Virus record (IMG/VR): IMGVR_UViG_3300045988_123906
Length of the DNA stretch: 64,000 bases
DNA from: a virus
Reading direction: 5' to 3' (one strand)
A program made the position numbers and the translations under genes. Positions 1 to 64,000 of the stretch are shown in pieces (positions within the stretch are counted from its first letter, which is position 1; the number at the start of each line of letters is the position of its first letter). The notes under the pieces are model-generated. The model worked only from the letters and a program-made list of their open reading frames with translations, was not told where the DNA came from and made no database searches.

Positions 1-103
1 ATCATCGAAGATATTCTGTGGTGCAACTGTGAAAACGCCGCTGAGGAAGATTGAAATGGCATTTGCTGCCATTTAATAAAACAAAAAAGAGAGGTAAAAC
101 AAA

Positions 104-613
104 ATGGATAACATGAAACTGCTCAGATACGCTCGCGCCGCCGCCGTCGACAAGTGGTGGTGCTATGACAAGATTGCTACTCAGTATGCAGGTCACCGCG
201 CTGAAAGCCTGGCTCGTAAGCTGGCTGATGAAGCAAAGGCGGATGTGAATGCAATCGCCGAGATGATTCGCGCCGAAGAAGCCAAGCGGCGTCTGAATGC
301 CGATGTGATTGCAGAGCTGAAGAATCTGGTCAAAGAGCAGGTCAAGCCGCAGCAGTCTCCCAAAGCACCGCAGACCGGGGCCCAGCGCATGAAACAGGCC
401 ATCAAAGAAGCTCCCTACGTCCTTGTTGTCAAGTGGAATAATCCTATCATGGGCGAAATGGAATACCCCTGCAAGAGTTACGCCGATGCTGAGAAAAACT
501 TTGAAACCGCCAAGCGTGAAGTTCACAATGGCAACGTAACCGAAGCCCATGTGTACGAACAGAGCGAAGGTCAGCGTGTTCCCGTGATGGGCATTTTGAG
601 TGGCAAGCTGTAA
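104..613 (+). CDS. hypothetical protein (169 aa)
   Basis: ATG ORF with a purine-rich RBS-like tract upstream (agagagg) and a TAA stop. No motif recognised. Confidence 0.6.
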   Translation: MDNMKLLRYARAAAVDKWWCYDKIATQYAGHRAESLARKLADEAKADVNAIAEMIRAEEAKRRLNADVIAELKNLVKEQVKPQQSPKAPQTGAQRMKQAIKEAPYVLVVKWNNPIMGEMEYPCKSYADAEKNFETAKREVHNGNVTEAHVYEQSEGQRVPVMGILSGKL

Positions 614-647
614 GAGTGTCGCTCCACAAGAGAGGAAATGAAATCGA

Positions 648-1130
648 ATGCTGACTGTGAAACAAGTTTTTGAATTCGCTCGTGATGGTGCGTTCGAGAC
701 GTATAAGTTTGCAACTAAGTGCGAGAATTTTGACGCAGCACATGCGCTTGCCCAGATTATCAAAGAAATTCAGAATGTCATTGACAACCTCGACAAAAAA
801 GAAAACTATATCGCCAGCTCGAATCCAGGCACTGAAACCGCTGTTCTCTTTGCTCTGAATCTGAAAGAAGGCGATGTACAGAAGCTCAAAGCGGCAAAAC
901 GTCCACAACCAGTGCAGCTGTATCAAGTTCGCGTCACCCATTTGACGGGCGACGAACAGGTGTTGCGATTTCCGATTCTGGCCGCAGCCAGTTCTACGCT
1001 CGAGCTGCTCAAATATGAGTTGGAAGTCGGGCGAATCCGTGGGGCAAAAATCGTCAGGGTAATTCCCAGTGTCGGCATGAAAGAAACTTTGGTAAGCATT
1101 GGCGAAACTGAAGGGGAGGACACTTTCTAA
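648..1130 (+). CDS. hypothetical protein (160 aa)
   Basis: ORF with upstream agaggaaa tract, packed 34 nt after the previous gene. No motif recognised. Confidence 0.6.
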   Translation: MLTVKQVFEFARDGAFETYKFATKCENFDAAHALAQIIKEIQNVIDNLDKKENYIASSNPGTETAVLFALNLKEGDVQKLKAAKRPQPVQLYQVRVTHLTGDEQVLRFPILAAASSTLELLKYELEVGRIRGAKIVRVIPSVGMKETLVSIGETEGEDTF

Positions 1131-1507
1131 TGATTTTGTCAGAGATCTATCAGATGCATGACAGATTGTGCGCCGTTGTGCTGGACCCGGAAAGCGAAAC
1201 TCTTACGCCGATTCGTGTCGTAAATTTGGATACGAAAGAGCTGACCCCGCAGTTTTTCAGTGATGCGAGGGCTGGATTTCCTGATGCGAAACCATTCCGA
1301 CCGTACAATCCCAGCAGCCTGAACTGGCTCATCATTGAAAAATATGGTCTGCTGGTTGCATCTATCAATAATCGGGGCGGATTTATCGTGTTTGAAAGTC
1401 CTGATATGTCTTCGCTGACAAAATCTCTATTCAGTAAGAAAGCGAGATTGAATTATGAGAGACGTTTTTCCTCCAGAGAAACATGCAATCGCCGTGTATC
1501 CGCTTAA
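1130..1507 (+). CDS. hypothetical protein (125 aa)
   Basis: Start overlaps the previous stop (taATGa). No motif recognised. The 3' end overlaps the next ORF by 53 nt. Confidence 0.5.
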   Translation: MILSEIYQMHDRLCAVVLDPESETLTPIRVVNLDTKELTPQFFSDARAGFPDAKPFRPYNPSSLNWLIIEKYGLLVASINNRGGFIVFESPDMSSLTKSLFSKKARLNYERRFSSRETCNRRVSA

Positions 1508-1685
1508 CAACTGGGGCGGGCTTGAGATCACAGCGATTGAAGAGGCGTGTGTTGAAGTCACAATCAACAATGGTGAGCGCCGCAAGCAGGCTGGCCGCCA
1601 CAAAATCTATCAGACGAACAAGGGCCATGCGTACTTCATTATGCATGGCTCTCGTTATTATCTGGACGAATTCACAAGAGTATAA
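1455..1685 (+). CDS. hypothetical protein (76 aa)
   Basis: ORF in the +1 frame relative to 1130-1507. RBS is weak. Real gene or frameshift partner is unresolved. Confidence 0.4.
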   Translation: MRDVFPPEKHAIAVYPLNNWGGLEITAIEEACVEVTINNGERRKQAGRHKIYQTNKGHAYFIMHGSRYYLDEFTRV

Positions 1686-1925
1686 GCGCCGCAGCAGCCG
1701 TAAGAAGCGCCGCAGCGCAGCAGTCGAAAGGAGCAATATGAATTATGTTCGCAACATACCTTAGTGATACGGATTCCACCTGGATGCAAGAGCGCCGTCA
1801 TAAGCGCCGCATCGAATTGGCTGACCCGTACTTCCTGCCCTATAGCAGACTCCGGCCGCGTGTTCAAATCGAATTGCAGTTTCACATTCTGACTCTGCCA
1901 TTCACAGTAAAGGAGGGTGATTTGA

Positions 1926-2159
1926 TTGTCTGAGCATCCTATTGTCTGGGTGTTCGCCGCCATGTTGCTTCTGGTGGGCGCACTCCAGCAAATCGGAACC
2001 GGCCTGTATTATCTGGGGTGTTTCCGCCGCTACAATCAGGTGATCGACACCCTGGCACGCTGGTTTGATACCGTAGATCCGATCGAAATGACGGAAACGA
2101 TTCGCAATTTCTTCCTCATCTCGATTGCCCTGACTCTGTTGATTGCTGTGGTCGTCTAA
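1926..2159 (+). CDS. small membrane protein (77 aa, TTG start)
   Basis: Strong aaggagg RBS about 8 nt before the TTG. Two hydrophobic stretches (VWVFAAMLLLVGAL; FFLISIALTLLIAVVV). Confidence 0.5.
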   Translation: MSEHPIVWVFAAMLLLVGALQQIGTGLYYLGCFRRYNQVIDTLARWFDTVDPIEMTETIRNFFLISIALTLLIAVVV

Positions 2160-2504
2160 GCGGCACGCAGTAATACATAAACGCAAAAAAGTGAAAGAGG
2201 TAATAAAATGCTGTACTATCGTACCAAAAATGAAGCCAACAACAAGCCCATGTATATGGGAAAGAGGCGGGACCGCAGATGATATAATCTATGAAATTTT
2301 GGTGTGATTCAAAATAATGCTTTGCAGTGGCGCTCTGGTAAAAATCGGAGCAAAAAACTGCGGAGCCCATGTCGGGCGACTGGTGGTACCGAGGCAGACG
2401 TAACCACATCCAATACAATAACATAATAAAATGTGCAAAAACGCGTGCCAATTCAATTATAGACTGCACGAAAAATTGCACAAACAGGAAAGGAAAACGC
2501 GGTC

Positions 2505-2807
2505 ATGGATATCTATATTGTCATGCAGAACGTCAAAGTCAATGATTCTGAATTTAATAGATGGCGCGACAATGGTACTTGTCCACTATCTGCTCATCGT
2601 AGTTTTGACGTGGCATTTGATACTATCTTCAAAGAATATTGTTCTATCAGAAAGCATAAAAACGTTTCGGATGTGAATTACAAAGACGGCGATGATGCTA
2701 GTCTTGAGTATACTTTTACAGACCCTATGTTTGGAGTTCAATACAAATTCGAACAGTGGGTTAGTTGTATTGAGTTAAAAGACGAGGAGGCTCTGCAGCA
2801 TGACTGA
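2505..2807 (+). CDS. hypothetical protein (100 aa)
   Basis: ORF with aggaaaggaaa tract upstream. No motif recognised. Confidence 0.55.
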   Translation: MDIYIVMQNVKVNDSEFNRWRDNGTCPLSAHRSFDVAFDTIFKEYCSIRKHKNVSDVNYKDGDDASLEYTFTDPMFGVQYKFEQWVSCIELKDEEALQHD

Positions 2808-2991
2808 CTATGCAGACGCTGGCTATCAGCTCCAGCATTACAAGATCACATTCTATGCCGACAATAATGGCAAAATCCCGCTCAAGGTGGTTCGCCGTGC
2901 ATTCGCCAGTTACGATTGTGCCAAAATGTGGGAAGCTAATGTGATGTATCAAACCCCTGAATATAACAGTGTCACGATCGAAATGGAATGA
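2800..2991 (+). CDS. hypothetical protein (63 aa)
   Basis: gaggagg RBS 9 nt upstream; overlaps the previous stop by 8 nt. Confidence 0.5.
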   Translation: MTDYADAGYQLQHYKITFYADNNGKIPLKVVRRAFASYDCAKMWEANVMYQTPEYNSVTIEME

Positions 2992-3007
2992 AAGGAGGCG
3001 GCGCAGT

Positions 3008-3352
3008 ATGTTCGTTTGGGGAATTTTTATGTCCCATGAAGACCGTGACGAAACTATTCACGACGACAAGTTTCATTACGATCTTTTTGCTACTGAAGAA
3101 CGAGCACTTGAGTATCTTAAAGAACAAGAAAAATGGTGGCATAACATCTACAATGATCCTTGTATCACAGATGCGGCTAAGAAGGAAATCTTTGGTGGTA
3201 AAAAGCCAGACGAATCCATTCGCTTATTCAAAGAGCCTGCCGAAATCTGCGGCGAAGAAGATGTATGGGTTCTTACTCGCGATTACATTTCCTCAACTGG
3301 AGCCGAAATGCGCGAAAGAATCATGGCAAAAGAACTATCAGTAAAAGAATAA
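3008..3352 (+). CDS. hypothetical protein (114 aa)
   Basis: aaaggagg RBS then ATG at 3008, an internal start of tracked ORF 2969-3352. Confidence 0.55.
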   Translation: MFVWGIFMSHEDRDETIHDDKFHYDLFATEERALEYLKEQEKWWHNIYNDPCITDAAKKEIFGGKKPDESIRLFKEPAEICGEEDVWVLTRDYISSTGAEMRERIMAKELSVKE

Positions 3353-3368
3353 GGGGGCAAACGTAGCA

Positions 3369-3683
3369 ATGGTTCTCAACATGACTGAACTTTCTATCGC
3401 CCAATGGTCCAATACCCAGCTCGATGCAGCTCGCAAGCTGTGTACAGATGGCACTCTTCATGATTGTGCGCTACCTATTATCGTGCCGACTGATTCCTCT
3501 GTCCGAGTCAGAGTTCTTGCATGGGATACGGCTGATACAGTTATGACCATGAAACCGGAAGCTGTAATTCTTCAGGGCGAACCTGTTTTTGTAAACGCAT
3601 TCCTTGAGCGATACGGTACAAGAATTCAGTGTTACTCTCCTTGCTACGCTGATGGCAAGTTCGTGCAGTTCAGGAGGTTCTGA
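3369..3683 (+). CDS. hypothetical protein (104 aa)
   Basis: ORF with aaggggg tract upstream. No motif recognised. Confidence 0.55.
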   Translation: MVLNMTELSIAQWSNTQLDAARKLCTDGTLHDCALPIIVPTDSSVRVRVLAWDTADTVMTMKPEAVILQGEPVFVNAFLERYGTRIQCYSPCYADGKFVQFRRF

Positions 3684-3684
3684 T

Positions 3685-3912
3685 ATGTGTCAAAAATGCA
3701 GTTGGACATTAAATAACCATATTCTCTGGAACAGTAAGGGAAAATGGCTGTTCACATCAAAGAAAAACTATCTAGCAGAAGACATTGATATGAGTTTGGT
3801 TGAAAATTTTGGCACTGATTATACTGCTGCATTACTTAGTATTATTGATAAGCACGGATTCGATGTATTCAATGATACCTGCGTTATGAGTGGTAATACG
3901 CCACAGGTATAA
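3685..3912 (+). CDS. hypothetical protein (75 aa)
   Basis: aggagg RBS 7 nt before ATG 3685, in frame with tracked ORF 3604-3912. Confidence 0.5.
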   Translation: MCQKCSWTLNNHILWNSKGKWLFTSKKNYLAEDIDMSLVENFGTDYTAALLSIIDKHGFDVFNDTCVMSGNTPQV

Positions 3913-3943
3913 GTGCCGTTGGCGCAGAAAGGAGACCCGCAAG

Positions 3944-4210
3944 ATGTCTGACTGGAAACTCGGTAAGGATATGATTCCCAGCGATACGATTCTTGATCCT
4001 GTCACATTTGATGACTTGATCCTGGCTCTGAAATGCAACTGTGAGCGCATCACGCCGGATACGGTCATTATTCAGGCGACGGAGATTATCAATCAGCGGC
4101 TGGAAGATTGGAAGTATCTGCTCGAAAATAACATGGAAGAAATCATTGCGCTGGCAACGGATGAACCGCTTGAAGACGCTGGCCACGATGATATCACACT
4201 CGAAGAGTAA
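3944..4210 (+). CDS. hypothetical acidic protein (88 aa)
   Basis: aaaggag RBS before ATG 3944, in frame with tracked ORF 3890-4210. Confidence 0.55.
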   Translation: MSDWKLGKDMIPSDTILDPVTFDDLILALKCNCERITPDTVIIQATEIINQRLEDWKYLLENNMEEIIALATDEPLEDAGHDDITLEE

Positions 4211-4231
4211 CAGGAGAGGAGGTTTTGCCAG

Positions 4232-4567
4232 ATGACATTCAATGAAGCAGTCGGTGTTCATTTTTGTGATATTGACAACGAAACCGATAAGCGGCTTACG
4301 TTCCGCGAACTCAACATTCGTTATATCAATCATCTTGGAGGTTTGGATGCGGTCAAACCGTACATCCCGTTCGAACTTGACTACTTGATTCCGAAATATC
4401 AACAAGATCGTCATCTTAACAATACCTCTTTAAGAATCTGGGATGATGCTGCGAATGGAATTAAAGATCTTTGCTATCAACACCATGTCACATGCACAAG
4501 TCAGGCCGAACGAGTTAGTGTGCTGAAAGAAGCGGCCGCGATTCTGTGTGAACGAGTGGCGCAATAA
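4232..4567 (+). CDS. hypothetical protein (111 aa)
   Basis: aggagaggagg RBS upstream. No motif recognised. Confidence 0.6.
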   Translation: MTFNEAVGVHFCDIDNETDKRLTFRELNIRYINHLGGLDAVKPYIPFELDYLIPKYQQDRHLNNTSLRIWDDAANGIKDLCYQHHVTCTSQAERVSVLKEAAAILCERVAQ

Positions 4568-4580
4568 GAGGAGTGTTAAT

Positions 4581-4862
4581 TTGTATACGATCAAAGTAAC
4601 ATATCGTGCGGCAATCGCAACAAGCACGCGGCTCGATTATAAGAAGGCTACTTACCAGTTCGAATCTGTGCCGAATGATGTGGTCGATACGCTGTGTGCT
4701 GCCATTGATACAGAGTATAAGAAGCGATCAAAAGATCAGCATAGTGTGATGATTCACCTTGAGGCAGCGCTTGAGACCATGGAACGATTCAGAAAGCGCA
4801 TGTACGTGCCGAACTCCATCGAGAGCGTTGAGATCGTTGACGCAGAAGAAAATGGCGACTAA
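4581..4862 (+). CDS. hypothetical protein, tandem paralog 1 (TTG start)
   Basis: agaggag RBS 7 nt before TTG 4581. The protein aligns with the product of 4927-5190 (IKVTY..DVVDTL..YVPNSIESVEIV versus VQITY..KVVESL..FIPTSIKMIQVV). Confidence 0.5.
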   Translation: MYTIKVTYRAAIATSTRLDYKKATYQFESVPNDVVDTLCAAIDTEYKKRSKDQHSVMIHLEAALETMERFRKRMYVPNSIESVEIVDAEENGD

Positions 4863-4926
4863 TCAACGCCTGTTAGTTGTTGAGCAAAACTCCAAACGGT
4901 TGTATAATGAAAAGGAGCGTAACAGT

Positions 4927-5190
4927 ATGAAGTCAGTACAGATTACATACGATGCAAAAGTTAAGATCGGAACCAGCTATGAGCGCGGCGAAGCATGTAC
5001 GCAGCTCGATTTCCTTGACGATAAGGTTGTGGAGAGCCTGATCGCTGATGTGAATGCGGCACCTGCTGAACAGAGTTCGCACTGGTTCGATCTGCTTCAG
5101 ACGCTTACCTTTATGAACATGCTGCAAGGACGAATCTTCATTCCGACTTCAATCAAGATGATTCAGGTCGTTGCTGAGATTCCGAATTAA
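4927..5190 (+). CDS. hypothetical protein, tandem paralog 2
   Basis: aaaaggag RBS before ATG 4927. Paralogous to 4581-4862. Confidence 0.55.
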   Translation: MKSVQITYDAKVKIGTSYERGEACTQLDFLDDKVVESLIADVNAAPAEQSSHWFDLLQTLTFMNMLQGRIFIPTSIKMIQVVAEIPN

Positions 5191-5220
5191 GTCATAAAAG
5201 AACGAGTGATACTACAAGAT

Positions 5221-5254
5221 TGTTGAAAACTCACTTGTTCAAAATGTTGAAAAC
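5221..5254 (+). promoter_or_regulatory. two direct copies of TGTTGAAAAC (candidate operator or regulator site)
   Basis: Identical 10-mers at 5221-5230 and 5245-5254 in a 260-nt AT-rich ORF-free gap. The same 9-10-mer recurs twice at 6720-6740. Confidence 0.35.
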
Positions 5255-5450
5255 TTAATCGCTGATTCATTCTTTCGCTTGCAACAATAATTCATTCCTA
5301 TTTCGAACTCAAACTCAATTACGCAATCGCCAATGAACAAGCGACGCGAAAATAAAATTGATGATTAAGTTTAAGAGGATTATAGGAGATAAAGGAGATT
5401 GTTAAGGGGAAAAAGAACCATCAGGGAGAAAAAGAGAAAGAAGGGTTTTT

Positions 5451-5807
5451 ATGGCGAGCTTAGATCTTGGCGTACACGAATTCAAACCGGAGGACTTCCT
5501 CAAGCTGGTCCAGCAGCACGATGACTTCACGATTGTGTGCGGCTCGAAATCTTATCTGCAGATCCATGTGCCTACAAAGTGGGTTCAGCTGGGCAAGACC
5601 ACTCGTGGGACGGATTACCTGACCTGCCGCAACAAACGCAAGAGAGACGGTCATCTGTTCAAAATTTACGGAAGTAAGTTTGTTTTCGAGATCACTGACA
5701 CCGTACATGGATTGAGCGGAGTTTTGAAAACTGATCGAAGCGACGATGAATTTGTTGTTTCGATGTGGAAGGCAGAAGGTTTTGTCTTTGACAGTGATGA
5801 CGAATAA
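5451..5807 (+). CDS. hypothetical protein (118 aa)
   Basis: First ORF after the AT-rich gap, with a purine-rich leader. No motif recognised. Confidence 0.6.
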   Translation: MASLDLGVHEFKPEDFLKLVQQHDDFTIVCGSKSYLQIHVPTKWVQLGKTTRGTDYLTCRNKRKRDGHLFKIYGSKFVFEITDTVHGLSGVLKTDRSDDEFVVSMWKAEGFVFDSDDE

Positions 5808-5820
5808 GGAGCGATAAATC

Positions 5821-6201
5821 GTGGAAGAAATCATAATGAAAGCCATTCCTGAGCATGGCGGCGTTTCGATGTCCCGGGCTGAGCAGGAGACCATCATCAC
5901 CATTGGCGCTCTGGATAAGACGGCCGATGTGTGCACCAACGATCCTGTTTACTGGCGCAAGCTTGATGCCATGTGCGAGAAGCATCCTGACGAGTACAAG
6001 CTCACCAAGATCCATCGCACGAAAGACGGGTTGATCCTGTGTAAGTGGTATTCGGTGCCGCGTAAGCTGGTTCGGTTCGGAACGCCGATAGCGCCTCGCG
6101 AACTGACCGATGAACAGCGTGCAGAACTTCGTGAGCGAATGAAAAAGGTACAAGCGGCTCGACAGAATAAGGCCAGCATCGATTCTCAGCCGAATTCATA
6201 A
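5821..6201 (+). CDS. hypothetical protein (126 aa, GTG start; ATG alternative at 5836)
   Basis: aaggag RBS 9 nt before GTG 5821. Basic C-terminal helix (RELTDEQRAELRERMKK). Confidence 0.55.
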   Translation: MEEIIMKAIPEHGGVSMSRAEQETIITIGALDKTADVCTNDPVYWRKLDAMCEKHPDEYKLTKIHRTKDGLILCKWYSVPRKLVRFGTPIAPRELTDEQRAELRERMKKVQAARQNKASIDSQPNS

Positions 6202-6418
6202 AGAGTTTGACTGTATTCTAAACATACATCATGGTTCGGTAATGAAATTACTCTACTGAGATGTGTTAGGTGTTTTTGCCTTGTAATTCTATTAAAGAAA
6301 ACAGCAAGGTTTGAATCAGGAGGTGAATGAGATGAACGCAATGCCCTTCGACGATTCCGCATAGCGCAAGCAGAGTCGCCGCGAAACAGATTGAGATGAA
6401 TAGCAAGTCGAAAGGTTT

Positions 6419-6680
6419 GCACGTTTAGGCCAAGCCGAACGGAACGAATTGTTAGAGTGAGATACCCCCACCCGTGGCTGCCACTGGAGGACCGAGGAGC
6501 TCAGCAGGTGACCCTACAGGGAGGAACTCACGGTACTTACGGTAGAGCCCAAATAGAAATACAGCGATGATGCGTCACTCCGAAATCCCGAACTGCGCTC
6601 GCAGCTCAACCGCAGCTCATCAACGCTGCCGGCTGCAGCGATCGCATGTGAGGCACAGGACTCCACAGATATTTAGATCT
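6419..6680 (+). ncRNA. GC-rich structured module A1 (family of four; function unknown)
   Basis: 5' box GCACGTTTAGGCCAAGCCGAACGGAACGAATTGTTAGA (6419-6456) is identical to 6816-6853. 3' box ATTTAGATC at 6671-6679. The interior is GC-rich and hairpin-dense, with no RBS-led ORF. Confidence 0.45.
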
Positions 6681-6719
6681 CAATTTGAAACAAAAGTACA
6701 TAATCAAATAAGAAAGCGA

Positions 6720-6740
6720 GTTGAAAACTATGTTGAAAAC
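6720..6740 (+). promoter_or_regulatory. two further copies of (T)GTTGAAAAC
   Basis: GTTGAAAAC at 6720-6728 and TGTTGAAAAC at 6731-6740, between modules A1 and A2. Confidence 0.35.
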
Positions 6741-6815
6741 CGGTCCTCCCATGTGAGGAATCTCGTATTTTACGAGCAGATTTGTGATGAATTGTTATCT
6801 GGTTTTACCATGATA

Positions 6816-7058
6816 GCACGTTTAGGCCAAGCCGAACGGAACGAATTGTTAGACTGAGGGGACACCCCCGAGGAAGGCGGAAGACGCGTCGACTGCAGGT
6901 ACCAGACATCGCTGGCCACACCGAACGGTGCCATCAGGGGGTCAAATGAAACTTAAAACACCCCAACCGACGCATCCAACAACCAAATTTGGGCCACAAC
7001 CCCTGGTTCATGAAAGATCTCCATCTCCAGCTAGTAGCTTCAGACAGATTTAGATCAC
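6816..7058 (+). ncRNA. GC-rich structured module A2
   Basis: Same 38-nt 5' box as A1 and 3' box ATTTAGATCAC at 7048-7058. Contains the helix CCCCCGA/TCAGGGGG and the hairpin CACCGaaCGGTG. Confidence 0.45.
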
Positions 7059-7189
7059 AAATCGCCTATATTATAATAATGAAGGTTGTGATAAGAGCAA
7101 CAAATACAAACAAAATGTAATGCTGTCATTTGTGAATATTTTCCAATTGACAACGATACGTTTTTGTGTAATACTTGTTTCAAGCGAAA

Positions 7190-7205
7190 CACACTTTACA
7201 ATACC
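7190..7205 (+). promoter_or_regulatory. CACACTTTACA motif copy 1 (candidate phage promoter)
   Basis: AAACACACTTTACAATACC about 25 nt upstream of the 7229 start. The motif recurs at 12668, 37060 and 49931, and inverted at 35335. Confidence 0.4.
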
Positions 7206-7228
7206 AAACGAAAAGGATGAGGTAAAAA

Positions 7229-8629
7229 ATGAATGCGAATGTAGTAATGCAAGTAGCCACCACCAAGCAGTTCGGTGACATGGAGATTCAGGTCTATGAG
7301 AATCCGGCGGTCGATCACACCAGAGCTCAGGATGATTTCTATATGACCCGTGAGCAGATTGGCACGGCGTTGGGATATAAGAATCCTTCAATTTCGATTG
7401 GAACGATTCACAAGCGCAATGCGGCTCGTCTCGACCCGCTTTCAGGGTTAATCAATTTGATTAACCCTTGTGGAAAACAGCAGACCTACGTATATAATAT
7501 GCGTGGTGTCATGGAGATCTGCCGTTACAGCACTCAACCCAAAGCGAATGCTTTCATTGATTTCTGCTGGGATGTGATCGCCGCTCTGATGCGGGGTGAA
7601 ACCGTATCGCTGAATGCCAATCAGACTGAGCTCAAGCGGCAGGAGCGATTCGACAAGATGACTCAGACGCTGACGGAGATTCATTCTAAGATGGACGCTC
7701 TCGAAGCCGCACGCCAGCAGGACCGCAACGCTCTCGACAATGTGTTGTTCGTCTGTAAGCAGCTGGAACGAAAGCTTATCTCGATGGGTCAGCCGCAGAA
7801 GCAGCCTGAGCAGACCGCCACAACTGCCACAGTCACCGCAAAGGAAACCCACACCACTACATACAAAGGACGCAGCGAATGGCGGACTGAGATTTACAAG
7901 CTCGGCAACTCTATCGCTCGCATGACTGGTCTGACGCTGAATGCGGTTCTGAAACAGGCTTATGATTATATCGGTCGCAACTATGGCTGGTATTTCAAAG
8001 ACGAACGCAAGGCGTATGTTGAGCGGGTCGGCTACATGGGTGACATCAAGAACCTCAGCGGCTTGGACATTATCGAGGACAGCGAAACGTGGAAGTCGAT
8101 CTTTATGTCGATCATGAAGGATCGGTATGATAACGAAAAGCATGACGCTGAGGTCCGAAAGGGGATTAAGTCTGCACTCACCAAGAAGCCGCCTATGATC
8201 CCTGCTGATATGATTCCTACTCGCCACAGAGTAGAACCTGCTCCCGAGGTCGTTGCTGAAGAACCCGCACCGGTCGTTGTGGCCGAGGCTCACGCGGTCG
8301 AGATTGAAACACCGGCGGCTGAAACACCGGCAGTCGAAGCTCCTGCGGTCGAAGAGCCGAAAAAGAAATATTATTACTACAAGCCGAGTATTACGCTTCC
8401 GATCGTTGAACCCATTGCAAAAAAGCTGGGCGATAAGACGCTTGGGTATTGGGTTACCTATGCAAAGATCTATGACGCAATCGGCACTGCAAAGATGGAC
8501 CGAATGCGTAAAGCGTATGTACGTTCTCACAATAAGCCGCCCAAGTCTACTCCTGATATCTTCCAGAATTCTGATAAGAACATGAAAGTGTTTAAGGAGG
8601 CTGCAAAGATCGTGGCGGCAGCTATCTAA
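7229..8629 (+). CDS. Bro-N/ANT-like (antirepressor-type) DNA-binding protein with Pro/Ala/Glu/Val-rich linker
   Basis: The N-terminal segment FGDMEIQVYEN..FYMTREQIGTALGYKNPSISIGTIHKRN resembles phage Bro-N/ANT domains (recalled pattern). Low-complexity EPAPVVVAE/ETPAVEAPAVEEP linker. First gene after the 1-kb regulatory gap. Confidence 0.55.
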   Translation: MNANVVMQVATTKQFGDMEIQVYENPAVDHTRAQDDFYMTREQIGTALGYKNPSISIGTIHKRNAARLDPLSGLINLINPCGKQQTYVYNMRGVMEICRYSTQPKANAFIDFCWDVIAALMRGETVSLNANQTELKRQERFDKMTQTLTEIHSKMDALEAARQQDRNALDNVLFVCKQLERKLISMGQPQKQPEQTATTATVTAKETHTTTYKGRSEWRTEIYKLGNSIARMTGLTLNAVLKQAYDYIGRNYGWYFKDERKAYVERVGYMGDIKNLSGLDIIEDSETWKSIFMSIMKDRYDNEKHDAEVRKGIKSALTKKPPMIPADMIPTRHRVEPAPEVVAEEPAPVVVAEAHAVEIETPAAETPAVEAPAVEEPKKKYYYYKPSITLPIVEPIAKKLGDKTLGYWVTYAKIYDAIGTAKMDRMRKAYVRSHNKPPKSTPDIFQNSDKNMKVFKEAAKIVAAAI

Positions 8630-8687
8630 GCTATCTACTTCCTCCATTAGCCTTTGAGGCTGGCAGCCGGGAAAGACCGGCATATAA

Positions 8688-8766
8688 CCGGGTGTGGCGA
8701 AGTTGGTATCGCGCTAGGTTTGGGACCTAGAGATTTTCGCCCGTTCGAGTCGGGTCACCCGGACCA
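8688..8766 (+). tRNA. tRNA-Pro (anticodon TGG)
   Basis: Hand-folded cloverleaf: acceptor CCGGGTG/CACCCGG, anticodon arm CTAGG-TTTGGGA-CCTAG, T arm GCCCG-TTCGAGT-CGGGT, encoded CCA. The variable region is slightly long (8 nt). Confidence 0.7.
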
Positions 8767-8888
8767 CAGCATAGGGCTTTATCCTTTCTCCCTGTGCAAA
8801 AAAAGCGAAGTTTTTTCTCTTTCACTTTTCCTTTTTCTTCGCTCGTGGCTGAAAATGCCGGGCAGGTACGATAATCCTGCTTTGATAT

Positions 8889-8930
8889 GGAGCTGATGGT
8901 CGTACAACAGTTCGATTCTGTTGGGCTCCA
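8889..8930 (+). ncRNA. armless tRNA-like minihelix (acceptor stem plus T arm only)
   Basis: GGAGCTG-AT-GGTCGTAC-AACAG-TTCGATT-CTGTT-GGGCTCC-A. It has the same GATAT leader as the real tRNAs but no D or anticodon arm. Confidence 0.35.
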
Positions 8931-9319
8931 GCTAGGTTCGATGCAGCGGCGTAGTGTAGTACAAAGCTGCTGGGGTGGCGCAATTCCACCGTGGGTGATC
9001 ATACTCCCCCTCTGACACACCCATAACGCTCTGACCGAAAATAATATCCATGATGCAACGGGAGTAGCTACCCGCCACAGTGGATGTGCATGGCTCTATT
9101 ATGAGTAGGCGAATTTGGCACTGCCTGCGAAAGTGGCATAGATGCTCGGTGCCCAGAGTATCGGAGAGTGATTTAAAAGGGCAGCCTTTGAGGATGGACA
9201 CCATAAGAGACCAATTCGCTTATGTGTTGTATCCGCTGACGCGACTGAGTATTGCGCAAACTTTGTAAGCCGCTTGCTCCTCGCCGATGCCGTTACATGG
9301 TTAAATCCTCCTCTCTTAT

Positions 9320-9410
9320 GCCGGTATCGCTCAGCGGCTAGAGCACTGGGTTTATACCCCTTGGTCCAGATAAGACAGAGGCGCGGGTTCGAGTCCTGCT
9401 ACCGGCACCA
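9320..9410 (+). tRNA. tRNA-like gene, Ile(TAT)-type anticodon loop, with a 16-nt insertion
   Basis: Acceptor GCCGGTA/TACCGGC, canonical D arm (GCTC-AGCGGCTA-GAGC) and T arm (GCGGG-TTCGAGT-CCTGC), encoded CCA. Deleting 9361-9376 restores the anticodon arm CTGGG-TTTATAC-CCCAG. Confidence 0.5.
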
Positions 9411-9443
9411 TTTTTAGTAACATTTTGAAAGAAGGTATGAATC

Positions 9444-9698
9444 ATGGCAAATCTGAATATCAAAGAAATCGTTGAATGGATGATCGAAGAAGCGAAAAAT
9501 AAGGCTTCCGATAGCATCGCAATCATTGATGAAGGAGAAATCGTTAAAAAGTTCGGAGTGGAGTCTGGATGGCTTCAGAGCCATGGTCCAGAAATTTATC
9601 ACGAGTGCGATCAGCACTCAGAAGTTTTGGACTCTTTGATTTACACTGGAAATGATAGAGATTATTGGTCTATTCAGCTTACTATTAACAAGGAGTAA
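9444..9698 (+). CDS. hypothetical protein (84 aa)
   Basis: ORF with gaaagaagg tract upstream. No motif recognised. Confidence 0.55.
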   Translation: MANLNIKEIVEWMIEEAKNKASDSIAIIDEGEIVKKFGVESGWLQSHGPEIYHECDQHSEVLDSLIYTGNDRDYWSIQLTINKE

Positions 9699-9704
9699 AT
9701 CAAA

Positions 9705-10376
9705 ATGGCTGATAAATATCTCAGTATTATCACGAACTTCGGGTGCCACTACAGCTGCCCTGAGTGTATCGTCCGCAATAATAAGCTCAAGATGACGCCG
9801 ACAGGGGAGTATTCTTCTTACGCTCCGCTGTGGCAAGTTCTTCATAACGAATGCAAAGACTGCAACTGGGTATCTGTGTCTGGTGGCGGCGATCCGTTGT
9901 ATCACTGGTGGGAGCATCAGGCATGGTGGCTTGGCTTTTTCGAGATGTGCCAACGCTCTGGACGCAGGACCGAACTGCATACCAGTTACTTCGACGCAGA
10001 AAACAATCACGAGATTATGTTGTTTCCGTTTGGTAAGTTCGACCGTGTTGTATATCACCTGCATACGACAGATGAGATGGACAATGTTTGTCGTCGAGGC
10101 AACGAAATCGTTCGTGTGGTCTTTGTTGTGGACGACGATATGACTGAGGACGAAATCAATGGAATCGCTGATTATGTCGAAACGTCTAACGAGATCGACG
10201 AGCTTACCTTCCGGCAGCGTGTGGACGAGCACTACAAAGAAACTTACCATCTGCACGACTTCCTACTGGCTGGTCATCAGAAACGCTGGTGGTATGTCAC
10301 CCAGTGCGATTACAATACCTACTTCCATAACGGTAAGCTGTATACCAAGTATACTGATATCTTTGATAAGGAGTGA
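9705..10376 (+). CDS. radical SAM protein (possibly an NrdG-like activase)
   Basis: N-terminal CX3CX2C cluster (NFGCHYSCPECIV) and SGGGDP (GGE-like SAM-binding motif). 223 aa. Confidence 0.65.
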   Translation: MADKYLSIITNFGCHYSCPECIVRNNKLKMTPTGEYSSYAPLWQVLHNECKDCNWVSVSGGGDPLYHWWEHQAWWLGFFEMCQRSGRRTELHTSYFDAENNHEIMLFPFGKFDRVVYHLHTTDEMDNVCRRGNEIVRVVFVVDDDMTEDEINGIADYVETSNEIDELTFRQRVDEHYKETYHLHDFLLAGHQKRWWYVTQCDYNTYFHNGKLYTKYTDIFDKE

Positions 10377-10381
10377 TTCAG

Positions 10382-10690
10382 ATGTACATCGTCGTAAGCG
10401 ATTACACCAACGAGAAAGCTGATATCTACAAGTCGGTAAGTATCGATAAAGCATTCAAATCAAGAGACGATGCGATTGCTTTTGCCGCTGTCAGCTTTCA
10501 GTGTTTTCTCAATGGGATGCCTGAAGATGAGGCCGCTCGGTATGAAGATGCAGTGAAAGTTGACACTGAATCATACGCTGATTTTTGCGGATGCGAGTTG
10601 AACCCATATCCTGAGTATGTTATCGGTGCGGCAGTCGGCGATGGTGAAGATAATCACATGTACTACATGGTGTTTGAAGTAGAGGAGTGA
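10382..10690 (+). CDS. hypothetical protein (102 aa)
   Basis: aaggag RBS before ATG 10382. No motif recognised. Confidence 0.55.
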   Translation: MYIVVSDYTNEKADIYKSVSIDKAFKSRDDAIAFAAVSFQCFLNGMPEDEAARYEDAVKVDTESYADFCGCELNPYPEYVIGAAVGDGEDNHMYYMVFEVEE

Positions 10691-10730
10691 CCTGCGCAAG
10701 CAGTGGCGGCTCGGAAAGACGAGCGTATAT

Positions 10731-10810
10731 GGCCCCATGGCGAAATTGGCACACGCGGCAAGTTCAAACCTTGCTTATTGTTCCCGGTTCAAATCCGGGT
10801 GGGGCTACCA
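10731..10810 (+). tRNA. tRNA-Leu-like (anticodon CAA) with shortened variable region
   Basis: Leu-type D arm (TGGCGAAATTGGCACACGC), anticodon arm GCAAG-TTCAAAC-CTTGC, T arm CCCGG-TTCAAAT-CCGGG, A73 and CCA. The variable region is only 8 nt. G1-U72 wobble. Confidence 0.65.
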
Positions 10811-10897
10811 CCGGCTCGATCGAGTCGGGAGCTTATTGGGTGAAACGGTTTGGCAAATCGGAAAGACGGTTGACTGCTGGACAGACAGCTTTGATAT

Positions 10898-10986
10898 GCC
10901 GCTATGGTGAAATCAGGCTAGACACATCGAACTTAAGATTCGACGGTAGTAATATCATCTGGGTTCGAATCCCAGTAGCGGTACCA
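10898..10986 (+). tRNA. tRNA-Leu (anticodon TAA)
   Basis: Class II cloverleaf: anticodon arm TCGAA-CTTAAGA-TTCGA, 16-nt variable arm, T arm CTGGG-TTCGAAT-CCCAG, encoded CCA. Confidence 0.85.
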
Positions 10987-11074
10987 CCCCGAAAGGGGTA
11001 ACATAATAACTCTTGTCAATTATTCTCGGCTCGCTCGAAAGGGTGCAATTGGCCTTGTAAGCCGAGTATCTTAT

Positions 11075-11146
11075 GCGATTGTAGCTCAGTTGGTAGAGCA
11101 GCAGGCTGAATGCGCGTCGGTGGTTCAAGTCCATCCAATCGCACCA
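11075..11146 (+). tRNA. degenerate tRNA-like gene (anticodon arm does not fold)
   Basis: Perfect acceptor (GCGATTG/CAATCGC), D arm (GCTC-AGTTGGTA-GAGC), T arm (GGTGG-TTCAAGT-CCATC) and CCA. Only 19 nt lie between the D and T arms, and I could not form a 5-bp anticodon stem. Confidence 0.4.
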
Positions 11147-11279
11147 GGGTTCCTGTCTTTTTGGTATGTTACTCAGCAGGGACCTTTTACCTCATTCTTG
11201 TTATTCCCGGCTCTTTTAATACGATGCTTCGGTCTATATCGTATCGAAAGCAACAAGGCTTTGTAAGCCGGGTTTATAT

Positions 11280-11354
11280 GCAGCGGTCGTATAACGGTGA
11301 ATGTGCCAGCCTTCCAAGCTGGAGATGTGGGTTCGACTCCCATTCGCTGCTCCA
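11280..11354 (+). tRNA. tRNA-Gly (anticodon TCC)
   Basis: Anticodon arm CCAGC-CTTCCAA-GCTGG, T arm GTGGG-TTCGACT-CCCAT, U73 and CCA. Closely resembles the bacterial glyT-type sequence as I recall it. Confidence 0.85.
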
Positions 11355-11543
11355 TGCCGCAAGGCAAGACAGCTTTGCCCATTAGGTCTCTAACAAAATG
11401 GGGAATAGGTACATGGTGGTAAAAGTACGATCAATAAAATAGCCACGACTTCCTTGTTGCGCCCTAATGTTTCGGATATTGTGGTCCGAAATGGAAGTTG
11501 TCCTGCTTGGAGAATCGGGAGAGCAGGTGTACCTAATTTATAT

Positions 11544-11624
11544 GCGGCTATGGTGGAATAGGCAGACACGCCAAATTTAGGATCTGGTCTTCGGGTGAGG
11601 GTTCAAGTCCCTCTAGCCGCACCA
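11544..11624 (+). tRNA. tRNA-Leu (anticodon TAG)
   Basis: Leu-type D arm, anticodon loop TTTAGGA (one stem mismatch), 9-nt variable region, T arm GAGGG-TTCAAGT-CCCTC, encoded CCA. Confidence 0.7.
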
Positions 11625-11661
11625 TGTTCGAATATCAACACACAAAAAGAAGGAACGCAAA

Positions 11662-12024
11662 ATGATTTATCTTTATAAAAGTGATTTGACAAGAGCAAAA
11701 GAAATGAACCAAAAATGCCGGGAGGCTGGTGTGATTGCTCTGGATTGTGAGGGCAATGATTCCGACATGTATGGATGGCCTGATACTTTTTACCTGTATT
11801 TCCCCACAGAGGAATCTATCAAGCTATTCAACGATCTTTCTGATTACCTTCACATTGAGCGGACTGGCTTGTATATTATCCATAACGATAGTGGCGTGTT
11901 TTGTATTCCGGTTGACTATTATGCAGCCCAGTTTAAGGCTTTTACGCAAAACAATAATCGAGGAAAAACGAAACAGCTTATGAGGGTTGAGAATTTCAAA
12001 GAAGAGGAGGGCACAGCCGTATGA
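11662..12024 (+). CDS. hypothetical protein (120 aa)
   Basis: aagaagga RBS tract upstream. No motif recognised. Confidence 0.55.
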   Translation: MIYLYKSDLTRAKEMNQKCREAGVIALDCEGNDSDMYGWPDTFYLYFPTEESIKLFNDLSDYLHIERTGLYIIHNDSGVFCIPVDYYAAQFKAFTQNNNRGKTKQLMRVENFKEEEGTAV

Positions 12025-12395
12025 ACTCCATTATCAATCCTTGGGTGTTCTACTGGATTGGCATCGTAGATAGTGTCAGAACACTACTAATCGTCATTCT
12101 AACCGTGCTTATGATCGGAGGAGCGATTATGTTCATATGTACTATGAGCGATGCAGACGATCGTGGCTTTAAAGACAAAGATGTAGCCGAGGAAGTAAAA
12201 CTCTGCATCAAGGTTGCAATTGCAACTTTTGTTGTCGCGGTTCTGGTTTGTGTGGTTCCTTCTGAAGATACCTGCTATAAGATGCTCGCCGCTGATATGT
12301 TTACGCAGGATAACATCAACAACGCCACTGAGTATGTCACTGACGTGATCGATTATGCGGTCGACAAGGTCAAAGAAATGGATAGAAAGGACTGA
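12021..12395 (+). CDS. membrane protein (124 aa)
   Basis: ATGA overlap with the previous gene. Two clear TM segments (WVFYWIGIV..LLIVILTVLMIGGAIMFI; VAIATFVVAVLVCVV). Confidence 0.55.
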   Translation: MNSIINPWVFYWIGIVDSVRTLLIVILTVLMIGGAIMFICTMSDADDRGFKDKDVAEEVKLCIKVAIATFVVAVLVCVVPSEDTCYKMLAADMFTQDNINNATEYVTDVIDYAVDKVKEMDRKD

Positions 12396-12400
12396 GTAAC

Positions 12401-12649
12401 ATGGACGAGAGAAAATTCTGTATCGGTGATCGCGTAAGGCTTGAGTCTCCGTGGGGTCCTGATGATCCCAATGAGGGTAAAGAGGGAATTGTTGTTGGGT
12501 ATACAGAAGATACCGATTGTCTTCAAGTGCAGCTCTGCGATGGGTACACATGGAGCAAGCCAGAATTTCGCCTGATCGAGCACCTGCATGATGATTGGTG
12601 GGCACCTGTAGAGTCAACCAGTGAATGCCGCTGCGAGTCTCTGCTTTAA
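12401..12649 (+). CDS. outlying member of the C-x-C-[DE]-S-[LI]-L-COOH small-protein family
   Basis: 82 aa. N-terminal GDRVRL (SH3/KOW-like strand pattern) and C-terminal SECRCESLL, matching the array at 19251-22173. Confidence 0.6.
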   Translation: MDERKFCIGDRVRLESPWGPDDPNEGKEGIVVGYTEDTDCLQVQLCDGYTWSKPEFRLIEHLHDDWWAPVESTSECRCESLL

Positions 12650-12667
12650 TTTTTTTCGCCATCCAAA

Positions 12668-12684
12668 CACACTTTACACTGTCA
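12668..12684 (+). promoter_or_regulatory. CACACTTTACA motif copy 2
   Basis: AAACACACTTTACACTGTCA about 20 nt upstream of the 12703 start, preceded by AATTTTTTTC as at copy 4. Confidence 0.4.
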
Positions 12685-12702
12685 AATGAAAGGAGAAAAC
12701 GG

Positions 12703-12831
12703 ATGCATATCAAGTATGTGGACGGCCATTATGAAATCGTGTCGGCGGATAATGGCCAGTTCATTCAGTCGGCCGACACATGGGACGAGGCTCTTGACGA
12801 TATGAAAGAGCTGCTAACAACAACGGTATAA
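12703..12831 (+). CDS. hypothetical small protein (42 aa)
   Basis: aaaggag RBS 7 nt before ATG 12703, in frame with tracked ORF 12625-12831. Confidence 0.4.
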   Translation: MHIKYVDGHYEIVSADNGQFIQSADTWDEALDDMKELLTTTV

Positions 12832-12886
12832 CGAGCAAACCGGCTCGTTTACATAACATTTTTTTATTATAAAGGAGATCAATATT

Positions 12887-13318
12887 ATGAAGGCAACTGT
12901 TAAGTACAACAACGTTTTCGTCACTTCCGCTTACGACATCGAGACCCTGAAGAAGGTCAAGAAGTTCCGTCCCGAGGCTCTGGTTCTGTACAAGGGCGAG
13001 GGCAAGGAGAAGGAGCCTGTCTGCGCTATCGGTGTCAGCGGTTCTGCTTCTGCCAATGAGATGGGCGTGACTTTCGCAAAGAATTCTGTCACCACTCCCA
13101 AGGTCGCTACCATGAGCATCGAGCTGCCCAACGGCAAGACCACCGTCGAGGAGATTAACGAGTTCGTTCGTGAGAAGCTGGGTCTGGCCATCGTGAACTG
13201 CACCAAGATCGAGGAGCAGATCGCCGAGGCTATGAGCTCTATCGCTGCTGATGAGGCCGCTATGAACGCTGCTATCACCATCGAGAACGACGCTGAGCCT
13301 GAGGCCGCCGCTGAGTAA
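12887..13318 (+). CDS. hypothetical protein, probably abundantly expressed (143 aa)
   Basis: aaaggag RBS in an AT-rich leader. Every Lys codon is AAG and every Glu codon is GAG, unlike neighbouring genes. Acidic Ala-rich tail. Confidence 0.65.
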   Translation: MKATVKYNNVFVTSAYDIETLKKVKKFRPEALVLYKGEGKEKEPVCAIGVSGSASANEMGVTFAKNSVTTPKVATMSIELPNGKTTVEEINEFVREKLGLAIVNCTKIEEQIAEAMSSIAADEAAMNAAITIENDAEPEAAAE

Positions 13319-13357
13319 GAGCGCCGCCTGGTAAGAGCGCCGCCTGGTAAGAGCGCC
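13315..13357 (+). repeat. 16-nt tandem repeat GTAAGAGCGCCGCCTG x2.7
   Basis: Copies at 13315-13330, 13331-13346 and 13347-13357 (partial). Copy 1 contains the stop of 12887-13318, and successive copies place TAA in all three frames. Confidence 0.8.
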
Positions 13358-13470
13358 ACTGTGGTTCCACGCCGGATGTTCCAGCGCAATACGTCCGGCA
13401 TTCGTTTTAGATGATTCGTCAATCCGACGTTTCAACAATAAATTTTTCAAATTAAAAAGGAGTACATATT

Positions 13471-13701
13471 ATGCTGAAGATCACTGTGGGTACCAACACC
13501 AACCGTAAGACTGTCATGGCTACTGAGGACACTACCCTGCGTCAGTGCCTGGAGGAGAACGATATCAACTACTCTGCTGGTCAGACCTCTCTGGATGGCT
13601 GTGTTCTGCAGCCTGGCGACATGGATAAGACCTTTGCCGATATGCACGTTACCGAGAAGGCTTATCTGGTCTGTGTTCAGAAGATGGACAACGCCCGTTA
13701 A
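13471..13701 (+). CDS. 76-aa candidate beta-grasp (ubiquitin/ThiS-like) protein
   Basis: Strong RBS and exclusive AAG/GAG codon use. Ubiquitin-sized. The pattern LKITVG..RKTVMATEDTTLRQCLEE..SLDGCVLQPGD..AYLVCVQK resembles ThiS/MoaD/Ub strands. Ends in MDNAR with no GG. Confidence 0.5.
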   Translation: MLKITVGTNTNRKTVMATEDTTLRQCLEENDINYSAGQTSLDGCVLQPGDMDKTFADMHVTEKAYLVCVQKMDNAR

Positions 13702-13887
13702 GGAATTAACGGAGTCTGATCCTGAATCTGTTCGAGCGAATCTCGAATAAAGTCCGAATGTAAATCTGTTCTGGTTACAACAGATAAATAGCATTGCAGC
13801 CGCTGGCAGGCCGGTTAAAGTCTGCCTTATATGTGTCCAGTATCTGGGCTTTTAAATGCAAGATATGAATTTAAGGAGGAAGTAACT

Positions 13888-15363
13888 ATGGCATTCACTG
13901 GTTTGCTGACGAAGCTCGGCTCGAACGAATGCAACGAATTTTTCTCTGACATCAAGAGCAGGAACAAATTCGAAACCGAAGATAACACTGTCCTGACCGT
14001 TCTCCGGGCAGTGATGAACGAGGAGCGGCTGGCGACCTTTACCGTTGATCCCGAGAACAAGGGCATCATGCAGTCTCTGGTGGTCGAGAACGAGATCCGG
14101 CTTCCGGACGATGAGAAGCTGACAGCAGCCTATTACGCTGGTGAGCGTGGTCCGTTCACAAAGATCAAGCTCGGTCTGTATTTCCATTTCATCCCCAACA
14201 AGAAAGCAGCCGATTACATCAAGCAGGTGAAAATGTTCGACGAGGACTATAAGAAGGCGGGCTGGGTTCGTCTTGAGGATGTCTCTCTGTATGTCGATCG
14301 CAGCGGTGACGCTCTGGTCTATCAGAACGAAACCAAGCAGGCGACTATGGTGTTCGCTCCTTCGCCCAAGAGAATCCAGGTCATGCAGATGATGATGAGC
14401 TGTCTGCCTCGTCTGCTTCCGTGGGCATTCAAGGATCACCCGGCAACCAGGGATGAACTCGATCTGCTGAAGATGCTGGCTGAGCAGAAGTATGACAAGT
14501 TCAATGCGGCAATCGACAAGATCTGTGCAGCTTATGACTTCTACGGCAAGAAAGTCGAAAGCATGCTCAAGGGATTCTGCAGTCAGAACTTCACCCGCTC
14601 GATCCACGATCAGGAAGAACGTGTCCGCCGGGCAGAGAACAACGTCAACGATTATATGAGCAGCGCCCGCAATGCCATGAAGCAGGTGGATGAAGAGCAG
14701 ATGAAGCTTCTGGTGCTCCGGAATCGTGCCTGCAACTCTGGAGACGATGAGAAGGAGCTGGTCGATTTCTTCAAGGCGAACAAATCTCTTATCGCTCTGG
14801 ATAAGTCCGGCAATCAGCTGTGGGTCGGCGTGAACTGCTATCTGAATGACTACAACGAAGATATCTTTAAGCAGTATGTCGAAAAGCAGGATAAGATGTC
14901 CAGCTACATCTACGAGGAGAGCCCGTATGATATGGATCTCACCAAGAAGCTGTTCCTGGCTATCTGGAAAGAGCACCGGTTCAATCTGCGTGTCTACTGC
15001 GAGTGGATTGTCTATGATGACTGCCGCGTCGAAGCCGTCAGAAGCACTAACATGAATCACCGAGAAGACCTGATGAAGAATCGTTTTCCTCAGCCGCATA
15101 TCGACCGGTTTACCTGTTACGGCGGCTATCGCGGTATGCTTCAGGATCTGGCTCTCCGCCGTGATTACATCGGCGTTTTGTCTACTCTGGTGACTTCTTC
15201 TTCCTATATCAACTGGACGGATTCTACGGTCGTCGAATGGATGATGGAAAAGCTGTTCGGCGATTATAGTAATCGGAAGTGTCTGGAAGATAAGGATGGT
15301 AATCTCTACACCATCAAACAGGTGGTTGAGATCCTGGAAAACGAAAGCAGAGAAACGGCATAA
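13888..15363 (+). CDS. large protein of unknown family (491 aa); C-terminal region possibly E2-like
   Basis: aaggagg RBS 8 nt before ATG 13888, in frame with tracked ORF 13831-15363. Central coiled-coil. The C-terminal FPQPHIDRFTCYGG loosely recalls the HPN..C loop of E2 folds. Confidence 0.6.
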   Translation: MAFTGLLTKLGSNECNEFFSDIKSRNKFETEDNTVLTVLRAVMNEERLATFTVDPENKGIMQSLVVENEIRLPDDEKLTAAYYAGERGPFTKIKLGLYFHFIPNKKAADYIKQVKMFDEDYKKAGWVRLEDVSLYVDRSGDALVYQNETKQATMVFAPSPKRIQVMQMMMSCLPRLLPWAFKDHPATRDELDLLKMLAEQKYDKFNAAIDKICAAYDFYGKKVESMLKGFCSQNFTRSIHDQEERVRRAENNVNDYMSSARNAMKQVDEEQMKLLVLRNRACNSGDDEKELVDFFKANKSLIALDKSGNQLWVGVNCYLNDYNEDIFKQYVEKQDKMSSYIYEESPYDMDLTKKLFLAIWKEHRFNLRVYCEWIVYDDCRVEAVRSTNMNHREDLMKNRFPQPHIDRFTCYGGYRGMLQDLALRRDYIGVLSTLVTSSSYINWTDSTVVEWMMEKLFGDYSNRKCLEDKDGNLYTIKQVVEILENESRETA

Positions 15364-15376
15364 GGAGGTTTGAAGT

Positions 15377-16354
15377 ATGCAGCCGGTTAAGATGAATGAC
15401 GAACTGATCCAGGGAATTTTGCAGGAGTTCTATGCACAGGCTTCTGCGTTGGGTAATCTGCAGGCGGATAAGTTCTCCTTTAACAAGAATTTTTCCAAGC
15501 CTGCCAAGGACGCAGTCGAGGTGAATTTCACTCTGGAAGCTTATCACGAGATGTGTGCCCTGATCGATCACTTCAGTACCGAGGTCGCCTGGCACGGTCT
15601 GGTGAATCGCATTGATAAGACTCACTTCCAAATCACCAAGATCCTGGTTTATCCGCAGCAGGTCACGGGCGCAACAGTGAATACGGACCAGGAAAAGTAT
15701 ACGACCTGGCTGTATGAGCTGGACGATGAATCCTTTAATACGCTGCGGTTCCAGGGCCACAGTCATGTGAACATGAGCACTTCTCCCAGCGGTGTGGATA
15801 TGCAGAATCAGTGGGATCTCATTGATACTCTGAGCTCTGAGGATTACTACGTCTTTATGATCTGGAACAAGCGGCGGGAGTATAACGTCCGTGTTGTGGA
15901 CATGGCGGACAATGTCATCTACAGCGGCGATGATGTCAAGGTGACGATTGGAGAGGCCGATACGAAAGGGTTTCTCGAACAGGCGGAAGCGCTCGTCCAA
16001 AAGCCGGTCACAACCACATACAGCGGCTACAACAATGGCTACAGCGGCAACTACAATGGTGCAGCTTACTCCGGCAACTACAGCGCGGGTACAGCAGCTT
16101 ATCAGGGAGGCGCGTTCGTTGGTAACACAAGCTCCGCAGCCGCGTCCACGAAAACAAAAGCAGAAACGAAACCGGCAGCCACGACGAACCCGGCGCTGAA
16201 AACTGTCACGGGTGGAGCCGCCCCTAAGATCGATTCAGCCAAGAGCAAGGGAAGCGAATCCAATCTGATGAAGTATTATCAGGAGAATCCGAACGACCTG
16301 ATGAACAATTGGAATTCGAGCTGCTATCCCTACGCTGACGCATTCCAGGACTAA
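15377..16354 (+). CDS. JAB/MPN+ (JAMM) metalloprotease with G/Y/N/S-rich low-complexity tail
   Basis: HSHVNMSTSPSGVD matches HxHx7Sx2D exactly, with an upstream Glu (TEVAWHG). The C-terminal ~110 aa is low complexity (YSGYNNGYSGNYNGAAYSGNYSAG...). Confidence 0.8.
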   Translation: MQPVKMNDELIQGILQEFYAQASALGNLQADKFSFNKNFSKPAKDAVEVNFTLEAYHEMCALIDHFSTEVAWHGLVNRIDKTHFQITKILVYPQQVTGATVNTDQEKYTTWLYELDDESFNTLRFQGHSHVNMSTSPSGVDMQNQWDLIDTLSSEDYYVFMIWNKRREYNVRVVDMADNVIYSGDDVKVTIGEADTKGFLEQAEALVQKPVTTTYSGYNNGYSGNYNGAAYSGNYSAGTAAYQGGAFVGNTSSAAASTKTKAETKPAATTNPALKTVTGGAAPKIDSAKSKGSESNLMKYYQENPNDLMNNWNSSCYPYADAFQD

Positions 16355-16368
16355 GAAAGGAAACAACA

Positions 16369-17049
16369 ATGGATCTGAGCAAAATCGAAATGGTGTTTGA
16401 CCCTGCGTCTGTTAAGGGTCGCATTCATATCATCGGCTGTGGTTCGGTCGGCTCTACTGTGGCTGAACTGCTGGCACGATACGGTCTGACCAAGTTCACT
16501 CTGTGGGATATGGACTTTGTCGAACCCAAGAATATCGTCAACCAGATGTTCTTCCAGCAGGATATCGCCCATCCCAAGGTGGAAGCTGTGGGGAACATTC
16601 TGTGCAATGTGAATCCTGATATCAAAGAGGATCTGGTTCTGATGCCCAATGGCTGGCAGGGCGAAACCGTCAAGGGTTATGTGTTCCTGGCCGTGGACAG
16701 CATCGAGATCCGCAAGCAGTTCCTGGAGAAGAATAAGTACAATCCTGAGCTGCTCGGTGTGTTCGATATCCGCACTGGCCTGTATGATGCACAGTGCTGG
16801 TCGGCCGATTGGAAGGATCGCAAGCAGATCGACAATCTGAAGAACTCCATGAACTTCACTCACGAGGAAGCAAAGGTAAGTACGCCGGTGTCTGCATGTG
16901 GCATTGTTCAGGGTGTTGCACCGACCGTTCGTTTCATCTGCTGTCTGGCGGTTACGAACTTTATCAATTTCGTGGGAGGCAACCAGCTGAAGAAGCAGAT
17001 CGTTGCAACCCCGTTCATTCTGGGTGAAGAGAGCGTCATGGCGTTCTGA
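16369..17049 (+). CDS. minimal E1-like (ThiF/MoeB-family) adenylation protein
   Basis: Rossmann GxGxxG (IIGCGSVGS) followed by WDMDFVEPKNIVNQ...HPKVEA, the ThiF/E1 nucleotide-binding signature. Only 226 aa. Confidence 0.7.
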   Translation: MDLSKIEMVFDPASVKGRIHIIGCGSVGSTVAELLARYGLTKFTLWDMDFVEPKNIVNQMFFQQDIAHPKVEAVGNILCNVNPDIKEDLVLMPNGWQGETVKGYVFLAVDSIEIRKQFLEKNKYNPELLGVFDIRTGLYDAQCWSADWKDRKQIDNLKNSMNFTHEEAKVSTPVSACGIVQGVAPTVRFICCLAVTNFINFVGGNQLKKQIVATPFILGEESVMAF

Positions 17050-17097
17050 TAAAATCGTAAATAAAAAAATCGTGATGAATAGTTGTTTTTATAAACA

Positions 17098-17329
17098 GCG
17101 CACTTAGGCCAAGCCAAGTGTATCGAATTGTTAAGAAGAGGGGGTCCTCCCCCTGTGGCATCAACATTGCAAAACTAAACGCGTGCCGCCGGATGACGGT
17201 GCTACCACAGGGTTCGAAACGATCTTCCTGGGTCACCCGAATGCGGTTATATAGCCAATTTCAGCATCCAATCATGATCGGGACCTCCTACAGCATGCAT
17301 TATAGCCTCAAGAAACCCATTTAGATCAC
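17098..17329 (+). ncRNA. GC-rich structured module B, immediately upstream of the RT
   Basis: Diverged 5' box GCGCACTTAGGCCAAGCCAAGTGTATCGAATTGTTAAGA and 3' box ATTTAGATCAC (17319-17329), 24 nt before the RT start. Contains hairpin GGGGGtcctCCCCC and the 8-bp helix CCCTGTGG/CCACAGGG. Confidence 0.5.
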
Positions 17330-17352
17330 GATGAAATCATAAAGGAGAAACA

Positions 17353-18585
17353 ATGTACATTACATATCTGAATCCTCCTAAGACTCGGCAGATCACTTTT
17401 GATGAGATCCTTGCCGGTGTCCAGAATGTAGAAGCACTGCACTATGGCGGCAGCAACACATCTACAATGACCGTGTGCCGCAATGACTTAACCGCCAAAC
17501 TTCGCGCTATCACAAATGTTCCTGAGATGATCGAGAAGTTGGTGGACTACAACGTGAAATATGCGACGCTTGAATCCAGCGATATCCCGAGTCACTATTC
17601 TCACTTTGAGATTCCAAAGAAATCTGGTGGCTGGCGACCCATTGATGCGCCAGATGAAACTCTTTCTGATGCACTGATCGAGCTGCGGGAACTGCTGAAG
17701 AGCTTTATGATCGCAGATTATCACACGAATGCTTTCGCATATATTCCCAATCGCAGCTTTATCGATGCGGTCCGTAAGCATCAGGCAGGTCACAATAAAA
17801 CCGTCGTTGATGAGGCGACCGGCATGAAAAAGGTCGTCAATTATCAGAATCATTGGGCGGTCAAGTTCGACTTCCATGGTTTCTTTCCCAGTACGACACC
17901 GGATTTTCTGCTCGGCATGATGAGTGTGATCTATCCATTTGCTCTGATCATGCGGGATGCACATGGCCGAGATGAACTGGCAAAGGCGGTCAACCTGTGC
18001 TTTCTTCGCAACGGCCTGCCGCAGGGAACTCCCATCAGTCCGTGGCTTACCAATGTGATGATGATTCCGTTTGACCACTGTATCACTCGCAAGCTGTGCT
18101 ATGGCTACAAAGCAAAGGACGGCATCGATCGCGAGTTTACTTTCACACGATATGCAGATGATATCCTCATCAGCTGTTATCATCACTTTGACCCGATGGA
18201 AATTCAGCAGATCATCATTGATGCGTTGAACTTCTTTCATGCGCCGTTTACTCTGAACGAAACGAAAACGCATTACGGCAACCGGCACTCCAGCAAGAAC
18301 TGGTGTCTCGGCTTGATGTGGAATAAGGACAATCAGATCACGGTTGGCTGGCGCAATCTTAAAATGTTCCGTTCGGCTATGACGAACTATATCGATACAA
18401 AGCAGCATGGCAGGACCTGGGAGCTGGAAGATCTGCAAAAGTTCAATGGCAAGCTCAACTATTATCACATGGTCGAGCCTGAGGTGATCGACGAGCTGGT
18501 TCGTCGTTACAATGCAAAGTTCGGCACTGATATTATTGCGATGCTCAAAGAAGATCTTCGTCCCAAAGAGGGCGTTGTTGCATAA
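17353..18585 (+). CDS. reverse transcriptase, retron/Abi/UG-like
   Basis: RT motifs in order: NRSFIDAVRKH, FDFHGFFPS, LPQGTPISPWLTNV, RYADDILIS (YADD box), NETKTH. 410 aa with no endonuclease or maturase tail seen. Confidence 0.85.
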   Translation: MYITYLNPPKTRQITFDEILAGVQNVEALHYGGSNTSTMTVCRNDLTAKLRAITNVPEMIEKLVDYNVKYATLESSDIPSHYSHFEIPKKSGGWRPIDAPDETLSDALIELRELLKSFMIADYHTNAFAYIPNRSFIDAVRKHQAGHNKTVVDEATGMKKVVNYQNHWAVKFDFHGFFPSTTPDFLLGMMSVIYPFALIMRDAHGRDELAKAVNLCFLRNGLPQGTPISPWLTNVMMIPFDHCITRKLCYGYKAKDGIDREFTFTRYADDILISCYHHFDPMEIQQIIIDALNFFHAPFTLNETKTHYGNRHSSKNWCLGLMWNKDNQITVGWRNLKMFRSAMTNYIDTKQHGRTWELEDLQKFNGKLNYYHMVEPEVIDELVRRYNAKFGTDIIAMLKEDLRPKEGVVA

Positions 18586-18617
18586 AAAATGGAGACATAC
18601 ACAAGGAGTGATGATCT

Positions 18618-18965
18618 ATGATTGAAATTATGTGCCGGGATGGAAAGGTCCCATCGAAGGAGCTCGAAAAGGTCGCGGATATGATCTACTATTCCACGGG
18701 CATCGAAACAGAGGTGGTCTACGAAGAGGATCGGAGAGCCCTAGTGTTCTGGGGCCCTGAGGATGTCAAAGAGATCGTGGAAAGTTTGAATCTGAAATCG
18801 ATCAACACAGACGATACCAATTTCTGCGATACCATTGTGGCCGCCGCAGAGCCGCGCATTCACCAGGCAATGCTGGAAGCCGGCAGAGATGTCCTGTTTG
18901 ATGAAGTCTGTGAAACGGCTGCATCCATGGGCGAACAAATCGAATTCGATGAGCCCAATCAGTAA
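18618..18965 (+). CDS. hypothetical acidic protein (115 aa), co-bracketed with the RT
   Basis: aaggag RBS upstream. No motif recognised. Confidence 0.55.
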   Translation: MIEIMCRDGKVPSKELEKVADMIYYSTGIETEVVYEEDRRALVFWGPEDVKEIVESLNLKSINTDDTNFCDTIVAAAEPRIHQAMLEAGRDVLFDEVCETAASMGEQIEFDEPNQ

Positions 18966-19006
18966 TCAGTAAACAAAAAATCACTTTGCATATCGTTCCA
19001 AAAGAG

Positions 19007-19217
19007 CGAGCATCACGCCCAAGGCGGATGTTAAGAAGAATACCCCAGCAATCGGCCGCTGCACTCCGCCATAGGCCCCTGATCGTGCAGCTGGCCTCAA
19101 ACAATCCTTGTCAAGAAACACTCGTCCTTCGATCCGGGACGAAAGTCACGCGCCAGGTCGCGTGACAGAAGTCCCTGATCGTGCGTCCTCCCGTTTCCAG
19201 AGCATCGGATTTAGAAA
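19007..19217 (+). ncRNA. GC-rich structured module C (diverged), downstream of the RT cassette
   Basis: 5' box remnant CACGCCCAAGGCGGATGTTAAGAAGA and 3' box ATTTAGA (19209-19215). Perfect 8-bp hairpin GTCACGCG/CGCGTGAC. Internal direct repeat CCCTGATCGTGC x2. Confidence 0.4.
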
Positions 19218-19250
19218 GTGATTTTGATAAAAAGAAAATGAGGTAGAAAT

Positions 19251-19517
19251 ATGGAATTGATGTATAAGCCAGGCGATAAAGTAATGATTCGCCCGGATCT
19301 GAACTGCCGTGAAATTTATTGCATGAGATCAGGTCGCCACAATGGGGACTATACCTACAATGTGGTTGATCAAATGGTAGATCAGGCTGGAAAGGTTTTT
19401 ACGATTCAGGGTCCTCGCCACGGAGGAGCTGGATATACTCTGGAAGAGTCTGATTATGGCTGGACCGACGAGATGTTTATTTCTATCAATGAGTGTTGCT
19501 GTGATAGCATTCTGTGA
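19251..19517 (+). CDS. CxC[DE]S[LI]L-tail family protein, copy 1 (88 aa)
   Basis: YKPGDKVMIRPDL..YCMRSG..WTDEMF..NECCCDSIL-COOH. Confidence 0.65.
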   Translation: MELMYKPGDKVMIRPDLNCREIYCMRSGRHNGDYTYNVVDQMVDQAGKVFTIQGPRHGGAGYTLEESDYGWTDEMFISINECCCDSIL

Positions 19518-19525
19518 GGTGAACT

Positions 19526-19801
19526 ATGAAATACAGATACGATGTCGGTGACGCAGTGGTCGTAAAGCGAGATCTCAGAAAGAATTGCAGCTACTTTATG
19601 ATGTTCGGCCCCAATCCCAAAACATACAACACTGTTGTCGACGAAATGAAAGAGCTCGAAGGCAAGACCGTTCATATCGCAGAACATATTGATGGTCAAT
19701 ACTTCATTGAAGAAGACAATAAATCATATGCCTGGACGGATCAGATGTTCCTGACGCAGGACAAATACAGCGCTGCTTGTGTTTGCGAAAGTTTACTATG
19801 A
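19526..19801 (+). CDS. CxC[DE]S[LI]L-tail family protein, copy 2 (91 aa)
   Basis: YDVGDAVVVKRDL..WTDQMF..AACVCESLL-COOH. Confidence 0.65.
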   Translation: MKYRYDVGDAVVVKRDLRKNCSYFMMFGPNPKTYNTVVDEMKELEGKTVHIAEHIDGQYFIEEDNKSYAWTDQMFLTQDKYSAACVCESLL

Positions 19802-19817
19802 TTGGAATGATTTGAAA

Positions 19818-20021
19818 ATGCAGAATCCCTGCCATTATTGTGTGGCTCCCAAGCGTTATCCCGGGTGTCACGATCACTGTCAGGAGCGCCAGCAGTACGT
19901 CGAAACTGAGCTGACACAGCAGCACCAATACAAAGAAAAGTGCCGCATGATCAACGATTTTGATAATGAGCTATACACTCATAACCTGCGTTACAGAGAA
20001 AAATATCAACACAGATATTGA
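19818..20021 (+). CDS. small Cys/His-rich protein (67 aa)
   Basis: MQNPCHYCVAPKRYPGCHDHCQERQ, a possible metal-binding cluster. RBS is weak. Confidence 0.4.
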   Translation: MQNPCHYCVAPKRYPGCHDHCQERQQYVETELTQQHQYKEKCRMINDFDNELYTHNLRYREKYQHRY

Positions 20022-20045
20022 TTTACATAGAAAGGATGAAGATCA

Positions 20046-20867
20046 ATGGCAGAACCGGCACGTAAGCGCAAGGATCGCGTAGTTCAGTTCCCGCAACAGC
20101 CTGGTTCCGAAGCTCACATCACCATGAGCGAAGCCGAGCTGAAGGAAATGATTTGGGACATCGTGGCTGCCGCTCGCAAGAAAAAGCGCAAGACAAAGCC
20201 AACCAACAGCCTTTATACAAAGGATGGCCGCATCAAACCTTCGCCTGCTGATCCGATTCGTTCCAAAGAGGATTTCCAGAAACTGGCGAATTATCTCGCT
20301 TCCAACGGCGACCCCAAGTTTCGTCTACGCAACAAGGCGATTTTCGTGTTCGGGTGCAGTCTGGGTATTCGTTGTGGCGATCTTCTCAGTCTGAAAACGG
20401 CCGATGTTTACGAACAGGATGGCAGTGTGAAAGAGCATGTCGAACTGATCGAAGAAAAGACCCGTAAGCGCAATGTGTGCAAGATCCCTAAGATGGCAGC
20501 TGACATTCTTGAGGATTATTTCGATGAACAGAATTTCGAGATTAGTCAATCTGATTATCTGTTTCGCAGTCGCAAGGGTGGTCCTCTGACAGTGCGCGGA
20601 TTTTATCGGATCTTGAAAGAAGCAGGGAAAGCGTGTGAGCTAGATATCGATCTGTCCACTCATACCATGCGCAAAACCTATGCAATGGCTGCACTTCAGA
20701 CAGCGAAAAAAGCTGGTACATCTGGGCAAACGATCGAGATGCTTCAAGAAAAGTTTAAGCATAGCAGCCAGCGTGTCACGATGCATTATGTCAAGGCAGA
20801 CCAGGATAAGATGGACGAAATGTCTGATCGTGTGTCGGACTGGTTCGATGATGGAGGAACGGAATGA
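20046..20867 (+). CDS. tyrosine recombinase (phage integrase family)
   Basis: Catalytic signature present: R in LGIRCGDL, HxxR in HTMRKT, and H..Y in HSSQRVTMHY. 273 aa. Confidence 0.8.
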   Translation: MAEPARKRKDRVVQFPQQPGSEAHITMSEAELKEMIWDIVAAARKKKRKTKPTNSLYTKDGRIKPSPADPIRSKEDFQKLANYLASNGDPKFRLRNKAIFVFGCSLGIRCGDLLSLKTADVYEQDGSVKEHVELIEEKTRKRNVCKIPKMAADILEDYFDEQNFEISQSDYLFRSRKGGPLTVRGFYRILKEAGKACELDIDLSTHTMRKTYAMAALQTAKKAGTSGQTIEMLQEKFKHSSQRVTMHYVKADQDKMDEMSDRVSDWFDDGGTE

Positions 20868-21139
20868 CTGATTACATGTATCACCCAGGCGACAGAGTCC
20901 GCGTTCGACTTGATCTTTCGGAACATGAAGAATATAAAATGTTGTCTGGCGAAAATAAAGGTCAACGCTGGGTGATTTTTGACTGGATGAAAAAATACGC
21001 AGGACAAGAGATCGTCATTCAAAAGATCGCACAAACTAGTGGTGTTTACAGAGCACAAGGAATCGATGGCTGCATCTGGGCTGATGAGATGTTTGAGCCG
21101 CTTGTCGTGGACGAGTGCGTTTGTGATTCATTGCTGTAA
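20864..21139 (+). CDS. CxC[DE]S[LI]L-tail family protein, copy 3 (91 aa)
   Basis: YHPGDRVRVRLDL..WADEMF..DECVCDSLL-COOH. ATGA overlap with the recombinase stop. Confidence 0.65.
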   Translation: MTDYMYHPGDRVRVRLDLSEHEEYKMLSGENKGQRWVIFDWMKKYAGQEIVIQKIAQTSGVYRAQGIDGCIWADEMFEPLVVDECVCDSLL

Positions 21140-21160
21140 TGGAATGGAGGAAGTAGAGCA

Positions 21161-21433
21161 ATGTCAAGATATTATCAGTATAAAAACGGAGAGGAAGTGT
21201 TTGTTCGACCTGATCTGGAGCGCGGTGTTCAGTATTATATGCGTTCCGGTTACCGAGCAAATGATGTCAGTGTCACCCTTACTTATTCTCAGGCGCAGCG
21301 GCTTGGCACTGTGGTTCATATTGCCGGCAAGCGCAATGGCCGCTATTACATCGATGAAGATTATGGGTGCGATCGGTGGACGGACGAGATGTTCGCAGCA
21401 CCCAACGAATGTATCTGTACGCCGCTGCTGTGA
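21161..21433 (+). CDS. CxC[DE]S[LI]L-tail family protein, copy 4 (90 aa)
   Basis: YKNGEEVFVRPDL..YYMRSG..WTDEMF..NECICTPLL-COOH. Confidence 0.65.
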   Translation: MSRYYQYKNGEEVFVRPDLERGVQYYMRSGYRANDVSVTLTYSQAQRLGTVVHIAGKRNGRYYIDEDYGCDRWTDEMFAAPNECICTPLL

Positions 21434-21441
21434 GGTGAATT

Positions 21442-21705
21442 ATGGAAGGGAAATACCTGTACGAAATTGGCGACCTCGTAAAAGTTCGCGACGATATTGA
21501 TCGAAACATGTAGTATCGTATGCGTTCCGGTCCCAAAGCTGGACGCGAACCCGGGACTGTATATAATATCGGAAAATATAAGGGGTCAGTCCACAAAATC
21601 ATTTCTTATGAGCAGGGTTATTACAAAATCGATAATGACCCTGATCATCTGTACTGGTCTGATGAAATGTTTGAGCCGATGTCGGTAAACGAAAGCCAAC
21701 AGTAA
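21442..21705 (+). CDS. family copy 5 with in-frame TAG (21511-21513) and no CxC tail
   Basis: gaggtg RBS as for copy 2. MEGKYLYEIGDLVKVRDDIDRNM*YRMRSG..YWSDEMFEPMSVNESQQ. The TAG aligns with the CAG (Gln) codon of copy 4. The tracked ORF 21520-21705 is only the post-TAG part. Confidence 0.5.
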
Positions 21706-21721
21706 CATTGTGACATTGGAT

Positions 21722-21871
21722 ATGTCGGAACTTCATGGGCAGTTGGTTCATATTAAAGATTATTCTTCTCACGGGCACTATATCGTAGAAGAAACATATG
21801 ATTTTAGATGGACTGATGACATGTTTTCTGGTTTGGCAAACAATGAGTGCTGCTGCGAATCTCTGTTATAA
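21722..21871 (+). pseudogene. truncated family copy 6 (C-terminal half only, 49 aa)
   Basis: MSELHGQLVHIKDYSSHGHYIVEETYDFRWTDDMFSGLANNECCCESLL. It lacks the N-terminal GD..V..DL half and has no clear RBS. Confidence 0.45.
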
Positions 21872-21882
21872 GGAGGCACAAG

Positions 21883-22173
21883 TTGCAAGATACAAAATAT
21901 CATGTAGGCGATGTCGTTATTGTCCGCCAGGATTTAGATTTTAGAAAATGTTATTGGATGCGATCAGGTGGAAAAGAAAACGCTCCTTGGAGGAACGTTG
22001 TTTCAGATGTTGTAACTGAAGACATGATAGAGCTTTGTGGACAGACTATCGAAATCGAAGAAATAGTCGATACGGTCGATGGTAAAAAATACAGAGCAAG
22101 AGGTCGCTACTGGACAGACGACATGTTTTCTGACCAAATCGGCAATGAATGTTACTGTGAATCACTTCTGTAA
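21883..22173 (+). CDS. CxC[DE]S[LI]L-tail family protein, copy 7 (TTG start)
   Basis: aaggagg RBS 5 nt before TTG 21883. YHVGDVVIVRQDL..YWMRSG..WTDDMF..NECYCESLL-COOH. Confidence 0.6.
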   Translation: MQDTKYHVGDVVIVRQDLDFRKCYWMRSGGKENAPWRNVVSDVVTEDMIELCGQTIEIEEIVDTVDGKKYRARGRYWTDDMFSDQIGNECYCESLL

Positions 22174-22193
22174 ATTTGAAAGGAGAAATTATC

Positions 22194-22577
22194 ATGGAAA
22201 AGAATCTGTTTGAAATCGCAACTCGTAATCGCTATCGCTTTAACTACAAGGGCGTTATGACCGTAGAGGATCTGTGGAGTCTGCGGGTCGAGGATCTGGA
22301 TGCCATCTTCAAGATGCTGAACCGTCAGAAGAAGACCGCCGATGAGGATTCTCTGCTGGCCACCAAGAGCGCCGAGGATCAGGATCTGGCCAATAAGATC
22401 GATATCGTCAGGTATATCGTGTCTGTCAAGCTGGCTGAGGCAGCGGAGCGTGTGTCTGCCGCAGAGAAGAAGGCACAGCGCGATAAGATCATGGAGATCG
22501 TGGCAAAGAAAAAGGATAAGGCGCTGGAAGACATGGGCATCGAGGATCTGATGAAGAAGCTGGAAGAGCTGAACTGA
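22194..22577 (+). CDS. hypothetical coiled-coil protein (127 aa)
   Basis: aaaggag RBS before ATG 22194. Strong AAG/GAG codon bias. No motif recognised. Confidence 0.6.
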   Translation: MEKNLFEIATRNRYRFNYKGVMTVEDLWSLRVEDLDAIFKMLNRQKKTADEDSLLATKSAEDQDLANKIDIVRYIVSVKLAEAAERVSAAEKKAQRDKIMEIVAKKKDKALEDMGIEDLMKKLEELN

Positions 22578-22594
22578 GAAGGGGAGTATCAAAA

Positions 22595-23698
22595 ATGAAA
22601 GTTGTTGAAAGCGCAAGCAATCTGTTCCTGTATGGCGACGATATGAAGGCGTATGACAAGATCCCGGCGGGTACCTATGATATCCACTGTTCTGAGATGA
22701 CCGGTTTCTATCTGTCCCGCCGCCCTGATATGGTCATCAACGAAAAGGTGTATGGTGTCCAGAGCAGCAAGGTTGCCAAAGTGCTGAATTCGTTCAAAGT
22801 GTTCAACCGCAACCTGGGTGTCATCCTCAGCGGCAACAAAGGCATCGGCAAATCTCTGATCGCTAAGATGATTGCAATCGAGGCCGTCAAGCAGGGCTAT
22901 CCTGTCATTCTGGCTAACCGCTATATCGGCGGTATCGCCAATTTCATTGAATCCATCGATCAGGAAGTTATGATCCTGTTTGACGAGTTTGATAAAACCT
23001 TCAAGTCCCGGGATAATGAAAATCCGCAGGATACGATGCTGAGTCTGTTCGATGGCACCAGCGCGGGCAAAAAGCTCTTCGTTGTCACCTGTAACCAGCT
23101 CAATGGTCTGAACGATTATCTGGTCAACCGTCCCGGCCGCTTCCACTATCACTTCCGCTTCGATTACCCGGGCGCTGATGAGGTCGAAACCTACCTCAAG
23201 GATAAGCTCGAAGAGAAGTATTACGATCAGATCCCAGCTGTGGTCGATTTTTCTGGCAAGATCGATCTGAACTATGACTGCCTGCGGTCTATCGCCTTTG
23301 AATTGAATCTGGGCACTCCATTCGCAGAGGCCATCAAGGATCTGAATATCATCAATATGAACGAGACCAGCTACAAGCTCACTGTTATCTTCAAGGATGG
23401 TTACCGTGCGTCCAGCACCAAGCGTTTTGATATGTTCAATGGTGCACAGCGTATCTGTTTTGATGTCAAGCTGAAAGATGGCTACTGGCCTGATTTCTAT
23501 ATCAATACTGAGGATATCCAGTATAACCCCGCCAACGGTGAGCAGTTCATTGATGGAAAGAAGATTGATGTGGATAATCCGTATTCCAAGAGTGATGACG
23601 ATGAAAAGGATCGTTATGAAGCTTTTGAAAAGGACAACGGTGTGGTCAAAGTCATCATCTCTCGTACTCGTGAAAGAGACATTCACTACATGGTCTAA
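22595..23698 (+). CDS. AAA+ ATPase
   Basis: Walker A GNKGIGKS and Walker B MILFDEFD, with a C-terminal domain of unknown type. 367 aa. Confidence 0.75.
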   Translation: MKVVESASNLFLYGDDMKAYDKIPAGTYDIHCSEMTGFYLSRRPDMVINEKVYGVQSSKVAKVLNSFKVFNRNLGVILSGNKGIGKSLIAKMIAIEAVKQGYPVILANRYIGGIANFIESIDQEVMILFDEFDKTFKSRDNENPQDTMLSLFDGTSAGKKLFVVTCNQLNGLNDYLVNRPGRFHYHFRFDYPGADEVETYLKDKLEEKYYDQIPAVVDFSGKIDLNYDCLRSIAFELNLGTPFAEAIKDLNIINMNETSYKLTVIFKDGYRASSTKRFDMFNGAQRICFDVKLKDGYWPDFYINTEDIQYNPANGEQFIDGKKIDVDNPYSKSDDDEKDRYEAFEKDNGVVKVIISRTRERDIHYMV

Positions 23699-23709
23699 GG
23701 AGGCTCAAT

Positions 23710-24537
23710 ATGGTTAAAGCAAATCATTATAAAATCAGTTCTTTTCCTGACGGTACTCCGCTGATCAAGAAGGATCTGACCATCAATTATCTCAACGTGA
23801 TCAGTATCGTCTGGACGTTTGAATCTATGGCCGAGCTTCCAACGGTCATTATGATCGCAAAGGATGCAAAGGATAACGGTGCAGAAGTTGAGCTGTTCAT
23901 GCCGTATATCCCGAACGCTCGTATGGATCGCGCCTATCACGACGAAGATGTGTTCACCCTCAAGTGGTTCGCTGACGAGATCAATCGGTGCGGATTCAGC
24001 TGCGTTACCGTGTTTGACCCTCACAGTGATGTGGCCCCGGCATTGATCAATCGGTGCGAAGTACATACTCCGATTCGTGAAATCTGTCAGGTAATCGAGG
24101 AGAGCAAGCCAGATGTGATCTATTTTCCGGATACCGGCGCAATGAAACGATATGAAGGGACTGTTCACTGGGCACTGGATCGAGCAAAGTGCAGTGCCTA
24201 TATCATCCATGGCGATAAAAAGCGGGACTGGGCAACGGGCAAAATTCTCGGTTTGGATGTTGTTGGTGAAGTGAAGCCTGGTGAAAAGGTTTTGATGATC
24301 GATGATATCTGTTCTTACGGTGGCACTATGTTCTATTCGGCCAAGAAGCTGAAGGAACTGGGTGCTGGTGATATCGATATGTATGTCAGCCACTGCGAAA
24401 ACAGCATTCTGGATTCTGAGCGTGGCCATCTGTTTGATGATCCAGAACTGATTCACAAGGTTTATACCACAGACAGTATCTTCACCGGCCATCACGACAA
24501 GATCACTGTTTTAGAGCGTCATTGGGGCGAGGACTGA
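23710..24537 (+). CDS. ribose-phosphate pyrophosphokinase-like protein (Prs family; possibly ADPR-PP synthetase of a NARP1-type pathway)
   Basis: PRPP-binding loop KVLMIDDICSYGGT. 275 aa. Adjacent to the NAMPT-like gene. Confidence 0.7.
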   Translation: MVKANHYKISSFPDGTPLIKKDLTINYLNVISIVWTFESMAELPTVIMIAKDAKDNGAEVELFMPYIPNARMDRAYHDEDVFTLKWFADEINRCGFSCVTVFDPHSDVAPALINRCEVHTPIREICQVIEESKPDVIYFPDTGAMKRYEGTVHWALDRAKCSAYIIHGDKKRDWATGKILGLDVVGEVKPGEKVLMIDDICSYGGTMFYSAKKLKELGAGDIDMYVSHCENSILDSERGHLFDDPELIHKVYTTDSIFTGHHDKITVLERHWGED

Positions 24538-24538
24538 T

Positions 24539-24796
24539 ATGAAGTATGCAAAAGGTGAAATCCTTAGTGCATATCAGCGCTTAACGAAAAGTATCAAATA
24601 TGGAGATGCATACTGGTCTGAAAAAGCAATGATAAGTGATGTTCTGAGTGATTACTTCAATCGGATCGAGAGCAAGAAAGTTGTAATCGATCCAAAATAT
24701 GAAAGCTATAGATGTCCAAAGTGCAATACAACGTTAATTGGTCAATATGATCACTATTGCGGACAATGTGGTCAGAAATTGGACTGGAGGATTTGA
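24539..24796 (+). CDS. small zinc-ribbon protein (85 aa)
   Basis: CPKCNTTL...CGQCGQKL, i.e. CxxC...CxxC. Confidence 0.55.
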   Translation: MKYAKGEILSAYQRLTKSIKYGDAYWSEKAMISDVLSDYFNRIESKKVVIDPKYESYRCPKCNTTLIGQYDHYCGQCGQKLDWRI

Positions 24797-24797
24797 A

Positions 24798-26276
24798 ATG
24801 ATCAATATCAACCCGATGCTGCTGTGCGATTTCTACAAGACGACTCACAGTAAGCAGTTTCCGGCCGGCACTACCAAGCTGGTCAGTTATTTTACTCCAC
24901 GCATGAGCCGACTGGATGGCGTGGATGAAGTCGTTGTGTTCGGCATTCAGGCGTTCTGCAAGGATTATCTGGTACGATATTTCAACGACAATTTCTTCGA
25001 CGAACCAAAGTGTATTGTAGTTCCTCAGTACAAGCGTGTCCTGGATGCGACCATTGGTAAGGATGCTTACGATCTAAGCAAGATTGCAGCGCTACATGAT
25101 CTGGGATATCTTCCTGTTGAAATCAAGGCACTGCCAGAAGGTACTCGTTGCCCAATCCATGTGCCGTTTCTGGAGATGAGCAATACGCATCCTGATTTCG
25201 CATGGGTTCCGCAGTTCCTCGAATCTTTTATGAGTTCTGAGCTGTGGCATCCAATGATTTCTGCAACGGTCGGAACTCTGTATCGCGATATTGTGGACAA
25301 GTATTACGATGAAACCGTTGAGGATGGCGTGCCTCATGCTCGTGCTTTGGGTGATTTCAGTTTCCGTGGTCAGGAGTGTATGCAGTCGGCAGTTAAGTCA
25401 AGCGCCGGTTGGTGTCTGAGTTTTCTGAATACGGCTACTGTCCCTGCGATTCCGTATCTGGAAGAAATGTATCGCTGCAATTGCGAAGAAGAGCCCGTTG
25501 CGTTTGGCGCTGTCAGTACCGAGCATAGTGTGATGTGTTCTAACTTCGCTGTCGATGGCGACGAGATCACTTTCATCCGCCGGGCGCTGACGGAGCTGTA
25601 TCCCAATATGAGCTTCAGTATGGTGTCTGATTCCTACGACTACTGGAATCTGGTCGATAATATCCTGCCGCAGCTCAAGGATGAAATCATGGCTCATAAT
25701 GGTACGCTGCTGATCCGTGGCGACTCTGGCGAACCGGTCGAAATCGTCACGCAGACGGTCTATCATCTGTGGGATATCTTCGGCGGCACAGTCAACAGTA
25801 AGGGCTACAAGGTGCTCGATCCTCATGTGAAGGCTCTGTACGGCGATTCCATCACTGTGCAGCGCTGCGAAAAGATTTATGCCGAACTCAAAGCACACGG
25901 TTTCGCCTGCAACAATGTCAGCCTGGGTGTTGGCTCTTTCTCTATGCAGTGCATCGAGCAGAATGGCCAGTTGAAGCCGTTCACTCGCGATACGTTCGGC
26001 ATGGCAGTCAAGGCAACTTATGGCGTGGTCAACGGCAAAGAGATTCAGATCTTCAAGGACCCCAAGACCGACACCGATCATTTTAAGAAGAGTCTGAAGG
26101 GTATGTGTTATGTCACTAAGGATGATTCTGGAAAGCTGGTTTGTACTGATGGTCTGATGGATCACGCTGCTCATTCGGATGGTAACCTGTTGCAAACCGT
26201 ATTCCGTAATGGCGCGATGGTCAAGGAGTACAGTTTAAAGGAAGTTCGTGAGCGACTGTGGGGAGGGAAGTTCTAA
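24798..26276 (+). CDS. nicotinamide phosphoribosyltransferase-like protein (NAMPT/NadV family)
   Basis: ggagga RBS before ATG 24798. The N-terminus NPMLLCDFYKTTH is typical of NadV/NAMPT. 492 aa. Confidence 0.75.
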   Translation: MININPMLLCDFYKTTHSKQFPAGTTKLVSYFTPRMSRLDGVDEVVVFGIQAFCKDYLVRYFNDNFFDEPKCIVVPQYKRVLDATIGKDAYDLSKIAALHDLGYLPVEIKALPEGTRCPIHVPFLEMSNTHPDFAWVPQFLESFMSSELWHPMISATVGTLYRDIVDKYYDETVEDGVPHARALGDFSFRGQECMQSAVKSSAGWCLSFLNTATVPAIPYLEEMYRCNCEEEPVAFGAVSTEHSVMCSNFAVDGDEITFIRRALTELYPNMSFSMVSDSYDYWNLVDNILPQLKDEIMAHNGTLLIRGDSGEPVEIVTQTVYHLWDIFGGTVNSKGYKVLDPHVKALYGDSITVQRCEKIYAELKAHGFACNNVSLGVGSFSMQCIEQNGQLKPFTRDTFGMAVKATYGVVNGKEIQIFKDPKTDTDHFKKSLKGMCYVTKDDSGKLVCTDGLMDHAAHSDGNLLQTVFRNGAMVKEYSLKEVRERLWGGKF

Positions 26277-26749
26277 TGGCTGTTGTAATCAAAGAAGGTA
26301 ATGTGTTTGATTCTGACGCTAAGATCATCTGTCATCAGGTGAATTGTCAGGGCGTTATGGGGTCTGGTGTTGCCAAAGAAGTTCGTGAGCGGTATCCAAA
26401 GGTGTACGAGAAATATCACACTTACTGCGAAAGCAACAAGGATTGTCCTGAACGAATGCTGGGTGTCGCTCAGATGGTTCCAGTTGATGAAAAAGGTTCT
26501 CGATGGATCGTCAATTGCTTCGGTCAGAACAGTTATGGATATGACGGAAAGCAGTACACGTCTGTTGGCGCACTGTTTGAAGCATTCAAAGAAGTGGCCA
26601 AAATCGCCAAGGCATCAGGAGTTAAAGTAGCTATGCCGTATGGAATCGGCTGTGTTCGTGGCGGCGCAAAATGGCTGCTTGTGAAAGAAATTATCGATTT
26701 TACATTTAAAGACGTTGACGTGGAACTGTGGAAACTGGAGGGTAAATAA
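26276..26749 (+). CDS. macro domain protein (ADP-ribose binding or hydrolysis)
   Basis: IICHQVNCQGVMGSGVAKEV fits the macro-domain N..G.MG.GIA pattern. The start overlaps the upstream stop (taATG). Confidence 0.7.
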   Translation: MAVVIKEGNVFDSDAKIICHQVNCQGVMGSGVAKEVRERYPKVYEKYHTYCESNKDCPERMLGVAQMVPVDEKGSRWIVNCFGQNSYGYDGKQYTSVGALFEAFKEVAKIAKASGVKVAMPYGIGCVRGGAKWLLVKEIIDFTFKDVDVELWKLEGK

Positions 26750-26750
26750 T

Positions 26751-27515
26751 ATGCGCAAGTATGAATTTGACGCAGCAAAAACCAAGGATGAAATCGTCGA
26801 GTGGATTCGGAACTATTTCCGCAAGAATGGCCCCGACTGTAATGCGGTGATCGGTATCTCTGGTGGCAAGGATTCCAGTATCGTGGCTGCTCTGTGCTGT
26901 GAAGCGCTGGGCAATGGCCGTGTAATCGGTGTTTTGATGCCCCAGGGTGCTCAGAGTGATATCGATGTGGCACGGGAACTGGTCGCCCATCTGGGTATCA
27001 AGTCCTTCGAGATCAATATTGCGGAAACTGTGAATGCGCTGCTGGCCAATGGACGGGCAGCTGGTCTGTGCGATTCCAAGCAGGCTCGTGTGAATCTGCC
27101 GGCACGAATTCGTATGGCGACTTTGTTCATGGTGAGTCAGAGTATGAATGGGCGAGTAGCTAACACTTGCAACGCTTCAGAAAATTTCGTCGGATGGCAA
27201 ACTGTGGGAGGGGATGGATTTGGTCAGTTCAGTCCTCTCAGTAAGCTGACTGTCACTGAGGTAAAAGCCGTTGGTCGTGAGTTGGGTCTTCCTGAAAAGT
27301 TCATCGAGAAAGCGCCTGCAGATGGACTGACTGGCAAAACCGACGAGGATAATTTCGGCTTTACCTATGACTTCCTCGACAAGTACATTCGCACTGGTGA
27401 TTTCGGCGGTGACACTGCAACTGCAGCCAAGATCGATCGAATGCACGATGCGAACGCATTCAAACTGTTGCCGATGCCTGTGTATAAATCTAATTTTTAC
27501 AAGGTTGAGTGGTAA
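26751..27515 (+). CDS. nadE: NH3-dependent NAD+ synthetase
   Basis: PP-loop GISGGKDSS and overall NadE-like layout. 254 aa. Confidence 0.75.
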   Translation: MRKYEFDAAKTKDEIVEWIRNYFRKNGPDCNAVIGISGGKDSSIVAALCCEALGNGRVIGVLMPQGAQSDIDVARELVAHLGIKSFEINIAETVNALLANGRAAGLCDSKQARVNLPARIRMATLFMVSQSMNGRVANTCNASENFVGWQTVGGDGFGQFSPLSKLTVTEVKAVGRELGLPEKFIEKAPADGLTGKTDEDNFGFTYDFLDKYIRTGDFGGDTATAAKIDRMHDANAFKLLPMPVYKSNFYKVEW

Positions 27516-27527
27516 GGGAGAGTTTTT

Positions 27528-28094
27528 ATGGGAAAAGAAAAAGTTGATGTTCTGATCGTTGTCGATATGCAGAACGATTTTGTCACCGGTCCGCTGGGTA
27601 CTCCTGAAGCGCAGGCCATTGTGCCGAAGGTTGTGGAGAAGATCAAGAACTGGAAGGGTGAAATTCTGTATACCAGAGATACTCACCATGAAAACTATCT
27701 CGAAACGCAGGAAGGCAAGCATCTTCCAGTGAAGCATTGTTTGTTCGGGACAAGTGGCTGGCAGCTTGTGAATGAAGTTGATGAAACGATTTCTGACGAG
27801 CAATGGTGTGAAGATAACCCGATTTATGATAAACACACTTTTGGATCGGCTGGGCTGGCGGATGATCTTGTATTTTTCAACAACAAAGAAAACTGCGAAA
27901 TCACTTCCATCACGTTGGTCGGCCTCTGCACTGATATCTGCGTTATCTCGAATGCGCTTCTGCTCAAGGCCGCACTTCCCGAAGTCCCTATCATTGTGGA
28001 TGCAAGTTGCTGTGCCGGTGTGACTCCTGAGTCCCACAAGAATGCACTGGCAGCTATGAAGATGTGCCAGATTGAGATCGTGAACGAGGAATAA
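27528..28094 (+). CDS. pncA: nicotinamidase / isochorismatase-family hydrolase
   Basis: VVDMQNDF N-terminal motif and catalytic-Cys context LVGLCTDICV. 188 aa. Confidence 0.7.
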   Translation: MGKEKVDVLIVVDMQNDFVTGPLGTPEAQAIVPKVVEKIKNWKGEILYTRDTHHENYLETQEGKHLPVKHCLFGTSGWQLVNEVDETISDEQWCEDNPIYDKHTFGSAGLADDLVFFNNKENCEITSITLVGLCTDICVISNALLLKAALPEVPIIVDASCCAGVTPESHKNALAAMKMCQIEIVNEE

Positions 28095-28095
28095 A

Positions 28096-28284
28096 ATGCA
28101 CTACGTTAATAGCGATATTATTTTGGACGCAGACGAAGCAAGACGGTTTCAGTATCTTCTAAGGCATCCAAACGTAGAGGAAATACAAAGGAAGTTAAAG
28201 GCTTGTAACGATGCTCTCGCTGAAATGAATTATCGAGAGAACGAAGACGGGACCGCTTCTTTTGATATTGATCTTGAGGTGTAA
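28096..28284 (+). CDS. hypothetical protein (62 aa)
   Basis: Abuts the previous stop. No motif recognised. Confidence 0.45.
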   Translation: MHYVNSDIILDADEARRFQYLLRHPNVEEIQRKLKACNDALAEMNYRENEDGTASFDIDLEV

Positions 28285-28287
28285 ATC

Positions 28288-28443
28288 ATGCGCTGCCGAG
28301 TAGATGTGAAAGTCGAAGGATACATTCTGGTTGAAGCAAACGATCCTTTTGAAGCTCATAAAATCGCAGACATGCACCAAGAAGATATCGTTTGGGACAA
28401 CTGGATGACATCCACAAGCTGTAAAAAGATTCAAGGAGCTTAA
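28288..28443 (+). CDS. hypothetical small protein (51 aa)
   Basis: ATG 3 nt after the previous stop. Below the ORF-track size cutoff. No motif recognised. Confidence 0.35.
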   Translation: MRCRVDVKVEGYILVEANDPFEAHKIADMHQEDIVWDNWMTSTSCKKIQGA

Positions 28444-28541
28444 TATGGAAGAGATTATTATTTTCGCTTAAAGTCTGAATGCCAGGTGATTGGCGGTACT
28501 GGGGCAGACATAACCGCCGCCAGAATAATTTGCAAAGGAGA

Positions 28542-29108
28542 ATGGATATGAACGAAGAAATCAAAAAGAAACAGGACGAGCTCAAGGGCGAGATCTATGA
28601 AGACTTGAAGAAATATCTGCCGTGGGGTGATTATCTCAAACTCACACAATGGCTGAACGAACATGAGTTTTGGTTGGCTCCTGCGTCTACAAAATATCAT
28701 GGCTCTCATCCATGTGGTTTGGCCGAGCATAGCATTGCCGTTGTAAAGGCTCTTGTTTTGTTGACAGATAAATTAGGACTGAAATGGGAAAATCCACGCT
28801 CTCCGTATCTAATTGGGCTGCTGCATGACGTTTGCAAAACAGATCAGTATCTTTTTATTCCGGATAAAGGAACATATGAGTATCTGAATGACTCTATTTT
28901 CAGTCATCACGGTGAGAAGTCGATCTGTATGCTGGCAAGCATCATCACTCTGACTGAGGAAGAAGTCGCGTGTATCCGCTGGCACATGGGCGCATATGAA
29001 ACCGACACCAATGAGTGGAAGTATTACGGCAATGCCATTGCAAAGTACCCCAATGTACTGTGGACGCACACTGCCGATATGATGGCCAGCCATATTGATG
29101 GTGTATAA
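28542..29108 (+). CDS. HD-domain phosphohydrolase
   Basis: H...HD signature: YHGSHPCGLAEHS and LIGLLHDVCK. Start is either 28542 or 28548. Confidence 0.7.
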   Translation: MDMNEEIKKKQDELKGEIYEDLKKYLPWGDYLKLTQWLNEHEFWLAPASTKYHGSHPCGLAEHSIAVVKALVLLTDKLGLKWENPRSPYLIGLLHDVCKTDQYLFIPDKGTYEYLNDSIFSHHGEKSICMLASIITLTEEEVACIRWHMGAYETDTNEWKYYGNAIAKYPNVLWTHTADMMASHIDGV

Positions 29109-29120
29109 GGAGGAATTACA

Positions 29121-29399
29121 ATGTCGCCCTGTTTGATGTGCGCCGAAAAGAACTGTCACAACTGTCCATGTGCAATCTGTGAGGTCGTCAATGGCAAGCT
29201 GCAGGATAATTTTGTAATGCAGACAGCAATGAAGAATAAAGCGGACTGCAAGAAATTCATGGTGCGTCTTTCAGTAGAGCTTCAGCAAATCGGCCAGATG
29301 AAATCCAGGAGCTGGACGGATAAAAACAACTGGCGCGGGTTCCCGGCGGGCTGGTTCAAGCATGATGATCTGGTTTCGTGGTTGCTCTGTCATTGTTAA
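29121..29399 (+). CDS. Cys-rich small protein (92 aa)
   Basis: N-terminal CLMCAEKNCHNCPCAIC cluster. Confidence 0.5.
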   Translation: MSPCLMCAEKNCHNCPCAICEVVNGKLQDNFVMQTAMKNKADCKKFMVRLSVELQQIGQMKSRSWTDKNNWRGFPAGWFKHDDLVSWLLCHC

Positions 29400-29413
29400 A
29401 AGGAGATGGCAAG

Positions 29414-29584
29414 ATGGGATACACAGTATATATTACAGCAAATCGCTATTACGAAGTACATATCAAGGATGCAAAAGATACAGACGATGCAATGCAGCAG
29501 GCTTTGGAAAAGTATGATAACGGAGAGCTCGAAAGCTATGAGGACGAGTTTGAATCAGCGTTCGCGGAATCGGAGGATGATTGA
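29414..29584 (+). CDS. hypothetical acidic protein (56 aa)
   Basis: aaaggag RBS before ATG 29414, in frame with tracked ORF 29378-29584. Confidence 0.45.
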   Translation: MGYTVYITANRYYEVHIKDAKDTDDAMQQALEKYDNGELESYEDEFESAFAESEDD

Positions 29585-29899
29585 TTGGCAAGCAAGTGGC
29601 AAACCTGTCGGCTATCAGAAACTCAGGATCGTCGGGTGAAGTTGACCAAGGCCAAAAAGGAAGAAATCGCCCGTAAGTTTGAAACCGGTGAATACTCACT
29701 CCGGGGTCTAGCGCGGGAGTATAACGTCTCGCACAAAACGATTTCGCTCATTGTCGATCAGCGGGCAAAACGAAAGAACGATGAATACAACAGAACACAC
29801 TGGATGTATTATCGTCCGGATGTAGAAACAATGCGGGAAGCGCACCGAAGATCAAAAGAATATAAAAAGCGACTGTACGAAAGAGGAGAGTTGAAATAA
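29585..29899 (+). CDS. helix-turn-helix protein (start uncertain; TTG 29585 or GTG 29636)
   Basis: EIARKFETGEYSLRGLAREYNVSHKTISLIV is a typical HTH segment. Confidence 0.55.
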   Translation: MASKWQTCRLSETQDRRVKLTKAKKEEIARKFETGEYSLRGLAREYNVSHKTISLIVDQRAKRKNDEYNRTHWMYYRPDVETMREAHRRSKEYKKRLYERGELK

Positions 29900-30477
29900 T
29901 GGGACAGCGGTTGGTGATTACGGTCCATGCGTTTGACGAGGATATCGCCACGATCTATTATCACTGGTCTGCATATACAACCAGCGCACTGGACGAAGCT
30001 CAGAAGATCCTTAAAAATGTCAAATGGGAAGATACCACGTCAAAGGATGAATTGATCCTGCGTATCGTTCGCTTCATGGAATCCAATGGAGGCTGTATCG
30101 ATTTTGAGGATAAGCCGGAGTTCAATAAGCGTTTCCCGAATGTTGAGTTTAAGGACGATGGCTCCCGCAACGATGGTCTTGTTGCAATCTCTGAGCAGGT
30201 AATGGACAAGCAAAAATACTGGTCTGAGGGCGATTTGACCATTGATTTTGATAACGAAATGATTTGTAACTCGGTTTTCTGGTGGTATGATTCGGACGAC
30301 TCTCTTCGAGATGAACTTGGCGAGGATTGCGATATTGATTTTGACACTATTCCAGAGCTCGAGATCGATCCTGGCGAATTCTCGTTCGATGATCTTACAT
30401 ATATGATTAAGACGTTTACAGATGGCTATAGTTATCATCGCTATCATGGGGAAATCTGGGAAAGTATTGATGGTTGA
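29899..30477 (+). CDS. hypothetical protein (192 aa)
   Basis: ATG overlaps the upstream stop (taATGg). No motif recognised. Confidence 0.6.
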   Translation: MGQRLVITVHAFDEDIATIYYHWSAYTTSALDEAQKILKNVKWEDTTSKDELILRIVRFMESNGGCIDFEDKPEFNKRFPNVEFKDDGSRNDGLVAISEQVMDKQKYWSEGDLTIDFDNEMICNSVFWWYDSDDSLRDELGEDCDIDFDTIPELEIDPGEFSFDDLTYMIKTFTDGYSYHRYHGEIWESIDG

Positions 30478-30489
30478 GTGAGGTGAGTT

Positions 30490-31005
30490 ATGATTACAAT
30501 GTATCGCGGTAAATGGAAGTTTTCTGTGATGAGCGCCGACGAAGCAGAAGACTTTATTCGGCAGCCACATTCTGAACGAATCCGATTTATCTCTATCACT
30601 GAAGCTAATGGCTATCATATTGATTTTCAGAAATGCGAAGGAAACATCACGTTCTTGCCACTGAAGTTTGATGATTGCACCACTGATCTGGAGGGTACAT
30701 GTATTACGGGTGTTCAAGCTAGGAATATTGTGAAATTTGTCTTGGATAACCACGAAGCAGATAAGACCGATTGGTTCTGTGTGAATTGCGCTGCTGGCGT
30801 ATCGAGATCTGCCGCTGTGTGCGCTGCTATCATGAGGATTCTGTGTAATGACGATATGCCGGTATTCACCAACAGTCATTTTTGTCCGAATATGACAGTG
30901 TATCGTGAAGTGCTCAATGCTTGGATCGATAAATTGTCGGATGATGGCGAAAATACATCTCAAGAAATTTGGAATTCAACGAATCCGAATCTGATTGGAG
31001 AATAA
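30490..31005 (+). CDS. Cys-based (CX5R) protein phosphatase-like protein
   Basis: P-loop VNCAAGVSRSAAV matches the HCxxGxxR(S/T)-type signature. 171 aa. Confidence 0.65.
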   Translation: MITMYRGKWKFSVMSADEAEDFIRQPHSERIRFISITEANGYHIDFQKCEGNITFLPLKFDDCTTDLEGTCITGVQARNIVKFVLDNHEADKTDWFCVNCAAGVSRSAAVCAAIMRILCNDDMPVFTNSHFCPNMTVYREVLNAWIDKLSDDGENTSQEIWNSTNPNLIGE

Positions 31006-31007
31006 AT

Positions 31008-31853
31008 ATGACACACGAATGGGTTGAACAAGAAAAGAAACGGCTGGCTGAGAAGTTTAATAACTATCCACAGCGACTTCTCGATGAATGGTATGCAATC
31101 CCTGAAGAGTATCGGGATGTTCGCTTAAAGAAATATAATCTCTGGCCAGAAATCGCTAACATTGAAGCATCTATCAGAGAGGGAAGTCCTGTAAAACCAG
31201 TTGTTATCCACCTGCTTTTCACATATACAGATGAAGATTTCCTTGATTTTTACTTCAAAGATCGCGAGGAGTTTATTCCTGCTGCGGCAAAGTATTACGC
31301 TCATTTTCATAAAAATCTAGGGCAATATTATGAGTATCTGGAGTACGGCACAGTGTCGGTTGAAGAGGTCGAAGACAAAGTTATGGAGTTCAACGGCGAT
31401 ATTATCATTACAGATCCGTGTTATCTGTCTGTAAATATGACGAACGAAGAACGTCGCAACTTTGATTGTACTTGTATGATCAATTATGGAATTATCGGTA
31501 TTGAATCTGATACCTATTATGGCGATTGGGATTGCTCAACGTTTGACCGGCTTTCTTTTGACGAAAACGATTGCCCGAAACTAATCGGCAAATTTTGCGC
31601 AGATAGTGGCATGGTCTGTGTGGCGGATTTGCGGTCGGTCTTAAGGTTTAATCCGAAGTATGATTATCACATCAAGAAGGATTGGACTGCTACGTTAATC
31701 AGAAATTTCAAAGGTACGGTTCGTATCAAGATTGACCTGGCCAATGGTGGCAATGAAATCTATCCTGCTTATAACGCTAGTGTAATTGGCCATGGTGTCA
31801 ATATTAAAACTGGGGAACCAATCGAATTTTATACGAGGCAAACGGGACTATGA
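31008..31853 (+). CDS. hypothetical protein (281 aa)
   Basis: ATG 31008, in frame with tracked ORF 30969-31853. No motif recognised. Confidence 0.6.
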   Translation: MTHEWVEQEKKRLAEKFNNYPQRLLDEWYAIPEEYRDVRLKKYNLWPEIANIEASIREGSPVKPVVIHLLFTYTDEDFLDFYFKDREEFIPAAAKYYAHFHKNLGQYYEYLEYGTVSVEEVEDKVMEFNGDIIITDPCYLSVNMTNEERRNFDCTCMINYGIIGIESDTYYGDWDCSTFDRLSFDENDCPKLIGKFCADSGMVCVADLRSVLRFNPKYDYHIKKDWTATLIRNFKGTVRIKIDLANGGNEIYPAYNASVIGHGVNIKTGEPIEFYTRQTGL

Positions 31854-31981
31854 TGGACTATATTTTGAGATTATTATCTCGATTTGTTGATTTTTATCTT
31901 GAGTGGGCATGGTTTATTCTCCCGTTATGGGCATTTTATTTTATTGCAGTGATGTTGATAATCTCTAGTGTAAAGAGGTGA
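31853..31981 (+). CDS. small hydrophobic peptide (42 aa)
   Basis: Start overlaps the previous stop (tgATG). WAWFILPLWAFYFIAVMLIISS is a TM-like stretch. Confidence 0.35.
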   Translation: MDYILRLLSRFVDFYLEWAWFILPLWAFYFIAVMLIISSVKR

Positions 31982-31987
31982 TAAAAA

Positions 31988-32773
31988 ATGACACGAGAAG
32001 AATTACAAAACGTTATCGACAGCGAACCGTATGATTTCCTACGCACCAATCCGAATCTGGGCAAGCAAGTGATGTTTTTGACCATTGGTGGCAGCCATGC
32101 CTATGGAACGAATGTGAAGGGGTCCGATGTTGATATCCGTGGTGTCGCGCTTAACACAGAACATGAGCTGCTTGGCATGGACACGTTCGATCACTGGGTC
32201 GATGAAACCACTGATACAACGGTATTCAGTTTCAACAAAGCAGTCAAACTCATGTGCAGCGGCAATCCGAACATGCTGGAGCAACTTGGAAATGCTGACG
32301 ATCTTGTCATCAGCTATCATCCAGCCACAAAGCTTTTGATGGATAATAAGAAGTTGTTCCTATCCAGACAGGTCGTGTATTCGTTTGGTGGCTTTGCGGA
32401 TAAATTGTTCAAGAAGGCAGTCACTTTGGGCGAATGGTGTAATCAATACCCAGAAGATCAGAGTACAAAGAAGCGAATGAACAAAACCATTATGAATATG
32501 ATTCGTCTTTACCTTATGGTCTTTGATATTCTGGAAAAGGGTGAGATCATTACGAATCGGGCGGAGAACCATGACCTATTGATGATGGCTCGAAACGGTG
32601 AATTCCAGGCTGCTAACGGTTATATCAAGCACGATGTAAAAGATTTCCACAAAGAATATGAAAAGCGCCTGCAGTACGATAAGGCGAACACTGCTTTGCC
32701 GGACACCATCGATAGAAACCGTGTCAACGAGTTAGTTGTGACTATCAATCGAATGGCGCTAACGGTGATGTAA
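31988..32773 (+). CDS. Pol-beta-superfamily nucleotidyltransferase
   Basis: GGSHAYGTNVKGSDVDIRG fits the G[SG]-x9-DxD NTase signature. 261 aa. Confidence 0.6.
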   Translation: MTREELQNVIDSEPYDFLRTNPNLGKQVMFLTIGGSHAYGTNVKGSDVDIRGVALNTEHELLGMDTFDHWVDETTDTTVFSFNKAVKLMCSGNPNMLEQLGNADDLVISYHPATKLLMDNKKLFLSRQVVYSFGGFADKLFKKAVTLGEWCNQYPEDQSTKKRMNKTIMNMIRLYLMVFDILEKGEIITNRAENHDLLMMARNGEFQAANGYIKHDVKDFHKEYEKRLQYDKANTALPDTIDRNRVNELVVTINRMALTVM

Positions 32774-32774
32774 A

Positions 32775-32921
32775 ATGAAAATCGAAGACTATTCGCCAGA
32801 TGAATTGGCTGAAATTTTTAAGGAAGAACTAGATCGTCTTGACATCCCATATCATTATGATCTGGACGCGGAAGTGAAATTTGCGCCATTGATGCCTGAT
32901 GAACCAATTTTAGAAGTGTAA
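32775..32921 (+). CDS. hypothetical small acidic protein (48 aa)
   Basis: ATG 1 nt after the previous stop. Below the ORF-track cutoff. Confidence 0.35.
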   Translation: MKIEDYSPDELAEIFKEELDRLDIPYHYDLDAEVKFAPLMPDEPILEV

Positions 32922-32961
32922 TTTATCGGACTATTAGGATGATATAATTATAGGAAAGGAG

Positions 32962-32986
32962 TATACCCTCCACGGATGAGGGTATA
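32962..32986 (+). promoter_or_regulatory. perfect 9-bp hairpin between SD and start codon of the next gene
   Basis: TATACCCTC-cacggat-GAGGGTATA. SD GGAAAGGAG lies at 32953-32961 and the ATG at 32997. No U-tract follows, so it is not a terminator. Confidence 0.45.
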
Positions 32987-32996
32987 AAAATTGAAT

Positions 32997-33599
32997 ATGT
33001 TGAAGCTGTCAGTGTCGAACGCAAACAGCAAGATGGGGAGTATCAAGTCGATCTCGATGCCCCGTATCAAAACCTGTGCTCCAGGCGTTCCGTGCGCAAA
33101 AACGTGCTATGTCAGTCACTTCGACTGGCGAACCACGGTACGAAACGCCTATGACAACAATTTGAATCTGTGGTTAACAGACCCTGACGGCTTTGAAGTC
33201 CAAGCGACTGCAGCTGCTTATGGGTCTTTTTATTTTCGGTGGCATGTCAGTGGAGATATCGTAGATGAACGATATTTCGATATGATGTGTCGCATCGCAA
33301 CTAAACTCCCTCGCACCCAGTTTCTCGCATTCACCAAGAAATACGATCTGGTTAACACATTTGTGAAAGCTGGCGGTACGATTCCCAGAAATTTACATAT
33401 TCTCTTTTCATCCTGGCCTGACTATAATGTAAATAACCCCTATAATCTTCCAGTTGCTTATGTGGCATTTAAAGATGGATATTGTGAAGCGCCAGCAGAT
33501 GCATATGAGTGCTCTGGCCATTGTGAGGATTGTGCTTACGCTGGTAAAAACTGCTGGGTTATGGGGCGAGGCCAGTCCATTGTTTTAAAAGAGCATTAA
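32997..33599 (+). CDS. GP88-like phage protein (Cys-rich N-terminus)
   Basis: SNANSKMGSIKSISMPRIKTCAPGVPCAKTCY resembles the mycobacteriophage Gp88 family as I recall it. Function unknown. Confidence 0.45.
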   Translation: MLKLSVSNANSKMGSIKSISMPRIKTCAPGVPCAKTCYVSHFDWRTTVRNAYDNNLNLWLTDPDGFEVQATAAAYGSFYFRWHVSGDIVDERYFDMMCRIATKLPRTQFLAFTKKYDLVNTFVKAGGTIPRNLHILFSSWPDYNVNNPYNLPVAYVAFKDGYCEAPADAYECSGHCEDCAYAGKNCWVMGRGQSIVLKEH

Positions 33600-33645
33600 G
33601 GATTTTATAGACCCCTATTATAATAATGTAGGAAGGATGATATAA

Positions 33646-34275
33646 ATGGCGTATGTTCTTACCAACGGACACACCTATATCACAAAAAAGCCGAATGGCA
33701 AATTCACAACAACATACGATTCAAGCCTGGCGTCGCAGTATGATGCAGAAAGCAAAGCCTGGAACGTATTAAATTGTCTGCCGCGTACATATAAAGAAGC
33801 CGGGTATCTCCCAAAGAAAATCGAAGTCAAGGAAGCATCGGCACAGTTAAAAGAGCTTACCGCTCCCGCACAGCCAGAACGAAAGCGGTTCGATCCTGTA
33901 TCTTATCCCATCGAAGATTCAGAGTGGATGACTGATTTTAAAAAGAGTCTCAAAATTGTCGATAAAACTCTCAGCAGCTTAAAGCCGATGTATGCAAACC
34001 TCTATTCTGATCTGACTCGGGCAACAGATGAGATTGATGATCTGGAGCACGCCATTGAGCTTGTCAAGGCAAATGCAGTTCAGCGCTGCTTTCTGGAGAA
34101 CGAACTAAAGAAGGCGCGTAAGATCCGCCGCGAGTGCAAGGATGCGATGAGCCTGATCGAAATGGTGCTGAAGTTCAATCTGGATGACTGGGGAACAGGC
34201 AAGGTACAGTCTGAAATCGTTCGTCTGGAAACTCGGTGTTATACACCGAAAGTCCGCGATGATATTTTTGTTTAA
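33646..34275 (+). CDS. hypothetical protein (209 aa)
   Basis: aaggatgatataaATG RBS context. No motif recognised. Confidence 0.6.
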   Translation: MAYVLTNGHTYITKKPNGKFTTTYDSSLASQYDAESKAWNVLNCLPRTYKEAGYLPKKIEVKEASAQLKELTAPAQPERKRFDPVSYPIEDSEWMTDFKKSLKIVDKTLSSLKPMYANLYSDLTRATDEIDDLEHAIELVKANAVQRCFLENELKKARKIRRECKDAMSLIEMVLKFNLDDWGTGKVQSEIVRLETRCYTPKVRDDIFV

Positions 34276-34288
34276 GGAGTGATTTATT

Positions 34289-34684
34289 ATGAGTGGAGCA
34301 GTATCGTTTGTTTTAGGTCTACTGGGGCTGGGAGCGTCTGGCGCGGTCAGTGCTGGGCAGAGTATGAGCCGAAAGAAAGCTGATTATGAATTTGGTGAAG
34401 CACATGGTTATCATGGAACACCAGATGTCCTTCAGATGCGAGATCGTGTCCGCAAAGAGTGGTGGAGTATGTGTGGTGACGTATATAATGCCTGTGGTAA
34501 GCCTGCGAGTGAGTACGGAAATCCATACAAAACCCCATATTGTTATTGTAAGAAGCGCTGGTTTATTGCCCATCTGAACGAAAAAGGCATTCCGTATGAT
34601 GATGTTGTCGTGAACGATGTGACAGGAGTCACATTTTATGAGCGGCAGAATCAGCGGTCGAGGGAGTGGATGAGAAAGTTATGA
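34289..34684 (+). CDS. hypothetical protein with N-terminal TM/signal segment (131 aa)
   Basis: MSGAVSFVLGLLGLGASGAVSAG hydrophobic N-terminus. aaggag RBS upstream. Confidence 0.55.
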   Translation: MSGAVSFVLGLLGLGASGAVSAGQSMSRKKADYEFGEAHGYHGTPDVLQMRDRVRKEWWSMCGDVYNACGKPASEYGNPYKTPYCYCKKRWFIAHLNEKGIPYDDVVVNDVTGVTFYERQNQRSREWMRKL

Positions 34685-34902
34685 AAGTTTATGACGCTTT
34701 GAAGTCAGTTTTAGCAGCTGTAGAAAAAAATCATTCAAAATTAAGAGCAGAACCTGATTCCGATGGTGTATCCCATGACAAATGGGAAGAAGAGGAAGAG
34801 GCATTAACTGACTTAGAGGAAAATTTGGAAGAAGCAATTGAACAATATGAAAGTGCGATGGAAGTGAGACGAAGTCTGCGCACAATGGTTCTAAACAATT
34901 AA
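34681..34902 (+). CDS. hypothetical acidic coiled-coil protein (73 aa)
   Basis: ATGA overlap with the previous gene; in frame with tracked ORF 34666-34902. Confidence 0.5.
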   Translation: MKVYDALKSVLAAVEKNHSKLRAEPDSDGVSHDKWEEEEEALTDLEENLEEAIEQYESAMEVRRSLRTMVLNN

Positions 34903-35007
34903 AAGTTGTTATTTTGGGTTGAAATGCGCCATGTTTTGTGGTAAAATAACAACCGAACTGAATTTGGTTAGAAAAGCAGGACATCTTTTAGTTGTTTGGA
35001 GGGCAAA

Positions 35008-35331
35008 ATGCGGATCACATATACTGCCCAGGAAATGTACGAACATATCCGATCATATGACATCATCGAGTTCTGGGGCAGCCGGAACGAAGAAAATGTC
35101 TGTATGATCAAAGCCAAGTCATCTTGCGTTGTACTGAGAAAAGGCAAGCGATACAGCTACATCAGTATCGAACGCCAGTTTGATCCCAGGTCAGACATCC
35201 TTTGTTGCTGCTGCAACATTACAGGCAACGTGTTTTCTTGTGAAGTTGAGAGGGGGAAAAAGTCGGAGCGCCTTATTATTACATCAGATTGCACAGAGGA
35301 GCCAATCACACTTTTTTTAAAAAATCTCTAA
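35008..35331 (+). CDS. hypothetical protein (107 aa)
   Basis: ggaggg tract before ATG 35008. No motif recognised. Confidence 0.55.
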   Translation: MRITYTAQEMYEHIRSYDIIEFWGSRNEENVCMIKAKSSCVVLRKGKRYSYISIERQFDPRSDILCCCCNITGNVFSCEVERGKKSERLIITSDCTEEPITLFLKNL

Positions 35332-35338
35332 ATTGGTA

Positions 35339-35367
35339 TTGTAAAGTGTGAATGAATATGGTATAAT
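35339..35367 (+). promoter_or_regulatory. sigma-70/sigma-A-type promoter with extended -10
   Basis: -35 TTGTAA (35339-35344), 17-nt spacer, then TGgTATAAT (35359-35367), 44 nt before the toxin-gene ATG. Overlaps an inverted copy of the CACACTTTACA motif. Confidence 0.6.
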
Positions 35368-35410
35368 AAGGACACAAAGTAAAACAGATGGTCAGCAAGG
35401 AGGTCATAAT

Positions 35411-35826
35411 ATGTTTAAGGCTGGCTCAAGTGTCCCCAAAATCGGTGAGATTCGTCTCGGTTATGTCGCAGATGTTAAGCAGGAAGGAAAACTGTTCATA
35501 AATATTATGGCGTTCATCCTTATCTGATCGTCAGCAACAACATCTACAACAAAAATTCTGGCCAGTGTGAGGTGATTCCTTTCACCACAAAACGCTGGAA
35601 CAGCCGCAACCCGGTCCATGTTGATTTTGGTGTAGGTGAAGTCGATGGCTTACCGCATGAATCCACTCTTGTGATCGAAGGCCGCGATACGCTGTTAAAC
35701 TCTCAGCTGAGCGAACCAATCGGAACGTTCTCTGATAAGAACTGGCAGCGCGCAGCGAACGCCATGGTGATCCAGTGTCCGATGCTTGCGGCGGCATTCA
35801 GTACAAATCTGGTCTCTGCATCATAA
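35411..35826 (+). pseudogene. MazF/PemK-family toxin gene interrupted by a frame change (-1 on AAAA at 35488-35491)
   Basis: Frame 1 gives MFKAGSSVPKIGEIRLGYVADVKQEGK and stops at 35525. The -1 frame continues TVHKYYGVHPYLIVSNNIYNKNSGQCEVIPFTTKRWNSRNPVHV..., the PemK/MazF core pattern. RBS is aaggagg. No antitoxin ORF upstream. Confidence 0.65.
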
Positions 35827-35841
35827 AATCTACGATTCTGT

Positions 35842-35870
35842 TTGCAAAATCTTCTTACATAGTGTACAAT
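35842..35870 (+). promoter_or_regulatory. sigma-70-like promoter
   Basis: TTGCAA (35842-35847), 17-nt spacer, TACAAT (35865-35870), 50 nt upstream of the 35920 start. Confidence 0.45.
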
Positions 35871-35919
35871 GAATCTAATAGTTCATATACCGACCCACTG
35901 TGTAAGGAGATATCAAACG

Positions 35920-37017
35920 ATGAGACAGAGTGCGGAATATTATAATGAAGAGCTCAAGACCAGATTTATTCTGGATAAAATGTGCGAAAAAGATTCCAAC
36001 GGAGATCCAGCTAAGGATTCCGCTGGCGAATATATCATTCTTGCTAAGAGTAAGAACAGGTATAACAAGGTTCGCAGCATTTTTCATAAGCTTGCCGCGT
36101 TCGAACAGAAGTATGAGAAAGACTTTTATGAGATCGAGTCTGACAAAGACGAAGAATTTATAAATGATCTGTTCTCAAGGTGGATTTCCGAACTGAATGA
36201 AAACTACAGCATCTTTGTGTTGTCTATTTTCAAGCAGTATATTATGTGGTGCAGAGATGAGGGTTTGCTCTCAACGCAGCGGTACTATCAGCATCCGTTC
36301 TTTGACATGGAAATGTCCGGATGGAAAAAGAAAGACACCAGTTCCACCTTCCGCTCTGAGCGTGTAAAGAACCAGCTGGAAGCCATTGCAAACAAGAGTA
36401 CCGATGAATTGGCTGAAAACTATGTGTTTCCATCAGAAGATGATTTCTTCACCTACGTCGTTTCTGTGTTCTCGGAAGAAGGGACGATTATGACAGGCGC
36501 AATCATGTGTCTGCTGTATTATGGATTCCAGTCCGAAGAGATTCGCGTCATCAAAAGAAAAGACGTTGATGTAGACACGAGAACCGTCTGCGGGAAATAT
36601 ATCGATCACGATATCGCATGGTCGATCATCTGTAAAGCCAAAAACACGACCACCTATCTCAAAAACCACGCAAGGGGGCAACTTGGGAAGTTAGAAATGA
36701 ATCTTGGCGATGGCCCATATCTTATTCGTACAAGCAGAGAGAGTTCCAATGATAACCCTGTGCCAATTGGATACTTCAAAGACCTGTATCGAAGGGAAAA
36801 GAAAATTGTTGAGGGACTTCCGCCAACATCTAACTATAAAAACATCCTTGTTAAAACAAGCACCATCAAAAACCTGCGCGAATTCTATGAGATCATGTCG
36901 GAAGAGCATGAGTATGGTATCGAATATGTCGCTGAAAAATTCAGACAGAACCAATATGATACGCCGCTCACATTCCGAAAGTATCAAATAATGCGCGAGA
37001 AAGCAAGAAAATTATAA
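35920..37017 (+). CDS. hypothetical protein (365 aa); weak resemblance to a recombinase core-binding region only
   Basis: aaggag RBS before ATG 35920. GFQSEEIRVIKRKDVDVDTRTV resembles the Arg-I region of tyrosine recombinases, but I see no HxxR or catalytic Tyr. Confidence 0.5.
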   Translation: MRQSAEYYNEELKTRFILDKMCEKDSNGDPAKDSAGEYIILAKSKNRYNKVRSIFHKLAAFEQKYEKDFYEIESDKDEEFINDLFSRWISELNENYSIFVLSIFKQYIMWCRDEGLLSTQRYYQHPFFDMEMSGWKKKDTSSTFRSERVKNQLEAIANKSTDELAENYVFPSEDDFFTYVVSVFSEEGTIMTGAIMCLLYYGFQSEEIRVIKRKDVDVDTRTVCGKYIDHDIAWSIICKAKNTTTYLKNHARGQLGKLEMNLGDGPYLIRTSRESSNDNPVPIGYFKDLYRREKKIVEGLPPTSNYKNILVKTSTIKNLREFYEIMSEEHEYGIEYVAEKFRQNQYDTPLTFRKYQIMREKARKL

Positions 37018-37023
37018 AAATGA

Positions 37024-37050
37024 AGGGGCCTGACCAGCCCCTGAATTTTT
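37024..37050 (+). terminator. rho-independent terminator
   Basis: AGGGGC-ctgacca-GCCCCT followed by gaaTTTTT, 7 nt after the 37017 stop. Confidence 0.6.
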
Positions 37051-37059
37051 CCTTTACCA

Positions 37060-37078
37060 TTCACACTTTACACTGTCA
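37060..37078 (+). promoter_or_regulatory. CACACTTTACA motif copy 4
   Basis: TTCACACTTTACACTGTCA directly after the terminator, about 26 nt before the 37104 start. Confidence 0.4.
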
Positions 37079-37103
37079 TTATGATGAATAGGAGGTGATT
37101 GAA

Positions 37104-37634
37104 ATGAGAAAGACGATTGCAGCCATTATTGTAACCGGCGTTTATCTGCTGACAAATCTACTCGGCGTGGAAGCAGCTGGTCCGGTCGAGACATACCAGG
37201 GCTGGAGCGATGAACTAAAGTCGTATACGCAGTCTGTATGTGACGAATACAATGTCGATTATTCGTTGGCGCTCGGTGTGATCTATAACGAAAGCAGGTT
37301 CCAAAGTGGCCTGACTCACGTGAATTCAAACGGCACAGTTGATTACGGTCTGATGCAGGTCAACGAGGTCAACTTCGATTATCTCAACAAGACGCTTGGC
37401 GTTCGATCCATGTCTGAACTGCTGGATGATAAAACGGGCATCAGATGTGGTGTTCAGCTGCTGGCGTATCATAAGCAGTACACTGGCAACGATTCGGCGG
37501 CGCTTCTTCGCTACCAGATCGGGGCAGGGAAGTACAAACAGTACCTGAGGAAAGGTCGGTACACAAACCAGACGCATCAACAGGTGCTTACATATCAGAG
37601 CGAACTCGCTTCTTATATGGATTCCTTACAGTAG
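37104..37634 (+). CDS. lytic transglycosylase (SLT domain) with N-terminal signal/TM segment
   Basis: MRKTIAAIIVTGVYLLTNLLGVEA signal-like segment, catalytic context VIYNESRF, and DYGLMQVN. The only CDS in the window ending in TAG (37632-37634). Confidence 0.8.
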   Translation: MRKTIAAIIVTGVYLLTNLLGVEAAGPVETYQGWSDELKSYTQSVCDEYNVDYSLALGVIYNESRFQSGLTHVNSNGTVDYGLMQVNEVNFDYLNKTLGVRSMSELLDDKTGIRCGVQLLAYHKQYTGNDSAALLRYQIGAGKYKQYLRKGRYTNQTHQQVLTYQSELASYMDSLQ

Positions 37635-37704
37635 GAAAAAGATCAGGCGGCAGAAAAACGTCTGTTTGATCTGATCAATCGGTGGAGTGAATCCACCTTT
37701 ATAT

Positions 37705-37779
37705 GCTGGAGTGGCGCAATGGTAGCGCAGGAAATTTGTAATTTTCAGGTTGCAGGTTCAAGCCCTGTCTCCAGCACCA
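37705..37779 (+). tRNA. tRNA-Thr (anticodon TGT)
   Basis: GCTGGAG/CTCCAGC acceptor, anticodon arm GGAAA-TTTGTAA-TTTTC, T arm GCAGG-TTCAAGC-CCTGT, encoded CCA. Confidence 0.8.
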
Positions 37780-37832
37780 TTAGAACAGCGGGCAACCGCA
37801 TCAAAGATTATGTATTACAAAGGAGAATAATT

Positions 37833-38474
37833 ATGACTACTGAAACTATGACAATTCATCGCGCACTGGCCGAGCTGAAGGTTTTGGACGATCGTATCAT
37901 GAAGCTGCTGAGCGAGGCCAAGTTTTGTGGTGCCGCTAAGAATTGTATGCAGAAGCTGGGCGGTGTAACTATTGAAGAGTACAAGCAGAATGCCCAGTCT
38001 ACTTATGATAAGATCACTGATTTGATGGCTCGTCAGGCAGCGATTAAGCGGGCGGTGTCCGAGTCCAATGCGGTTACTCATGCTGTTGTATGTGGACATG
38101 ATTATACTGTTGCGCAGCTTATTTGGATGAACCAGCACGGCATTGATTTCAAGAGTACTTTGCTCAATGTTCTGGAGCGTCAGTATGCAAGCGCAGTTGC
38201 TGCTACTGAGGCTGCAAACTCCAAGCTGAGTGATAAGGCAGATGATTTTATCAGCAGAAACAACGCTGGCGCAGACAAGAACAGTATGGATGCGGAAGCT
38301 ATTAAGGATATGCGAGAGAGCTACATTGAGCGTGAAACCATGCAGCTGGTCGACGGTATCAACATCAAGAAGGTCAAGGAAGAACTGGCTGATGAGATCA
38401 ATAAGTTCAAGGCTGAGGTTGACGCGGTTCTGTCTACTTCTAACGCCATGACTGAGATCACAATCGAATACTGA
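37833..38474 (+). CDS. hypothetical coiled-coil protein, probably abundant (213 aa)
   Basis: aaaggag RBS before ATG 37833, downstream of the tRNA. AAG-biased codon use. No motif recognised. The tracked ORF 37719-38474 runs through the tRNA. Confidence 0.6.
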   Translation: MTTETMTIHRALAELKVLDDRIMKLLSEAKFCGAAKNCMQKLGGVTIEEYKQNAQSTYDKITDLMARQAAIKRAVSESNAVTHAVVCGHDYTVAQLIWMNQHGIDFKSTLLNVLERQYASAVAATEAANSKLSDKADDFISRNNAGADKNSMDAEAIKDMRESYIERETMQLVDGINIKKVKEELADEINKFKAEVDAVLSTSNAMTEITIEY

Positions 38475-38659
38475 TATTTAATCAGCGAAGCATATTCACT
38501 GTCTATCGAAAACGACAAACTGTAATCGTTCGTTCTTTGCTGATGGTAGCCTGCTTGAACGAAATCAAATAATAAAAAAGCTAATAACCATTCATATAAA
38601 AGCTGGCCTCATAAGCCGACAAGATGAAATCAAGTAAAATATTTGGTAATACTTGAATT

Positions 38660-38730
38660 TTTGGATTTGTCAAGAGGTTAAGACGCAAGCCTATAAGCTT
38701 GAAACGATGGTTCGAATCCATTATCCAAAA
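38660..38730 (+). tRNA. tRNA-like gene with abnormal 6-nt (or 8-nt) anticodon loop; no encoded CCA
   Basis: Acceptor TTTGGAT/ATCCAAA (7 bp), T arm GATGG-TTCGAAT-CCATT, anticodon stem CAAGC/GCTTG enclosing CTATAA (38691-38696). Confidence 0.4.
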
Positions 38731-39005
38731 AAATCGAATCAAGAGAAGGAGTTGTCCCAAGGGCCAACACGTAGTTGATTCAAATGTCTTGGAAAGGTTA
38801 ACGGTTATTGATTTAAAGGTTAAAGGTTGAAAGTTCAAAGCTTAAACTTCTAGCTAAAGATTAAACAGTAATGAATACAGGTCAAAGGTTTATAAAATCC
38901 ATGGGCACAGGTTTGTGGATCGATTACATAAGTCCCGTTGTTTACCACATGGCTGGTAGATGGTGAGCGCCTTGGCAGGGGCGTAACAATACCTGCCGTT
39001 TATAT

Positions 39006-39079
39006 GGTTCGGTAGCTCAGAAGGATAGAGCACTAGCCTGTCACGCTAGGGGTCGTGGGTTCAATCCCCATCCGAATCG
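39006..39079 (+). tRNA. tRNA-Asp (anticodon GTC)
   Basis: Anticodon arm CTAGC-CTGTCAC-GCTAG, T arm GTGGG-TTCAATC-CCCAT, G73. No encoded CCA. Confidence 0.85.
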
Positions 39080-39084
39080 CTTAT

Positions 39085-39158
39085 GGTCCTATAGTTCAGT
39101 TGGTTAGAACGAGAGACTGTTAATCTCTATGTCACCTGTTCGAGTCAGGTTAGGACCT
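39085..39158 (+). tRNA. tRNA-Asn (anticodon GTT)
   Basis: Anticodon arm AGAGA-CTGTTAA-TCTCT, T arm ACCTG-TTCGAGT-CAGGT. No encoded CCA. Confidence 0.85.
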
Positions 39159-39164
39159 CTTCGT

Positions 39165-39240
39165 GGTTCTGTAGCTCAGTCGGTAGAGCAGGGGACTGAA
39201 AATCCCTGTGTCGCTGGTTCGATTCCAGCCGGGACCACCA
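39165..39240 (+). tRNA. tRNA-Phe (anticodon GAA)
   Basis: Anticodon arm GGGGA-CTGAAAA-TCCCT, T arm GCTGG-TTCGATT-CCAGC, A73, encoded CCA. Confidence 0.9.
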
Positions 39241-39701
39241 ATGTGCAAGTTGATTTGATAATTGAGTTTGGTCGAAATCCTCCATAAAAAGGTTGTCCGC
39301 CAAGGTCGAAAAATCAACATGAATTCTCACCAAAATGATGTTATCAATGAAATTTGTAATAGGATTAGCGAGGCAGTCACACTCCTGATCAGGGGCCGAT
39401 GTAGCAAGCTTGGTCAAACTGCGTGCCCTGACGATGATAAGATCCGCATTCCAGGCGCAACTGTGCGTGAGTCTCACCAACCCGAAAACAGTGAGAGGTG
39501 AAGGAATAACACTGAAAAACCTTATGTAGCGCGGCTATAACCCGGAAGAGGCTTGACCCAAAAGGATGATCGAGTTTGAGAACCGCAGTGGATAAGCATA
39601 TCGCCAATAGTGCTCTGAAGAGTAACGGTAAATGCCGGACGCCTGACCCGTTAAAGCCAGGACGAGGATCACAGGTGACATCCCTCTGTGATCTATATTA
39701 T

Positions 39702-39777
39702 GCGATCGTAGCTCAATTGGTAGAGCACTTGACTTTTAATCAAGGGGTAGCGGGATCGTAACCCACCGATCGCACCA
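39702..39777 (+). tRNA. tRNA-Lys (anticodon TTT), T arm atypical
   Basis: Anticodon arm CTTGA-CTTTTAA-TCAAG and canonical D arm. The T loop ATCGTAA and one T-stem mismatch are unusual. Encoded CCA. Confidence 0.7.
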
Positions 39778-39932
39778 CGCGGACCACGCAGTAAGTAGTT
39801 TTCGAGTTACAACTATTGTAGCCAGTGTTCTTTGGATACGATTGTATTGTTAGTAGTTCTGCGGAAGGAACAAAAACATAAACAGATGACTGCTGGAAAT
39901 ACAACATACATTTTGATTTTGAGGGTTCAAAA

Positions 39933-40724
39933 ATGAAAGAAAGAGTCTGTGGTATTTATAAAATCGAAAATAAAATAACGCATCAGGTATATATAGGGCA
40001 ATCAAGATATATAGCACGTAGATAGAGAGACCATCGTGTGAAAAGTCAAAGAAAAGACAATGAGTGGTTTCACAGTAGACTTTATACTGCTATGTATGGC
40101 CACCTTGACGATTTTGATTTTTCGATAATTGAAGAATGCGATCAATCAAAATTAAATGAAAGAGAAATATATTGGATTGACTATTATAAAAGTACAGAGC
40201 CGATATACGGATACAATATTCTAATCGGCGGGGATGTAAGTGAACATAATAGAATATTAGGGCAAAATCAATTAAATGAAATAGCCAATCTTTTAGCGAC
40301 AACAGATCTTACTCAAACAGAGATTGCAAATAGATTTGGAGTAGGGCAGCGAACAGTAAGTAGTGTGAATACGGGATATTACAATCTTGACAAAAAGTAT
40401 ATTTTCCCGATCCGTGATAAAAAACATGTGACTGGGAAAATAAAAGAGCGAGTTGAACAAAAGAAAGCTAGGTTAAATGGACGGGATAAGGGTATGACCG
40501 GAATATGTTGCGATTGCGGCGGTCCATGTTCTGCTAAAGCAAAACTTTGTCGCTCATGCATGGACAAAACCCGTATTTCAAAACGCCCTGATAAAGATAC
40601 TTTATTAGGGCTAACTAAAACAATGACTGTTAGTGAAATAAGTCGCGAATTCAATGTTTCTAGTACTACGGTAAAAAAATGGTGCTCACATTATGGAATT
40701 ATACCAGAAAGAAAATACAAGTGA
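39933..40724 (+). CDS. GIY-YIG homing endonuclease (I-TevI-like) with in-frame TAG at 40023-40025
   Basis: MKERVCGIYKIENKITHQVYIGQSRYIARR*RDH..., then EREIYWIDYY and YGYNILIGG. C-terminal zinc finger (CCDCGGPCS..CRSC) and an HTH-like end. The tracked ORF 40038-40724 is only the post-TAG part. Confidence 0.7.
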
Positions 40725-40752
40725 TATTAACATGATTTAATAAAGAGTTTAT

Positions 40753-40828
40753 GCGCCTGTATCTTAATTGGTAAAGAAATGGGCTCTAAACCCAGGGTAT
40801 CCGTGTTCGAATCATGGCAGGCGTGCCA
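40753..40828 (+). tRNA. suppressor tRNA, anticodon CTA (reads UAG)
   Basis: Acceptor GCGCCTG/CAGGCGT (G1-U72), D arm TCTT-AATTGGTA-AAGA, anticodon arm (A)TGGG-CTCTAAA-CCCA(G) with U33 and A37, T arm CCGTG-TTCGAAT-CATGG, G73, encoded CCA. Anticodon at 40786-40788. Confidence 0.75.
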
Positions 40829-40879
40829 AACAAATTACATAACAGTATCCCTTATTTTATAGAAAGGAGATCGAACATT

Positions 40880-41173
40880 ATGGCAATGATTGATCCGTAT
40901 GATGATGACTTCGGTGCCATTTGTAATTGTGCTGTTCGATACGCAGTTGGGCGCAGAACGTATATGCCTGGTCTTGTGATCGATTTCATTACATCGCATC
41001 TGAGCGAGTTGACAGATAAAACGCTATGGTGCTTTCAGCAGGATCTATATCAACGTCTGGATGAAGGGTTTAATTTTGGTGATGAATTTGATTTTCAAAA
41101 CTGGATGAGCTTTCTGGAAGATGTTGATAAAGAAATCAAGAAAAGAAAACAGCCCAGCGGCCATAACCACTGA
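40880..41173 (+). CDS. hypothetical protein (97 aa)
   Basis: aaaggag RBS before ATG 40880, in frame with tracked ORF 40814-41173, whose 5' part overlaps the tRNA. Confidence 0.55.
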   Translation: MAMIDPYDDDFGAICNCAVRYAVGRRTYMPGLVIDFITSHLSELTDKTLWCFQQDLYQRLDEGFNFGDEFDFQNWMSFLEDVDKEIKKRKQPSGHNH

Positions 41174-41437
41174 GCTGTCAGGATTACCCGATGACGTGAT
41201 TCATCTGCAGAACCATCAGTATGAGCCCGACGATACTGCAAATGTCACCAGCGACATCAAGAAAATCTTTCGCCTAACGCTTCATCTAAGCACCTCCAAT
41301 CCGCTCGAGACGCGAGAACAATGTCCGTCATTGAGTAACTGGTGTGTCTAGTGAGAGTTAAGTTGGCAAAAGTGTATCACGTTGTTACGCGATTGTCAAG
41401 AATCATCCCGAGCATGATGTGAAAAGGCTTGTTATAT

Positions 41438-41522
41438 GCGGCAATGGCTGAGTGGTTTAAAGCGGTGGACTTGAAATCCATTGATGGTAATACATCCGCG
41501 AGTTCGAATCTTGCTTGCCGCG
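41438..41522 (+). tRNA. tRNA-Ser (anticodon TGA)
   Basis: Class II: anticodon arm GTGGA-CTTGAAA-TCCAT, variable arm with GATG/CATC stem, T arm GCGAG-TTCGAAT-CTTGC, G73. No encoded CCA. Confidence 0.85.
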
Positions 41523-41528
41523 TGATGT

Positions 41529-41600
41529 GGCCTGTTAGTCAAGAGGTGAAGATGCTGCCCTTTCACGGCGGAGACATCGGTTCAATTCCGGTACAGGCCA
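41529..41600 (+). tRNA. tRNA-Glu (anticodon TTC)
   Basis: Anticodon arm CTGCC-CTTTCAC-GGCGG, T arm ATCGG-TTCAATT-CCGGT, acceptor GGCCTGT/ACAGGCC. Confidence 0.85.
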
Positions 41601-41633
41601 TTTTTTGAAAATTAAATATTGTGAGGTATCAAA

Positions 41634-41861
41634 ATGAAAACAGAAGATTGGATCTCCGTAAAAACTGATTTGCCGAAAATTCCAGACGGCGAGATTTGGA
41701 GCAAAAATGTTTGGATTTATGATGAGAAATACGGACAGCAACAAGGGTATTTTACAACTGATGGGGTATGGTATGAGTTGAACGAGTGTCTTTGGCTAAA
41801 AAATGTTACACATTGGATGCCTCTGCCAGAAGACCCGCCAAAGGAGAAAAATGAATCATGA
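41634..41861 (+). CDS. hypothetical protein (75 aa)
   Basis: gtgaggt RBS tract upstream. Trp-rich. No motif recognised. Confidence 0.5.
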   Translation: MKTEDWISVKTDLPKIPDGEIWSKNVWIYDEKYGQQQGYFTTDGVWYELNECLWLKNVTHWMPLPEDPPKEKNES

Positions 41862-42610
41862 AAACGACGAAGAAAGATTGGATCTATCGTGTGATTCTTC
41901 TGATTCTGTTGGCGATTATCTGGGACATTGGCGCGGCTTTGACTTCGCCAATTTTTGTTCCCCAGAAAGGCGCTGTGTTTCGGGAATTCTTCCTGTTGAT
42001 CCAAAATGGAACAATGTTGAAAGCATTCCGATATTCGCTGGTTCGCATTACGGTGGCAGCCGCTTTGAGTGCCGGCATCTCCATTCCTCTTGGCTGTCTG
42101 ATGAAAATCTGTCATCCGCTTCAAAAGCTGCTCTATCCAGCAATTCGAGCAATGCGATTTTTGCCAGTCACTGCATTCTATCCACTGTTGACTATGTGGT
42201 TTGGAATCGGAGAGAAAATGAAGATTGCTTTCTTATTTGTAGCCAGCTTTGTGTTTATGCTTCCAAGCGTTCTGATTGCCATGGATGATGTCAGTGATGA
42301 TGTGATCGAGGCGGCCAGCATTGATGGAGCAGGGAAGTTCAGCACAGTAACACGAATCGTCTTCCCAATCGCAGCGCCTTCCATCTGTCAGTCATTCGCC
42401 ACAATGTATGCCATCGGTTGGACCTATATCGCAGTGGCCGAGACAGTGAATGCGAAGTACGGTATTGGCTATCTGATCTATACTTCGTCCGCTCGTGGCC
42501 GTACATCTCTGGTGTTTGTTGGAATATTGGCGATTGTGATTTTCAGTATTCTGTTTGACTGGATCACAAATATCTGTATCAAGAAGATTTTTAAGTGGAA
42601 ATTTTCATAA
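41858..42610 (+). CDS. ABC transporter permease (NitT/TauT-type, BPD_transp_1)
   Basis: Multiple TM segments and the EAA loop EAASIDGAGKFSTVTRIVFPIAAP. ATGA overlap with the previous gene. Confidence 0.75.
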   Translation: MKTTKKDWIYRVILLILLAIIWDIGAALTSPIFVPQKGAVFREFFLLIQNGTMLKAFRYSLVRITVAAALSAGISIPLGCLMKICHPLQKLLYPAIRAMRFLPVTAFYPLLTMWFGIGEKMKIAFLFVASFVFMLPSVLIAMDDVSDDVIEAASIDGAGKFSTVTRIVFPIAAPSICQSFATMYAIGWTYIAVAETVNAKYGIGYLIYTSSARGRTSLVFVGILAIVIFSILFDWITNICIKKIFKWKFS

Positions 42611-42620
42611 GGAGGACAAC

Positions 42621-42836
42621 ATGTCGCATGAAATTGAGTTGTGTGGTTGTTTGACCATCCCAGATAACGCGAATTTTGATGAAATCACAGACGTGTTCTT
42701 GGGTTTTGTTGAGTCGCATGGTTGGTACTATGGTGGTGGGTTCTCTGAGATTCGAGACGGCTGTTATGTGAAGCCGGACGTAACTAGTGGTGATCCAATT
42801 TATAAATCAAATAAGGAGAAAGATTATGGCACATGA
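42621..42836 (+). CDS. hypothetical small protein, tandem paralog a (71 aa)
   Basis: aaggagg RBS. MSHEIELCGCLTIPDN..FVESHGWYYGGGFSEIRDG aligns with the next gene. Confidence 0.55.
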   Translation: MSHEIELCGCLTIPDNANFDEITDVFLGFVESHGWYYGGGFSEIRDGCYVKPDVTSGDPIYKSNKEKDYGT

Positions 42837-43038
42837 AATTAAAATTATGGGATGTCTGAGTATTCCAGATAATACAAGCTGGGAGGAGTCAATAAGTTTA
42901 TTTGTTGAATTTATCGAGTCACATAATTGGTGCTATTATGGGGATTTTGCTGAGATTCGTGATGGAAAGCAAGTAGGTTATGGCGTAATAAAAAAAGAAA
43001 ACGAGGAGAAAAATTATGGCGAAGAAAAGTCTATTTGA
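42826..43038 (+). CDS. hypothetical small protein, tandem paralog b (70 aa)
   Basis: aaggag RBS. MAHEIKIMGCLSIPDN..FIESHNWCYYGDFAEIRDG. Confidence 0.55.
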   Translation: MAHEIKIMGCLSIPDNTSWEESISLFVEFIESHNWCYYGDFAEIRDGKQVGYGVIKKENEEKNYGEEKSI

Positions 43039-43636
43039 AAAACTCGGTCTTGTTGAGGGTGTAGCTGCTTCTGAATATGATATGCCGGATACCACGAATG
43101 AGCTTCGCGTTTGTAGTGGCGTCGGAGATCATTACATCAATGGAGATTTCCCAGAGGACGAACCGGTTCAGGTCGAGGTTCCTGAGGGCGATACCATCGA
43201 TGTCCGGGCGGTTTACGAGACCAATGGTATGAACCCTGCCGACGCTGTTACTGTCTACAAGATCAAAGATGTGATCGATACATTCCCGTCTGAGATGCCC
43301 ACCAAAACAAAACGAGCAACGGTCAAAAACCTGATGACGACGCTTGGTTATGATGCGGCCGCGATTATCTCTGATGCGAAGCAGCGCAAGGAGCTTCTGC
43401 GGGCTGTTGGTAACGATAAGATGAATGCACTGTTTGACGAGATGAAGAGCAACGACCAGCAGATTGAATCTATGAAGGAACAGATCGAAGCTTTGACGAA
43501 TCGCAACGTTGAAGCTGGTGCGGCCATCGAAAAGATCACCAATACAGTTCAGGATGAACTCAAGATGATTTCTTCTATCGAGGAATTTATCGAAGAGGAT
43601 AAGACGGAGCCTGCCGGGAAGGAGGTCGCCCAGTAA
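43016..43636 (+). CDS. hypothetical protein (206 aa)
   Basis: gaggag RBS upstream. C-terminal coiled-coil. No motif recognised. Confidence 0.55.
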   Translation: MAKKSLFEKLGLVEGVAASEYDMPDTTNELRVCSGVGDHYINGDFPEDEPVQVEVPEGDTIDVRAVYETNGMNPADAVTVYKIKDVIDTFPSEMPTKTKRATVKNLMTTLGYDAAAIISDAKQRKELLRAVGNDKMNALFDEMKSNDQQIESMKEQIEALTNRNVEAGAAIEKITNTVQDELKMISSIEEFIEEDKTEPAGKEVAQ

Positions 43637-44466
43637 TGTTTTCTTTCACGATTGCTGAGTTTACTTTTCTCTGTGTTGGTTTCGCCTTTGTTGGCAGTTT
43701 AATTCTGTTTCCGTCATTCCGTCAGCAGCTCAAAGCTCTTGCCGGTGGTTTCTTGCAGGTCTTTGTGCAGGATACAGCCAAGACACCAGATGGTGCACGC
43801 GCTATCTATGCTCAGAAGATCGATGAGATGACTGAGAAATACACAGATGCCTGCAATACTCTGCGAGACCTGACTGGTAAGCTCAAGACGATTCAGGATA
43901 ACTACGCTGTCTGTCAGAAGCAGGCGAAAGGTTACGATGAACGTGCAAAGGCTGCTATGAGTCGCGGTGATGAAGAGTCCGCAACCACTTACGCTCGTCT
44001 TTTACAGGAAGAGCTCGATAAAGCCGAGAACCTATCTGCTCAGTTCCAAAAAATGAAACCAGCGGCGGAAGAGGTCAAGGCAATCAAGGAAAAGCTTGAA
44101 AATCAGTTGGCTGCTCTGAAGCGCGAAAGCAAGGATGTGGTGGCCGAATTGAAGGCGAACGAACAGGTTGCAGATGTGTATTCCAATCTGGATCGTCTGC
44201 GTGCATCTACCGGAACCGATAAAATGCTCAACGCTACCCGTGATGGCCTTCAGGAAAGTCGCGAAAAAGCAGCGGGTGCAAAGGTTCTGTATCAGACTAG
44301 TCGAGAGGGAAAGCTGGATAAAGCGGACGCAAATACTGCTGATTATAAGGTGAGTTCGTATCTGGATAGTCTCAAAAGGAGCAATCCAAACGTAACAACT
44401 TACAGCATTCCTGATCTGAATACCCTCACAAAGTCTTCTGGATTGAACACTCAGTCCAAGAAATAA
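43636..44466 (+). CDS. PspA/IM30-like protein with N-terminal TM segment
   Basis: FTIAEFTFLCVGFAFVGSLILF TM segment, then a long coiled-coil with ERAKAAMSRGDEESATTYARLL, which fits the PspA pattern (A..AL..G.E.LA). Confidence 0.6.
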   Translation: MFSFTIAEFTFLCVGFAFVGSLILFPSFRQQLKALAGGFLQVFVQDTAKTPDGARAIYAQKIDEMTEKYTDACNTLRDLTGKLKTIQDNYAVCQKQAKGYDERAKAAMSRGDEESATTYARLLQEELDKAENLSAQFQKMKPAAEEVKAIKEKLENQLAALKRESKDVVAELKANEQVADVYSNLDRLRASTGTDKMLNATRDGLQESREKAAGAKVLYQTSREGKLDKADANTADYKVSSYLDSLKRSNPNVTTYSIPDLNTLTKSSGLNTQSKK

Positions 44467-44493
44467 AATCAAAATTAAATAGGAGAGAATAAC

Positions 44494-46074
44494 ATGTCTA
44501 AGTTCAAATTGACTAAGGCTGGCCGTGCTGTTGTTGGCGTGGTTCTTGCGGTAGCTGTTGCTATTGGTGTCGTTGGCGGCATCAAGGGCGGTGTGATTAA
44601 GTTCGACAAGAAAAAGCCAACTGCATCTGATAAGCCTGCCACGAATGTCACCACGAATGCATCAACCGGCGACGACACGATCAATCTGTCTCTGGATGAA
44701 TGGGCGGGATGGTTGAGCTGTATCACAGCAAATGGCGGTCTCACCACTCAGCCCGGTTCTGTGTTTGACCAGCTCGGCATCAAAGTGAATATCAATGTCA
44801 TCAACGACGCTACTGAGTCCAGCAATGCACTGATCTCTGGTGATCTGCAGGCCGCTGGTTATACTACGAACCGTGTCGCGTTCCTGTCTCAGAAGTTTAC
44901 GGATGCCGGTAAGAATATCATCATGCCGGTGTTTACTAACTACAGCTATGGCGGAGACGGTATTATCGCTTCCACTCAGTTTGCAGATGTGAATTCGTGG
45001 GTCAATGCCAAGATCGGCGTTCCTGAATTCTCTGAGGCCGAAACCTTGGTCGCTTGGTTTGTCAATAATTCCAACCTGTCCGATGCGGATAAGGCAACCA
45101 TTATGAACAACCTGATCATGTTCGGTACGGCAGATGATACTGCTAAAGCATACTTTGCTGGTCAGATCGATGTTGCTGCAACATGGGAGCCGTACCTGAC
45201 TCAGGCTAAGACCTATACCAACAGCACCGTTGTTTTTGATACCAAGTCTTCTTCTTCTCTGGTCATGGATGGCATTGTGTTTGATGCCGATTGGGCAGCA
45301 GCTCACGAAGATACTGTCAAGAAGTTCGTCAAGGGTATTCTGATGTCTTATGATCAGCCCATCAATTACGACGCAGCTCGTGAAGTGTTCCCGATGTATT
45401 CTACTTCCAGTGATGCAGATATCGACGCTACTTACGCCAATGCCAAGATGGCCAGCTGGAAGGACAATTACAACATTCTAAACGATACTGCTCCCATGAT
45501 CTATAACCAGATGTGCGATATCTGGGAGGCTCTGGGCGAAACCGTCAATCGCGGCCTTGTGGACACGATTTTTGATACCACTTATATTGACGCTCTGAAA
45601 GGTGATTTTAAGTCTACTTCCGCCGCAAATGCCACCACAAAGGTGACTGTAAGTGACGAAACCCGTGCCAATATCACCCAGCAGGTCACTGGCAATCTGG
45701 ATTATGATTCCATGCTGAGCAAGACCGCCAATGTAACATTTGTCCCGGATTCTTCTGTGTTCACCGATCAGGCCAGCGCAGCCTCTGTTCTGGATGATTT
45801 CGTAAATATCGCCAAGACTCTGGATGGCACAATGATCGTTATCAACGGCAATATCAATGCGGACACTCAGACCGAGTTCGGTGTGCAGCTCTCTGCAAAT
45901 CGTGCTCAGACTGTTGCCAACTATCTGGCTTCTCAGGGTATTGATCAGAATCGACTGATTATTACAGGCTCTGGCAATGCAAAGTATCAGGCCGACAAGG
46001 CTGCTGGTGCTCTGAAGCCGGATGCAAGCGTATACCAGTCTACCGATATCAGCTTTATGCGAATCGAGAACTGA
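44494..46074 (+). CDS. membrane-anchored NitT/TauT-type substrate-binding protein fused to an OmpA-like C-terminal domain
   Basis: N-terminal TM (AVVGVVLAVAVAIGVVGG). SBP-like core with GQIDVAATWEPYL. C-terminal LSANRAQTVANYLASQGIDQNRLIITGSGN is an OmpA_C-type peptidoglycan-binding pattern. Confidence 0.6.
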   Translation: MSKFKLTKAGRAVVGVVLAVAVAIGVVGGIKGGVIKFDKKKPTASDKPATNVTTNASTGDDTINLSLDEWAGWLSCITANGGLTTQPGSVFDQLGIKVNINVINDATESSNALISGDLQAAGYTTNRVAFLSQKFTDAGKNIIMPVFTNYSYGGDGIIASTQFADVNSWVNAKIGVPEFSEAETLVAWFVNNSNLSDADKATIMNNLIMFGTADDTAKAYFAGQIDVAATWEPYLTQAKTYTNSTVVFDTKSSSSLVMDGIVFDADWAAAHEDTVKKFVKGILMSYDQPINYDAAREVFPMYSTSSDADIDATYANAKMASWKDNYNILNDTAPMIYNQMCDIWEALGETVNRGLVDTIFDTTYIDALKGDFKSTSAANATTKVTVSDETRANITQQVTGNLDYDSMLSKTANVTFVPDSSVFTDQASAASVLDDFVNIAKTLDGTMIVINGNINADTQTEFGVQLSANRAQTVANYLASQGIDQNRLIITGSGNAKYQADKAAGALKPDASVYQSTDISFMRIEN

Positions 46075-46235
46075 GGTGATTCAGATTGATCTGGATTGAA
46101 ATCAGTAAAGCAATTTGGATTGTGGGCGGATTGATGCTGGCTTCTTTTGCGGCTGGTTATTTCTTCCATGGCCCAACTTCTAAGATTTAAAACTCACGGC
46201 GGTGCTCAGGTAGCACTGGGTGCCGCCTTATATAA

Positions 46236-46311
46236 TGTGCTATAGCCAAGTCGGTCAAGGCAAGGGACTTTGACTCCCTGATCGTGTGTTCGAGTCACAC
46301 TAGCACAACCA
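46236..46311 (+). tRNA. tRNA-Gln (anticodon TTG)
   Basis: U1-A72 acceptor TGTGCTA/TAGCACA, anticodon arm AGGGA-CTTTGAC-TCCCT, T arm GTGTG-TTCGAGT-CACAC, encoded CCA. Confidence 0.8.
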
Positions 46312-46342
46312 AAAAAAACAAATCGGATAGGGAGGTTCACAG

Positions 46343-46531
46343 ATGACTACTCCAGAACAACTTGAAATTGCACTTCGGGACTTTATTTATCAATGCGGAA
46401 AAAGATACGAAAACGAATTGGGCTGCGATGATTGTATCTACTGGAATTTTTGTAACCGATTCTATACTCCGCATTGTGATTGTCCTGATGAATGGACGAT
46501 TTATGACAAAGTAAGCCCACTTCCGTCTTAA
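46343..46531 (+). CDS. hypothetical Cys-rich protein (62 aa)
   Basis: gggagg RBS upstream. No motif recognised. Confidence 0.5.
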   Translation: MTTPEQLEIALRDFIYQCGKRYENELGCDDCIYWNFCNRFYTPHCDCPDEWTIYDKVSPLPS

Positions 46532-46550
46532 TTTGAAAAGGAGTTTCCAG

Positions 46551-47282
46551 ATGGCAGTTTATATGACAGGTGATATCCATGGCAATCCAAGTCGATTTTA
46601 TGACCTGAAAAGTTTCTGTAAAGTACATCCAGACGCAGAATGGTTTATCTGTCTGGGTGATGTTGGTTTGAATTACTACGGCGAGGATCACCCGCAGGAG
46701 ATGTATATCAAGAATATTGCGGATGAAATCCCTGCAAAACTGTTCTGTATTCATGGCAATCACGAGCGGCGACCTACCGAAGCAGATGGATATAAACAGG
46801 TCGATGTCACAGAGGGTGCGATTCATGGTCCGATGATGTGGCACGCAGAACACCCTAACCAGTATTTTGCCATCGACGGTGCTGTATATACGATTTTTAC
46901 ATCCGACCGTGTGTTGACTGCACTTGTTTGCGGCGGTGCTTATTCGGTCGACAAGGATTATCGTCTGCGGCGCGGTTGGCATTGGTGGCCGGACGAACAG
47001 CCAAATGAACTCACGAAGGGGCTGGTACGGTTGATGGCAACGGAAAAACAAATCGATATTATGTTGACTCATACCTGTCCGCTGCGGTTCGAGCCAACTG
47101 AGCTTTTTATCTCTGGCATTGATCAGAGCACAGTAGACAAGTCAACAGAACAATTCTTTGATGAAATCTACTCCTTATTCCAGGCGTACCAAGAGCCGAT
47201 GTGGTACTTTGGCCACTTCCATGGAAATAAATACACGGATGAATACGTGATGCTCTTTGATGACATCATGGAACTGAAGTGA
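46551..47282 (+). CDS. metallophosphoesterase (calcineurin-like)
   Basis: Motifs GDIHGN, GDVGLNY, GNHE and GHFH in canonical order. aaaggag RBS before ATG 46551. Confidence 0.75.
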   Translation: MAVYMTGDIHGNPSRFYDLKSFCKVHPDAEWFICLGDVGLNYYGEDHPQEMYIKNIADEIPAKLFCIHGNHERRPTEADGYKQVDVTEGAIHGPMMWHAEHPNQYFAIDGAVYTIFTSDRVLTALVCGGAYSVDKDYRLRRGWHWWPDEQPNELTKGLVRLMATEKQIDIMLTHTCPLRFEPTELFISGIDQSTVDKSTEQFFDEIYSLFQAYQEPMWYFGHFHGNKYTDEYVMLFDDIMELK

Positions 47283-47385
47283 ATTTATAAATAGTAAATC
47301 GAAAGGGGAGTACAGATGCTGTATGGACGTGCGTCTCCTGATTTGATTCGATAGCATTTCGTCAAATTAGATAGGAGAAAACAAT

Positions 47386-47634
47386 ATGACTTGTAATTTT
47401 TGTGGTAAGACTCTGGACACCTGCGATGAGACCAATCTTGGTAACCTGGAACTGCCTTTCTTCTACGGAAGCAAGCGTGATGGGGACTATATGAAGTTCT
47501 CTCTCTGCTCTGGCTGCTATGACAAGCTGGCAGATGAATTCATGTCCAGATGCAAACACAAACCCCTCATTGTTCCCTTTGCCCCCAGGGTGCCGGAGTG
47601 GGAACATAAAACTACTGAAGAATCCGATTATTGA
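47386..47634 (+). CDS. zinc-ribbon-like small protein (82 aa)
   Basis: CNFCGKTLDTC...CSGC. ataggag RBS upstream. Confidence 0.5.
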   Translation: MTCNFCGKTLDTCDETNLGNLELPFFYGSKRDGDYMKFSLCSGCYDKLADEFMSRCKHKPLIVPFAPRVPEWEHKTTEESDY

Positions 47635-47658
47635 TAACTGATTACATAGGAGGTACAT

Positions 47659-48780
47659 ATGGCAAGTAAGGAAAATAACGTTTACTCTCGCTTTAGCTTT
47701 TGCGGAAAGGTCACCGTTTCCAAAAAGGTCCCGTTCGTGAAGCGCGACACCTACGACAAGGGTGAGAAGATCAGTATTAACTTTGGTATCAAAGCCGGAA
47801 ACAATCTTGGTTATGTCAAGCTGGAAGGCTTTAAGAATGACGAGATCAAGACCATGGATACTGACCGAAACAATATCGAGGTCGCGTGGAATAATCGTTT
47901 GGACGAAGATGTGATCAAGACTGTTGCCAGCACCAAAAAGTTCACAGTGAACCTGGGCGAGCGCAAGGAGTTCATCACCGAGTGGGATATGATCGAGTAT
48001 CTGGAGTCCGCTCTGGCCGGTTATGAGGACGATATTGTTGTCACCGGCAAATTCGTTCTGCGTCCCGGCACCGGTAAGTATAAGGATCAGGTTTATCGTG
48101 AGTATCAGATCCAGAACGTGTATATGCCTGGCGAGAAGGACGTTCCTCATCTGACTATGAATCTGGATCTGTATTACGACAAGGACAGCATGGATACAAC
48201 CACTCTGAAGGATGACGGCAAGATTATGATGCATTGCTACACCCCGATGTGGTCTAAGGCAGATGGCGCACAGAAGATGTTCCAGATCGACACCGTGTTC
48301 AATACAGCTGTTTTTGATATGGACAAGCCGAAGCACAAGGCAATCCACGATTACAAGATGCGCTATCTGGAAACCAAGTCTCGCAATCCTGTCCATATGA
48401 ACTGGCAGATTGCTGTCGTCAATGGCGCTGAAGAGGTTCCGTTTACTATGGACAGCCTCACTGAACAGCAGCGGGAACAGGTCGAACTCGGTATCTCTAA
48501 GATGGAAGATTTCAAGCCGCGTGGGAATATCCTCGGTGATCGGGAAAAGGAGCTGCGTCTGGTAAAGCCCATCCTGACTGGCGAGTTTGAGGAGTGCAAG
48601 ATTGCAGCTGATTCTGGTTACACTGCTCGTGAGTTCGAGAATGAGATCTGGACCCCGGCGGCTGATGAAAGTGTGGATGATATGATGAATGGCGGCTCCA
48701 AGGTTAAGACCAAGGCAAAAGCTGCTCCTGCAGTCGAGGCCCCGGAAGACAGCGATGATGATATCGACACCATGTTTTGA
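47659..48780 (+). CDS. candidate single-stranded DNA-binding protein
   Basis: Position at the head of the replication block, strong aggagg RBS, biased codon use, and an acidic C-terminal tip EDSDDDIDTMF resembling SSB/gp2.5 tails. The fold was not verified. Confidence 0.45.
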   Translation: MASKENNVYSRFSFCGKVTVSKKVPFVKRDTYDKGEKISINFGIKAGNNLGYVKLEGFKNDEIKTMDTDRNNIEVAWNNRLDEDVIKTVASTKKFTVNLGERKEFITEWDMIEYLESALAGYEDDIVVTGKFVLRPGTGKYKDQVYREYQIQNVYMPGEKDVPHLTMNLDLYYDKDSMDTTTLKDDGKIMMHCYTPMWSKADGAQKMFQIDTVFNTAVFDMDKPKHKAIHDYKMRYLETKSRNPVHMNWQIAVVNGAEEVPFTMDSLTEQQREQVELGISKMEDFKPRGNILGDREKELRLVKPILTGEFEECKIAADSGYTAREFENEIWTPAADESVDDMMNGGSKVKTKAKAAPAVEAPEDSDDDIDTMF

Positions 48781-48825
48781 TCCTGTCGATTTACCATGGA
48801 ATGAAAATTAAAAGGAGAATACATA

Positions 48826-49929
48826 ATGGGTTTTAAAATCAATCGTATTAAGGCAGACCTTGGCAGCTATCCTCATTATATGCTGCTCGGAATTCGCAAG
48901 ATCGGCAAAACCACCTTTATTCGTGACCTGATCAAAGAGAAGTATGGTGATGCAACCAAGGGCCTACTGATTTCTTGCGGTGCTGAGAATGGTTACCACG
49001 CTCTGGATGATCTGCAGGTTGAAGAAGCGAAGGTTTTCAATCAGGACTACGACGAAGAGACCGACAGCCGTGGTTTCATTCAGATTGTTGATGATATCGT
49101 CGAGAATAATAAGGACTATGGCATTAAGCTGGTCGCCATCGATACCTTGGATTGCCTGTATGATATCGCTGCACAGGAGGCCATTCGGTTGTCTCGTAAA
49201 GAGACCGGTAAGCCGTGCAAGAGTATTAACGATGCATTTGGAGGCTACGGTCGGGGACTTGACCGTGTGATTGCACTGATTCAAGAGCAGATTACTCGTC
49301 TGGAAGATGCCGGTATCGCTGTGTTTATCTTGTCTCACGTCAAGGAAAAGACTCGTACTGATATGGTTACTGGTGAAGAGTATCAGGTTTGGACAAACAA
49401 CCTGATGGACAAGGTGTATGGCGCAATTGCCGATACTGCACAGATGGTTATGATGGCGGTCTTTGATCGTGAAATCAAGGATAAGAAGGTCACTGGTGAA
49501 AATCGTGTCCTGTATCTGCGTGCTACTGCAAGTCTGGATGCTGGTTCTCGTTTTCACGGTCTGCCTGAGAAGGTTCCTTTCACCCCCAAGGCTTTCGTCG
49601 AAGCGTTTGAAGAGGGTGTTAAGAACTCTGCCACTATGAAGCCGATGACTGATGCCGATATGGCTGCCCGTCAGAAGGAAGAGGCCGCACAGCAGGAAAA
49701 GACTGCAGAAATCGCTCGTCGTAAGGATGCAGAAAATCGTGCTGCAGCTCAGGCAGAAGAGGACGAGCCTCACCGTGCCGAGTGGATCAGCGCAATTCAG
49801 GATCGTTTCGGTAACGCTTCTGCCGATGTTAAGGCTCAGATCAAGGCGATCCGCGATGAGATCGGTCTTAAGTTTTCTGATCCGGAATTTCCTATTGACG
49901 CATTGAAACGCGTTTATTCTTTGGTCTAA
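48826..49929 (+). CDS. RecA-like P-loop ATPase (AAA_24/Sak4-like recombination protein candidate)
   Basis: Walker A GIRKIGKTT and Walker B LVAIDTLD. C-terminal charged extension. Confidence 0.6.
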   Translation: MGFKINRIKADLGSYPHYMLLGIRKIGKTTFIRDLIKEKYGDATKGLLISCGAENGYHALDDLQVEEAKVFNQDYDEETDSRGFIQIVDDIVENNKDYGIKLVAIDTLDCLYDIAAQEAIRLSRKETGKPCKSINDAFGGYGRGLDRVIALIQEQITRLEDAGIAVFILSHVKEKTRTDMVTGEEYQVWTNNLMDKVYGAIADTAQMVMMAVFDREIKDKKVTGENRVLYLRATASLDAGSRFHGLPEKVPFTPKAFVEAFEEGVKNSATMKPMTDADMAARQKEEAAQQEKTAEIARRKDAENRAAAQAEEDEPHRAEWISAIQDRFGNASADVKAQIKAIRDEIGLKFSDPEFPIDALKRVYSLV

Positions 49930-49930
49930 T

Positions 49931-49954
49931 CATTCACACTTTATATGGTCATTC
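49931..49954 (+). promoter_or_regulatory. CACACTTTA motif copy 5 (variant)
   Basis: CATTCACACTTTATATGGTCATTC directly after the 49929 stop, about 50 nt before the 50003 start. Confidence 0.35.
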
Positions 49955-50002
49955 TGAAGTAAATACGCAGGGCGGGATGGTGGGTATGTTGAGGTAGGAA
50001 AT

Positions 50003-50593
50003 ATGGCAAAGGAACCTACAGTTAAATGTATGGCTACCGGGGTGCAAGGCCCCAGGAGTCAATTTTATAAAGCGCCAAACAATCGCTACTTTCAATCGGA
50101 AGCGGTTTATCAGGCGTGGCTGTCCGGGCGGCGCAGGGAAAAGGCGAAAAAGAATAAGCCCGCTCCTCAAAAGAAGCCAGGCCGCACGATGGAATCTTAC
50201 AAGAAGCTGTGCAGTACGATCGCTGATTTTATTGGATATGACCCGGAAAATGGTCAGCCAATGCCAACGATCGTATTTCGCCGGCTGAAGGAACTGGATT
50301 TCTATTCGGATGAAATCATTCAGCAAACCATGGATGAAAACGAAAAGTCGATTCGATGGGCAATGCAGAATAAGAAGTTCGATGATGACGCAGGGAAGTG
50401 CAGCTATCTGATGGCGATTATTCGCAACAATATCGGCGCTGTCTACCGGCGTGAAAAAGATAAGGCAGAAAAAACTGTCAAAAACAAAGCAGAACCCAAT
50501 CTTGACACGATGCTCGACTTGTCAATGATCGGTACTGCACATAAAGGCAAAGATGTCAGCAGCTTGCTAGGAGGTGACGATTTATGGATTTAA
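50003..50593 (+). CDS. hypothetical protein; possible DnaD/replisome-organiser-like C-terminus
   Basis: CSYLMAIIRNNIGAVY resembles the DnaD-domain Y.xAIl.nW pattern. Immediately precedes the helicase. Confidence 0.4.
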   Translation: MAKEPTVKCMATGVQGPRSQFYKAPNNRYFQSEAVYQAWLSGRRREKAKKNKPAPQKKPGRTMESYKKLCSTIADFIGYDPENGQPMPTIVFRRLKELDFYSDEIIQQTMDENEKSIRWAMQNKKFDDDAGKCSYLMAIIRNNIGAVYRREKDKAEKTVKNKAEPNLDTMLDLSMIGTAHKGKDVSSLLGGDDLWI

Positions 50594-52053
50594 CCAAGGC
50601 GATTGAAAAGATCGAAGCAAATCGTGTACAGGCCGAAGCAAGCTTTGTTTTTTGTCTGTGGAAAGATCCCCAGCGATACGACGATTACAAAAACATCAAC
50701 GAAGGAACAGATAAAACCCTGATCTGTGAAGAACAGGTTTTCTATTTCATGGTCGGTCGCGGCATTCGTCGGCAGGGCTTTTCTAATATCGACAACATCA
50801 CTCTTGATACATATCTGGCGGACAAACCCACACTCCGTCGGCACTACGAAGAACTGAACGGCTGGCGTGCTTGTAAGGCGATGATGGATCTGGTCGATCC
50901 GGAGAACACGGACAGCTATTACAACCAAATCGCCAAAATGAATACGCTCAAAATCTTGGCCACCAAGTATGATGAGCTACTCAGTCACCCGGAGCGCTTT
51001 GATGATGCCACGAATGAAGATGTGTATAACACTTTCGAGCTACTCAATAACAGTGTGGCGCTGACAACCGGCAACGATTCAAAGATCGAAAATCTTGTTG
51101 TTGATGAAAAATACATCCAGCAGTGCAATGCCGGCATGGATCAGGGAATCAGTTATGCAGCCGGAGCACCTCTATTGAATTATCTGACACTTGGAGCTCC
51201 TGTTGGGGATATGTATTTGTTTGCTGGTCACAGCGGCACAGGAAAATCAAGTTTTATCTTTGAAAATATGGTTCTCCCGTTTGCAGAAGGTGGTACAGGC
51301 GTTGCGATTATTTCAAACGAGATGCAGAGCAAGGCATATAAAAACATGTTACTGGTTCACATTCTCACGAAAGAATTGGACTACTGGAAAATCACTCGTA
51401 AAAAGCTCAGTCTTGGCCATTTTAATGAAGAGGAGTTGGAGATGCTTCGTAAGGCAGCAGCCATTACAAAAGAAAAGTATTCCAATATTCGCTTTGTAAA
51501 AATGTTCGAAAACGACACTTCTAAAGTGCTTCAGTATATCAAGCGTCTTGCAAGATCCGGCACAAAGGCAATCATCTATGACACCATGAAATCGGATGAC
51601 GGTATTGACGATAAGATGTGGCAGGCATTGTTGATGAACAGCCGTCGCATTTTTAATACCGTTTCAAAAGAACAGGTCGCTATGATCTGTACTTTCCAGT
51701 TGGCTTTACATACTACGAATCAGCGATGGCTTGATGCAACTTGTCTGTCAAACTCAAAACAGATAAAAGAAGTGGTGGCTCAAGCTGTCTTTGCCAGGGC
51801 ATGTTGGCAGGACGAATATACCGGTGAGAAATTTGATTGTAATCCCTATCGGCGGAATAAGGACAATCCAAAAATCAAAGAGCCATTCATCATGGATAAA
51901 GACAAAAAGTATATGGTTCTTTTTCTGAACAAAACTCGTTCTGATGAAGATGGCCAAACTCTTCTTTATCAGTGGGATTCAGCTTGGAACCGTTGGATCG
52001 AAATTGGTTTCTGTACCATTGTAAATGACCATGGCCAGTACGACCGCAGATAA
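50584..52053 (+). CDS. DnaB-type replicative DNA helicase
   Basis: Walker A AGHSGTGKSS and Walker B AIIYDTMKSD, with an N-terminal helical domain. 489 aa. Confidence 0.75.
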   Translation: MDLTKAIEKIEANRVQAEASFVFCLWKDPQRYDDYKNINEGTDKTLICEEQVFYFMVGRGIRRQGFSNIDNITLDTYLADKPTLRRHYEELNGWRACKAMMDLVDPENTDSYYNQIAKMNTLKILATKYDELLSHPERFDDATNEDVYNTFELLNNSVALTTGNDSKIENLVVDEKYIQQCNAGMDQGISYAAGAPLLNYLTLGAPVGDMYLFAGHSGTGKSSFIFENMVLPFAEGGTGVAIISNEMQSKAYKNMLLVHILTKELDYWKITRKKLSLGHFNEEELEMLRKAAAITKEKYSNIRFVKMFENDTSKVLQYIKRLARSGTKAIIYDTMKSDDGIDDKMWQALLMNSRRIFNTVSKEQVAMICTFQLALHTTNQRWLDATCLSNSKQIKEVVAQAVFARACWQDEYTGEKFDCNPYRRNKDNPKIKEPFIMDKDKKYMVLFLNKTRSDEDGQTLLYQWDSAWNRWIEIGFCTIVNDHGQYDRR

Positions 52054-52077
52054 ATAAGAAGGGAGGCTTCGATATGA

Positions 52078-53097
52078 ATGGATGTCAATGTATTAACGTC
52101 TAAGCTTGAAAATCAGCCAGACAAAATCATTCAGATCCTTGAAGCACTTGGCTTTGAAAATATCAAGTTCAATCCTCTCAAAAATAATCTGCGGTTCGCT
52201 CGGGAAGAGCAGCGAAATCCAACCAGTTGTATGCTCGATTGCGGCACGCTTCGGTTCTTTGTTTTCTCTACAAACCAAAAGGGGAATCTTTTCAGTCTGA
52301 TTATGGATGTCAAAAGATGTTCGTTTCCAGATTCTTTGAAATTCGCTGCACAAAAGGCTGGCATCTCAGAAGAAGAGGTCAACATCAAAACGCATTGGCC
52401 GTTCGGTGGATTCTTTTTAAAACTGATGCCTGACTATGAAGAAGAGATGGAAGATTTAAAAACATACCCGGAGGAGACTCTGGAACCGTATGCCAACAAA
52501 TACAATCTCCGCTTCATCAAAGATGGTATCAGCCTGGATACTCAGCAAAAATTCGGTGTCGGTTATGATGTGGAATCAAATCGAATCACGATCCCAGAGC
52601 GTGCAACTGATGGTTCTTTGGTCGGCATCATGGGCCGCGCAAATTATGAGTGTGAACACGATAAACGCTGGTATCCATTGATCGCTTGTCCACGCAGTAA
52701 AACACTGTTTGGATACTCTGAGAATTATCATCGAATTCAGGAAACAGGGAACATCGTTCTGTTTGAATCTGAAAAGGCAGTCCAGCAGTGCGATTCGTTC
52801 GGCTGCAATATTGCCCTCGCAACGTGCGGCTGTCATGTATCAGATACGCAAACCAAATACATCAAACGAATGCTGCCAAAGAAAATCATTCTGGCTTACG
52901 ATGAAGGGCTTGAAGAAGAGCACCTGGTCAACGAATGCAAAAAACTTATCGTGAACAATCCGATCTTAAAAACAAAGGTTGGATACATTTGGCCTGACGG
53001 GTTGATTCAAGAGGGCTCCAAAATGAATATCGCTGATCTTGGTAAGGATGTCTACAAAGAGGGCGTAACAAAATATGTGAAATGGGTAGAGGAGTGA
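52078..53097 (+). CDS. DNA primase (Toprim domain)
   Basis: Toprim Glu context IVLFESEKAVQQ and acidic ILAYDEG. Lies between the helicase and the nuclease. Confidence 0.65.
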   Translation: MDVNVLTSKLENQPDKIIQILEALGFENIKFNPLKNNLRFAREEQRNPTSCMLDCGTLRFFVFSTNQKGNLFSLIMDVKRCSFPDSLKFAAQKAGISEEEVNIKTHWPFGGFFLKLMPDYEEEMEDLKTYPEETLEPYANKYNLRFIKDGISLDTQQKFGVGYDVESNRITIPERATDGSLVGIMGRANYECEHDKRWYPLIACPRSKTLFGYSENYHRIQETGNIVLFESEKAVQQCDSFGCNIALATCGCHVSDTQTKYIKRMLPKKIILAYDEGLEEEHLVNECKKLIVNNPILKTKVGYIWPDGLIQEGSKMNIADLGKDVYKEGVTKYVKWVEE

Positions 53098-53102
53098 TGT
53101 AA

Positions 53103-54203
53103 ATGGGACAAAGAGTAATAGCCCCTGAGCTACAGGCACTGTATGACAAAGGGGCGCAGGTGTACAGCTATTCAAAGCTCGGCACCATCCATGATTGTCC
53201 GTATAATGCGTATCTTACATATATCGAAAAGCGTGATCAGTGCGCCAATGTGTATTCCTCTCTTGGTACTGTGGTTCACGATACGCTGGAAGGAATTGTT
53301 GAAGGAAAGAACACAGAAGCAGATATCGGTCCTGCTATTGAAAACGGTCTGGACGAACTCGATATGCTTGGGATTGATTTTCCCAAAACGAGAGATGGCG
53401 GCAATGGCATCCGCGATAAATGGATCTCAAACATGCGTTGTATGGCTCGTGATTGGGTCAGTCCAAAAGGAGAGTATGAAATCGAGAAGTTGCTTATTCT
53501 GAAGCTTCGTGATGATCGCTATCTTCAAGGTTATGCGGATTTGATTCGTATTATGCCAGACGGGCGGCTGCAGGTGTTGGATATCAAGACTTCCAGTCAG
53601 TTTAAGGACGAAGATCTGCTTCACTATGGTCGTCAGCTGGTCGCGTACACTCTGGCGCTTGAACAGGCCGGATTTAAAACGGCCGCTCCTTGTTGGATCA
53701 TGGTGAAATACTGCAAAGTCGTTTACCAAACCGGCAAAGGCAAGCTGGCCAAGCAGCAAGAAAAAGTGCTCGACCGGTGCAAAGTTGGCTACACGCTGCG
53801 GTCTACGGTTCGTTCCAAGATGAAAGCCGCCGGGTATGACAGCGAACAGATCGAAATCGTTACCCAGGCATTTATCGAATCGAATGATATCAACGATCTG
53901 CCGGAAGATATTCGCTGCCAGTTCAAATTGACCACATATGTCAGACCATATCCTGTTACCGATGAATTACGCAAAGAATGCATTGATTACATAAACGAAA
54001 CAGCAGATGAATTCGAGGAGCGGCAACGCAGCGGCGAATGGCCTGCACGAGAGATCGAAGAGAAAAATGGCAGTCCCAATTTCTTCTGTACCAATCTCTG
54101 TGGTCATCGCAAAACATGTGAACCGCTTCGGGATTGCATCAACAAGCGGCCGTTTTATGAGGCAAAAGACCCAAGCGTGGTCGGTATAGACGATTTGTTT
54201 TAA
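53103..54203 (+). CDS. PD-(D/E)XK nuclease, Cas4/RecB-like with Fe-S Cys cluster
   Basis: GYADLIRIM..LQVLDIKTS (D...D/ExK). One N-terminal Cys (HDCPYNAY) plus C-terminal CTNLCGHRKTC, matching the Cas4/AddB-type 1+3 Cys pattern. Confidence 0.7.
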   Translation: MGQRVIAPELQALYDKGAQVYSYSKLGTIHDCPYNAYLTYIEKRDQCANVYSSLGTVVHDTLEGIVEGKNTEADIGPAIENGLDELDMLGIDFPKTRDGGNGIRDKWISNMRCMARDWVSPKGEYEIEKLLILKLRDDRYLQGYADLIRIMPDGRLQVLDIKTSSQFKDEDLLHYGRQLVAYTLALEQAGFKTAAPCWIMVKYCKVVYQTGKGKLAKQQEKVLDRCKVGYTLRSTVRSKMKAAGYDSEQIEIVTQAFIESNDINDLPEDIRCQFKLTTYVRPYPVTDELRKECIDYINETADEFEERQRSGEWPAREIEEKNGSPNFFCTNLCGHRKTCEPLRDCINKRPFYEAKDPSVVGIDDLF

Positions 54204-54212
54204 GGAGGATTC

Positions 54213-57200
54213 ATGGAGCAAAACTATGTTGTATACCATTTGCACGACGATAAAGGTTCGCTCCTTGATTCTTGTACAAAATGGGAAGACTATGTTGATC
54301 TTGCTGCTTCTTACGGGATGAAAACGATTGCTTCTACTAACCATGGTTACAACCTTAACTGGACTGAAAAGAAACAGTACGCAGAAAAGAAGGGGTTGAA
54401 ATTTATCGTTGGTTGCGAGGTGTATCTTACTTCTGAGATATATCACTATCCAGAGATTCCAGACGAGGTTTATGAATCTTATCAAGGCTGGGACCCACAG
54501 GAAGCACAAGAGGAAATCGGTAAAATGATGGATGCTGAACGCTATAAAGTTCGCGACAACTTCCACACGATTCTTCTTTGCAAAAATGCTCGTGGTGTTT
54601 TGGAGCTGAACAAGGTGATGGGCACGTCTTATGATGCTGATCACAAGTATTATAAGCCCCGTATCACTTTTGAAGAATTCTTTGGATTGTCTGATAACAT
54701 CATCAAAATCTCTGCCTGTTTGGCAAGCCCGCTTCGTAAATATACGTCAGAATGTGATGGATTTCGTCAGGAAGTCTATGACAAACTATGCAAGACCTAT
54801 GACTATTATGAGATTCAGTATCACGATTGTGACGATCAAAAAGAGTATAACCAGTATCTCTGGGAGCTTTCTAAGAAATATCACAAGCCACTGATTGCAG
54901 CAACTGACACCCACAGTCTGAATGCGTATAAAGCAGAGTGCCGCAAGATCCTTATGATGGGCAAGGGAATCGAGTTCACTGGTGAGGACGAATTTGATTT
55001 GACCTTCAAGTCTTACAATGAGCTGGTCGACGCGTTCACTGTGCAAGATGCACTCCCTCGTGAAGTCTGGATGGAAGCAATCGAGAATACGAATCGGATG
55101 GCAGATAGTGTCACTGATTTCACTCTAAGCACAAAGGCACGATATCCCATTTTGACCGGGACTTCTGAATCAGATGCCAATGTTTATATCAAACGTACCC
55201 ATGATATGCTGAACGACAAAATTCGTCGCGGTATCATTCCTGAATATGAAGTCGCCCAGTTTAAGGCAGATGTTGAAGAGGAGCTTACAGTCTTTAAGAA
55301 AACCAACATGCTGGGCTTTATGCTTTCTATGAGCGACCTGATGATTTGGGGTAAAAATGAAGGCATTCCATTTGGACCAAGTCGTGGTTCTGTTGCAGGT
55401 TCCCGGTGTGCATTCGTTACAGACATTATTGATGTTGACCCGGCTCGCTGGAATCTGGTGTTCTCGCGCTTCTGCAATGAAAACCGTGTTGAGATTGGTG
55501 ATATTGATATCGATGTGCCGGATGCTTATCGTCCCATGATTTACAACCACATCTTTGAATCGTTCGGTCGTGAGAAGTGTGCGTATGTTCTGGCTATGGG
55601 TACTTTGGCAGGAAAAGCGACAATCGACGAGATTGGACGAGCTCTTGCAAAGGTCTGGAAGCGTGAAAATCCGGATGCAGACGAATCTAAGAATCCTTAT
55701 TCCCTTGATCGGATCGCAAAAGTGAAAAAGGAATACGATGCCAGTGCTGAAAAGTGCCGTGCAGACCATCCTGATATCTTCTACTACTTCGATGGATTGC
55801 AGGGAACAATTGTATCGCTGTCTCACCATCCCGCCGGCGTTATCATCGCTCCAATCGACCTCTATAAAAGGTATGGGGTCTTCCAAGATAAAGACGGGCT
55901 GCCCATTCTGTGTCTTGACATGGAAGCGTCTCATGCAGTCGGTCTGGCAAAGTACGATATCCTCGGTCTTGATACAGTGTCTGTTATTGATAAGACCTGT
56001 AAGCTGGCTGATATTCCGTACCCACACACCTGGGAGATGAATTTCGATGATCAAAATGTTTGGGCAGATATGAAAACGTCTCCGGTTGGTATTTTTCAGT
56101 TCGTTGAAGACTTCGCTTTTGATTCGCTCAAAAAATATGACGTTCACAGCATTGCAGATTTGAGCTTGGTCACAGCAGCTATTCGACCCGGCGGTGCTTC
56201 TTACAGAGACAAGCTCTTCCGGCATGAAGCAAATCACAATCCGTCGCCTGAAATCGACGAGCTGTTAAAAGATAGCCTGGGCTGGCTTGTCTTTCAGGAA
56301 CAGACCATTGCATTCCTCCAACGGTTCTGTGATATGAGCGGCGGTGATGCAGATAGTGTTCGCCGTGCAATCGGTCATAAGAACAAAGCGGAGTTGGATG
56401 CGGCAATGCCTCGTATCTTGAATGGATATTGTAATCACTCAACGAAGCCAAGAGAAACCGCCGAAACAGAGGCAAAAGAATTCTTACAGGTCATCGAGAA
56501 CTCGGCCTCGTATCAGTTTGGTTTGAATCATGCTACCGGGTACTCTATCCTTACATACTATTGTGCGTATTATCGCTATTACTACACCCACGAATTTGTA
56601 ACGGCACTTCTGAACACTGCGGACACGCAAGAAAAAATCGTCAATGCGACCAAGCTTGCGAACGAACGTGGCATCCAGATCATGCCAATCAAGTTCCGCC
56701 ATTCCCGGGATGAATATGTCTACGATAAGACAGATAAGAAAATCTATCAGGGGATGGAATCTATCAAGTACCTGAACAAGCGGCTCAGTCGGGAGTTTTA
56801 TAAGCTCCGCAACCATAAATTCGATTCTTTCGTTGACTTGTTGTTGATGAACCAGAAAAGAAAAATTGCGGACAGTCGGCAGTTAGGGATTCTAATTGAG
56901 CTTGATTTCTTTTCTGAATTCGGCAATCCCAATCAGTTGTTGGAACAGGTTGATATCTTCAATAACTTCCTTGATGCAAAACAGCTCAATAAGGACGAGA
57001 TGGACAAGCTTCTGTCTCACGACATCATGGCCAAACTGTGTGAGAAAGAGACCGAAAAGAAATATGTTAACGTAGACTGGATGAAAATCGTTCGGCTGCT
57101 CTGCGAAAAAACATATACCGTAAAGACTCCTATCACTGACAGAATAAAGTATGAGGGTGACAACCTTGGCTACATCCAGCTTACAATGCCGAAGCTCAAA

Positions 57201-57461
57201 GATTCTTACATCTACGTCTTGGATATTGATGGTAAGTTCGCCAATAAAACTGTAAGCGCCTACGTCCTCAAAACCGGTCAACAGCGTCGGCTTAAGGTGA
57301 AAGGCCGCACTCTGGAAGCTGCTCCCATCGAGAAAGGCGACATCCTTCGCATTGATGAAGAGCGGGATGAAGGCCGCTGGTCAAAAGACGAGCAGGGTCA
57401 GTGGATTCAGTCTAAGACCGATAAAGAAACGATTCTTCGTAAATACGTTCATGTGCGGTGA
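54213..57461 (+). CDS. dnaE: DNA polymerase III alpha subunit (DnaE type)
   Basis: PHP domain start YHLHDDKGSLLDS, palm motifs GPSRGSVAGS and GDIDIDV. 1082 aa. Confidence 0.85.
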   Translation: MEQNYVVYHLHDDKGSLLDSCTKWEDYVDLAASYGMKTIASTNHGYNLNWTEKKQYAEKKGLKFIVGCEVYLTSEIYHYPEIPDEVYESYQGWDPQEAQEEIGKMMDAERYKVRDNFHTILLCKNARGVLELNKVMGTSYDADHKYYKPRITFEEFFGLSDNIIKISACLASPLRKYTSECDGFRQEVYDKLCKTYDYYEIQYHDCDDQKEYNQYLWELSKKYHKPLIAATDTHSLNAYKAECRKILMMGKGIEFTGEDEFDLTFKSYNELVDAFTVQDALPREVWMEAIENTNRMADSVTDFTLSTKARYPILTGTSESDANVYIKRTHDMLNDKIRRGIIPEYEVAQFKADVEEELTVFKKTNMLGFMLSMSDLMIWGKNEGIPFGPSRGSVAGSRCAFVTDIIDVDPARWNLVFSRFCNENRVEIGDIDIDVPDAYRPMIYNHIFESFGREKCAYVLAMGTLAGKATIDEIGRALAKVWKRENPDADESKNPYSLDRIAKVKKEYDASAEKCRADHPDIFYYFDGLQGTIVSLSHHPAGVIIAPIDLYKRYGVFQDKDGLPILCLDMEASHAVGLAKYDILGLDTVSVIDKTCKLADIPYPHTWEMNFDDQNVWADMKTSPVGIFQFVEDFAFDSLKKYDVHSIADLSLVTAAIRPGGASYRDKLFRHEANHNPSPEIDELLKDSLGWLVFQEQTIAFLQRFCDMSGGDADSVRRAIGHKNKAELDAAMPRILNGYCNHSTKPRETAETEAKEFLQVIENSASYQFGLNHATGYSILTYYCAYYRYYYTHEFVTALLNTADTQEKIVNATKLANERGIQIMPIKFRHSRDEYVYDKTDKKIYQGMESIKYLNKRLSREFYKLRNHKFDSFVDLLLMNQKRKIADSRQLGILIELDFFSEFGNPNQLLEQVDIFNNFLDAKQLNKDEMDKLLSHDIMAKLCEKETEKKYVNVDWMKIVRLLCEKTYTVKTPITDRIKYEGDNLGYIQLTMPKLKDSYIYVLDIDGKFANKTVSAYVLKTGQQRRLKVKGRTLEAAPIEKGDILRIDEERDEGRWSKDEQGQWIQSKTDKETILRKYVHVR

Positions 57462-57475
57462 AAGGAGGTGACAAA

Positions 57476-58045
57476 GTGACATATAACGAAATCACTCAGA
57501 TCCTCAAGTCAATGGTGATTATTGTGGATGACCGCGAAAAGGACACTCCACTTCTTCATCAGCGGCTCTCATCGTTCCCGTGTGCTTATATGCGTAAGCG
57601 GCTGGACTTTGGTGATTATAGTGCTGAGGTGACACTGCCAAATGGCGAAAAATTCTCGTTGGCAGATAAGGCGACCATTGAAAGAAAAAATTCCATAGAT
57701 GAAATCTGCGGCAACTTCACAACGAATCGAATTCGGTTCGCCAAAGAGTTCGACAGGGCGGCGGCTGCCGGAGCAAAAACTTACATACTCATTGAAAACG
57801 GTTCATGGGAAAAGATCAATCGCGGTGCATATCGCAGTAAAATGACACCCGCTTCACTGCTGGGCAGTCTCACCACATGGCTTGCTCGATATAATTGCCA
57901 GATCATCTTTTGTGAGCCGGATACCACATCATGGCTGATCCATGCGTTTCTTCTCCACGAAATGCGTGAAGCGCTGACCCATTATGAACTACCGCAAAAA
58001 CCCAAGAGAACAAGAAAGGGGACTGAAGATGACATCATCACTTGA
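57476..58045 (+). CDS. ERCC4/Mus81-type structure-specific nuclease (GTG start)
   Basis: VDDREK, FGDYS and IERKNSIDE match the ERCC4 ERK motif. aaaggagg RBS 7 nt before GTG 57476. Confidence 0.7.
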   Translation: MTYNEITQILKSMVIIVDDREKDTPLLHQRLSSFPCAYMRKRLDFGDYSAEVTLPNGEKFSLADKATIERKNSIDEICGNFTTNRIRFAKEFDRAAAAGAKTYILIENGSWEKINRGAYRSKMTPASLLGSLTTWLARYNCQIIFCEPDTTSWLIHAFLLHEMREALTHYELPQKPKRTRKGTEDDIIT

Positions 58046-59399
58046 TTTTGAAGGTGAGCTGATTCTGGACGGTGTGCTGCTTGACAAGCTGGAAACACTG
58101 ACAAAAAAGCTTCAGAAGGCCACAAAAAAGACCGATAAGGCAACAATCTTGTTGGATGCTAAGAACGAGATTGGTGAGAATACGTTGTTTTTCTTCCTTG
58201 ATTTCATTCTCGATCCGCAGATCACAACAGGGATCTCTAAGGCCAAGATCAACAAAAAGGTGCGAATCGTGGATGAATTTCCACACACTTTCCAAGATAT
58301 CTGCTTATTCCTGGCGGAGTGCAACACCGGCTCTGACATGGCTTTGTCAATGGCAGCCAGTTATATCTACTGGAATGCTTCACATAAAGATTTTCTGATT
58401 CGAGTGTTCACTAAGAATTTGCCTCTGGGTGTTGAAGCTGCTACGGTCAATAAGATTTTTGGCAAAGTGGTCATTCCGGTCTGGGAAGTCCAGCAGGGAT
58501 ATCCTATCGATAAAGTCAAACTCAAGCCTGGAACCTGGTTCAGTCTCAGCCGCAAGATGAATGGTAACAGGGGCACCTTCTACCGTGGCAAGTTCATTTC
58601 TCGTCAGGGACAAGAGTTTACCGGTCTCGACCATATTAAGGACGACATCATCAAAGAACTTGGCGATGAATCGCTGATTGATGAATACGTCTACGATGGC
58701 GAGCTGGTGTATCGTAATAGCAGAGGGCTATCAGACGGCGAGGCATTTCGGGTTGGCACTGGTATGTTGAACTCGGATGGAGATAAAAGCCAGATCAAGT
58801 TCGTTGTGTTTGATTTGATTCCTACTGATGAGTTTGAGAACGGCAAAGGCAGCCTTCCTTATGAAGATGGTTCTTTTGTTACGCCATATAAACTCCGTCG
58901 TAAATGGCTTGAAGATTTAGCTGTTACGATCGAGCAGAAAGGGCTTAAAAACATCCAGGTCGTGCCGATGGTATATGAAGGTACTGATCAAAGTGTGATT
59001 CCTCAGTGGCTCGATTATGCAGTCAAACATGATTGGGAAGGGCTTATGCTTAATACATCGGTTCCTTATAAGCGGGCGCGTCACACGGGCTGTCTCAAAA
59101 TCAAGCGTTTTTATACTGTTGATCTTCGTGTCACTGCAATTGAAGAGGGTCAGAACCGTCTGGCTGGTACGATGGGCGCTCTGGTTGTTGACTACAAGGG
59201 CAACGAGCTTCGTGTTGGTTCCGGTTTTGATGATGCTACGAGAGCTACCGTGTGGGCGAATCAGGGTGATTATATCGGACGTATCATCGAATTAAAGTAC
59301 AAAGAGGTCACGATGGATAAAAAGACCGGCCTTGAGTCCCTGCAATTCCCGACCTTTGTGCGATTCCGTGATGATAAGAACGAAGTAAGCTACGGCTAA
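58029..59399 (+). CDS. ATP-dependent DNA ligase
   Basis: Adenylation-lysine context SRKMNGNRG (KxxG), EGLMLN, and CLKIKRF (motif V-like). 456 aa from ATG 58029. Confidence 0.75.
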   Translation: MTSSLDFEGELILDGVLLDKLETLTKKLQKATKKTDKATILLDAKNEIGENTLFFFLDFILDPQITTGISKAKINKKVRIVDEFPHTFQDICLFLAECNTGSDMALSMAASYIYWNASHKDFLIRVFTKNLPLGVEAATVNKIFGKVVIPVWEVQQGYPIDKVKLKPGTWFSLSRKMNGNRGTFYRGKFISRQGQEFTGLDHIKDDIIKELGDESLIDEYVYDGELVYRNSRGLSDGEAFRVGTGMLNSDGDKSQIKFVVFDLIPTDEFENGKGSLPYEDGSFVTPYKLRRKWLEDLAVTIEQKGLKNIQVVPMVYEGTDQSVIPQWLDYAVKHDWEGLMLNTSVPYKRARHTGCLKIKRFYTVDLRVTAIEEGQNRLAGTMGALVVDYKGNELRVGSGFDDATRATVWANQGDYIGRIIELKYKEVTMDKKTGLESLQFPTFVRFRDDKNEVSYG

Positions 59400-59409
59400 G
59401 GAGAAAGTT

Positions 59410-59682
59410 ATGAATCTTTCTAAGAAGTCCATTAAGCACATTCTTCGGATTTTGGACAACAAATGTATCGAGGTTCCTACAAAGACATTCGCCTATAGCA
59501 GCGGTGGACGTAGAATTTTGACTCGTGATTTTGAGCCAAAGAAGTCACACGGAATGAATGACTGGCAGCGAATCGTCTATATACCGTCCGAAGGATATTT
59601 CTACGGAATTTATAATGGAAAATCGGAAGAAGATTGGGATATTCCAGATATCTGGTCTCCTGCTCAGCTTGCTGATTTGTGA
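59410..59682 (+). CDS. hypothetical protein (90 aa)
   Basis: aaggag RBS upstream. No motif recognised. Confidence 0.55.
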   Translation: MNLSKKSIKHILRILDNKCIEVPTKTFAYSSGGRRILTRDFEPKKSHGMNDWQRIVYIPSEGYFYGIYNGKSEEDWDIPDIWSPAQLADL

Positions 59683-59690
59683 GGTGTCTT

Positions 59691-59933
59691 ATGGTTGATT
59701 TCAGTAAATTAGCCGTCCCAAAGAAAGAACGACTTGAAGTTCAACTTACCGATGGCACAGAAGAACATAATATCAACTACGTCATTACGTCTCTGGCTAC
59801 GATCAAAGGCGATAAGATCTATAAAAACTTCCGTCTATATTCTGTGGCCGATGATGGCCAATTGACTCAGCTGGAAAAACGGGATGGCGACCCATATTTC
59901 GAGGTGCTGAAAGGAACGGTGTATGAACAATGA
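59691..59933 (+). CDS. hypothetical protein (80 aa)
   Basis: gaggtg RBS before ATG 59691. No motif recognised. Confidence 0.5.
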   Translation: MVDFSKLAVPKKERLEVQLTDGTEEHNINYVITSLATIKGDKIYKNFRLYSVADDGQLTQLEKRDGDPYFEVLKGTVYEQ

Positions 59934-60135
59934 GAAGTGGCTTTTTGAAAGGTATCGACAAGCATTACGAGAAATCACCATCGCCCAAAATCATTTTGAG
60001 TGTTGCGAGTCTGATTATATCGATTGCGCAATTGATGATCTCGTTCACGCTGAGAAAGCTTTCGATCGAATCTTAAAGGAGATTCGCAATGAAAAATTGG
60101 ACACGTCGATATCTGAAACTTCATTATCAAGATGA
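59923..60135 (+). CDS. hypothetical protein (70 aa)
   Basis: Overlaps its neighbours. No motif recognised. Confidence 0.45.
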   Translation: MNNEKWLFERYRQALREITIAQNHFECCESDYIDCAIDDLVHAEKAFDRILKEIRNEKLDTSISETSLSR

Positions 60136-60292
60136 ATCTCTCTGTTGGCGGCTTCGCTATGGAGAACGCTTCGAAATCGTCGCAGAACTGGATGAATTTT
60201 ATTTCCTCTGGGCACATGGCACGATGATTGCATTCCCCAAGTATGGCAAGTACGCATACGACATTGAAACAGAGATCGTAAATACCGAATAA
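60089..60292 (+). CDS. hypothetical protein (67 aa)
   Basis: aaggag RBS 7 nt upstream. Overlaps the previous ORF by 47 nt. Confidence 0.5.
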   Translation: MKNWTRRYLKLHYQDESLCWRLRYGERFEIVAELDEFYFLWAHGTMIAFPKYGKYAYDIETEIVNTE

Positions 60293-60310
60293 GGAGGGAG
60301 GTGAGGTCCC

Positions 60311-60496
60311 ATGCGAGGGATCAATCAAAGAGAGCTTGGCCGTAAAGAACGTGCCACAGCAGAATGCGAGCGTCAGATTCGGCGCTACGGATATGAATGT
60401 GGCGAGGTTATTACATATAAATTGTCGCCTGAACAAATGAAACAGGTTTTGACAGGCAGAAAAACAGTGAATGATTTTATCAAGGAGGGGCAGTAA
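60311..60496 (+). CDS. hypothetical basic protein (61 aa)
   Basis: ggagggagg RBS upstream. No motif recognised. Confidence 0.5.
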   Translation: MRGINQRELGRKERATAECERQIRRYGYECGEVITYKLSPEQMKQVLTGRKTVNDFIKEGQ

Positions 60497-61186
60497 ATGA
60501 AAGTCGAATTGATTTCATATTCACAGCCGGCAAAGAAAGATGCAGACAAGAATCCGCTCAGTATCGCAGAGCTGGCCGCAAGCGTTTGTTATGATTCTGA
60601 GCCGACCGAGACTTATCGAATCGCAAAGGGATGTAGGGCGACCGGACACACCTCGGTGCTTGAACACATCAGCTTTACGTTCCATGTCACCGGTGTCAGT
60701 CGAGCACTTCTGGCGCAGTTGAGCCGCCATCGGCATATCAGTCTGAGTGTTCGCAGTCAGCGCTATTGTGATGAAAGTGTTATGCAGTATGTCAATCCAT
60801 TCAGTGGAGAAGACGCAGATGTATTTGATGGCATGATGGCAGATATCGCCAATGACTATCGCATCTTAAAAGAGTATCACGGTGCTGCCAACGAAGACGC
60901 TCGTGCTGTTTTGCCGAATGCCTGCTGTACTGAACTTTATGTCACCATCAACGCACGGTCACTGATTGAAATGAGCCACCTGCGGCTCTGCACTCGTGCC
61001 CAGCGTGAGATCCGGGGATTGTTTATGGCAATCAAATTCCAGGTTTCTCAGGTTTGCCCCGAACTCGGCGCATGGATGGTTCCGTCCTGTGAAGCGAATC
61101 CTAAGTATCCGTTCTGTCCCGAGGGGAGCCGCTGCTGTGGCCGCCATCCGAAGCTGGCAGATGTTTATAAAACTATTGAGAAGTAA
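60497..61186 (+). CDS. thyX: FAD-dependent thymidylate synthase
   Basis: ThyX signature RHRHISLSVRSQRY (RHRxxSxxxxSQRY). 229 aa. Confidence 0.9.
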   Translation: MKVELISYSQPAKKDADKNPLSIAELAASVCYDSEPTETYRIAKGCRATGHTSVLEHISFTFHVTGVSRALLAQLSRHRHISLSVRSQRYCDESVMQYVNPFSGEDADVFDGMMADIANDYRILKEYHGAANEDARAVLPNACCTELYVTINARSLIEMSHLRLCTRAQREIRGLFMAIKFQVSQVCPELGAWMVPSCEANPKYPFCPEGSRCCGRHPKLADVYKTIEK

Positions 61187-61197
61187 GGAGCGTACAT

Positions 61198-62178
61198 ATG
61201 AATAAGAAATCTGTTATAGATATCAATAATTGCGATATTCTGAATGAAAATGGTGTCCTACGTCTTGTCTACAATTTTAACAAATGCACTTCTCCTATGA
61301 TCATGGTTAGGGCAAAATCTTATCATGAGTTCAATAAAAGTGGTATGTTTCTGTTTGGTGCAAAAACATGGGCCACTTATATTGTGCAGCTGAATATTGA
61401 CGAGGAAGAACCCATTCTGCGCGGTCTACTGGCCGATATTTATCAGAATTATCACGACCTGTATGAGGAAGTCTTCCATGGAGCTGCTGAGGATGACGAT
61501 ACCCCTGATTGTGACTGTGAAGATTGCTGCGACGATGATGGTATTATTGATTATCTGACTCTTACCGATACTGGCCGTATGAGTGAAAAGGGGCACCATA
61601 TTGGCCGTTTTGACTTCGATAGCCTTGCAGAGCTTGATACTGACACTCTTCATATCTTGGCGAAGGCTTGTGATATCAAAAATTCTGAAGTTATGACTCG
61701 TGGAATCCTGCTTTTGAATTTACACAATCAGGACATCGATATTGATGATCATTGTTATTGCGACGATGACACCGACGACGATGAGGACGATATCAATGAG
61801 TGCAACGGCGACTGTGAGAACTGTGAGTACACAGGGCTGGATGATCGTGATGAAGAGAGTGATGAAGACGACAGCTGTACCCGTGAAGCAGAAGAGCACT
61901 CCGAGTGGCCGCACCCGATTGAAGAAGATACCAAGTCTGATTCTGTCGATTATGAGTATGTGGATGGTCCTGCTCACTATCATGGCACCGAGTGCATCGA
62001 AAATATGCGCAAGCTGTTTGGCGATGAGGCCGTCCGCTGGTTCTGTATTTGCAATGCCTACAAGTATCGCTTCCGTGATGGTTCTAAGCCCGGTGTGGCC
62101 GCAGAGCAGGACGAGAAGAAGGCTCGTTGGTACGAAGATTATGCCGTGAAAATGATGAACGAACAGCGCTATTATTGA
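61198..62178 (+). CDS. acidic Cys-rich protein with DUF3310-like C-terminus
   Basis: The central region is very rich in D/E/C (CDCEDCCDDDG; HCYCDDDTDDDEDDINECNGDCENCEY). The C-terminal HYHGTECIENM..NAYKYRFRDGSKPG..KKARWY resembles DUF3310 as I recall it. Confidence 0.55.
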   Translation: MNKKSVIDINNCDILNENGVLRLVYNFNKCTSPMIMVRAKSYHEFNKSGMFLFGAKTWATYIVQLNIDEEEPILRGLLADIYQNYHDLYEEVFHGAAEDDDTPDCDCEDCCDDDGIIDYLTLTDTGRMSEKGHHIGRFDFDSLAELDTDTLHILAKACDIKNSEVMTRGILLLNLHNQDIDIDDHCYCDDDTDDDEDDINECNGDCENCEYTGLDDRDEESDEDDSCTREAEEHSEWPHPIEEDTKSDSVDYEYVDGPAHYHGTECIENMRKLFGDEAVRWFCICNAYKYRFRDGSKPGVAAEQDEKKARWYEDYAVKMMNEQRYY

Positions 62179-62195
62179 TTTGGAGGTGATGGAAT

Positions 62196-64000
62196 ATGGA
62201 GTATGTAATCAAACGCAATGGCGTAAAAGCTCCGTTCGACAAGTCTAAGATCGTGAATGCAATCGAAAAGGCGATGAACGATTCTTCTGATTCTGTCAAT
62301 CACGAATTGAGCAAGCAAATTGCAAATGAAATCGCAGCTATCAGCCAGCCAATGGATGTTGAAGCGATTCAGAATGCCGTGGAAAATCGACTGATGCAGA
62401 GCGGCCATTATGAAACTGCTCGCTGCTACATGAATTATCGCTATCTGCACGGAATTGCCCGTAATAAGTACAAAGAGCTGATGGACGCGGTCGATGAAAA
62501 GCTGATGGGAAAGAAGATCGACAATCAAAACGCCAATGTTGACGAAGCATCTTTCGGTGGTCGTACTGGCGAGATGAGCCGTGTGGTTTCTAAGCGTTAT
62601 GCTCTGGATTATTGTATGTCAGACCTCGCAAAGAAGAACCATGAGAACAATGAGATCTACACCCATGATCTCGATAACTATGCCGTCGGCGATCATAACT
62701 GTACGAGTTGCAATATCGACAAGCATTTGGCTAATGGATTTAAGACTCGTCAGGTTGATATTCGACCGGCTCAATCAATCAATACAGCATATCAGCTTGT
62801 TGCGGTTCTATTTCAAATTCAGTCGCTCTCACAATTCGGCGGCATCTCGGCTACACACTTCGATTACAGCATGGTTCCGTATGTGAGAAAGAGCTTCACA
62901 AAGCATTTACAGGACGGTCTGGTTTACATCGAAAAGAAGTCACAGTACAAAGCTGATCGATTCAAAGAATGGCTCAAGCACGACGAAAATCGTCCTGACG
63001 GGACTATTCATTTTGATGATCCCTTTAAAGACATGCATCCTGATGCTTGGGAATATGCGATGGAAATGACCCGGCGGGAATGTAAACAAGCAACAGAAGG
63101 ATTACTTCATAACCTAAATTCATTACAATCCCGTTCAGGAAACCAGTTGCCTTTCAGTTCTATCAATTTTGGTCTCTGCACTGACGAAGAAGGGCGAATG
63201 GTTACGGAAGAGTTCTTGAATGGTTTAATTCGTGGCACGGGCAAGTATCACCGGACGAGTATTTTTCCATGTGCTATCTTTCAGATGAAGACCGGTGTGA
63301 ATCGTAAACCGGGAGATCCGAACTACGATTTGTACCGACTGGCTTTGAAATCTACTGCGCAGCGACTATACCCAAATTACTGTAACTGTGACTGGAGCAA
63401 TCAGAATGCAGCTGTTCAGTATGACCGCAAAGTCAAACAGGAAGTTCTGGATGCCTTAAGCCCAGAAGAAAAGAACCGTCTGTATGATGTTTTGTCTAAA
63501 AATAAAGACCTTGCCAATAAACTGTACATAGTCGCCTACAAGGGAGACATGATGATTAACAGAGAGTATGAGGCTCCATTTGAAGTCAGTAGCACTATGG
63601 GCTGCAGGACCTGGAATTCGTATGATGTTAACTTCAAGGAAGTGTATGCAGCCAACATTCAATCTGTAATTAAGACTGGTCAGTTACAGTTCGATGATTT
63701 ACTGTCTGCTGCTCAGAAAGATGGTCGCGGCAATATTTGTCCTGTAACCATCATTCTTCCGACTCTGGCAATGGAAGCTAATCAGGCGGTTTCTGTACGA
63801 GATTATCACGACTGCAGAGATACAGTTACAGAATTTATGAAGATCCTTGACCAGAAGTTGCATGAAGCAAAACAGATCTTAATTGAGCGGTTTGATTGGA
63901 TCTGTTCACAGTCTCCTGCATCTGCAAAATTCATGTGGGACAACGGTGTGCTTTCTGGATATGACGGCGTTGACATTCGGTCTGCTATGAAGCATGGCAC
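62196..64000 (+). CDS. nrdD: anaerobic ribonucleoside-triphosphate reductase (class III), 3' partial
   Basis: Hand translation from ATG 62196 stays open to the window end. N-terminal ATP-cone (YVIKRNGVKAPFDKSKIVNAIEKA), then IYTHDLD..DHNC and GGISATHFDY, as in NrdD. Absent from the ORF track, probably because it has no stop in the window. Confidence 0.8.
   Translation, partial: MEYVIKRNGVKAPFDKSKIVNAIEKAMNDSSDSVNHELSKQIANEIAAISQPMDVEAIQNAVENRLMQSGHYETARCYMNYRYLHGIARNKYKELMDAVDEKLMGKKIDNQNANVDEASFGGRTGEMSRVVSKRYALDYCMSDLAKKNHENNEIYTHDLDNYAVGDHNCTSCNIDKHLANGFKTRQVDIRPAQSINTAYQLVAVLFQIQSLSQFGGISATHFDYSMVPYVRKSFTKHLQDGLVYIEKKSQYKADRFKEWLKHDENRPDGTIHFDDPFKDMHPDAWEYAMEMTRRECKQATEGLLHNLNSLQSRSGNQLPFSSINFGLCTDEEGRMVTEEFLNGLIRGTGKYHRTSIFPCAIFQMKTGVNRKPGDPNYDLYRLALKSTAQRLYPNYCNCDWSNQNAAVQYDRKVKQEVLDALSPEEKNRLYDVLSKNKDLANKLYIVAYKGDMMINREYEAPFEVSSTMGCRTWNSYDVNFKEVYAANIQSVIKTGQLQFDDLLSAAQKDGRGNICPVTIILPTLAMEANQAVSVRDYHDCRDTVTEFMKILDQKLHEAKQILIERFDWICSQSPASAKFMWDNGVLSGYDGVDIRSAMKHG

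Follow-up and report, generated by a model that had tools for sequence, protein, structure and literature searches.

The 64,000-nucleotide stretch of viral DNA analysed here (the window; IMG/VR record IMGVR_UViG_3300045988_123906) carries a tRNA gene with the anticodon CUA, the product of which is very probably a working suppressor that is derived from a tRNA-Trp(CCA) and lets the phage translate late genes containing UAG at tryptophan positions. Suppressor-tRNA recoding in gut phages is already established, in the form of TAG to Gln and of TGA to Trp or Gly. What is new here is that UAG apparently stands for Trp, that its use as a sense codon is sparse and confined to the late arm of the genome, that the system has arisen recently, and that the origin of the suppressor is visible in sister genomes. 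The element is a temperate, SPbeta-like Faecalibacterium prophage of ~140 kb; the window represents its early and replication arm, and the late arm lies to the left of the window and runs in the opposite direction.

ARAGORN identifies a 76-nt tRNA at positions 40753-40828 of the plus strand, with the anticodon CTA (CUA, reading UAG) at 40786-40788, beginning at tRNA position 34. The gene, which we refer to as allele A, scores 57 bits against the Rfam tRNA family RF00005 (gathering score 29), and it is one of 16 tRNA genes that ARAGORN finds in the window, to which Rfam adds a 17th at 11075-11143. A first-pass annotation made from the letters alone had folded the same tRNA by hand and proposed that ARAGORN be run; the program returned the same boundaries, a CTA anticodon and a regular tRNA. 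The details of that hand-made fold, namely the G1.U72 wobble, the A27/G43 mismatch, the anticodon loop CTCTAAA and G73, are all seen in the sequence and in the alignment-based fold, as is an encoded CCA end. The cloverleaf is otherwise ordinary, with a 5-bp anticodon stem, the T-loop TTCGAAT and a 5-nt variable loop. It bears the marks of a bacterial-type tRNA-Trp (G73, the anticodon loop CUCNAAA and a weak 1-72 pair) except for the anticodon itself, which is CUA instead of CCA. A phage-encoded tRNA that combines a canonical fold with an anticodon complementary to a stop codon, as expected of suppressor-tRNA recoding, is present in this genome. A scan for sigma-70 promoters and terminators around the gene yielded nothing usable. 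We rejected the label tRNA-Pyl, which ARAGORN prints as its default name for any CUA anticodon. Beyond that label there is little to commend a pyrrolysine tRNA, a reading to which we give a negligible probability: the canonical cloverleaf lacks the atypical fold of such tRNAs (6-bp anticodon stem, 3-nt variable loop, small D-loop), no Pfam family of the Pyl pathway (pylS/pylBCD) occurs in the gene tables of the window and its flanks, and in relatives TAG interchanges with TGG.

The gene forms part of a plus-strand tRNA array (37705-41601) in the order Thr, one odd tRNA, Asp, Asn, Phe, Lys, suppressor, Ser and Glu, with homing endonucleases interspersed, and occupies the slot between tRNA-Lys (39702-39777) and tRNA-Ser (41437-41523). 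At least five alleles of the CUA tRNA (A-E) are seen, which differ by ~30% and yet all retain G1.U72, G73, CCA and the CUCUAAA loop. Alleles A and B are separated by seven compensatory base-pair changes, supporting the cloverleaf, and a pattern search of IMG/VR in which position 35 was left free returned T at that position in 46 of 46 matches. By this pattern of sequence conservation the CUA tRNA is a real gene under constraint. Among 62 related tRNA-array loci, 43 contain the CUA tRNA only, 11 a tRNA-Trp(CCA) only, one both and seven neither. The commonest Trp(CCA) form sits in the same Lys-[X]-Ser slot as the suppressor, and its 5' half is, by eye, close to that of allele B, so that the CUA tRNA shares both homology and synteny with a genuine phage tRNA-Trp(CCA) gene. 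The phage tRNA-Gln(UUG), on the other hand, is unlike it, having A73 and a different anticodon loop. Because of the shared slot, the homology with Trp(CCA) and the dissimilarity to tRNA-Gln(UUG), the suppressor can be understood as a tRNA-Trp in which the anticodon has changed from CCA to CUA; on this comparative evidence its origin is a C35-to-U change in the phage's own tRNA-Trp(CCA) gene, inside the array. The resemblance to a Trp-type anticodon loop, one base away from CTCCAAA, had been remarked on at the outset and proved decisive, pointing to Trp and not Gln as the meaning of TAG.

The identity of the element and its host follows from its surroundings. Some 10 kb beyond the right-hand end of the window lie genes for an excisionase-like HTH protein and a tyrosine integrase, and then host genes. 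The flanking host genes (flavodoxin, HGSNAT-domain protein) carry the names Faecalibacterium prausnitzii or F. duncaniae in NCBI and UniRef, and we take the host to be Faecalibacterium because of these names. A scan of genome contigs for the host gave two MAG contigs, which are probably mis-binned. The element is often found within contigs of 200-800 kb, and a 663 kb scaffold (OLIV22-1_SAMN24806854_METAG-scaffold_2) matches the window with 99.98% identity over the part compared. It is very widespread in the human gut: an exact-protein look-up places one of its proteins in about 2,000 blocks of the assembly collection, and related contigs of 110-150 kb number more than 100 in IMG/VR. Among GenBank phages, a search with the window and late-arm DNA returned only three unannotated fragments and no complete annotated relative. 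The gene content is nevertheless SPbeta-like, including YorH, a YonO-type RNA polymerase and a DnaE-type polymerase, the closest cultured relatives of the last being those of C. difficile phages at 39% identity. In size (~130-140 kb), temperate lifestyle and possession of these three genes the element resembles SPbeta, the C. difficile phages phiCD211 and LIBA and the Thomasclavelia phages TR-TP1/2, but it differs from the SPbeta-like phages of Bacillota in its Faecalibacterium host and in a protein identity to them of only 22-39%; no recoding was incidentally encountered in those phages. No phage aminoacyl-tRNA synthetase or release-factor gene appears in the Pfam tables of the window and its flanks, or in the part of the late arm that was scanned. 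Faecalibacterium is assumed to use the standard code.

In the window itself TAG is almost absent as a stop codon, as the first-pass annotation had claimed. A crude gene call based on codon usage gave 81 genes, which terminate in TAA (45), TGA (35) or TAG (1). The 1 versus 35 split between TAG and TGA compares with equal numbers expected from base composition (binomial p = 5e-10), and on the coding strand the TAG trinucleotide is scarcer than expected in every frame (observed/expected 0.34). Sister genomes without the suppressor use TAG as terminator in 18 of 532 gene calls, representing few distinct genes. Since suppressor-free sisters share the rarity, the scarcity of TAG terminators is a trait of the lineage and not an effect of the tRNA; and because the suppressor-free clade is already poor in TAG terminators, their depletion preceded the suppressor. 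This order matches the path proposed by Borges et al. (10.1101/2021.08.26.457843), in which depletion of TAG is followed by gain of a suppressor and then by in-frame TAGs.

The sole TAG terminator of the window (37632-37634) belongs to an SLT-domain lytic transglycosylase gene (37095-37634, plus strand; Pfam SLT in relatives), the same gene that had been singled out as the exception in the first-pass annotation. This TAG is an ordinary stop codon. It is unchanged in 68 of 68 loci, suppressor-free genomes included. We considered whether programmed readthrough might fuse the SLT gene to the one that follows and rejected the idea, as the length of the extension is not conserved (279 codons in 28 loci, 59 in 37 and other lengths in three, over a range of 35-279).

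Two in-frame TAGs had also been noted in otherwise intact genes of the window, and both are present, although a Trp pattern fits only one of them. The TAG at 40023-40025 lies in a gene for a GIY-YIG homing endonuclease (39933-40724, plus strand) directly upstream of the suppressor tRNA. The N-terminal fragment scores weakly against Pfam GIY-YIG (17.1 bits, under the cut-off of 22.6), and the match to I-TevI gives stronger support (E = 3e-5). In that alignment the TAG falls on the Trp of the I-TevI motif 'EKRWKRH' (PDB: 1MK0, 1LN0), and it is kept in six of six copies of the endonuclease, each of which adjoins tRNA allele A. The other TAG (21511-21513) lies in a small gene of ~90 aa (21442-21705, plus strand), placed by its translation in a '...CESLL' paralog family. 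It is found in this genome only, the codon being CAG in the closest relatives and AAA in more distant ones. It is a plain nonsense change, from CAG to TAG, in a dispensable paralog, and may be tolerated thanks to the suppressor. Within the window, then, the GIY-YIG gene is the only conserved gene with an in-frame TAG. The remaining content is that of an early region, as had been supposed, with replication and nucleotide-metabolism genes including DnaB, DnaE, ligase, ThyX, NAMPT and others.

The late arm presents a different picture. We rebuilt it leftward from the window using 72.6 kb of a 139.7 kb relative (IMGVR_UViG_3300045988_134837), so that the late arm described here is that of relatives 95-97% identical to the window and not that of the window's own genome. 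The rebuilt arm is transcribed away from the window and ends at lysis genes and an integrase. When genes were called with TAA and TGA as the only stops, TAG occurred inside 17 of 55 late-arm genes, with ~14 TAG codons clearly internal to well-supported genes. The TAG-bearing genes include those for a PIN-PhoH protein, the YonO-like RNA polymerase, a 270-aa protein, a metallophosphatase, the putative small terminase, the large terminase (Terminase_6N, confirmed by Pfam), the portal, both pieces of the tape-measure protein, an 826-aa tail protein and further tail-fibre genes. In two of these the TAG lies between parts of what is recognisably one protein: the RNA polymerase halves on either side of it fall on successive stretches of Pfam RdRP, and in PIN-PhoH the TAG sits between the PIN and PhoH domains. 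Reading TAG as Trp gives the junction peptides '...KVI[W]AIMGSSQFNSDVAIGLR' in the terminase and '...ISS[W]NFEK' in the portal. The late-arm holin is free of TAG, and the endolysin has one at codon 12, which may be upstream of the true start.

Sense TAGs are almost confined to this arm, a restriction which is observed directly. In the reference relative TAG makes up about 6% of late-arm Trp codons; TAG and TGG number 2 and 236 in the window as against 14 and 213 in the late arm (p = 0.0016). Among filtered in-frame TAGs from all fetched loci the disparity is far greater, with one (in a host gene) in 1.14 Mb of early-arm loci and 496 in 3.6 Mb of late-arm loci, a more than 100-fold difference in density. 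Enrichment of recoded codons in late and structural genes, as expected of suppressor-tRNA recoding, is therefore seen here as well. The first-pass annotation had placed any recoding outside the window, concentrated in late genes, and had regarded a remainder of the genome without in-frame TAG in conserved genes as evidence against the idea. The opposite is found in the late arm of relatives, where the 14 in-frame TAGs lie in conserved genes.

The amino acid encoded by TAG was assessed from the codons that replace it. We scanned 550 fetched loci (9.2 Mb) for TAG sites and read the homologous codon in each relative, keeping a TAG only if its frame was the best of six and coding signal was present on both sides. 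This filter excludes antisense sites, at which TAG/CAG would correspond to the Leu codons CTA/CTG on the sense strand. There are 86 clusters of in-frame TAG sites, for which the main alternative codon is TGG in 51 and CAG in 13, with no alternative in 11 and the rest scattered. At the 29 sites with TAG in at least five loci, the alternative is TGG in 20, GAG in two, TAC in one, CAG in none, and absent in six. Codon usage predicts a TGG share of 0.34, which these counts exceed (binomial p = 7e-14 for all sites and 4e-10 for multi-locus sites). Neutral nonsense mutation would favour CAG, because CAG is the commoner codon (417 CAG versus 213 TGG in the late arm, a twofold difference) and both are one transition away from TAG. 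Homologs from outside the group are available for the RNA polymerase, in which the TAG position is occupied by W in a 64%-identical relative and by Y in the cultured Thomasclavelia phage TR-TP1. A minority of TAG sites, that at 21511 included, alternate with CAG, GAG or TAT, and most of these are seen in one or two genomes. From these substitutions TAG apparently encodes Trp, and not Gln as in the known TAG-recoded phages.

Gln is the meaning that precedent would suggest. Under the standard code 15, the suppressor would insert Gln at TAG as in the crAss-like, Lak, Garnet, Topaz and phAss-1 phages, and every TAG recoding described in phages to date is of this kind. The tRNA itself offers some encouragement to this reading, as E. 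coli tRNA-Gln likewise has G73 and a weak 1-72 pair, and CAG is after all the alternative codon at 13 of the 86 sites. The E. coli mutant Su7 (supU) is instructive here, since it carries the same CCA-to-CUA (C35U) change in a tRNA-Trp of bacterial type that also has G73. Bacterial TrpRS relies on C35 as a major identity element, and this laboratory mutant, E. coli tRNA-Trp(CUA), is mischarged by GlnRS, largely with Gln. The codon substitutions of the present phages, unlike Su7, point to Trp. Homologs do not show the Gln or CAG at TAG positions that code 15 would predict, with TGG at 51 sites against CAG at 13, and CAG is missing altogether from sites with TAG in at least five loci despite being twice as common a codon. 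Some of the CAG-class sites moreover come from unrelated phages or were seen in one or two loci only, the CUA tRNA is homologous to phage tRNA-Trp(CCA) and unlike phage tRNA-Gln, and outside homologs show W or Y at two TAG positions. We therefore consider insertion of Gln improbable. Given the identity role of C35 and the behaviour of Su7, charging with Trp would require a permissive host TrpRS, compensating changes in the tRNA, or the lack of a competing GlnRS.

The presence of sense TAGs tracks that of the CUA tRNA without exception, which bears out the initial proposal that the phage encodes an amber suppressor. All of the contigs with the CUA tRNA (30/30) carry 2-16 TAGs at sites that are polymorphic between TAG and TGG, whereas none of those without it do (0/12, of which seven have a CCA tRNA and five neither; Fisher p = 9e-11). 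The per-contig counts are partly doubled by overlapping loci, but the all-or-none pattern is independent of this. Counting all sites, there are no in-frame TAGs in 684 kb of suppressor-free genomes and 281 in 1.99 Mb of suppressor-bearing ones, and at some sites TAG is found in every aligned locus (122/122, 65/65). These observations bear on whether the in-frame TAGs could be inactivating mutations in decaying prophages, or assembly errors, to which the tRNA is irrelevant. Such an origin does apply to the TAG at 21511, as a nonsense change in one genome only, and public gene calls do present interrupted genes; PIN-PhoH, for example, is split into genes of 176 aa and 274 aa, and the same fragmentation is to be expected of the terminase, portal, RNA polymerase and other genes with TAG. 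As a general account, however, it is very improbable. Dozens of independent assemblies, among them 110-150 kb viral contigs of IMG/VR, share the same TAGs, the frames are open and coding on either side of the TAG, the TAGs are confined to genomes with the CUA tRNA, and they replace TGG almost exclusively.

The CUA tRNA is proposed to act in the lytic cycle as follows. It would be made from the early or middle arm, charged with Trp by the host TrpRS, and would compete with host release factor 1 at UAG codons, permitting full-length translation of the late genes that have UAG at Trp positions (RNA polymerase, PIN-PhoH, metallophosphatase, terminases, portal, tape-measure and tail proteins). Suppression should be cheap for the phage because TAG is almost unused as a terminator. 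Since early genes are essentially without sense TAG, the code seems to switch during the cycle: late proteins, the late RNA polymerase among them, would be completed only after the suppressor has accumulated, and in a lysogen any leaky late transcripts would give truncated products, amounting to a translational lock on the lytic programme. The arrangement thus suggests a timed code switch that gates late genes. The near-absence of TAG from early genes shows that suppression is unavailable or not tolerated when they are read, and is no proof of adaptive gating.

A plainer account would accept that the suppressor is real and inserts Trp, and regard the sense TAGs as the product of neutral TGG-to-TAG drift with no regulatory role; the tRNA would then be kept for some other reason or be maintained by the TAGs already fixed. 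The low proportion of late-arm Trp codons that are TAG and the polymorphism of most sites among close relatives are in keeping with drift, as is the rarity of TAG terminators before the suppressor arose, which would have kept the cost of the tRNA low. There is also no clear bias in 3' context: the base after TAG is a purine in 72% of cases compared with 64% after TGG, a difference that was not formally tested. On the absence of a clear 3' bias and the low TAG density, neutral drift fits as well as selected gating. Drift is less easily squared with the gap in TAG density between the arms, TAG not being tolerated in early genes, with the sites at which every aligned locus has TAG, or with the presence of the late RNA polymerase and both terminase subunits among the TAG carriers. 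We regard drift alone as somewhat unlikely, while giving it a real share of the probability. The more ambitious proposal is that of an unreported code variant close to its origin, in which a single C35U change has made UAG a Trp codon and TAG-Trp codons restricted to late genes serve as a translational lock; taken as a whole, we judge it evenly balanced between true and false.

Comparison with described systems places this element close to, and yet apart from, the recoded phages of the gut. In common with the crAss-like, Lak, Garnet, Topaz and phAss-1 phages, it combines a phage CUA tRNA with rarity of TAG as a terminator and a host that presumably uses the standard code. As in the gut phages of Borges et al., among which there are prophage examples, recoded codons are found in structural and late genes and replication genes are standard. 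The only changes reported in that study for phages with a code unlike that of their host are TAG to Gln and TGA to Trp (10.1101/2021.08.26.457843), and the apparent use of TAG for Trp sets the present lineage apart from both those phages and phAss-1. In phAss-1, TAG (as Gln) is found in 41 of 147 ORFs and there are three suppressor genes (PMC10607447); here, by contrast, about 2-16 codons per genome are served by one tRNA. The origin of the suppressor from a phage tRNA-Trp, visible in sister genomes, also distinguishes this lineage from the known TAG-recoded phages. Another parallel is with the Jade phages (TGA to Trp, code 4, Sup-TCA), in which a derivative of tRNA-Trp likewise turns a stop codon into a Trp codon, with effects on lysis and late genes, but the codon there is TGA and some of those phages encode their own TrpRS and RF1. 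A full-text literature search found no phage with TAG to Trp and no description of this prophage; most subscription journals lay outside its reach, and a prior report is possible.

The described phage recodings, being TAG to Gln or TGA to Trp or Gly, have been read as a sign that no synthetase but GlnRS tolerates CUA anticodons. A natural reassignment of TAG to Trp would, if true, widen the range of possible code changes and would suggest that a TrpRS able to accept a CUA anticodon exists, an enzyme of use for genetic-code expansion. Recoding this sparse is probably missed by current detection pipelines, one published example of which calls for coding potential to rise by 10%. The host is a keystone species of the gut that is associated with health, and a lock on the lytic genes of its prophage would bear on the stability of lysogeny. 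The lineage also offers an unusually clean natural experiment on the onset of a code change, having close relatives with and without the suppressor, the ancestral tRNA still in place in some of them and few codons involved. Sister genomes retain the starting state, with a tRNA-Trp(CCA), TGG at all of the sites and no TAG.

The avoidance of TAG in the window is strand-specific and extends beyond its use as a terminator. Across the whole window, each of the three reading frames on the coding (+) strand is depleted of the trinucleotide, with an observed/expected ratio of 0.34, and in the +1 and +2 frames of that strand TAG occurs only 52 and 47 times, compared with 505 and 814 occurrences of TGA. 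Its reverse complement, CTA, is hardly depleted (observed/expected 0.86). The lytic transglycosylase (SLT) gene is the only gene in the window that ends in TAG, and hypothetical read-through of this codon (37632–38474) would continue in an open frame across a tRNA-Thr gene and into the following gene. In the window and 27 further loci this extension is 279 codons long, but it is 59 codons long in 37 others; because its length differs in this way between loci, the open frame is probably due to chance.

Comparison of the suppressor tRNA (40753–40828) with the tRNA arrays of related loci L319–L380 shows that its alleles A–E are approximately 30% divergent, amid flanking proteins that are 93–100% identical. 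Homing endonucleases within the tRNA array (GIY-YIG, HNH_3 and PDDEXK_5) also vary from genome to genome. Together these differences suggest either cassette exchange or a diversifying pressure acting on the body of the tRNA. Elsewhere in the array, a tRNA-like gene at 38659–38731 (Rfam 52.5 bits) has an anticodon loop of just 6 nt (CUAUAA), for which reason ARAGORN reports a 2-base 'anticodon'; its counterpart in two related loci, L141 and L142, has a 7-nt loop and is called as tRNA-Tyr(AUA). The 6-nt-loop version may be a working tRNA, a decoy or a gene in decay. The 17 phage tRNAs (8688–11624 and 37705–46311) are directed mainly at A/U-ending codons (Leu-UAA, Ile-UAU, Lys-UUU, Glu-UUC, Gln-UUG, Gly-UCC, Pro-UGG, Thr-UGU and Ser-UGA). 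This bias fits a phage of 46% GC residing inside a higher-GC host, the genome of which is approximately 56% GC.

Adjacent to the prophage, a host HGSNAT-domain gene carries a TGG to TAG change at L002:19341, in a scaffold whose prophage is 99.98% identical to the window, and is annotated there as two genes; the same codon is TGG in locus L001. In relatives (L201/L226, on the contig of L013), the tape-measure gene, approximately 30–46 kb left of the window start, is split into two pieces of 1647 and 2491 aa which lie approximately 2.8 kb apart with an opposite-strand gene in between. The first piece has a junk-like end sequence and stops at TAA or TAG; an intron or a mobile insertion may account for the interruption. 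Within the window, in a group of genes at 17353–22100 and 12401–12649, a reverse transcriptase (RVT_1; 17353–18585) and a tyrosine recombinase (20046–20867) adjoin an array of ~90-aa paralogs with C-termini of the form ...C.CESLL. An NAD-salvage block at ~24700–28100 encodes NAMPT, NAD synthase, a Macro domain and an isochorismatase/nicotinamidase. It resembles the pathways by which phages rebuild NAD+ to overcome defences that deplete it (NAD+ reconstitution).
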